Origin: Chromera velia
Lineage: Eukaryota
Direction: 5' to 3'
DNA length: 64,000 nucleotides
Assembly: GCA_018398765.1 (NCBI GenBank)
Contig: JAHBMJ010000046.1
Location: forward strand, 62,001 to 126,000
In this document: positions 1 to 64,000 of the stretch, one piece after another
Position numbering within the stretch: the stretch's first letter is position 1
Layout of the letters: every line of letters begins with the position of its first letter
Made by a program: the position numbers and the translations under genes
Notes under the pieces: generated by a model
What the model saw: the letters and a program-made list of their open reading frames with translations, nothing else
Told to the model about the DNA's origin: nothing
The model's database searches: none

Positions 1-423
1 GGCGTCGGAAATTCCGCACGTCGCAACTCTCTGCACAAAGGATTGAACGATCGCCTGATTCAAATGAATGGATATGAAGCATGATTCAAACGGATAATTA
101 TGAATAGAAAAGATGAAAAGCGGGGGGGGGAATGATAGACGCATCCTTTTTCTCAACCTGCTTCTCTGACTCCATCTGCGTTTGTCTTGTGCAATCATTT
201 CCCTTTGTTGTGTGATTGGTAACTTCAACATCTGTCACTTTTCCCATTTCTTGCTCCTCCGGCTGGATCTCTTGTGTTTTTGTTTGTGTCTGGTATTTCC
301 ATGCATCTCTTCATCAGTCATCATCCATTGATCGTCAGACACCCTTTCTGATCTGCACAAAGTCATTCGATTTATTTCTGTCTCGTGCGCATACAAAAAT
401 ACAGACACTTTTCTTTTTTTAAC

Positions 424-1522
424 TCACGCTTTGATCATCTGATCGCTCAATCCAAACAAGACGGTAGCCTCAGAAGGACTAATCCTCTCTCTGGGCTGGG
501 GGGGCGAGAGGGTTTCTCTCGATCCTCTGGGCTGTTGTGAGAGGGCGGGAGAGCGGGGGGGGTCCGGGGACCTGGGGGGTATACCGGGGGATCGAGGAGG
601 GAGACGAGATCGATCCCCAGGCCCCAGACACGTCTTCACACTGCCATCACTTTTGGAGACGAATTTATTGCTTGGAGGACCGGGGCCCCTTACAGAGAGA
701 GAGGGGGAGAATGGACCTTCATGATCCCCCAAGGATCTCGTCACTGTATTTGGGGAAGGACGCAGTACTAATCTCTCGCTTGCCCTCCCAGGAGAAGACA
801 AAGGGGGACGCCCATTCCTTGCCCTGAACCCCCCATTTTCTCCTCCCCTTTCCTGGGAACCTCTGGATTCCGATCTAACGCTCCCTCCACGCACACTCAA
901 TCGACTCGCTTCGATCAGTCGAGCCCCTGTTTCTGAAGGCCATGTTTTTTGGATCACCGTCATTGCTCCGTCGAATGCATTTACGAGTGCAAACTCAAGA
1001 GTGTCGGCAGAGTGAGACAACGTAATCTCTCTCTGGGGCCGATTTTCGTCGGCAGCGGGCCCGGCGATGACGGACGCCGCCTGCCACCCTTTTCTCGGCC
1101 CCATGGTGACCCCCACAGACAGTTCGACTCCCGTTTCCCAAACAGCCGACGCGACCTCCTGAACCGGAACTCTCCTGAAGATATCCCTCTTCAGAGTGCT
1201 CAGACAGACCTTCTGCACAGTCGCAGTCGGACTGCAAGGGGAGACGCCAACCATGGAGACAAAGGTGCACGGACAAGAGGTGGAAAAGAGAGAAGGTCAA
1301 AGAGAAGTTTGAAAAAGGAAAACGATTATTTCCCAAGGCCGCAGGGACATGGCCATCCGTACACCGCGTCCCCCACCGACCCCTCATTGGTGATTAACGT
1401 TCATTAAAGTAAAGGCGAAAGGGGGAAAAGGGAAAAGGGGTTCAGACAGACGAAGTCCACAGATAGGGAAACAACACAGAAATCTGGATCGGAGAGAGAT
1501 AGACAGCAAAGACGTTTTTGCA

Positions 1523-1586
<64 letters not shown>

Positions 1587-3273
1587 GAACGAGATGCGCG
1601 CAGTTGTTTCTTCTGTCTCTCACCTGAGGGACCCGCAATACATCGGGTGAAAGGAATGCCACGTCCGTATTTTTCAACTCACTCAAAACAGACAAACGGA
1701 ATCTGAGACACAGACAGACAGAGAGACGGACAAACAGACAATAGAGAAGGGAGGATGGGCAGAAAGGCTGTTGGATTGACGGATCGACGGACGGACGGAC
1801 ATGCAAACCGGCAGGCAGGCAGACAGACCTATCAAAAGGGTATGGAAGCTTTGCGATAAAGAGGACGACGTTGAACTGCAACTTCTCCCGTATGCCCAGC
1901 CTTGAGGCCTCATCAATCTCCAGAGAAAAGGGGTCCAGAAAATCACCCCCCCTCCTCTTCCCTGTGACCTGATTGACCAGCCAGTCATAGTCATCCCTCT
2001 GAATCACCGTCACGTTCTCTCTGCGCAAACCATTCGGGAGGGATCTCTCTGTGTCGCTGTCACTTTGTCGGTTTCTGTCTGAGTATCTATCTATGTCGCT
2101 GCCTCTCCCTCTCCCTCTGTCCCATTCCCTCTGTTCCCCGTTTCTGTCTCTTAACGGGAACCGCCCCCCCCTGCTTCGGTCTGGCTGTGAATAGCCAGAG
2201 TGATCAGATCGTCCTGACGAGTGCCCGTCTCTCTGACTTGGCGCATCGACATCTGGCGGCAACAGAGACCTCGGGTGCCCGTTCTGATAGCCGCCTCCCC
2301 CCCACATTCCCATTTCCCCCCTTCCTTCTCTTTCTTGCTGTTCAAAGTTGGCAGGAGACCCACGACGGTCGTTGCCTTCTTGCAAGAACCGTCCTCCCAT
2401 CCCTCCGGGCCCTGGTGAACTGTGTGGAAAGTCTTCCTCCATTCGGTCTCTCTCTCCCCCCCCCCTCCCCCCAGGAGGGGTCTCCCTCCACCTCTCCCTC
2501 CCCTGCATTCCCCCCATGCCCATGCCCCCCCCCTCCTCTCCGACCAAGCTCTGCTGGGGAGATCGGAGGGAGGACGCAGCAGTCGTTGCATTCCGCATCC
2601 CTGCTGCTGCTGCATCCCTTCCGTTCGCCGTCCCCTCCACCGCCTGCAAGGACAAGAGAGAGGGGGAGAAAGAAGCAGGTTTCGGCCATAGCCAAAGGAT
2701 GCATGGAAGAGAAATGCACATGTGTATGCAAGCACAGAATTCATGCGGCGGGCTGGCCAGCTGAAGGAAAGGAGAGACGGCAAGTTCGTTAGATGAATAG
2801 AGGGAAAGAAAGGGTGACGATTGGGAGAAAAAGAGGGTTAGGCACGCAAACTCTCCGCGCTTCTGTAAAGTTTCTTCCCTTTGCCATCAGAAGTGAGAAA
2901 GTGATCCTGCCCTCTCTGTCCTCACAAAGTTATCCTCCCCCCTCAGTCTTCTTTCTGATCTGACCATGAGTTTTATGGTCAGTTTTTGAAGAGCCTCGAG
3001 GTAATGGACTAGCTCCTGCAAGCAACCAAAACCAGCACCGAGAGAGGAGGCCATGAGCCGAAAGGGTTTTCGGGACACGGCAGGAAAAGGAGATTTCCGG
3101 AGGGAAAAGAAAGTCATTTATGCCTTCGGCCTGTCAATTCGGTGTAACGCCTTGCCAGCCGCCCCCTCCTCCCTGAGTTCAGCTGTATGGATCTGTTTCC
3201 TCTCTTCCTCTTCTGCGTGTCTGTCAGTCAGTCGTGAAAGAAGGAAGAAAAAGAAAAGATGGAAGGAAGGAAG

Positions 3274-3305
<32 letters not shown>

Positions 3306-3342
3306 AGAAAGAAAAGAAAGAAAGAAAGAAAGAAAGACAAGA

Positions 3343-3387
<45 letters not shown>

Positions 3388-4453
3388 AGAACGACACAAG
3401 CACCTAGATACCGTGCGCAGACACAGACAGACAGACAAGACACACATAGAGACACACTATATCGTCTTTTCTTTTCCTTTTTCTCTTTCTTCATTCTCTT
3501 CTGTTTTTTTTTTTTTCTTCTTTTGGCATAGACAGGCAGACAGACAGACAGACGGACTTTACTATACGTTCGTTTCTTCATGCACCCAGGCACACAACCA
3601 GGCGGGACCAGAAGCAGACGGGCCTTCCTCCTGCTAGAAAGAATCCGACTGACCTTATTCTTTAAATGCCTCCCACAAGTCATTATGCCCGTCAACAGGT
3701 CCTCATGCTGAAAGGAAGAAAGATTATTTTCCCCGACGTCGGGAAAGGACAGACACAGAGGCACAAAGGGAGGCAGGGATGCATACACAGAATGAAAGAG
3801 AGGGATGCTTCCTTCAGTCGACAACATTATGTCATCTCGATGCAGAAAAGAAGTTCCTCAGATAAGATTGACATGCAGACACAAGGAGGAGGAGGAGGAT
3901 CATGCAGTGGCAGGAGTTTCGCAGAGTCGCTCGTTCATCGCTTCCGTTGAGATGCATCCTCCTTCTCCTCGAAAAATCATCTCTCTCTTCTGCCTTGTTT
4001 CTTCCCTTTCTGCTCCCATCAAGCCAGGCAAATCCACACCGAGCAGACAACGAAAAAATTAATTCCTCCACGGCTCACTAAACCACCACCCACTCCAATC
4101 TTTTTGTTCGATTGTTCCTGTTTCTATTCGTGCATCATCAGAGCATCCAAATACTCCATCACCCACTCCAATCTTTTTGTTCGATTGTTCCTGTTTCTAT
4201 TCGTGCATCATCAGAGCATCCAAATACTCCATCGTCCTCGACTGACATCTCCCCATCTGTAGGGACCCTCTGAAAGCAGCTCCCCAGCTTTCCCTTTGAA
4301 GAGCTGGTGGCTTGCAAGCTTCGGGATGAGATGCTCCACGAACCACTGCGAGTGGAAATCCCGCATTCTCATTGCCATGGGAGACGACCGCGTCGCCTTA
4401 TCCAACGCACAGCAAAAACCATCCTCGAATGTTTCCTCATCAGGCCAATCCAT
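424..4453 (-). CDS. Multi-exon hypothetical protein (low-complexity middle); exon boundaries approximate
   Basis: ATG at 4453 (MDWPDEETFEDGF...), GTCAGT donor near 4245, coding-like segments at ~3650-3750, ~3120-3180, ~2930-3020, 1840-2645, ~1625-1680, and a final long ORF 424-1254. No family recognised. Confidence 0.55.
4088..4233. repeat. Perfect 73-bp tandem duplication in an intron
   Basis: Unit acccactccaatc...atactccatc at 4088-4160 is repeated at 4161-4233. Confidence 0.95.
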
Positions 4454-5400
4454 TCCTCCCTCCCCTTCAAAATATCAGGACACACAAGTCGAAGCCTCTG
4501 CCTGTCGAAGATCGAGAGACAGTGCAGCGGTCCGGCGCCGGAGACAAAAAAAATCGATCAGCTTTTGCTCTCACTGCTTGAGAGGGTGACCGTGTGTCCG
4601 AATGGAGGCCAAAAAAAGAATTTGTCGACCAATCAGCTTGTTTTTGTTGCTGTGCTGTGGAGAGCAGATTTTTCAAGACAGTTCAAGGCATGGCCTCCGA
4701 GGGCCAGCAGTCACTGGAAGGCAGAGACGTGTAACCACTCTCTCAGCAAGTTCGAGACGGACGAACAATTTTGTCGCTTTTTCACAGGTAGAGCGTTTCT
4801 TTATGCCAAAAGACGCCAGAATGTACGTGGGCGGTCAAACAGCGCTCCTTCACCGTGTTGTGACGATGCAGTCGAGCAGAAGTTTCGCACCCTTCTTCCA
4901 GCAGCAGAGGAAGGCCTGCACAGTCAAACAAGATTTCCGCAGAATGTCGATGACGCTGCGCTCTTCGACTTCGACATTGCAACGAGGATCTAACAGCAGT
5001 ACGTGACAGAGTGTATATACCAATCTGAATTGAAAGCATCGTTGCATGGCAGATCGTTTTGCCGACTGCATGGCTGCCGATCATTGCCGATCGACTGGTA
5101 AGATCGATTCTGGTACGTTGATCGAAAGTCTTTGGGAAAATCGCGGCGGCGCGCGGGACGCGGGCGGCGAGGGCCGCGTGCGCATGCAGTCGCTCAGACT
5201 GCATGCCCGTGAAACATTCTGACGATGTCTGCAGCCATGCATTGTTTTGGCATTTCTGCACGAAATGGAGCGACAAACACAAGCAAAGTGTACCGTACGA
5301 GAGTTCCCTGCCAAGGTTGTTGGCTAAAGTAGACGATTGAACCCGAGAGAAACGAGACACAACTGACCACTATCTCTTAGCCGAAGACTTAAATTCCGCT

Positions 5401-6643
5401 ATGGACGGGGTTGTACCTGACATGAGCATGAGCTCCGTCAGGTCGAGCCTCACAGCAAGGACAGGAAAGCCCCCCCCTGCGGCGCTCAGCGTAAGTCGAT
5501 CAAAGTCCAAAACACTGGAAGGTTGTTCACTTGAAGGCATTGCATGACGTACTTGCCTGCATTTGTGTGCATGTGCATGTGTATGCAGAAGGAGATGCTG
5601 TACCGCTTCCACGAGAGGCTGACACTGTCTGTGCTCGAGGACATGTGGTTCGACATCAAGCAGCTGCTCATCAAAGACCCCTCAGCGGACGGGAAGGTAG
5701 GGATTCGTGCAAGTGCTCTCTGGCATTGATCAGTCCGCATCCATGTAATTAATCTGTTGCGTCCCAACCGCATGAAGATTCGTCAATTCTTTTCTTCTTC
5801 CCATGTGCAGATCTCAAGAAACGATCTCGTCAGATTTGGAGTTTCAGTTCTAGCTCGTGAAAAGCACGGCGCTTATCACCTGTCAGAGGAAGAGAAGACA
5901 GTCATTGGTAGGTTCACAAGCACAGACAGACACAGAGAAGGTGACTCAGGTCAGACGTTTTTTGCAATCCGACCCTTCTGGCCTCTCCCGTATGCACAGA
6001 CGTTCTCTGCATGTCTAGCAGGAACATCTATGAGGGACTAGCATACGAAAAGCTGTGAACAAAGTGCTCTCCCGAAGTTCTTCTTTCAATTTCAGTGTCA
6101 GTCTGTTACTTGTGCTGCCTGTGTCTCTGCCAGAACGCATGCATGCGTTGATGGAAGGGGGAATGGACAGAAGGATTTGTGCAAGAATGGAGGTGAATGG
6201 ATGAGAAGACGGACGGGGGGGGACGCAGGGAATGACCGACGATGAAAGAACAAAATGATGGACGAACACATGTTAATAAATAGATAGAGGAAAGAGGGAT
6301 ACAGTGAAAGATAGACAGCTTGCTCGCTGCATACACAGCTGCTCATTGTCTGCTCTGTCATCGTCTGTGTGAGACCCAATCATCCTTCTCTTTTTGTTTT
6401 GCAGACAGAATCTTTAGTCGGATCGACTGCTGGCACGAAAACCTCCTGACAGCAACGGACGTCATCACCAGTCTCATTCTGGTATGTGCGTCCGTTCGTC
6501 CGTTCGTCCGTCTATCTACCTGTCTGTGTGAAGAAAAGAGGAGAAAACGTGCAATCTGTCTGTCTCTCTGTATTTTCGCTCTTTCTTTCTTTCGTTCTCT
6601 CCCTCTCCCTCTCAGCGTGCATGTGTTTGTATACTCTTGGTGT

Positions 6644-6682
<39 letters not shown>

Positions 6683-7226
6683 CTTGGTGTGTATGATCAG
6701 GAGAGAGAAGNNNNNNNNNNNNNNNNNNNNNNNNNNNNNNNNNNNNNNNNNNNNNNNNNNNNNNNNNNNNNNNNNNNNNNNNNNNNNNNNNNNNNNNNNN
6801 NNNNNNNNNNNNNNNNNNNNNNNNNNNNNNNNNNNNNNNNNNNNNNNNNNNNNNNNNNNNNNNNNNNNNNNNNNNNNNNNNNNNNNNNNNNNNNNNNNNN
6901 NNNNNNNNNNNNNNNNNNNNNNNNNNNNNNNNNNNNNNNNNNNNNNNNNNNNNNNNNNNNNNNNNNNNNNNNNNNNNNNNNNNNAAAGCAAGAGACAGTC
7001 TCTGCGTGCGTCCATGTCTGCGTGCAGCTTTGCAATGCATCTCCCCTGGACAAACTGAAATCCCTCTTTCGGTTAGTTCGTTTGCTTTCGATGTCTCTGC
7101 GTGCCTTCCTTTCTTTTCTGTTCTCCTTTGCCTCGAATATGCAAGCTTTCGATGTCTCTGGAACACCTTGTCGCCTTGGTTCTTCATTTTTTTCTCTTCG
7201 GGTTTCTTATCTTTCACTCTCCGAGT

Positions 7227-7266
<40 letters not shown>

Positions 7267-8134
7267 CTCTCTTCAGGGTGTTCGACGCCGACGACGACTC
7301 CTGTCTGACCCCCGACGAGATCTTCGAGATGTACTTGGCGATCCAGTCGAACGACACGTCAAAAGACCCGTAGGTCCTTCTTTCCTTTCAGTGCAGAACG
7401 TTTCATTTGAAGTGAGTGGCTTGGCTTGGACTCTTCAATTATAGGATGAAACAATCTGTCGCTTATTTGTCAGATTGATTTGAATGCAGAACATTCCATC
7501 TATTGCTCTCCGAATCCTTGTGCTTTGAACGTTTTTTTTTCTTCGAATACTTGGGAGATCTTTCCGCTTGACTCGTCTTGTCCTTCCTCTGTGGCGGAAA
7601 GGAACGGGACTTGAATGCTTATGGCTTCCTTGGTCTCTCCAATCCATTCCATTCTGCCCCCCCCCTCCCCCTTCCCGTCCCGCTTGTGCATGCAGAACCC
7701 TTCAGTCTGCAGACCTCCTCTTTGACAACGAGCTGGCACTGCAGCAGGCCAAGAGAATGTTCCTTCTGACTGTCGATATCATGCAGGTAAGTGGGTGAGG
7801 AGGGAGGGTGTGAAATCAACGGGAGAGGGCAGGACTAGCTGAGGGAAGACAAAAGAGCTGCCCACGATATCTGAGAAAAACAGGATCGTGGAAAATAAAG
7901 CAGACTCGTAGGGACACTGAGACTCGCAGGGAGTTTTGGAGACGGTCGGCATGCATGCATGCGGGCGGGCTTCTGTTGCATGTGCCGATCATGAAGTCCG
8001 ACCACTCACTGACTGCGAGAAGGTCGTGGGAGCGTTTTGCGGGGTGAACGGTGGATTCATCTTCATCCTGGGCAGTTTGTTTTTTGTTTTTGCCTTTCTT
8101 GCGCCTTCTGTTTCATCCTCAGTACGTGGAGTAG

Positions 8135-8183
<49 letters not shown>

Positions 8184-11100
8184 ATGTGTGTATGTGTGTG
8201 TGCAGGGGCTGAGTGACTTCGTGACTTTTGAAGAATTTCGCAAGAGTTGCGAGGCCTTCCCTGCTCTAATGCAAATGCTTTTGCCTGGCAGGTCAGTGAG
8301 TGAGCGCTTTTTTTCCTGTCTGCCTCTCTTTCTGTCTACATGTACCCCTTGCTACCTGTCTGACTGACTCAGTTTGCGTATCGAGCTGCTTACCTGTCCG
8401 ACAGCCAGACAATCACTCTTTCTTGTTTTCGACAAAGATGCTGTTTGATTCGTCGAAGTGCGGGCAGAGTTTCTTCGATCAGGACCTCCGACAGCCTTTT
8501 TGAAGAGCGCTGCTCGTTACGCGAGTCCCTTAGAATGCATGCAGGTCAGATGTAAAGTTTGCGTGCCCCCACCCACCCACCCACCCGCATGCATGCAGGT
8601 TTTCCCTCGCGTGGATTCTGGAACACTCACGGCCTCCCATGCTGACCGTGGTGAGTTCCTGCGTGGCTTTTTCTTCTCTGTGTATACCTGTCTACACTGA
8701 AAAAGGAGAAGGGGGGGGGCAAAGTGTCAGAAAACTTAGCGACCCCACGGATAAAACGGCANGGGGGGGGGGGGAACGCCTTGAGATTTTTTTCTGCAAC
8801 TAATTAAATTCTTTGAGACAGCATTTGTACTTATCGGTTTCTTCGCTTCATTCATAAGCTTACCAGTCCATCTGTTTATTCAGGGGTGAATTAGGTTTCT
8901 TCAAGACTGTCGTCGATTCTTCTTTGTCTTTTGTTTTCTTTCTGTTTTCAGGACGGGCCAAACGCGAGGGCGGAAAGAGATCAGGCTCGTGCTTTCGTGA
9001 AGGAGGCGCTGAGAGGGCCTGACAATGTTCGTCAGTGAGTCAGCTCGTTTTGCTCTCAGATCCGAGTTGGAAAATCACGTTGAAAATATACCTGCCCTTA
9101 TCATCAAGCGGCTTTCTGCAACATTCCGTACCTTCTCTCGTTGATCCATCCGGTTTGCACTTCTCTTGGCGACTTCTCTTTGCAGAAAGTGGTACGACTG
9201 GACATCCAGCAAGGGAGAGGGGTGAGGCTCTTGCAATACGCAATGAACCCGTCAAGTCAGTGAGTCCCCTGTAGGGCTTGTGGGTGTTTGCCTAAACTGT
9301 ATTTTCCGTTTCAGTCTGAGACGGGGACAGCCTGTGAGGGGAACTGCTTTATCTCCTTCACTGGAGCTTGTGTTAGCTACGACAAAAACTAATATCTACT
9401 TTGCTGCTGCTTTATCAGCCAACGTAATTTCTCAGTCTTTCATCCTGGTCGAAGGTCACCTGCCCGACTTAATTACGTTGAGCTCATTTCTGTATGTGCG
9501 CCTTTTGTCTTCGTCAGGCAAAGAACCTCTGGTGACAGCCGAACAGGAACGAGAGCGTGAGAAAGAGAAAGAGCGAGAGAGGGAGAAGGAGAAGGAGAGG
9601 GAGAGAGAAAGAGAAAGGGAGAACGGAGGACGATCCAAGTCCAGACAGCCCACAGCTGCAGGCAGGAGAACAGGACCGGCTGGTGCGTCTGCGTCCGCTT
9701 CTGCTTCCTCCAAACTCCCTGCTGCCGAGCCTGGGGGTCCTTCGTCACAGTCTAGGGCAGTCAGTCGAATGTCCAAACACCCCAAAGATCACTCAGGGGC
9801 TCCGCCTCCCACTGCAGCAAGTGGAAAGAGGACAGCCCCCCCCACACGTGGAGGAAGTGGGGGGGTGCCTTCTGGTAAGGCTGCCTCTCGCCCCCCTGCG
9901 GCCTCTCCGATGCCTCTCGGGAAGGCGTTCGCGTCTGCAGAAGGGAAGAAGACCGGACAGGGCACAGCTGCAGCTCTCCAAGCAGCGCTGCACAGTCAGA
10001 CGCCCTCTGCGCCTCTTGAGCAGAATCTCTCTACCGCGCAGTCGCTCACACAGACGCAGGAGGGCGAGACTGCGGGTGACGGTCACGGAGGGGACCTGAA
10101 GGACATCAAGGAGAAAGAAAAGGAGGGCGAGAAGGAGAAGGAAAACCACGAGGGAGGAGGGCAGAGACCAGGGACTCCTCAGTCTGTACACACAGAGACT
10201 GCAGCAGGAAAGGAACGGACAGACCCGGGAGGGGCAAAAGGGGAGCGAGGTCGGTTCAGGCGATCCAGTGGTGGCTTATGAGTCATAGGACTACATAAGC
10301 AAGGAAAGGACAAGTCCATTCTGGGAAGAAACGCTGGCTCGTGAACGCCTGACAGGCGTACAGAGAGAAAAAGAAAAAGACAGCGACAGACAAACAAACA
10401 GAGACACACACAGACAGACACCGACCGACGAAAAGGCAGAAAGATGGGCAGACAGGAAGTCTTGCATGAGACTCGCACTTCGACAAAAGCATGCCACTCT
10501 CGTGAGCCTGACTTTCACCCACTCTTCCTCTGCCTCTGCTTCATTTTCAGTAGACAAAGACAGAATCGTTGCTTGTGGAGAAACACTTGGCTCATTTGCG
10601 TTCTCTGAATGAGTATGCATGTGGACCAGAATCTCTAATGCAAAGCTAATCAATTACACGTCTCTTCCATTTGCTCCCTTCCTCTGTCTTCTGCAGAGAG
10701 CGAAGACGAAGATGCAGAGGTTCAAAAAGAAGGTCCGTGACTAGAGACTGACTAGAGGGGCGATTTTTAAGATGAAAGAATTTTGAAACGGGCACAACGG
10801 AAATTGATAGAGAATCAGCACACTCATGTGCAAAGGGGAGCAAAGTTTTGGGGGTCGATTCCGTTCACACTTATGCTACTTATGTTTTGAGGGTCGATAT
10901 CCCGTTGCTACTGTACGTTTAGTATCAATGTGTGTTTTCTTGTGGAGGTTCTCAGTGACAACAAGCCCTCGGTTGGTTCTTTGTCTATTTTTCTGTGTTG
11001 CAGCTGAGAGAATGCGAAAGGCGCTCGAGAAGAAAAGAAGGTCCTACGACCCCAGCCATGTGACCAACATTGAAATCTATCCGACAGAGACTGTCAACCA

Positions 11101-11545
11101 CCGGCACTCATTTCTGTTCAGGTCATTCATTTCTGGCGACCTTTATCTTCTTCCAAGCAGGCTCTTTGTCCTCCTTCCAGCTCCTTTCCACTTCCATTTC
11201 GCGTATCAAGAGAAGCAAAGGTTGCCATCCCATTCGGGGCCTAGCTTTCATGCAGTGCGCTTGCTTCTTTTCTTTTCGCTCTCTTTTCTCACTTTCCTCG
11301 TCCTAGCGATCTAAGTCAATTGAGGAACACTTTTGGTCTTCCTTTGTGATGATTTTGCCCTCATTGATTTGTTTTGCAGAATGATGCAAGGTGACAAGGC
11401 GGGACTCCTCGGACGCACGCAAGTGAGTGGATGGGGGGGGGAACGCAAGTGCGTCGGTAGCATATCAGTACTTCTCCCTTTTTCTGGGAGCTCTCCGCTA
11501 AAGATTATTCTGCCTCGCAGGCAGTCTCGCAGGCAGTTCATGTAG
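5401..11545 (+). CDS. Multi-exon EF-hand Ca2+-binding protein (NCS/calcineurin-B-like region) with long low-complexity C-terminal part; 3' end approximate
   Basis: Spliced exons give ...LCNASPLDKLKSLFR|VFDADDDSCLTPDEIFEMY...GLSDFVTFEEFRKSCEAFPALMQML, containing a canonical EF loop (DADDDSCLTPDE). Also IFSRIDCWHENLLTATDVITSL. GT/AG boundaries are consistent. Confidence 0.7.
6711..6984. other. Assembly gap (N run); further gaps at 8762, 44257-44270, 45390-45621
   Basis: Runs of N adjacent to microsatellite or G tracts. Confidence 1.
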
Positions 11546-12975
11546 AAGTGGTTGGTTGGGGTACGAGAGCAGTCTGAACTTTTTGATTGAGTCTGCTTGC
11601 CATCGATCCCTATTCTCTTCGTGTGCACGTCCTTGCAGATTCCCAAAAGGGTCTTCAAGTACAGTTGTATGGTGTGCGACCTCTCGCATGATCTGGAGCT
11701 CATGCAGAAGAGAGACCGTCCCTAATACGGCCTGCGAACCGCTTGTGATTCGACGACCTGCACGTGATAAAGAAACCAGACCTAGCCTGACAGTCAGCGT
11801 TGCATTCAAGTTGTCAAGTTGTAGATTGCCCACTAGATTGCCCATAAGCCGGCCCCCCCTGAATTAATTCAATACCATGCAAATTCGGTGAAAAATTAAA
11901 GTTTTTTTATGTATGAAGAAAAACGCATCGTCGTATACTAAATGTTGTTGGAGATTCAGTAAACTTTGAATCTAGGGTGACAATAATAGGGTATAAATTA
12001 CATTAAAAGTTTAAATTTGGAATCGCCGATCTAGTTCCAAATCCTGGCCCTACTAAGAATCCTATAGTCCGAATCTAGGTGTAAGTTAAGCTTTAAAATG
12101 AATTTTTCCAATCCAAATGCAAGAAAGTATCCGTAAACAAAGACCTTTATTATATCTAGCATTACATAGATTCTAAGATTTTAGAAAATTAATTAAAAGT
12201 AACTTGAAAAAAATGGAATTGAACTGTTGTCGTTGTTCAAGCTTGATAACTTTAACTTAATTAGCTAAAATAAGACTGTAATTTTATGTATTTTTTTGAA
12301 GTAACAGGTTTTTGTACTTGAATGTATGATTTATAATTTGTGTCACTTCACTTTAGGTTAATAGAAGAGAGTATAGGTATAAGTATCGCGGCAATGAGTA
12401 ATTGGTGTTATATCTAAATAAAATATATTCTAATTTATCTTGAAAATATTATTCTGTTTCAAGTTGCTAGTCGACGTAGTAGTCGTAATCTACATAATGC
12501 ATCATAACGTACGCCAAAAAAGTAGAAAATTAACGGCGTTTAAAAGTTGAATCAAAACGCTATACAAAAAAATATGTACAATTATGGCGCAGGGTAATGG
12601 GCTTAGTATGAAAATGAATGAGCCTTAACAATAAATGCGCCTCAGATCGAAGCTCACTGGCATGGCCAAAGGCATGCAAACCCAGATACAAACATACCTA
12701 GAAACTTGAACATACGCGCAGAGTTAAATTCACGGCTTATCCTGCTCAGCGTGATGAAAACGGAATTTGAATTAGCTCGTCAATCAGAGTCAGTCTGCGA
12801 GCAGAAACAACAAATTTACCAACGGCACCGTAAAGACAATTTGAATTCATATGCGATAAGAGAAAAGGCTCACCACAGAAAGCGTATGATTGCAATGCAG
12901 AACAAGAACGTCCACCAACACGAACGCTCAATCCGTGCCACACCATGCACGATGCACTTTGAGTCCGCTCTCGAT

Positions 12976-14334
12976 TCATTCCCCCTTTTGAGCCTTCAAG
13001 CGATTCGACCGCCTAGGTTCTCCTGTCGACCTGCTATCCGGGCCTTTCCTCCTCCTCTTTCCCTTTCCAAACACGCTCTTGAAATCCTCCAATGCCAGAG
13101 GGGCGAGAACTGTCACAGCAATAAAGCCAAGCGCTGCGAGGGACTGAAAGAGCCCAGTCCACCCGTACACATCTGCAATCCACGCTGTGAGAAATCCCTG
13201 AAGGATCGCACCCAGACTTCCCATTCCATTTACCAAACCACAGGCTGTACCAACAGCCTGGTTCATTTTATTCCTCTCACACACATCCGTTGTGGCTGCC
13301 CCTCCCAGAACAGAGTCGGGGCCTGCCACCATGAACCCCACAAGAAACATCACACCCATGTTCAAGTGGACCCCGCCCCGACTTGCTGGCCCGTACATAG
13401 CTGACAGAATTCCCGTCAATGCGCACATGGGGGCAACCACAATGATTTTCTTTCCATCGAACAGTCGATCGGCAACGATTCCGCAAACCACAGACCCCAA
13501 CGCCCCCCCAATGTCAAACAAAGTAGACATCAACCCAGCAGTCGCAGCGTCATACTCCAACACCTTACTCAAATAGTAAGGAAGCCAGAACATGAGGGTA
13601 TAACGAACAAGTTTCACACAAAAGTATCCAAATCCCAAAGCCATCAGCCCTGGGATCTTCAGAGTCTCTCCAAACGAGGCAGGCGCCGCTTTCTCTTTTT
13701 CTTTCTTTTTCGTCTCCCCCACACCCCCACCTTTCTTTGCTGCCTCTTCCCCCCCAGTAGACGGGCCTGCGTCAGGCAGACCGAGCAGGAGCGCCACAGA
13801 GCAAGCAAGGACCCACACAGCGGGCCAGAAGAAAGCCGACCTCCATCCAAACCTCGAAAGGAGAAACGCGGCTATTGCTGTTGAACCTGCCCCCCCAACC
13901 TGCTGGCACGTGGTCCAGAGGCCCATCACAGAGCCCCTCTCAGACGCGTCAAACCAGGGATTCAGGGCCTTCACCATCATGGGGAAACACCCCGCCTGCG
14001 TCAATCCGTTCAAACTCCACAACGCGACGAGGAACGTCAAGTTTGCGCTCATTCCGAAAAACAACGTGGTCACAGCAGACCCCAGAAAGCTCAACACAAG
14101 CGTTGGTCTGGCACCAAAGCGGTCGCCTATCGGACCAATCAAAAACTGTCCGACGGCATATGCAGAGAGGAAACCTGTATCAACGGCTCCCAGGCTCTGC
14201 TTGGAGATTCGTAAGTCCGTCTCCATTGCGGCTTTCACCACCGAGAACGGCTTTCGGGTGAAGTAGATGGATGCGTACGTGACGTATGTCAACGCGAACA
14301 CCACCCAACGATACATGGACTTCTGAGGAGCCAT
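12976..14334 (-). CDS. Intronless MFS transporter, organophosphate:Pi antiporter (GlpT/UhpT/SLC37-like) family
   Basis: 452-aa ORF with ~12 hydrophobic segments. Motifs: YFTRKPFSVVK, GPIGDRFGAR, ERGSVMGLWTTCQQVGG, KLVRYTLMFWLPYYL, GPDSVLGG, GTACGLVNGMGSLG. Confidence 0.9.
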   Translation of the reverse strand: MAPQKSMYRWVVFALTYVTYASIYFTRKPFSVVKAAMETDLRISKQSLGAVDTGFLSAYAVGQFLIGPIGDRFGARPTLVLSFLGSAVTTLFFGMSANLTFLVALWSLNGLTQAGCFPMMVKALNPWFDASERGSVMGLWTTCQQVGGAGSTAIAAFLLSRFGWRSAFFWPAVWVLACSVALLLGLPDAGPSTGGEEAAKKGGGVGETKKKEKEKAAPASFGETLKIPGLMALGFGYFCVKLVRYTLMFWLPYYLSKVLEYDAATAGLMSTLFDIGGALGSVVCGIVADRLFDGKKIIVVAPMCALTGILSAMYGPASRGGVHLNMGVMFLVGFMVAGPDSVLGGAATTDVCERNKMNQAVGTACGLVNGMGSLGAILQGFLTAWIADVYGWTGLFQSLAALGFIAVTVLAPLALEDFKSVFGKGKRRRKGPDSRSTGEPRRSNRLKAQKGE

Positions 14335-14924
14335 TTTTCAAAGGTAATCGAGTCCTTGTATTTTTTCTGATGGGTCACTTTCTTTGACTGCACAAACTTG
14401 TTTCTCTTCAATTTCTGGTCTTTCTTCTCTCGAAAGTTCGCTTTTCTGGGTGGTTTGCAAGGTCAGACGCGCAGTACAAATGCGAGTGGACCCTGTCGTT
14501 ATTTTTCCCCATCTGCTAGAAGGACGCTCCTGTTGATCTCGCGGAGATCTGTGTATCTTGCACGTCGATCGCTTTATTCATATAGATTCGTTTCGAGATG
14601 TTTCGAGTGGTGCGCGCACGGAGACGGCATGAGACGGCCATGCAGACCCGCGGAGACGGCATGCATGCTTGTGTAGACGGCTTGCAAGCGTGCAGCCATG
14701 TGCAGCCTCATGATGCAGTGACGAAAAGAGGAGGTCGACCCTTCATGAGTGCATGGCCGAAACTCTTGCAAATCGTGCAATATGATCGATCATTGCGTAC
14801 GTACGCTACGTACGAGCAGGTGTGTAGGTGTCTGCTGGGGCATTTTTGTCGGACGGGTCTGTTTTCGACATCAAATTTCACAACGTACGAGACGGGTCTC
14901 TTCACAAGGCTCAGGCGAAGGCAG
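14335..14924. promoter_or_regulatory. Putative bidirectional promoter with clustered GAGACGG and TGCATGC motifs
   Basis: Lies between divergent ATGs. At 14621-14668: gagacggcatgagacggccatgcagacccgcggagacggcatgcatgc. Confidence 0.5.
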
Positions 14925-17900
14925 ATGCTCTTCCCACTTCCAGGAAGTATTTGCCGTTTGAGCTGGAGGGGGTCATCAGGTAGCCACTTCCTACGACGCT
15001 CCACACGCTCACCATCGTCCCTCCATATGAGGGGTTCGGGGGCACGAGGATTCGCCAGCAGCGATAGCTCCCAGTATATGAGAGAACGACAGGTACTGGC
15101 ACCTTCCCTCCACGGCCCTCATGAGATGGGGCGCGGCCTGTTGGCGCCGGCCAGGCGTGCAGCAGTAATCTCCCACGGAGGACGAGGAGGCTTTCCGATC
15201 ACTGAGCAGCTGTGGTCTGCGGCAGCGAAGGCGGGGGAGCTCGGAGACGGCGGTCTGAAATCTGCGTGTGCGAATGCCGTCTCCGTCTCCGCAGTCTCGT
15301 GGAGTGAAGGAGACGGCAGCTTCAAAAGAGGTGTCATAGAGGGGAGGGTGTTAGAGGGGGGTGGGACTCAAGTGTATCCCCACTGTTCGCTAAGGGATCG
15401 TGTTTTCATTTCTCATGCATTTACAGGCAGGGAGTTCGGCCCCGCACAGGCCTTCCATGGCTCCACGCTCTTGGTAGACGCCACCTTTTTTTTCTCGTCG
15501 GCTCCCTCCCCTGGAGACGGCAGCGCTGTGATTCTCCCCGTCTCTTTTGAGAGGCTGCAGAGTGTGCTTAGAAACGGTGTTGAGTCTGTGCGTCGATGCA
15601 ATTTGGATCGCGACCTTCCGAAAGCCCAGGGGGAAAACACAACGATTGAGTGGATGTCGAAGTATCTGTGGGAGGAGATTGTGAGCAGTTGGAATCAAAG
15701 AGAGGCTCCAGAGTGCAAAGAGACGGGGCAGCACTTGGCAGCCCTCTCTGTTGTGATACACGAATCGGACTTGGTCTTCGCGTCTTATGCAAAGGCAATG
15801 GAGGGCGCGTCTGAGACCTTGGAAAAGATAGCAGGCTCCTCGGACTCTAGGAAGATTCGACCCCCTTCGTGTCTGTCAAGCTTTTTGAGAGGCCCCTTTG
15901 GTCTCACCGTGAAAGACCGCGCGCTTGTCGCAAGAGAGACGGCCGAGGGGGGGGGCAAGGAGGGAGCAACTCTCCTTGTTTCTGCATCATTCTTTGCAGA
16001 GAGGCTTAGAGGTACTGGGGAAAGTGAAAGTAAAATTGAAGGGATGGGAGGGCCTCCGCTGAATTTTGTGATTGATGTTGGAGAAGCTTTTTCGTATTTG
16101 CGCAAGACCCTGACTCGTTTTGACTACTCTGATCTCTCGACGCTCCCTCCTTTCCGTGAAAGTGCCGCAGGATGTGCAGAAAGAGTGGGGCTGCAGTCAG
16201 ACTCCTCTGTTGCCCGTTTGGTCTGGGAGTCATTAGTTGAAGAGATGGGGGGGGTGGAAAGTGAAACTTTGAGCGGAATCTCAGGGGTTTCTGTTGAGGT
16301 TGCAGTGTCTGATTTGGAGTCTGCACGTTATTTTGGTTCCCTTTGTTTGGGAGAAAAGTCAAAGCCTGCTGCTGGGGGTCTGCCTGCAAACATTGAAAAT
16401 GTTGTTGTGGACACCGAGGGTTTGCTTCGGATATTACATGAATCTGAGAGAGGGGAAAGAAGGGAAGATTTGACTGGGTGGACCCCCTCGTCCAGTGCCG
16501 CACCCCTGTCACTTCTCCTCAAAGTTCTGGACCGATTACAGCGAGACGCAGGAATTCGTTTGTCGAGTTGGGTCCCGACAGAGTCGAAAATTTCACTTTT
16601 AGAAAGTCGAGAACGTTGGTTGGAGAGACTGGGGAAGTGCGACTCTTCAGTAAAGCAAACAGCCTGCCGTCTGTTCAGTGAGGAGTGGGAAGGAACCAGG
16701 AGGGCACCGGATGCGGACACGCTTTTTGTTCGTGCAGCAGGACCGGATCATGTAGAATCATCGGGAGATGGTCTGACTTTTTCTGTGTCCACTCTGAAGG
16801 ACCTGCAGGCTCTTTCTGCTTGGCTGGCAGGGGCAGTTGCCCCCCCTCCACATCTGTCGGGGGCTATAGACAGACTTGAGGGCGAGAGGTGGACCCTAGA
16901 ACCTCACGTTTATCTTGAGGCGAAAGCAAAGACGGACGCACACGCTTTCAATGAGGACGTATGGGATCGATTTACGGGAGAGATTAGGGGTGCAGAGTTG
17001 GGGCCTCTGGGGGTTCTCCGCGGAGGGGAGGGGGAAGAGAAAGAGGCTGTGGAAGGCTTTGCGGTTCTCGATGTTGGTGCGGGCAGGCTGTCAATGTTTT
17101 CGCGTCTTTCTGCGGTTTGGGGCTCTTTGCAGACAAAGGGAAGGGGGGATGTGCTGCTCTATGTCGCAGTTGAGAGAGACGAAAATACCGCAAAGGTAAG
17201 CAGCAAAGGGATTGCGAATCTGTGAGGGTGAGTGACACGAGAAGTCCAAAAATATGCTTTCTCCCTGGAAAACAAACGCTGTGCTGGTTGCTCCCCCCTC
17301 GTTCTTCATTTTTGCCTCTTCGATCCCCACGATTTCTCTGCGTTTATTCATCCACCAAAAGACTTCTCAAACTCCAACTTTACCTCCACTGCTGTTGTTT
17401 TTTCTTTCAGGCGGCATGCGACTTTCTGGGATCCCTACCGGGAGTCAAGGAGGGCGGCTGGCAGTTTGAGGGGGGAGAGATGTCAAGGAGCCGTTTGTTT
17501 GAGAAGAGGGACCGAAGAGGCGATACTCTACTGGCAGTAGTCAACAAGAGTGCAGATCAGGTGGCAGAGACTCTCTCTGGATGGAGAAGTCTCGGGAAGG
17601 GGGTCCGAGTTGATGCCGTAGTCGGCTGTTCTGTTGCCGACCTTTTCGGACCGCGTGTTCTTCCCGAAATTCTTAAACGAGCCGCACCAGGTAGGCAGCC
17701 ATGCAGATCGCTCGATGTCTTCTCTTCTGGGTTCATACTACTCGTGTGTGACTGCTCTTGGTTTGTCTTCCTACCCAAACATGGTGCTAAGATCTTCTGT
17801 CTGCAAATCTGCAGTAGCCTCGGCGTTTGGTTTCGCCATTTTGAGGTTTACCCTCAACTGCACTCAGCTCTCCTCACTCACTCACCCACGCTCTCTTTCT

Positions 17901-19942
17901 TTCAATCCGTTTCGTCGATTCCATGAGTGCTCTCTCTCTCTCTCTCTCTCTTTGTGTGTGTGTGTGTGTGTGTGTCCTGCAGGGGCTCTCGTCTACCTTC
18001 CCATCTCCTTTGAGGGCAGGACAGCAAGGGAGCCGGCGTTCGAGGGAGACGGCCTTGTGCCCAGCGATCGGCAGGTGGGAGAATCAAAATGCATTGATTG
18101 ACAAAGGGAAGGGGAGAGTGGAGTCGTACGCGCGTTTTGAGTGTCATATCAGTGGTATCCCTCAACTTATTTTCCTTTCCTTTCCTTTGTTCATGAATTT
18201 GTCCTCTTCCTGTCAGTCCATTCGGCTGGCTGGCCTCTCTGGGAAAACTTCTTTCGTTCGCTTCGCTTCCACCGTTGACTCAATCTGACGCGGTTGGCTT
18301 GCAAGTCGGCTTATTCCGCCTCCTTCTTGCCCCCTTTGTCGCACATTTGGGCACTATACTGCCTTTTGAGTGACTGTTCAAATGGACACCTGCAAATTCT
18401 CTCTCCCGCACTAGCTCTGCAGGTGGCTGCAACCTACCACGCGGCTCTAAAATCGGGAGGGCAGTTCTTCGGGGAGGGCGTCCTGCAAGGGGAGCTGGAG
18501 AAGGCAGGCTTTCAAATCCTAGCGGAAGGTTAGGCGAGGATCATACAAGAGAGAGAGACAAAAAGAAGAAACGAAGGATCCGAAGGAAATTAGAGGCTTT
18601 AGGGGTGCGATTGGCGTTTGAAATATCCCTCTTCTCCAACTCTCTCCGCAGTTTTGTTGATTGGCTTTCTCAACAGTGTATCGGGACTTCTTTTGCTCCA
18701 GAAATCAACCCGCATTGGTCGGAATTTGAGATAACTACAGCGGTGCGACTTTTGTTTGTCTCACGTGGATCTTCTGACATTGACCGATCCGTCCATCGTC
18801 CTCTGTCTGTCTTTTGTCTTGCCTGATTGCCTGTCTCCCTCTGCTCCCTTCATTGCGTTGATTACTGCAGGAGAGTCTCCTTGGAGGGTAGAGACAGATG
18901 TGAACCCTGAGATGTGCAGGGCTTTGACGCATTTTGTTGGGATGTCTGTGGGACCGCAGCTGTTTGCAGAGGGGTGGGACTTTGTGGGCTGGCTCTCAGC
19001 GCACGCAGATGGGAGCTCGTGCTCGTCGTTTGTGATTGCCAACAGAGACGTCCTTGCAAGGGCTCCGGCAGGTTGGTGGAAGGAGAGATAACAACTCGCA
19101 CATGGGCAGAGGGAGCATCATGAAGCGGCGTTATTGGAAGTAATTTCAATGTTGAATCGAGCTTGAAATCTTCGATAGTCATATGATTCATTTCTTCTTT
19201 CTTATACTTTGTTATGGACAGAAATTGCGATAATCAGCCAAGAGAAAATGCCGATTGATTGATGTGGGTGCAGAATCAGAAGGGGGGCATAAAGCTGTGG
19301 TCTTCACTGGACCCCGGCAGGTCTCCGTTGGGCCCCCGCCGGCCCCGGCAACTGAGGTTCTCGAGCACGACGAGGTCTGTCTTTCTGTGTGTGGGGGTGG
19401 CTACGTCTGTGGTGCTGTTTTTCAGCTGCTGGTGCTCCGAGTTGTGCTTCTTTCGTAGGGAACATTCTTGGACTTCTACTTCTTTTTTTTTCCGTTTTTA
19501 TTTCAACTTCTGTTCCCTCTTGATGAATACTCCCAGTGTCAATTACTTCAAACAGAGAAAGCAAGATGCGAGCAAGCAAACAGACAAGTAAGCAGACAGA
19601 TGCAGCTAGACACAAATAAATAAGGTCATTTTGGCCCTCCGTTGGGTCCATCCCTTTCCGTTCTGTGCAGTTTGAGGCTGTGGCAGAGGCGTCGTGTATC
19701 AGCAGCGGCACCGAGATGAACGTCTTTAGGGGAGAGATCGACAACGAAGGTGCTGCTTGGAAGTTGGACGAGACGATCAAGGGGTTGGATGCGGAGACGG
19801 GTGGAGAGGGGGGAAGTGCGTGGCCTGTTTCTTATGGATATTGTTGGACAGGCAGAGTCGTTCGGTCAGCACTCATTTCATGTGACGTCACAGGAAGTAG
19901 TCACCTTGACCCTCTTTCTTCATGGGTCCCGCGCGCTGCACC

Positions 19943-20009
<67 letters not shown>

Positions 20010-22090
20010 TGCGTGCGTCTTCCCGTCATCCATTTTCTAAACAACGCCAGAATTGTCTGACATCCGACGCAGTCGACATTGAGTGCTTTTCCCTGCAATG
20101 GCCCGTTCCTCTGCAATGTCCAACGAATTCTCTTGTGAGATAAGTAAGCAGCAGAGTTTTGGATCTGACATGTTGTTTTTCCTTGTCTTTCCACGTAATC
20201 TCTTTTCTCCCTCTCTGTCTCCTCTGACTGCTCTCTTCTCTCTCTTCGCTCCATGCAGAAGAGGTCGCGGAGTTTCTGAGGACCTTCTTGGCAAGCGCGT
20301 CTTCGTCTTCGCGCCTCACGGAAACAAAGCCAGAGCGCGTGGCCCAATTCTCTTGTCATCACTGCACCGGGAGAGCGACAGAGTGGGAATGGGAGAAGGA
20401 GACAAAGGAGGGTCTGGAGAAGGATTGACAGGGAGGCAGTGGGGGGCCCTGGAGATCCCCGAAGGTCTCTCCTTCGAGGACGCTTGCTTCCTTCCGGCAG
20501 CAGAGACGGCAGTCTCGTTTGCACAGGTGAAGAGGAAGAGGGTGGCGGATATCTTTTTCCTTTTCATTGGTCCGAACGTTTTTGTTTCGTTGCCCAGGAG
20601 ATGGCATTGAAATTTCCCTTCAATTGGATCGAATTTCTCTCTTCATCCCGCTAGTCCTTTTTTGGTGTCTCTGTGGCGTGTTTCTCGTTGCTGCTTTTTG
20701 AGCCTCAGCTCTCCTCTCGGCTTTCGAGTCATACATCGCTGGCAATTTCCCTTTTTGTGTTACGATGCAGGACGCGTCTCTGCTCCCCGGAGAGAATGTC
20801 GCTGTAGTGGGTGGAGGAGTAGTTGGAGCACTGACGGTTGCCGCCCTGAAACGTTCCGTCGGAGGTGCCGTTGGGTCCCGGGTGAGATGCGTGGAGCCAC
20901 AGGAGAGACGCAGACGTGTTGCCAGGGCCTGTGGAGCAGATGAGTGCCTGAGTCCGACAGAGTCTGTCTATCCCTCACGGCCGTTTGATGTCGTGATTGA
21001 AGTTTCGGGGCGGACAGAGGGACTCGGCTGGGCCCTACGTCATACAGCAAAGGGGGGAAGGGTCGTGATGGGTTCTTGGTATCCTTCGGGGAGGGGAGCT
21101 GGGAGGGGGGCAACAGAGGCTCCTCAGCTGCCTTTGGGTATTCCAGACGTCCATCGTTCGCATTTGACTTTGAAGGTCCGTTTTCAGTGAGGCAGCCGTC
21201 CATAGTCTTTTCTCCCCGCTCGGGGGCGACTGCGTTCTCTCTCGTCTTTCCTCTTCTTTCCTTTGCTTTTCTGCTTCCGGGAAGGGGGGCCGTGTAGGCT
21301 GTGCGCTGTACAGACTGGTCAGGGACATCTACCATTCAAGAATTTGTCGAGCCAAGTCAGGCAATATAGATCGCTTTATTCAACGCCTGTCAGCGAGTGG
21401 GTGGAGTAGTATTTTTGCGTGTGGATGTCGGCATCAACTAGCCGCATGGAGGGACCAGGCTTCACTTTTCTGTTATTTCTTTGTTGGTTTCTCCTGATTT
21501 TTAGTGAAATACGCTGAATGCGCCCGAGCTCTGTACGCATGTTTATTCGTGTTTCTTCACGAGTGTGCATGCAAATCGTTTGTTCCATTTCTTGTGTGAT
21601 GGATCGATCGGGCCTTCCTGCCTGCCTGCGTGTCTGTCTTGAGTCGCGTAGCCGACAGCTGTTCTTAATTCATGCACCTGTCGGGTCCAGGTGGTATGCA
21701 CATCGGCACTCAGCCGTACAAACCAGTCTGAGACCAATGCGACGATCAACCCAAAGTCTTCGGAGACGGCAGCCATTGATGAGCAAAGTGCGTGTGGCGG
21801 TATCAAAAAATGCCGACCGGCCTCCCTGCCGTCCCCCCCTTTGCGGCTGTGTGCAGTTCTCCCAAGTCTCCGAGATACCTCCTGGTCTTGGAGGTGGGGT
21901 GTGGAGGTGGACGAAGGAACGACGGTTCAACCTGGCATGGCGGCTTCTTCTTGATTTGAAGCCGGCGTCCGTATTCTCCAACGAAGGGGCACTTGCAAGG
22001 GCGTCCTTTGAGGATGCAGCGAAGGCTTATGAAGCGGTAGACAAGGGAGGGGTAGAAGCTCCTGTCGCGTCCCTTTTTTTCTACACGTGA
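14925..22090 (+). CDS. 10-exon ~1383-aa fusion: presequence + 2x PTPS/QueD-like (T-fold) + HAD-like remnant + class I SAM methyltransferase + MDR (Zn-ADH-like) dehydrogenase
   Basis: Exons 14925-17195, 17411-17690, 17983-18074, 18423-18528, 18871-19071, 19274-19374, 19671-19864, 20259-20526, 20771-21175, 21857-22090 are all GT-AG, phase-consistent and total 4152 nt. Motifs: RDRVFISHAF..FGPAQAFHGSTLLVDATF; YLEAKAKTD..VLDVGAGR; SCISSGTE, YGY, VVGGGVVG, DVVIEVSG, GSWY, SQVS. Confidence 0.85.
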
Positions 22091-23119
22091 GGCCTTTGAT
22101 TCTCAGCAGCCCGGCAACTTAACGTGGCAAGGCTCGAATTCAGTAATCCAAGTTCCGCGTATCGACCCTTTTGACAGTCATGGTGGTTTATACTACTAGC
22201 ATTAATCTGCCATTAATTAAGTTTAAATTGTAATCGATAGGTATCGATCCAGGTATCGATAGGGCAAATGTACATAGATGTCATTAGGTGAAAATCAATC
22301 TTGCTTTTATTTGTATGTGAGCTGGCTTTTTAAGTAAATGAATCGATTTGTTCTTAATTAGATGTGTTCTTTTATCAGTCTTCACAGTGTATAGCATAAA
22401 AAATTAACTTGTAAGTTGTAATAAAAGCAGGTTAAATTTCCTGCCAGTGGGGATTAATTTAGGAATTAATTCAGTGAAATTTAAGGAAAATTATATATGG
22501 AATGTAAAAGTTAGTTTGAAGGACTTTAGTCTAGACTTTAGAAACAATATCGACTTTAGTATAGTTTTAAGTAGAATTTGCTCTTTTGGGTCGGCAAAAT
22601 TTACCATATTAACTCATATCCAGATCTATATTGTAACTATTATAGTTATAAGCCGATATCTGGGAGTAGACCACAGGAATTTTTGAAACATAAAATCCTA
22701 TGCTTAGTAGTATGCTATCCTGTATATATGTAGAAACCACTCCTAGTTTAGTTCCTAATGCTATAGATGGATGCATGCAGTACAAAAAATTAATTGAAAA
22801 AAATAATTCTGGTCAAAGCTAGTTTACTAAATTTAGCCTAACTAGCGTCATTCCTGCGTCAAGTTCTGTTAAAACTTTAGAGATTGAGATATAAGTTGAG
22901 ATATCAGTTTATGACTAGACGTATGACAACTTTAGATCGACATGACTTCAAAATTGATGACAAGTCTAGTGACAAGTGTGGTGACAATCCTGAAGGCTAG
23001 TCCTGAATTAAGGGCCATTCCAGGCTTTTCTCTTCCTTCTTCATTAATGCTTGTGTTATTTCTTCCTCTTCTGCCGCCTTTTGCTTCTTGCCTCTTGTCA
23101 CACATCTGTTACTGCCTGC

Positions 23120-23790
23120 ATCTGTAGTCACACGCACGCCATTCGAGCACCCCTCTCTACTGTACTATCGATATAGTACTTCTCCTTTCCGCCTAGCTAG
23201 AACCTTGACGCCGCACCAAGTCATATCGAGCCATCTGAGCATGCGTGTGACAACATGCACGAAACCTACATGTAGAAGAAAGAAAAACGAAAGACAAACG
23301 AGAGGCACAAACAAAGAAAGAAGCGAATCAAACGCGACTTACAAAAGCCAGAGAGGCCGTCGGCATTTGGTGCTCTCGAGACTGGACGAAACTGGAACCA
23401 CTCAGATAGTTATCGGAGAGCTCCCCCCTCCACGCAGACGATTTCCAAAAGAAAAAGGATTTCAGGGGGAAACGACGGCCGGCGCTTTCCGCCGTGACGC
23501 CATCAGACAGTCAGACAGGCAGGCAGATAGTCGGTCAGTCACTCAAAAGACTTGCAGGAAGCACCAAAGCAGCACAGAATGAAGCGATGACTTGTGTGCT
23601 TTTCGCTGAAAGTGTTTTTGAATTTATCACGCTTCTGATTTTCTTTTTCGTCATTGTGTTCCTTGCTCTGCTTTTCCTGCAATTGTGTTTTCCCATCAAA
23701 GATTCAACAGACCGACTGAGAGATGGGAACAAGAGACAGACAAATTAAGAGACACGAAGGCAAGCAGGCAAAGAGACAGGTAGACCAACA
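23120..23790 (+). repeat. Left arm of diverged long inverted repeat (partner 29480-30150)
   Basis: Blocks such as cgacttacaaaagccagagaggccgtcggc, ccacgcagacgatttccaaa, acggccggcgctttccgccgtgacgcc and acttgcaggaagcaccaaagcagcac..aatgaagcgatgactt match the reverse complement of 29600-29900. Confidence 0.85.
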
Positions 23791-24158
23791 GGCAGACAAG
23801 CAGATGGATCAACATGGGTCCTACCTCAAGTAACCTTCACATGCAGTCGGTGCCTCCTCCTTCTCCCCTTCTCTCTGAGAGGCGAGCCCCCCTTAATTGG
23901 CATCTCTTCGCCAATTTTGGTTTCCTCTGCAGACCCAAGGCAGCGCTCAGTGTTTCATCAATCAGACTTGGCCGATTGGAATGTCGAAATATTAAGCGAG
24001 CGACTTCGGATGACTTCAGGCAAAGATGACTTATGGGGTCATGCACACGCAATCGAAGGAGGTATGTATGGTATCGAAGAAGTCAGTATCTTCCCTCCGC
24101 AGCTGCCGGCCCCCTTCTCTTCCACCCAGGATGCAGACAGGTGTATGAATGAGGTCGG

Positions 24159-26110
24159 TCAGCGCTGTTCCCACCCCGTGACGAGACACTGGCGCAGAGT
24201 ATCGCAGTGCACATTGGGGAAGCTGGCCGCAACTCCAGTGAAACGAAGGTGAGACCAGTTCGGCAAGGAGAGGGCGACACTACATCCTCTAACGACGTTG
24301 TGATATTCTTTCGACTTCTCTTTCCTCTCACAGGAATCCCAGAAAACCTTTCCACTGATGCTGAGGAATCCGAGCTCGACGTGTGAGGAGGAAAGGTAGA
24401 CGGCGTTGGAGAGGGTGATCTTGTCGGTATGAACGAATTCCTTCTGCCCGTCAGGCTGTGCTTGTTCCAAGCGCTGAACGATCGAAAGGACCTTCAGATC
24501 GCTCATTCGGACCTGCAGACAGGATCGAGAACAAGTTCACCATGATGACACACATAAGACAATTGAGGAGAGACAGCAAGCTCGCCATTTTGTGTTCCGT
24601 CTCTTCGTTGGCAAACAGGATCAGTCTAAAATCAGATCAAGTGGGCGAAGCGCGTGTCCTTGCCGGCCTCGAAAAAAGGGGTTTCCCAGCTGGATTGTTA
24701 ACATAGAAGAAAGCAACAAAAAAGAGAGAAGTCTCCGTACCTTCAGATTCGCACAAGGCTTCGCAGGGACTTGCTTTGAGACCGGAGAGTGCTGCATGCC
24801 GGTCACGCAGACGGAAATGAGGAAACAGCCGTAGTCTTCCTCGCTCAGGGTTCTTGGGGCCCGGTAGGGAAGAACGCGAGCTTTCAAACGGGACTCGCCG
24901 TGAAGGAAGATGTCGAAAGCTTGGTTCGCGTTCACGGCAGTACGAATCGTCTCGTAGCGTGACAAGACTTGCAGAGGACGTTGAGCGGGCGGTTGGAGTG
25001 TTCTCTGAAGCTTGCAGGCTTCAAGAGGACACTGGGGGTAGACGCCTTCGACCATGTACAGCTCGTACTGGCGGGCAAGAACGGGCTTCTTCGCCAGCAG
25101 GCGCTGCTTCAGGTTGGCATCCACATCCAGGTGATCGATCATGCGATGATGACACCAGAGGTGCTCACCGACAAGAAGCAGCGGGTCGTGCTCGCCGCCC
25201 CCGATGGTGTACTGCGTTTCGATGGACGCCACCTTCTTCTGCGTAGAGCAGAAGGCCTCGTAGTGACCTTGCACCGACTGTTCACTCCCCGCAGCGCCTG
25301 CGCTGAAAAGACCCTCAATGCTGATGCCCCCTCCAGCATCATTTCTGCGTCCCTGCACCTGTCTGCTAGTGAAGGCTGCACCCTCAGTCTGCTGCAGACC
25401 GAGTTTGTAGTGTCTGTCCAGAGAGCCGCAATGGCCTCCCATGGGCACGTGCGTACCGATGATCTCAGAGAAGGCCTTTCTGTAGGCTGGATGGAGAGTA
25501 TTCGGATTCGAAGGAAACGGAAGAGAGTCCAGGGTCTCGACGTAGAAATTGGAAGGAGTCACCATCAGACGGCGTGCTTCCGAGGTGTCTGGAATCAACT
25601 CGGCCTTGACAACCAGGGTCTGCTTCTTCGACGCTGTTTGGACGAAAGAATGGAGAAGGGTGCGGGACCTGGTGTTGGTCATGCTCTCAGAGGCTGCTGC
25701 AGAGGCGGCGAGGGAGAGACCGTCAAGAGAAATCCCCATTCCTCCTGAAGAAGAGCTGACCATGTTCTCCATGTCAGTCACGGTCTTCTGTGAGAAGTCC
25801 TGGATCTCTCTGAAGGTGCTGACGGTATCTGTGAACGCCTTTCTCGTGTCGTAGAAGGTGCCTCCAGGAGGGAAAAATTGTCCCCTTCCCTGCACTCAAG
25901 AATACCGACACAGACAACCAGTAAGTGCGTCTGATCGCATCGTTAAATGCACATCCCTCCTGAAGACCACGCGCAGTCTTTGAGCATTTTTTCGCACCTT
26001 TCCATGTTTTTCTCTGTCTGAACGTTCTATCTGATTCTCCAAGCGGTCTGTACTTCCCCTTTTCCGTACACTCAGTCGGAAATTTTCTGGCAGGATGGCA
26101 ACGAAAACAC

Positions 26111-26190
<80 letters not shown>

Positions 26191-49234: not shown

Positions 49235-50686
49235 ATGGAGACGGAGACGGACATCATCCTTTGTGCTTTTGGCAAAATTGTGCAGTCTTACGTCGAGCAC
49301 GTCAGCGGAGCCCGTCCATCCCCAGAATGCGAGGATTCATCGGGCCTCTTAGCTCCCTCTAGTCTTACAGGAGGGGCGGGGGTGGTTGTGGAACGTTCCA
49401 GCCCGCTCACCAAAAGGGAGAAGGAGACGGCGTTGCCAAAGAATCGGCAGAAGGAAAAGAAGAAGGACTCCCAGGAAGCAGGAGAGTCTCACGAATGTCC
49501 GAAGAAAGGACCAACTGGGTCAAGCGTGGGGGGGGCGAAGGGGCCCTCGAGAGGGTCGGGTTCCTCTCGTCCTTCCATAGAAGTGCGTCCTTGGGCTTCC
49601 TCGCGTGCAGCTCCATCGGAAATGGAAGAGGCAAAGAGACGTGCCCTTGAAGCGGCAAAAAGAGGCGCACTGCAAAGAGCAGAGAAGCAGGCAGAGGAAG
49701 CAAGGACTAGGACAGCAAGCAGACCAAGTGAGGTGGGGGGAGAGTTTAACAAAGCTGCCGGAAGGCCGGGAGAGGGGGTAAAGGAAGCAGGAAAAGGGGA
49801 GGCGACGGAGGGTGGATTGGTGTCGTCTTGCCAGACAGAGAAAGGCGAAGTCGAGAGAAAGCCTGATGGTGCTCGGTTGAAGCCCCTGCCTCTCAACTCG
49901 GGTGAGGGCATTGGGGTGTTGAAGGGGGGGAAGGTGAAAGGGAAGAGATCTTCAGCTGTTGAGGTCTGTACATGGGAACTAGAGGATGAGGACGATGAGC
50001 TTTCGTCCTGTTCCTCTCTGTCTCCCAGGCTGGCGCGGGAGGAAAGGAAAAAAGAAGGGAGGGATTCAGAAGAGAATTCAATCTCCCCTCCCTTCACTGT
50101 GCCCCTCGACCGCTCTCTCCCTCTCCCTGCTGCATATCAAAGAGACACCCGAGAGCTGCAAGCGTCTCCCACTGAGGATGCTTCAAACACTCTACCGGAA
50201 GGGTATCAGCAGGAGGATGGAGAGGGTGTCAGAGATGCTGCCTCGTCGTCGCAGCCGCCATTCCGATCAGTGCCCTTCCTTGCTCCATGGGAAGAGGTCA
50301 CGAAGGAGGAACAGAAAAAGTTTTCAAACCCTCCACTGGTTGGGGTCTCTTTGATCACCCCCGATGGATTTCTTGACTCTGATAGTGGAGGTGGTAGCGA
50401 TGCCATGGAGGGGGAGACAGATGAGGAAGGACATGAATCCGAATCGGAAGAGAGAGTCGAAGAGAGCACTGCCAGGGGGCAGCCTGAGGGCGCCAATGAA
50501 GTTCCTTCTCCACCCCCTGCATTTCGGTGCCTTCACTGCGGATCTTACGCCGTCGAAACCTTCCAAGCAGCCTGCCAGAGGGGGGGGGGGGAGGCAGATC
50601 CTGCATTTGTCTCTTACATGGCGCAATGTGCATCGTACTATTTCCAAAGGAAGCAACAGCTTGAGCAAGGACGACAGCAAACTTGA
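49235..50686 (+). CDS. Intronless, largely disordered hypothetical protein with C-terminal CxxC
   Basis: 483-aa ATG-initiated ORF, divergent from the kinesin. FRCLHCGSYAVETFQAAC near the C-terminus. Confidence 0.7.
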   Translation: METETDIILCAFGKIVQSYVEHVSGARPSPECEDSSGLLAPSSLTGGAGVVVERSSPLTKREKETALPKNRQKEKKKDSQEAGESHECPKKGPTGSSVGGAKGPSRGSGSSRPSIEVRPWASSRAAPSEMEEAKRRALEAAKRGALQRAEKQAEEARTRTASRPSEVGGEFNKAAGRPGEGVKEAGKGEATEGGLVSSCQTEKGEVERKPDGARLKPLPLNSGEGIGVLKGGKVKGKRSSAVEVCTWELEDEDDELSSCSSLSPRLAREERKKEGRDSEENSISPPFTVPLDRSLPLPAAYQRDTRELQASPTEDASNTLPEGYQQEDGEGVRDAASSSQPPFRSVPFLAPWEEVTKEEQKKFSNPPLVGVSLITPDGFLDSDSGGGSDAMEGETDEEGHESESEERVEESTARGQPEGANEVPSPPPAFRCLHCGSYAVETFQAACQRGGGEADPAFVSYMAQCASYYFQRKQQLEQGRQQT

Positions 50687-51062
50687 AGAACTAGTTGAAG
50701 ATTCAATGAAGAACTAAAGCCAGAATTGATAAACAGGTGGGCTGAGAAGTAAGGAAAAACAAAATCACTAAGAACTGTTACAAAAATATATTCGAAGCGT
50801 ATCCTAGAGCATGTCAGCAGAAATAGTTCAGTACTAGTTTCAATGCGTGCGACTAACTTAAAACCAAAGTGTAGGTGTTGAACGTTTATACTTAAAATAT
50901 ATAAATCACTGATGATATGATTTAATTACGTGATATTGCATACTAGATTGCAGACTGTATTACTGTTCTAGTTACTGTTAGATAATAATTATGTTAAGCT
51001 TAGTGTGAAGCTACTAGAGCTACAAGATAGGCTTGGTACAAGCTACTTAAAGCAACTACTAG

Positions 51063-51890
51063 TAGGGTTGCCGATTTTTCCGGTGGTAAAGCAAGCTGAT
51101 TACCGGTTAACCGGTAATTACCGGTAGAGTGGCCGGCCACCGGTAAAAAGTTTGATAAAGGCTGTAGAGATAAAGTATAATTCAAAACCATAGTTTAAAA
51201 AATCTATGTACAATAATAAGCATTTTTTAAAGCATTTTAAGTTATTTGTTCATTCATTTATATGGTCTAACTAGGTTTGACAGTCATTTACGTGTTATAA
51301 ATTAAGTTATCTATGGTTTAAGTGAGACACTAAAGGGCAGCCATGCTGTTTTAAATGATAAAACTGGAAAGACGGATTGCCATTGGCCTCAATAGCATCT
51401 CAGTAGCGTGTTGATGACCAAAAACGGTTCACAATCGGCATAACTCGCCTCCACCAACACTCTTGTGGGCCGCCACGCTATATTTATAGGCACCATGCAA
51501 GTGTAATGCAACAAATCTGACAACCTCGAAGGTGAGCACGTCCTCTCAAAAGAGGTTTTCATATCTTAAGGCCAGGCCACCTGCTAGCTGCCTTTTTACC
51601 TCCGCAATGACTACCGCTTCCGGTTCATAGACCTCCGAACCAGGCAGACAAGCGCAGACAAACAACATATTTTTAAAAGAATCTTAATTCAATTCGTAAA
51701 AGTACCAAAAACGTTGAAAGAAGTCTTTAAAACTAAAGAATAGGAGTTGCACCGCAGGCGAATTTTTTTTTTTGAAGCTTCATTTTCTCCTCATTTTTTT
51801 CTGGTAAAACTTAGGTAAACGGAGTCTATTACCGGTAATCCGGTAATTACCGGTAGAGAGGGGTTGTTACCGGACGAAAAAGCAACCTTG
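51063..51890. mobile_element. Non-autonomous hAT-type DNA transposon (828 bp)
   Basis: Ends TAGGGTTGC...GCAACCTTG. Perfect 8-bp TSD ACTACTAG at 51055-51062 and 51891-51898. Subterminal TACCGGT(A) palindromes clustered at both ends. Confidence 0.88.
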
Positions 51891-54800
51891 ACTACTAGTA
51901 GTCAAATTATTCAAAGTTATAAATTAATGCTATGAATGAATGAATGTAAAATTAATTAATTAAGAGAGTTAATTTAAGCTGGCTAGCATACTACCACATA
52001 CTACCAGTCTATTACAGTTTATTATTTAGGCTCTGGCTAACTGACAACTGCAGGGCATGCCATGCAAGTTTTATTCACGTCTGTCCACCTAGATTGAGAA
52101 CTAGATTGAGAAGGGCATTTAAAACAAAAAACTAATCTAAAGACTATTGCAGTAATACTGGCATTATACTGCATAATCGAGACCTAAATAATACTAAAGA
52201 CGATAGGCTAAATTGAGGCTATGAAAGTTGTTTTAAACTTGTTTATAAAAAAAAAATCAAAAATTAAATTAATCAACCTTTTAAATTACAACAATAATTT
52301 TAATAATTGATTGTATAAATATTGATCTTTACAACCTGAAATACTAGTCAGAAATAGATGTTTGATTGATACAACTCAGGGATATTTAATGCACCTTGTC
52401 AGCAATGCAACCATATGAACCATCTCGTCGGTATCGCGTATGTTCGATCCGACTGTCACGGTTTGCTCGGCATACTATAGTGTACGCATATCCTTGTAGG
52501 GGATGAAATTGAAAGGACGGCCGGAGAACGCAGCTTGTCAGATTGACAGCAGCACTGCGGCAAAGCTGCGTGACGGACTACATCCAGGCGGTCTAACCAC
52601 TTGGAACACGTAACGCACACGCAGACGCATGAACGAACGTATGCATCCATCCATCCATCATTCCCATGCACAATGCCGAAGGCAGTGCGAGCTCTTCTTT
52701 TCTGTCTCCCCTCCAGCTCCTCTTTCATTCTCTCTTGTAGATGTTCCAGATCGACGATCACAGATTCCTTCCTGCCTTTTTATCTGCATGTCAAAACTGT
52801 TTGTTTGCCTTGTTTTCTTTTCGATCACCCACTCGTCGACCACCTCGACAGAAGGATCCTGCTTCAAGCCAGTCAGTCAGAAGACCAGTCAGTCAGGCCA
52901 TCCATCTGCCTTACGATTCTTCTTCTTCTTTTCTTCCAAAATCTGAAAATCTTGTCCTCAATTTTATTATCGTTTGTTTGTGGTTCATCGGGTCTTCTCT
53001 TTTTTTTACTTCCAAGCCAAGCACAAATCGTCACAGCGCTTGCTTCCTTCTTCTTTTCTGTCGTTCGCCGGTAGAGGAGAGGAAGCAAGAGGTTTCTGTT
53101 GCCTTCCTTTTGAGTCGACTTTTACTTCAGTCCTCCTCCTCACTCTCACTGCAAATTTTCCAATGATCGCAGAGTCACGCTTGAAGGTGAGAGAGAGGGT
53201 TCACGCAATGAGTGGTACACAAGCTTTCTTTCTACACGTCCTCATCTTATGTCGTCTGTGGACAGACGGGTGGATGCCTTCAGTTGCGAAAATCTGACGC
53301 ACACATGAATGAACAAATACGCCATGCAGAGAGAGCACACAGGTACGACACTCACTGCTTCATTGACGCACGCACAAATAGATGGATCAGATGAGGACGC
53401 ACGCAACCGTGAATACATACATTTCTTTCTCTTGTGTTGCCTGGAGGGGAGCGTGTGATAGTCACAGCTCTGTTTCTTTTCTGTTCTCTCACACACCAAG
53501 AATAAAGGACAGACGGGCGAATGAATGAATGAATGAATGCGGATGGAGGGAATGGAAGGCGATGAAGAAGGAAGGCGACAAAGAAAGAGACAGGCAGACA
53601 GGGATGGTCCTTTTGACCTTCGTGCAATTCAAGCGAATCACTTTTTTCTGTGGAATTCAATGTCTTCCTTTTCTTTTTCTTTGCCAGATTTCTTCCCTCT
53701 TTGCTTCCTTCCTTTAAACAACCAAAAAAGCGTTCGTTCATTGATTACACACACACATACGCATGCACACACACGCACGCACGCACACATGCATCAATCA
53801 GACATACCGATCGATCAAGAAGACAAGCAAAAGACCAACGCAGCGATCGAAGAAAAAAGAGAACAGATAGAGACGAGGGAGGAGAGGGAACCGTCACGCA
53901 CCATCACACAAGACATCGAGATCGAGACAGGGAGAGACAAAGAGAATGAAAGAAAAGAAAAGAAAAGGCAGAAAGAGAAGACAAAGCTGGATCCCGCGCG
54001 TTTTGCTTTGATCTGACGGTACCGTTTTGCGATTGTCTATCTCTGTGGATGAAGGCGCAAAGAAGAGACGAGAGAAGAGGAGAGAGGAAAGAAAAGTCTG
54101 GACAACTGAGTTTTCATGTTCATGATCAATTGGGTTCTTTGAAAGCCATTTTCTGTTGTCTATGTCGATCAGTGTGTGTCAATGCATGATTTTTCCGAGA
54201 CAAGAGGCAGACGGGGACCGTTTGACTGCATTTTCTTTTATTTTTCTTTCTTTCTGCGAGTGTTTCCTCTGGCTCCGTGGCTGCACAACCTCTTTCTGTT
54301 TGCCACTAGGAGACGGAGGCAGGGGAAGAGGAAGAGAGGGAACCGGACAGGCAGGCTACTCTTCTTCTCTTGACTATCCCTCCGCATTCTCTTTGACTGG
54401 TTGGTTGACAGATCCGAGTCGAGGGTTACATGGGCAAGAAAGAGGGAGAGTGACGCAACAGTGACTTTGCACCTCATGCGCTGAACCCTTCCCACTCCCT
54501 TGCCGTGTCCCCTCTATCTGTTCGTTCATCTCACTCACCCTTTTCCGTCTCTGTCCTTCCTGTGCCTGTTTGTTTCTCTGATTCTCACAGCATCTATTGG
54601 TGCCTCCTACCTCCTTTGTCGGACAACCTTGTCAGTCGGAAAGACTCCCGAGAGGAAAGAAGGATTGAAGGAAGGGATGCAAGACAGTAACAGCAAGAGA
54701 GAGAGAATAATGGGCAGATAAACAACCATCCATCATCTCAGGGACGGTCTTCTTTCTACCGTCCCGGGCCTCGACAGATGCACAACAAAAAAGCTCCGTC

Positions 54801-57516
54801 GATCGATCGATTGATCGATCAAGCCATCCTTCATTCCACAAGCAAGAATGCATGAAGAGTTCGCAACACAGCACAGAAGAGAAGGAGCGCTTGTAAAAGC
54901 CTGACATGCATCTCTCCTCTCTTGATGTCTTTCTCTTCTCTCTCACCCCCATTTTTTCTCTGTGGACTTGCAGAAGACAGTGAGACAGTCAGTACCTCCA
55001 GAAAGGCCGAAAGCTCGACACGAGGGATGGATAGCGAGTGAGTGAATCTTCATTTCGTTCCAACCCATCTTTGAGGCCTTCGCACAAGCCTTCACTGACA
55101 CCGCAATGGATGCAAGCACGTTTGGTCATGAATGAAGCAAGATGGACTTCTGTCTGTCTGTCAGGCAGCACGAAGGAAGGAAGAGATGACAGGATGATGA
55201 GGGATGCCACCCACAGACAGAACGAAGAAGAACGAAGAGCGCACAACGAGGAAGAGAGGACAGAAGAGAAGAGAGAAGAAGAACAGCTCTAGGAGCTCAC
55301 CCACGTAAGTCATAGAAAGGCATACATGACGTGCAAACTTGTCAGGAAGAAAGAAAGATGGAGGACAGCGAAAAGACAGGAAGGAAGAAAAAAAGACAGC
55401 AGGAAAAAGAATGGGAGAATGACAACATGCAGAAAAGTATGGGCGCGGGTATTTCTTATCTTTCCTTGCTTTTTTCGATTTTGTTGTCCTACGCCCTTTT
55501 GTGTCTCTCCTTGAGCAGCAGATGATTGTTCGGCTTCATCTGCTTTTCACAACTCCTTTTTTTTTCAGATCTGAAAATGCCCCAACCAATACATGCAAGG
55601 AACCAACCTCCACCTTTTTTTACACGTACTCAGACAGGAACAGAGTAGGCCTTCCACACGTGAATGCGAAAACACTCTGACCATGATTTTCTGGATTGCA
55701 TACAGTCGCAGGCACAGGCACAGTCGGTCGGTCACAGAATGCAGACAGGCAGGAAGGTGGGTAGAGAGATGTTTACTTTTCTCACAATAAACCTTTTGTG
55801 TTGTTGCTTCTTTGTTTCTTTCTCTTTTTTTGCGGGGCGCTAGTGGACACGAGTGAGCAGGAGAAAAGAAAAAAGATCGGGGGCTATCCCCGGTAGGAGG
55901 GAAAGCGAAGGGACAGGGCAAGCAGGCAGGCAGACTGCGGCTCTTTGCGCTGTTGCGAGGGAGGGGAATTAAGAAGGACCCCTCTCTCCCACACTGTCTG
56001 TCTGCTCTACTCAGCTCAGCTCAGCTCTGCGAGTGGAGGGAGGGAACGAAATTGCATGGGTGCGTGTGTTTCTGTCTGTCTATCTGTCTTTTTACTTTCA
56101 TTCGAATTACGATGCGATTGGAGTTGGCAGCCCGAGTCCGCCCATGCACTGACCGACCACGCTGTCTAACTCTCACGCTCTCCCTTCTTCCGAACAACAC
56201 CCACCTTCTTCGTTGCACGTTTTCGATAAGGCAACCGCAACCGATTTTTTGAAACCTTTTCTTTTCAATACATGTCTGTTGCTTTTATGTTTCCCCCCTT
56301 CTATTCGAATTCACCAAAAGTGCAAGAAAAACAAATAAAGGCTACATACAATAAGCAGGAAAGAAAGACCATATGACAAGGCGCAACCGTCCTTCTCCTT
56401 CGAACCCTTCCCCCCCTTTGGATCAGGAGTTGCATGGGAAAGAAAAGAGTGGGGACAGAACCATACCCGTCTCATTCAGTAGCAGCAGAAAAAACCACCA
56501 AACGGAGCACACGGCACCGCTCGGCGGATGATGAAGAAAGCTGACCGAAAGTCGACCGACAGGCCTGCCACCCATTAAAAAAACCGACCAGGAGGTGAAC
56601 TCCTCGCAGGCCAGCTAACGTACAGGGCATTTTCGCATCTTCAGATCAACCCTCTTCCTCTGCCATCCCAGACGCAGACAGAAAAACAAATCAACAAGTT
56701 AACCACCACCCCCCCCCCCCCCCCCCCCCTCATTCCTCTTTCCCTTCTGGATGAAGACAGACGACCACTGTGTTTTCTAGTGGTGTTGAGTTGCCATTTC
56801 GCAATCAACCCACCGACTGTCCCCCCCCTTCCTTCCTTCCTGTTTGCGCCTTCTGACCCAGGGATGCATGACGTCACTCAAAAAAGGAAAGACCGACGTC
56901 AAAAAAAGAAAAAAGGAAGAGACATCATTCAAGGCGGACCACGCTAGAAAGCCTGTTGGCAATGAGGAAGACAAAAAGACAAGAAGAGAAAGAAAGAAAG
57001 AAAGAAAGAAGTGCGCGAGTAAGGAACGAAAGGAAAGGGGCAGGACGGAATTTTACCGAATCAAATCCCCTATCACCTCCATCAAGATTCCTCCCGGTTC
57101 CCTTCATTTCTTCTTTCACAAAGTCTGTCTGACAGCCCCCCTCCCTCTATCCTGCCTCCAGGCATCCAGCGTGACTCACCCCCCTCTGTTCGATCTCTTC
57201 AACGATCTCACCCCTGACACCCCACTTCTTCTCTTTCAATCGTTTCGTTTCTTTCTTTCCTTCTTTCTGTGTATCCATCTCTTCAAGATGATCATCGAAT
57301 TCGACCGGCCTCTTTCTCTTCCACTCCCCCCCTTCCCTTCACCCCCCTTCCGACAAGAGAAGAAAGCCCAGCCTCTTATGGAGGCAGCAGAGAAATCCAG
57401 CGCCCCCCTTTGTTCCTTTTGTTTTGCTGCTGTCTTTCCCAAAGTGCCATCACACACATGCACGTACGCACATACGAAGAACCAAGCAAAGAAAGAAAGA
57501 AAAACAGACAGAGCTC

Positions 57517-59701
57517 TCAAGCCCACTCTGGTGTCTCGCTTCCACTCCTCCTGTATCCTCCCCCACCGCCACCGCCATGCGCCCATCTTCCCCTACTGCC
57601 CCCCCCCCTTCCACCAGAGCTGGAGCCTTCTCCCCCTCCTCGTTGGGGCCTTCTGTTGCTGCTGCCCTCATTCACGCCACGTCCCCCTCCCCCTACTTCC
57701 CCCCAAATGAAGGGCTCTGGATGGCTTCCATTGGGGGGCGGGCCTGACCCTCCTGAGCTGCTTTGCATTCTGTGGGGGGGCGGATCCCCCCCTCCGTTGC
57801 TTCTCACAGGCATCCAGGACCCGCTGCCTGAACTTGAGGCTCCCGGACGGTCACCACCCGCACTCTCTCTGTCTCTGTCTGGCAGCTTCACTATCCCTCC
57901 ACCGGACTGAGACTGAGACTGCTGATCCTGCTGCCCTCCTCTCCCTCTGCCCCTCGAAGTCCGTCCATTCCGACCGCCTCCAGAGGAAGTCGGACGGCCA
58001 CGAAGACCGGAACCCGAGGAACCTCCCCTTCCTCCGACGGAGGCGGAATTGGACCCCCCCCCTCCCCCACGGCCCCCCCCTCGAGGAGGAGCCCCCGACT
58101 GCTGCTGGGGGGAGGTTGAGCGTGAGGGACTCGGGCTGGTTCGAGGGATGAACACAGGTGCGTCGGCCTTCAGCTGCGTCGCATTTGCACCGTAGTCGCT
58201 TCCGGGGCCGGGAGGTGGGTGGGGAGGTGGGAGAGATGTAGGCGAAAAGCCCGGGGGGGCATTTCTTGGAGGGTGCGTTGGGGTCCCTCCAAAGCTGAGG
58301 ATGGGGGACGTGTTGTTGCTCCCCCTTGAGGGTTCCCCCTGTGAGGCAAACAGCGCTGCGACTGCAGGTGCCATTCCCCCCGTCTGCGTTCCTCTCGTTC
58401 CCTCTCTGTAAGAACGGGAAGAAGCCCCGTCGCCGGGCGGACGTGGAAGGACTGCGGCACTTGGAGAGTGCGATGGGGAGGGCCCTGATGACCTGTGACG
58501 TCCTGATCGATCCCATTCACCCCCTGTGGCTTCGGGGAGGGGAGGGGGTGGGGGCTGTGGTTGGAAATTGCTGCTCCTCTGTGAGCTTGAGATCCCTCCA
58601 CTGGGGTGGCGCGCCACTTGGACGGACATGTCCTCTGGAAGTGGCGGCGGGTGCTGTGCAGCTGGGGGTGGAGGGAGGAACTGCAGCAGGGGTGATCCTC
58701 TCTGTGGCTGCTGATGTTGCTGTTGGAGTGAGGAGGAATCCTTCTGGGGGGGCATCAGGGCCCCAACGGGAGCTTGGGGTTTCTCATTCGAGGGCCCACC
58801 GGAAATTCCAAACGAGTGTGCCTGAGCAGCCTGCTGTGAGGCCCCGACGGGAGAAAACCACTCAGGCATTTCCTCCTCCTCTTCTCCCGAAGGATGTTGA
58901 GAGGGAAGTTGGGGAGGGGAAGCTCCTGATGGATGCCGACCGATGAGAGGGGCCTCAGGAGGAGAACTCATCCACCCCCTCCCCCCCACACTCCCACTAG
59001 CGTGCGGGAGGCCCATCATGCTTCCACTCCCCCCGGAAGAAAGCCGTGTCCGTCGAGGACCCGCTGCTTCGGGTCTACCCGACATGCTTCCCGCACTTCC
59101 TGGAGGAGCCAGAACGTCGGGGCGATTGGCGGATCCAGGGCGGATCGGGGCAGGGGAGTGAGTGGGGTAGGGGGGGACTTGTGGCGGCTGTTGATTGCTC
59201 GGGTGTTGAGACGTTGGAGGAGGGGGTGGGTGGGAACGAAGGGAGGCCGAGGCTGGCCCACTGCTCGCTGTCCCGGTCTCCCTCCCTCCTGAGACGATCC
59301 CGGCCAGCGGAAGGGACATGGGCGGAGTTTCGAATTTTCTCGAAGATGAGGATGCGGATGCGTACTGCATCTGACCAGAGGAGCCCGGTGAAAGGCCGGC
59401 AGTCTGCGGGTTGAGGTTCATCAGGGCAGGTGAACCCCTTGAGAATCTCTCGGGAGTGCGTCTGATTTGGTCAGGAGTATCAAGGTGGGAGCCGCCCCTG
59501 TTGGACAAACTGCTCGGAGGGTTATCTGCTGGGTGGGGGGGCGGTGAGGGGGGCAGAGAGGAGTTGGTCGAAATACGGGAGCGTGCAGGCAGAGGACCCC
59601 CCGACATGGGGGGGACCTGAGGCTCTTTCTGGAGACAGAAAGGGAGACGCTCCGGGCTCCCAGAGACATCACTGCCTCTCGAGGAGGTTCCCCTCTGCAT
59701 C

Positions 59702-59732
<31 letters not shown>

Positions 59733-62437
59733 ACTTAACGCATTTGTACACATACACAGAGAGGCAGACAGACAGCGGGAGAAACGATCAAACACTTTTC
59801 TGAGTGATCGAGCAGAACGCAAACGTCGAACAAAACCTCGCACCAACCGCAGGCATACATATGTTTATCAGGAAGAAGGCTCAGCAGACAGGCTGCCATA
59901 CTTCAATCTGTCCCACGCTCTTGCTGTGTGTGCTGGGCGTCGACTTACCCTTGTTCGATTTCTCTTCCTGTGTCGCCTCTTCTTGATCTTCGGGGGATGC
60001 CACTCGTGACAGAACAGACAGGCTTTGTCGTTTCGACACCCCTTGTTGTGCACAAACACGCAGGGCTTGCAGAGGCCCAGATCGTGAGTCATCGAGCCAA
60101 CTGCAGGAAGAGGCAAACGATCGATGAGTGTATAGAGAAGACGGAAGGAGGGAGAGCGGGGTGATTCAAGGATCAAGGAAAAATGGACAGGTGTCAAGCA
60201 TTCCTGACTGAAATGAAGTCTCAAGAGCACATGTGACGAGAGACAGCGCAAAACCATCCGTGCACTCCTTGCCTGATACGTGCCTTGACTTTGAAAAGCG
60301 ATCCTCACAGAGACCGAAAGTCAACACCTGAGTCAACTCTTCACCAAAAGATCATCGGCGGGAGAGATGTAAAAATTCCGTTCTCTCCGAACGGTCAGAA
60401 TCCCCTTGTCCATGCATCCATCTGTCTGCTGACTTACTGACTGACTTGACTTTGCATTAGCTCCGGAAGAGTCCAAAAGTTTGGACGAGTCGATGAACTT
60501 GTGTGCTTCTGCAGGGGTGATGTTTTCAGGAATTCCCATTTGTCGTCTCCTCTCTCTCCTCCTCTCCTCCTCTTCTTCATCGACCTCGTCCTCATCTCCG
60601 TCACTCTCCTCATCCCCATCTGAATCTGACGGTGCTTCGTCCCCATCTGTGCTTTTCCCGTCCTGCAGGCAGGCACGTACACATTCATGCAGGCATGCAG
60701 ACAGACAGAAAGACGGGCTTCATGAAAAGGAAAGCACGGGCAAAATCGCGACAAAACAAACCATCGACCGTCAGAAACTTTATCCTCTCACACGATGCCA
60801 CACCATGCAAAGAAGTAAGTACGTGCGGTCCGAACCTCGAGCCAACAACCGACACGCCCACAACGAATTCGAAACCTTCAATCAATGAGAGCCGACCCAC
60901 CCTTGCTCGTGCCTCCCTCTCGACCCTCTGAGCGAACACCTGCTCCACCGAGTCCGTCACTTGCCATCTTGGACTGCGGTCCGCCCTGTCAACGACTCGG
61001 CCCACTTGTCCTCCCTGCCCGTGCTGCCCCTGCCCTCCCCCCATGCCAATCCCTCCACGACCCTGCTGATGCTCCTGCCCACGCCTCTGCCCTGCCTGCC
61101 CCGGCACAGCTGCCGCCGCAGTGGCAGAAAACTTCCCCTTCTGCTCGAACGATACCCTCCCCTCTGTCTGCTGGGGATTCTGAGGAGCCTGTCCGGACCC
61201 AACATACTGCTGGTGAAGGAAGGTCGGGGCGTGTCTGCCGCTCGTGTTCAAACCTGCCGCATGATCCTGAGAGGGGAAGGCTGCAAGGAACGGGAAGAGG
61301 TCTCCAGACGCGGACGGCTTTACAGCCGCGGATGCAGAGGTTCTCGACACGTCACCACTGGCGGCAACGCCATCATCGTGGGGGGAGAAACGGCGGAAGG
61401 CATCGACAGACATCGACTGCAAGCAAGCAAGCAAGCAGGGAAAGACGAGAGCAACAGGCAGAGGACGGTGTGCGTACAAAAAGCGGGAAAGAGGGATTAA
61501 AGGGCAGTGGTCAACTTACAGATGCCCAACGGGTCTTTCTCTCAGTACACTGAAGAAGGAAAGAAAGGCAGAAAGAAAGTTTCTCTGCAAGTGTCTGACT
61601 GTCGATACTGTCTGTTCCTGTTTGTCTGTGTCCGCTCTCACACCTGCCTCTTCACAGACAGTCGGTGTGTGAATTTTTTAAGATGACATTCATCTACAGA
61701 TACGATTTGCCTACCGGAGTCCCAAACAACCTCCACTCTCGCTGCAACTGACCCTTCCAGAGCTCATCCGTCGCCACCCAAAGCTGACGCGCCTTCCACT
61801 TGGAGAGTAAACTCCGGCCCCTCCCATCTGCGTACTCACGGGCGAAGCACCTGGGTACCCAGCAGGCACAGCGGTTGCAGCCTGTCCCCATCCGCCTGCA
61901 AAGTTTCCTCGCAGGGCTTCTGGAGGCATATTCATGTTCAGCACTCCTGGCTGAACTTTGTAGTCTTCCGCAATGCGATGCTGCTGCCTCTGCACCTCAT
62001 GGCCAGACCCGGCCTCAGCCTCCGCAACTTCTCCTTCACTCACAGCGACAGGCATGATTTGAGGAGAGTCTGGGGTCTGTGCTGTTGCTGTTGTGTGTCT
62101 GACAGGACTTCCAGTTGCCGCTTGACTGGGGGAGTTGTCAGAATGCGAATCTGAAGTCGCCCCTCCAACGGTTGAGGCGGGGGGGCCACCGGAAGATTGA
62201 AATGCTTGCTCGCCTGCGTGGTTTGAGTTGTGCCCGTCGGTGGGCGGAATGCGCATTTTCTGCATTTGGGGCAAGAGAAAGGGTCACGAGAAACACCAAG
62301 ACAGGTCAGTAACTTTTATGCAACAGAAGACTTGTCTCCTTAAGGACTCATCGAAGTGGATTCGGTGCGGCAAGTCAAGCATAAGGGCTTACCTCAGAAA
62401 TGCCGTCAGGTAGCGCCACAATGTTTTGGGCGGTCAT
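57517..62437 (-). CDS. Multi-exon CCCH-type zinc-finger protein with PAM2-like motif and RGG-rich tail (likely RNA regulator)
   Basis: Probable ATG at 62437. Exon ~59940-60100 encodes GSMTHDLGLCKPCVFVHNKGCRNDKACLFCHEWHPPKIKKRRHRKR. The long last exon has QLKADAPVFIPR and RGGGRGG tracts. Confidence 0.75.
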
Positions 62438-63220
62438 TTACTTTCTGACCGACGACACGAAGTTTGCCGAGGCAAAAGTCCTAAGCATCGAAACCGAAGA
62501 TGCAAATCGAAACAAAAGAAGTCAACTCAAACTGCGATTCCACTGTCCCTAAACTTTTCTTTGTCTCACCCTCACCCGGTATCCCTGACTCTCGATGATT
62601 CCAGTCCTCTGTGAACTAGGATTCTGCTTCAACTTTCCCTCTTCAATCCCGATCAACAACAATAAAGCCGAATCAGTCGGAAAAGCGTTGTCGACGTGTT
62701 CTGATTCAGTGAACTGCATGGGGCACTAACTAATTCAGCAGCTGGACTTTGATGGAGCACACACCACAAAGTGTGTCACTGAAAGTGAATTCCATGTATG
62801 GCCAGCTTCCAATATCTTCAAGGCGTGCGCCCTCGGTTTGGCCCGCCTTCTTATGCGAATAATTCAGCGAGGCCAGACTGGGGCCTGCAATGGAGACCAT
62901 TCTGCCATCCGATACTGTACCGCATTTCTGTTGCCGAAGCTGCGAGACGGCACGCGCAGCTAGCGTGCGTCAAAGCTAGGAGAGGCCGGAAAGCCGTCGC
63001 GGTCGGCCCCCCGTCACGGCAGCCGAGGCATCCGATCGAGTCATCCCAAAAACGACCAAGCCTGCACAACATGCAGCCCACGTTGACAAAAGGAAAGGCC
63101 TGTCTCGATCTGTTTCAGCACGGCATGCAGACATCAGAGACCCTCCAGTTTCTCTCCAGCGCAGGAGACGACTGTGTTCGCCACGACGGCTTTATTGTGG
63201 CTTCGGCCAGAGCTCAGGTT

Positions 63221-63739
63221 TCAGTGTGAAAGAGGAGACGGGAAGTGCAAATAGATCGGCTCACAATGGTTCCCCTCCGAACGCTCGGACTCGCCCTGTG
63301 TGTCCTCCTCCAAGAACTCGCAGGAGGGCGTGCATTTTCTGCTTCCACGTTCGATGTGCTGTCTTCTGCTCATGGGACAGACAGATGGGCAAAAAGACGA
63401 GGAAGTCCTCGTCCTCGCGGAAGTAGACGGGGACTGGGTCAAAGTTTGTTTGCCGCAGTTCTCCCGCAAGAGAGAGGAGACGCTTCTGTGCACGGCGTAG
63501 ATAGCACCTTCGATATATTTTCTTCTTTCCTCCGTCGCAAGCAGGCTGAGATTTTGAACAAGCTGGAGGAAGTCGACGGGAAGGGAAAGTTCGTTCGAGA
63601 GCCCTGGTCTCAAGAGGAGACGGGAAGCGAAGGGTTGACGGCTGTTCTTGAGGGAGGCGATGTTATCGAAAAAGGTGCGTGTTCGACTTCTTTCATCAAG
63701 GGCGTACTCAGCGTCGATCGAGCGAGGGCCATGAAGCAA
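63221..63739 (-). CDS. Possible exon(s) of a gene extending past the window end
   Basis: 172-aa ORF with protein-like composition (FFDNIASLKNSRQPF...KYIEGAIYAVH). No family recognised. Confidence 0.35.
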   Translation of the reverse strand: MLHGPRSIDAEYALDERSRTRTFFDNIASLKNSRQPFASRLLLRPGLSNELSLPVDFLQLVQNLSLLATEERRKYIEGAIYAVHRSVSSLLRENCGKQTLTQSPSTSARTRTSSSFCPSVCPMSRRQHIERGSRKCTPSCEFLEEDTQGESERSEGNHCEPIYLHFPSPLSH

Positions 63740-64000
63740 CGAAAAGGGGCAGATGGGTGGGACTTGAAGGGGGGAGAGACCTACAGAGCTGCTGCGTTGT
63801 CACTTGTCTTTCATTCTCGCTCTCCCCTTGTACCGACATTCCGTGCCGACGTGCGTTACTTTGAGGTGGAAGGCAAACCTGGTTGGTTTGGAGGAGGGGC
63901 TGATCTGACACCCTACTATCTTTTTGACGACGATGTTAGGGAGTTTCATGGTTTTTGGAAAGAGGTCTGCAATCGGTTCTCCCCTCGCTCCTTCCCGGTT

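What the first reader, a model, noticed from the sequence alone, without database searches (positions are those of the whole stretch)
14925..22090. A prokaryotic orphan 'PTPS-like + methyltransferase + MDR dehydrogenase' operon fused into one spliced eukaryotic gene
Seen: ten phase-consistent exons join a PTPS/QueD-like domain (RDRVFISHAF...FGPAQAFHGSTLLVDATF...NTTIEWMSKYL...VVIHESDLVFASY), a SAM methyltransferase (YLEAKAKTDAHAFN, VLDVGAG, YLPISFEGRT, GESPWRV) and a BchC-like MDR dehydrogenase (ISSGTE, YGY, FAPH, ETAV, GSWY, HRSHLTLKFSQVS, RWTKERR). Known, from my recollection: these same subfamilies (the COG0720 'PTPS-IV' type) are neighbouring genes in actinobacterial, proteobacterial and haloarchaeal clusters with GTP cyclohydrolase II-like and glycosyltransferase genes, and their product is unknown. 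Inference: horizontal acquisition followed by fusion and intron gain. This is Rosetta-stone evidence that the enzymes act in one uncharacterised pathway operating in a eukaryote.
Basis: partly seen in the sequence, partly recalled or inferred. Interest (0 to 1): 0.85.

Follow-up and report, generated by a model that had tools for sequence, protein, structure and literature searches.

The report
Algal fusion of orphan GTP pathway
This spliced gene of the alga Chromera joins relatives of three enzymes from an unsolved bacterial operon into one protein; related fusions occur in diatoms, brown algae and dinoflagellates, which suggests that many algae run a still undescribed pathway that likely turns GTP into a methylated pterin-like compound.

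Summary
Ten exons give a 1383-aa protein; from Met52 on it is identical to a Chromera velia UniRef entry. Probable-RNA contigs support all nine introns, and overlapping spliced contigs link PTPS to methyltransferase (MT) to dehydrogenase (MDR). Prokaryotic relatives sit in a ribA-ribD_C-MDR-PTPS-GT4-MT operon of unknown product, which this scan has already reported on other DNA at least eight times. The eukaryotic side is new. PTPS-(PTPS)-(HAD)-MT-MDR or HAD-MT-MDR fusions occur in Vitrella, dinoflagellates, diatoms, brown algae, Nannochloropsis and Triparma, MT-MDR in a diplonemid, and a red alga has the stand-alone MDR. One unnamed, probably eukaryotic protein fuses PTPSx3-MDR-RibA-RibD_C. 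So the fusion is old and shared, not specific to Chromera. It is also mosaic: its PTPS matches the FGPAQ operon subtype, its MT and MDR the other subtype. Best reading: the late steps of a soluble GTP -> DARP -> ribityl-pyrimidine -> methylated pterin-like pathway (chemistry inferred, untested). My ten literature searches found no report of the algal fusion.

The parts
14925..17195 (+). Exon 1 (757 codons): leader, PTPS-IV copy 1, PTPS copy 2, middle region, start of the methyltransferase
   Evidence: contig cover from 14757 with breaks at about 15339-15368 and, in X1-X3, 16993-17050; X4 bridges the second
14925..15077 (+). First 51 codons, absent from the UniRef model; Ser/Arg-rich, nearly no acidic residues, no hydrophobic stretch: possible mitochondrial presequence (inferred from composition only)
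   Evidence: transcript contigs start upstream at 14757-14787
15384..15800 (+). PTPS-IV (COG0720 T-fold) copy 1, keeping ISHAF His, FGPAQ, FHG His, TTIE Glu and HES
15891..16343 (+). PTPS copy 2, degenerate (both His, the TTE Glu and HES lost); likely a structural copy
   Evidence: second Pfam stretch; BLAST to operon PTPS E 5e-6 to 2e-5; alignment; no PDB sequence hit alone
16371..16892 (+). Middle region at the place of the HAD phosphatase of related fusions; probably a decayed HAD domain (inferred from position, a TGW motif and relatives)
   Evidence: four-sequence group profile vs HAD profile: probability 90, E 1.5e-6, score 46 against at most 15.5 in 30 shuffles; the Chromera sequence alone gives no hit; register; fold inconclusive
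16893..19070 (+). Class I SAM-dependent methyltransferase-like domain (exons 1-5), DVGAG motif; 18 of 18 family-conserved residues kept
19288..22087 (+). MDR dehydrogenase/reductase of the BchC-like kind without the zinc-binding GHE motif (ISSGTE, YGY), exons 6-10; 57 of 61 family-conserved residues kept
   Evidence: fold of relative P0007 matches MDRs, Z 32.1, rmsd 2.7, 307 aligned
17411..17690 (+). Exon 2
17983..18074 (+). Exon 3
18423..18528 (+). Exon 4
18871..19071 (+). Exon 5 (end of MT)
19274..19374 (+). Exon 6 (start of MDR)
19671..19864 (+). Exon 7
20259..20526 (+). Exon 8
20771..21175 (+). Exon 9 (Rossmann GGGVVG motif)
21857..22090 (+). Exon 10 with TGA stop

Best explanation
This is a spliced Chromera gene for a PTPS-IV / PTPS / middle region / methyltransferase / dehydrogenase polyprotein, one of an old family of algal fusions, that likely carries out the later steps of a GTP-derived pathway whose product is predicted to be a soluble, methylated pterin-like or ribityl-pyrimidine compound. 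Proposed order, all chemistry inferred: a GTP cyclohydrolase II opens GTP to DARP (2,5-diamino-6-ribosylamino-pyrimidinone 5'-phosphate). A reductase-only RibD_C gives the ribityl compound without deamination, so the 2-amino-4-oxo face that T-fold proteins bind is kept. The zinc-free MDR likely oxidises a ribityl hydroxyl with NAD+; oxidation at C2' would give the ketose that closes onto the 5-amino group as a dihydroneopterin-type ring. PTPS-IV likely assists ring closure or remodels the side chain. The HAD domain (intact in most relatives, probably dead in Chromera) would remove the 5'-phosphate, and the MT would methylate the product. Prokaryotes add a GT4 sugar and often membrane steps; no eukaryotic fusion seen here carries a GT4. 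RibA and RibD_C would be supplied by separate genes in Chromera (not tested).
For: Shown: gene structure and splicing. Shown: of 80 GTDB loci chosen by MDR, 65 have PTPS, 65 GT4, 57 RibD_C, 53 RibA, 43 MT and 20 CDP-alcohol transferase within up to 8 kb, many loci cut short by contig ends. Of 30 metagenome loci of 8 kb or more (of 80 fetched by FGPAQ PTPS), 30 have MDR, GT4 and MT, 27 RibD_C, 19 RibA. The RibA passes the NCBIfam cut-off and the RibD is the C-terminal reductase only; 79 of 84 RibA ORFs keep Tyr at the position recalled as marking DARP-forming enzymes. Among 212 fetched proteins of 445 aa or more: 121 HAD-MT-MDR, 5 PTPS-HAD-MT-MDR, 3 PTPS-PTPS-MT-MDR, 2 PTPS-PTPS-HAD-MT-MDR, 2 RibD-MDR, and one cluster of two PTPS(x3)-MDR-RibA-RibD_C; none has a GT4 (near-duplicates and fragments included). 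The HAD is of the nucleotide 5'-phosphatase kind (TIGR01993 E 5e-28, below cut-off; XMP phosphatase 7ef6 E 3e-17), with DxD in 127 of 135 full copies. Chromera keeps 18 of 18 MT and 57 of 61 MDR conserved residues.
Against: No substrate, product or activity was tested, and no solved structure is close to the MT. The PTPS-IV third zinc His and catalytic Cys of canonical PTPS are absent, so its reaction is open. RibA/RibD partners in Chromera could not be sought (no genome). The organism of the PTPS-MDR-RibA-RibD protein P0167 is unnamed; it is taken as eukaryotic from its tree position and leader. PTPS is missing from most fusions fetched (121 HAD-MT-MDR), and no separate PTPS gene was shown in those organisms. 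Between-strain differences in the coding sequence are 12 non-synonymous to 7 synonymous, which shows no clear purifying selection (small sample; no stop or frameshift). The HAD reading for Chromera rests on relatives, not on its own sequence or fold.
Confidence: 0.5

Rival explanations
1. The pathway uses the pyrimidine only as a carrier: the ribityl chain is oxidised, cleaved off by the T-fold protein, dephosphorylated and methylated to a small polyol or amino-polyol (an osmolyte in algae, a lipid or envelope head group in prokaryotes).
For: Prokaryotic loci often add a CDP-alcohol phosphatidyltransferase (20 of 80), a flippase-like membrane protein (24 loci) and sulfatase-like genes. The nearest MDR folds are polyol and sugar-acid dehydrogenases. 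Some COG0720 members cleave side chains (PMC5041015 passages).
Against: Spending GTP to obtain a five-carbon chain is costly (inference). Polyol dehydrogenases are simply the commonest MDR structures, and identity is only 17-23%.
Confidence: 0.2
2. The domains serve a known cofactor route by another path, for example a precursor for F420/Fo or riboflavin, or a GTP cyclohydrolase I bypass feeding folate or biopterin.
For: A review states that PTPS-IV is involved in archaeal F420 synthesis, citing unpublished work (PMC5041015). RibA plus reductase-first RibD_C is the archaeal/fungal riboflavin order (TIGR01508 hit below cut-off). PMC5445326 reports a GTP cyclohydrolase in the PTPS-IV neighbourhood.
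Against: MT and GT4 are near-constant partners (30 of 30 long loci) and have no place in these routes (recalled). The operon occurs in alpha- and gammaproteobacteria, not known F420 makers (recalled).
Confidence: 0.15
3. In Chromera the polyprotein is partly a relic: MT and MDR still act (perhaps in repair or detoxification of a damaged nucleotide or flavin precursor), while PTPS copy 2 and the HAD region have decayed, so the full pathway no longer runs.
For: PTPS copy 2 and the middle region are degenerate. The Chromera branch is long. Strain differences are 12 non-synonymous to 7 synonymous.
Against: PTPS copy 1, MT and MDR keep their conserved residues. The same two-copy PTPS layout with a degenerate second copy is kept in Vitrella and three unnamed fusions.
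Confidence: 0.12
4. One reading: one bacterial operon was transferred into the Chromera lineage and fused there.
For: Domains have clustered prokaryotic relatives. Monophyly of the eukaryotic rows is only weakly supported (83-90, unstarred).
Against: The MT-MDR order is shared with ochrophytes, dinoflagellates and a diplonemid. Eukaryote MT profile scores are 59-109 bits on 41 Chloroflexi/archaea-type loci against 4-37 on 51 FGPAQ-type loci, whereas Chromera PTPS scores 48-75 on FGPAQ-type against 0-18. 0 of 65 MDR-selected GTDB loci have an FGPAQ PTPS.
Confidence: 0.03

Closest known systems
Streptomyces coelicolor SCO6650 (PDB 3D7J), COG0720 subfamily PTPS-IV, and its SCO6650-SCO6655-type cluster
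   Same: Nearest solved structure to copy 1 (E 9.4e-14); FGPAQ signature; same MDR, MT partners in a Streptomyces plasmid copy.
   Different: Here fused, duplicated and spliced; no GT4, creatininase or membrane genes in the fusion or found in the window; a HAD region is added; MT and MDR belong to the other operon subtype.
Prokaryotic ribA-ribD_C-MDR-PTPS-GT4-MT operon of Chloroflexota, Desulfobacterota and archaea (orphan; earlier scan notes)
   Same: Closest MT (YLxAK type) and MDR.
   Different: Its PTPS lacks FGPAQ (0 of 65); separate genes in a different order; often membrane-linked genes.
Algal HAD-MT-MDR proteins (Skeletonema, Thalassiosira, Seminavis, Ectocarpus, Pylaiella, Nannochloropsis, Triparma, Symbiodinium) and PTPS-HAD-MT-MDR of Polarella; databases call them hypothetical, alcohol dehydrogenase, tdh or BchC
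   Same: Same MT-MDR core and order, 32-41% identity.
   Different: Intact HAD; most lack PTPS; 76 of 100 leaders have a hydrophobic signal-like stretch, whereas the Chromera leader has none.
BchC (TIGR01202), bacteriochlorophyllide hydroxyethyl dehydrogenase
   Same: Best NCBIfam match to the MDR; BchC is recalled as also lacking the canonical zinc motif.
   Different: 39.8 bits against a cut-off of 291; no bacteriochlorophyll context.
Early riboflavin steps in archaeal/fungal order (GTP cyclohydrolase II, then Rib7/ArfC reductase); toxoflavin ToxA/B/E route as a recalled analogue
   Same: RibA plus RibD-type reductase plus a methyltransferase diverting GTP to a heterocycle.
   Different: No deaminase domain, and PTPS-IV, MDR and HAD partners instead; analogy recalled, not tested.

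Membership tests
PTPS-IV (COG0720) | FGPAQ signature | tested here: met
   Copy 1 reads REFGPAQAFHG; signature from PMC5445326 passages. Copy 2 lacks it.
PTPS-IV (COG0720) | PF01242 above gathering score, nearest to SCO6650 | tested here: met
   37.1 bits vs 22.4; 3d7j E 9.4e-14
PTPS-IV (COG0720) | Association with GTP cyclohydrolase, MDR, GT4, MT genes | tested here: inconclusive
   Met for prokaryotic relatives and by fusion for MDR and MT; RibA and GT4 are not in the window and no genome was available
Canonical PTPS-I/II/III (QueD, biopterin, folate) | CxxxHGH, CxxxxxHGH or ExxHGH motif | tested here: not met
   No Cys/Glu-HGH motif in either copy (motifs from PMC5041015); no NCBIfam QueD/PTPS hit
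Class I SAM-dependent methyltransferase | Glycine-rich DxGxG motif and acidic residue after strand 2 | tested here: met
   VLDVGAG and YVAVERD; DxGxG in 174 of 179 family copies; Atlas feature hits 0.96-0.97; no Pfam MT hit for P0001 itself
Class I SAM-dependent methyltransferase | SAM-dependent methyl transfer | not testable with these tools
   needs an assay
Zinc-dependent MDR alcohol dehydrogenase | Catalytic zinc ligands (Cys of CxSD, His of GHE) | tested here: not met
   ISSGTE and YGY instead; GHE in 2 of 215 family copies, YGY/FGY in 215 of 215
MDR superfamily | GroES-like plus Rossmann fold | tested here: met
   ADH_zinc_N and weak ADH_N; model of relative P0007 matches MDRs at Z 32.1, rmsd 2.7, 307 aligned
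BchC (TIGR01202) | Score above equivalog cut-off | tested here: not met
   39.8 vs 291.25 bits
HAD phosphatase (pyrimidine 5'-nucleotidase type) | DxD motif I and detectable homology in the Chromera middle region | tested here: inconclusive
   VVDTEG in place of DxD; no hit alone; group profile hit E 1.5e-6; low-confidence model. Intact in relatives
Single captured bacterial operon | All domains closest to one operon subtype | tested here: not met
   PTPS matches FGPAQ subtype, MT and MDR the other subtype; sampling limited to 165 loci

The most novel reading that the evidence does not exclude
Red algae and the algae with red-derived plastids (diatoms, brown algae, eustigmatophytes, dinoflagellates, chromerids) share an ancient, undescribed GTP-derived pathway (RibA, RibD_C, zinc-free MDR, PTPS-IV, HAD, MT), assembled from two bacterial operon subtypes into shuffled polyproteins, that makes an unknown methylated pterin-like metabolite by a GTP cyclohydrolase I-independent route.
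Probability: 0.35. Interest if true: 0.88.

Novelty: new variant of a known kind. Interest (0 to 1): 0.72.

Why it matters
The PTPS-IV operon has been an orphan for over a decade, and its glycosyltransferase and membrane genes obscure the core chemistry. The algal fusions keep six soluble activities (RibA, RibD_C, MDR, PTPS-IV, HAD, MT) and, in what was fetched, drop the GT4, which marks out the likely minimal pathway and adds a phosphatase step. They put the question in tractable hosts (Nannochloropsis, Thalassiosira, Ectocarpus), where one knockout plus metabolomics could name the product. If the pathway runs, major marine primary producers make an unrecognised GTP-derived metabolite, and many database labels (BchC, tdh, PTPS) on these proteins are wrong.

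Tried and rejected
No whole genome is held, so RibA, RibD_C and GT4 partners in Chromera were sought only in the window: tblastn of the operon proteins found only MDR and PTPS, and Pfam on 60 other long frames found a kinesin and a coproporphyrinogen oxidase but no pathway gene. No listed run is on record as RNA; the contigs are treated as RNA because they lack the introns. A word-index search with the whole protein found only Triparma and understated the family; HMMER on representatives found it. The Chromera middle region gave no Atlas hit, no hit alone to the HAD profile, a model with mean pLDDT 63 and mostly under 50 in that region, and no fold match: no verdict from structure. Fold searches of the P0007 model were filled by the MDR domain, so the MT and HAD folds were not tested. 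The GT4 of the operon is not specifically close to tetrahydrobiopterin glucosyltransferase (E 8e-9, rank 13-14 among generic GT4s). The recalled idea that creatininase goes only with Met-type RibA failed: 11 of 12 creatininase loci have Tyr-type RibA. Joining the red-algal MDR clade to the fusions is neither shown nor rejected (support 18). An RGG motif in ochrophyte leaders (34 of 100 vs 2 expected) could not be tied to a published targeting signal. No complex prediction was run. Literature: ten full-text searches found no report of the algal fusion or of the operon's product. The COG0720 paper of Phillips 2012 and the SCO6650 structure paper were not held. I saw term passages only of PMC5445326, PMC5041015, PMC7190310, PMC2705460, PMC5462543 and PMC3774753, and no supplements; HGT or fusion-gene supplement tables could list these proteins.


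Full report
Gene model. From Met52 the product is identical to P0001, a 1332-aa UniRef entry for Chromera velia. Five runs, guessed to be RNA and kept as contigs, hold parts of the stretch; four were laid in each of two calls. Joints match 8 of 9 introns, and intron 2 appears as contiguous record coordinates in 4 of 4 runs. An X4 contig runs from PTPS copy 1 through introns 1-2 into the MT, and ~1.7-kb contigs in X1-X3 run from the MT into the MDR exons. No contig spans the whole gene, but PTPS and the MT start also share one open exon. Three of these runs come from one study; a second study (X5) supports introns 8 and 9 only.

Domains. Pfam finds two PTPS stretches and an MDR cofactor domain. 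The nearest solved structure is SCO6650 (3d7j, E 9.4e-14). Copy 1 keeps the His, FGPAQ, His, Glu and HES residues of PTPS-IV; copy 2 has lost them. The MT has a DVGAG motif, Atlas feature hits to class I methyltransferases and 18 of 18 residues conserved across fusions and prokaryotic relatives. The MDR has ISSGTE and YGY in place of the zinc ligands, as does the family, keeps 57 of 61 conserved residues and scores far below the BchC cut-off. Between PTPS and MT lie about 175 residues where relatives carry a HAD phosphatase. A profile of this region from four tandem-PTPS fusions matches the HAD profile (probability 90, E 1.5e-6; 30 column shuffles reach at most 15.5 against 46), but Chromera alone does not, and its model is too poor to decide. 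I read it as a decayed HAD, by inference.

Prokaryotic context. tblastn against plasmids hit 33 records. The five I opened all show MDR, PTPS, GT4 and MT together; three add RibA, three add RibD-family genes. In 80 GTDB loci chosen by MDR, neighbours within up to 8 kb were PTPS 65, GT4 65, RibD_C 57, RibA 53, MT 43 and CDP-alcohol transferase 20, usually in the order ribA-ribD_C-MDR-PTPS-GT4-MT; many loci are cut by contig ends. In 80 metagenome loci chosen by FGPAQ PTPS, the 30 of 8 kb or more all had MDR, GT4 and MT, 27 RibD_C and 19 RibA. No HAD of the algal type was found in any of 165 loci. The scan's earlier notes report this operon in at least eight other windows with no known product; they report no eukaryotic version.

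Eukaryotic spread. HMMER against 1.84 billion representatives returned many long fusions. Named ones: Vitrella (PTPS-PTPS-x-MT-MDR), Polarella (PTPS-HAD-MT-MDR within a longer, possibly merged model), Symbiodinium, Skeletonema, Thalassiosira, Conticribra, Mediolabrus, Mayamaea, Entomoneis, Seminavis, Pylaiella, Ectocarpus, Nannochloropsis, Triparma and Chrysoparadoxa (HAD-MT-MDR), the diplonemid Namystynia (x-MT-MDR), and a stand-alone MDR in the red alga Gracilaria. Of 212 fetched proteins of 445 aa or more, near-duplicates and fragments included, 121 are HAD-MT-MDR and 12 have one to three PTPS copies ahead of MT-MDR; none has a GT4. Unnamed P0167 is PTPSx3-MDR-RibA-RibD_C and P0176 is RibD_C-MDR; both fall among the eukaryotic rows, P0176 in the starred dinoflagellate clade. 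The HAD is of the nucleotide 5'-phosphatase kind. In MDR trees all named fusions fall in one group without labelled prokaryotes, but support is unstarred: 90 in FastTree on 230 rows after dropping 14 near-duplicates, 83 in IQ-TREE on a 76-row subset. The Gracilaria clade is starred, and its link to the fusions is unresolved. An old shared origin is therefore likely; the donor and the route, possibly through red-algal endosymbiosis, are not shown.

Mosaic. Two operon subtypes exist: FGPAQ PTPS with WLxLRE-type MT (actinobacteria, proteobacteria), and non-FGPAQ PTPS with YLxAK-type MT (Chloroflexota, Desulfobacterota, archaea). Chromera's PTPS scores 48-75 bits on the first and 0-18 on the second; its MDR 28-74 against 92-165; a eukaryote MT profile 4-37 against 59-109. 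The PTPS and MDR contrasts are partly built in by how loci were chosen; the MT contrast is not. No sampled locus combines the two (0 of 65 MDR-selected loci have FGPAQ). Either two sources were combined or the donor was not sampled.

Mechanism. Shown: the same six activities are linked by operon and by fusion. Inferred from established chemistry (recalled): RibA gives DARP; a reductase-only RibD gives the ribityl compound with its 2-amino-4-oxo face intact, which T-fold proteins bind; an NAD+-dependent oxidation at ribityl C2' would give the ketose that cyclises to a dihydroneopterin-type ring; PTPS-IV, the phosphatase and the MT would finish a methylated pterin-like product, to which prokaryotes add a sugar. 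I give this 0.5. Rivals are a polyol product (0.2), a known cofactor by another path (0.15; a review cites unpublished work tying PTPS-IV to F420), a partial relic in Chromera (0.12; strain differences are 12 non-synonymous to 7 synonymous) and a Chromera-specific operon capture (0.03).

Targeting, by composition only: 76 of 100 leaders ahead of a HAD domain have a hydrophobic stretch and 34 have RGG against 2 expected; leaders of Chromera and seven other fusions I picked (six non-HAD-first types and Namystynia) are basic, poor in acidic residues and look mitochondrial. No predictor was run.

Verdict. A real gene and a real fusion; a new variant of the known but unsolved PTPS-IV system. The bacterial operon is old news, while its presence as shuffled polyproteins across algae was not found in ten literature searches, with two key papers not readable and supplements unseen. 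Interest 0.72.

Noticed in passing
window 12976-14337, minus strand: Intronless MFS transporter gene (PF07690 E 7e-54) transcribed divergently about 590 nt upstream of the fusion gene; it looks like a sugar-phosphate/phosphate antiporter type (recalled). Link to the pathway untested.
   Followed up: partly
window 63230-64000 (+); 46411-47506 (-): Coproporphyrinogen III oxidase (E 1e-43) and kinesin motor exons.
   Followed up: no
P0167 / P0063: Unnamed 1366-aa protein joining three PTPS copies, the MDR, GTP cyclohydrolase II and RibD_C: a one-chain candidate for the early pathway and a good enzyme to assay.
   Followed up: partly
leaders of HAD-MT-MDR proteins, e.g. P0207, P0225, P0244, P0255: Signal-like peptide followed by an RGG motif in 34 of 100 leaders against 2 expected; no paper found that explains it.
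   Followed up: partly
P0152 (Vitrella) residues about 1200-1330: A stretch of the MDR cofactor domain is repeated almost exactly, probably an assembly or gene-model duplication.
   Followed up: no
L008, L054, L071, L079 and P0113: Euryarchaeal loci fuse RibA to the MDR; many Chloroflexota fuse RibA to RibD_C.
   Followed up: no
window 22950-23500: Start of a 4.3-kb contig covered in three runs just downstream; no Pfam hit in the long frames at 24624-27509.
   Followed up: no
PMC7190310: The paper reports a 'BchC' gene transferred from alphaproteobacteria to two Phytophthora species; it may be the FGPAQ-operon MDR, not checked.
   Followed up: no
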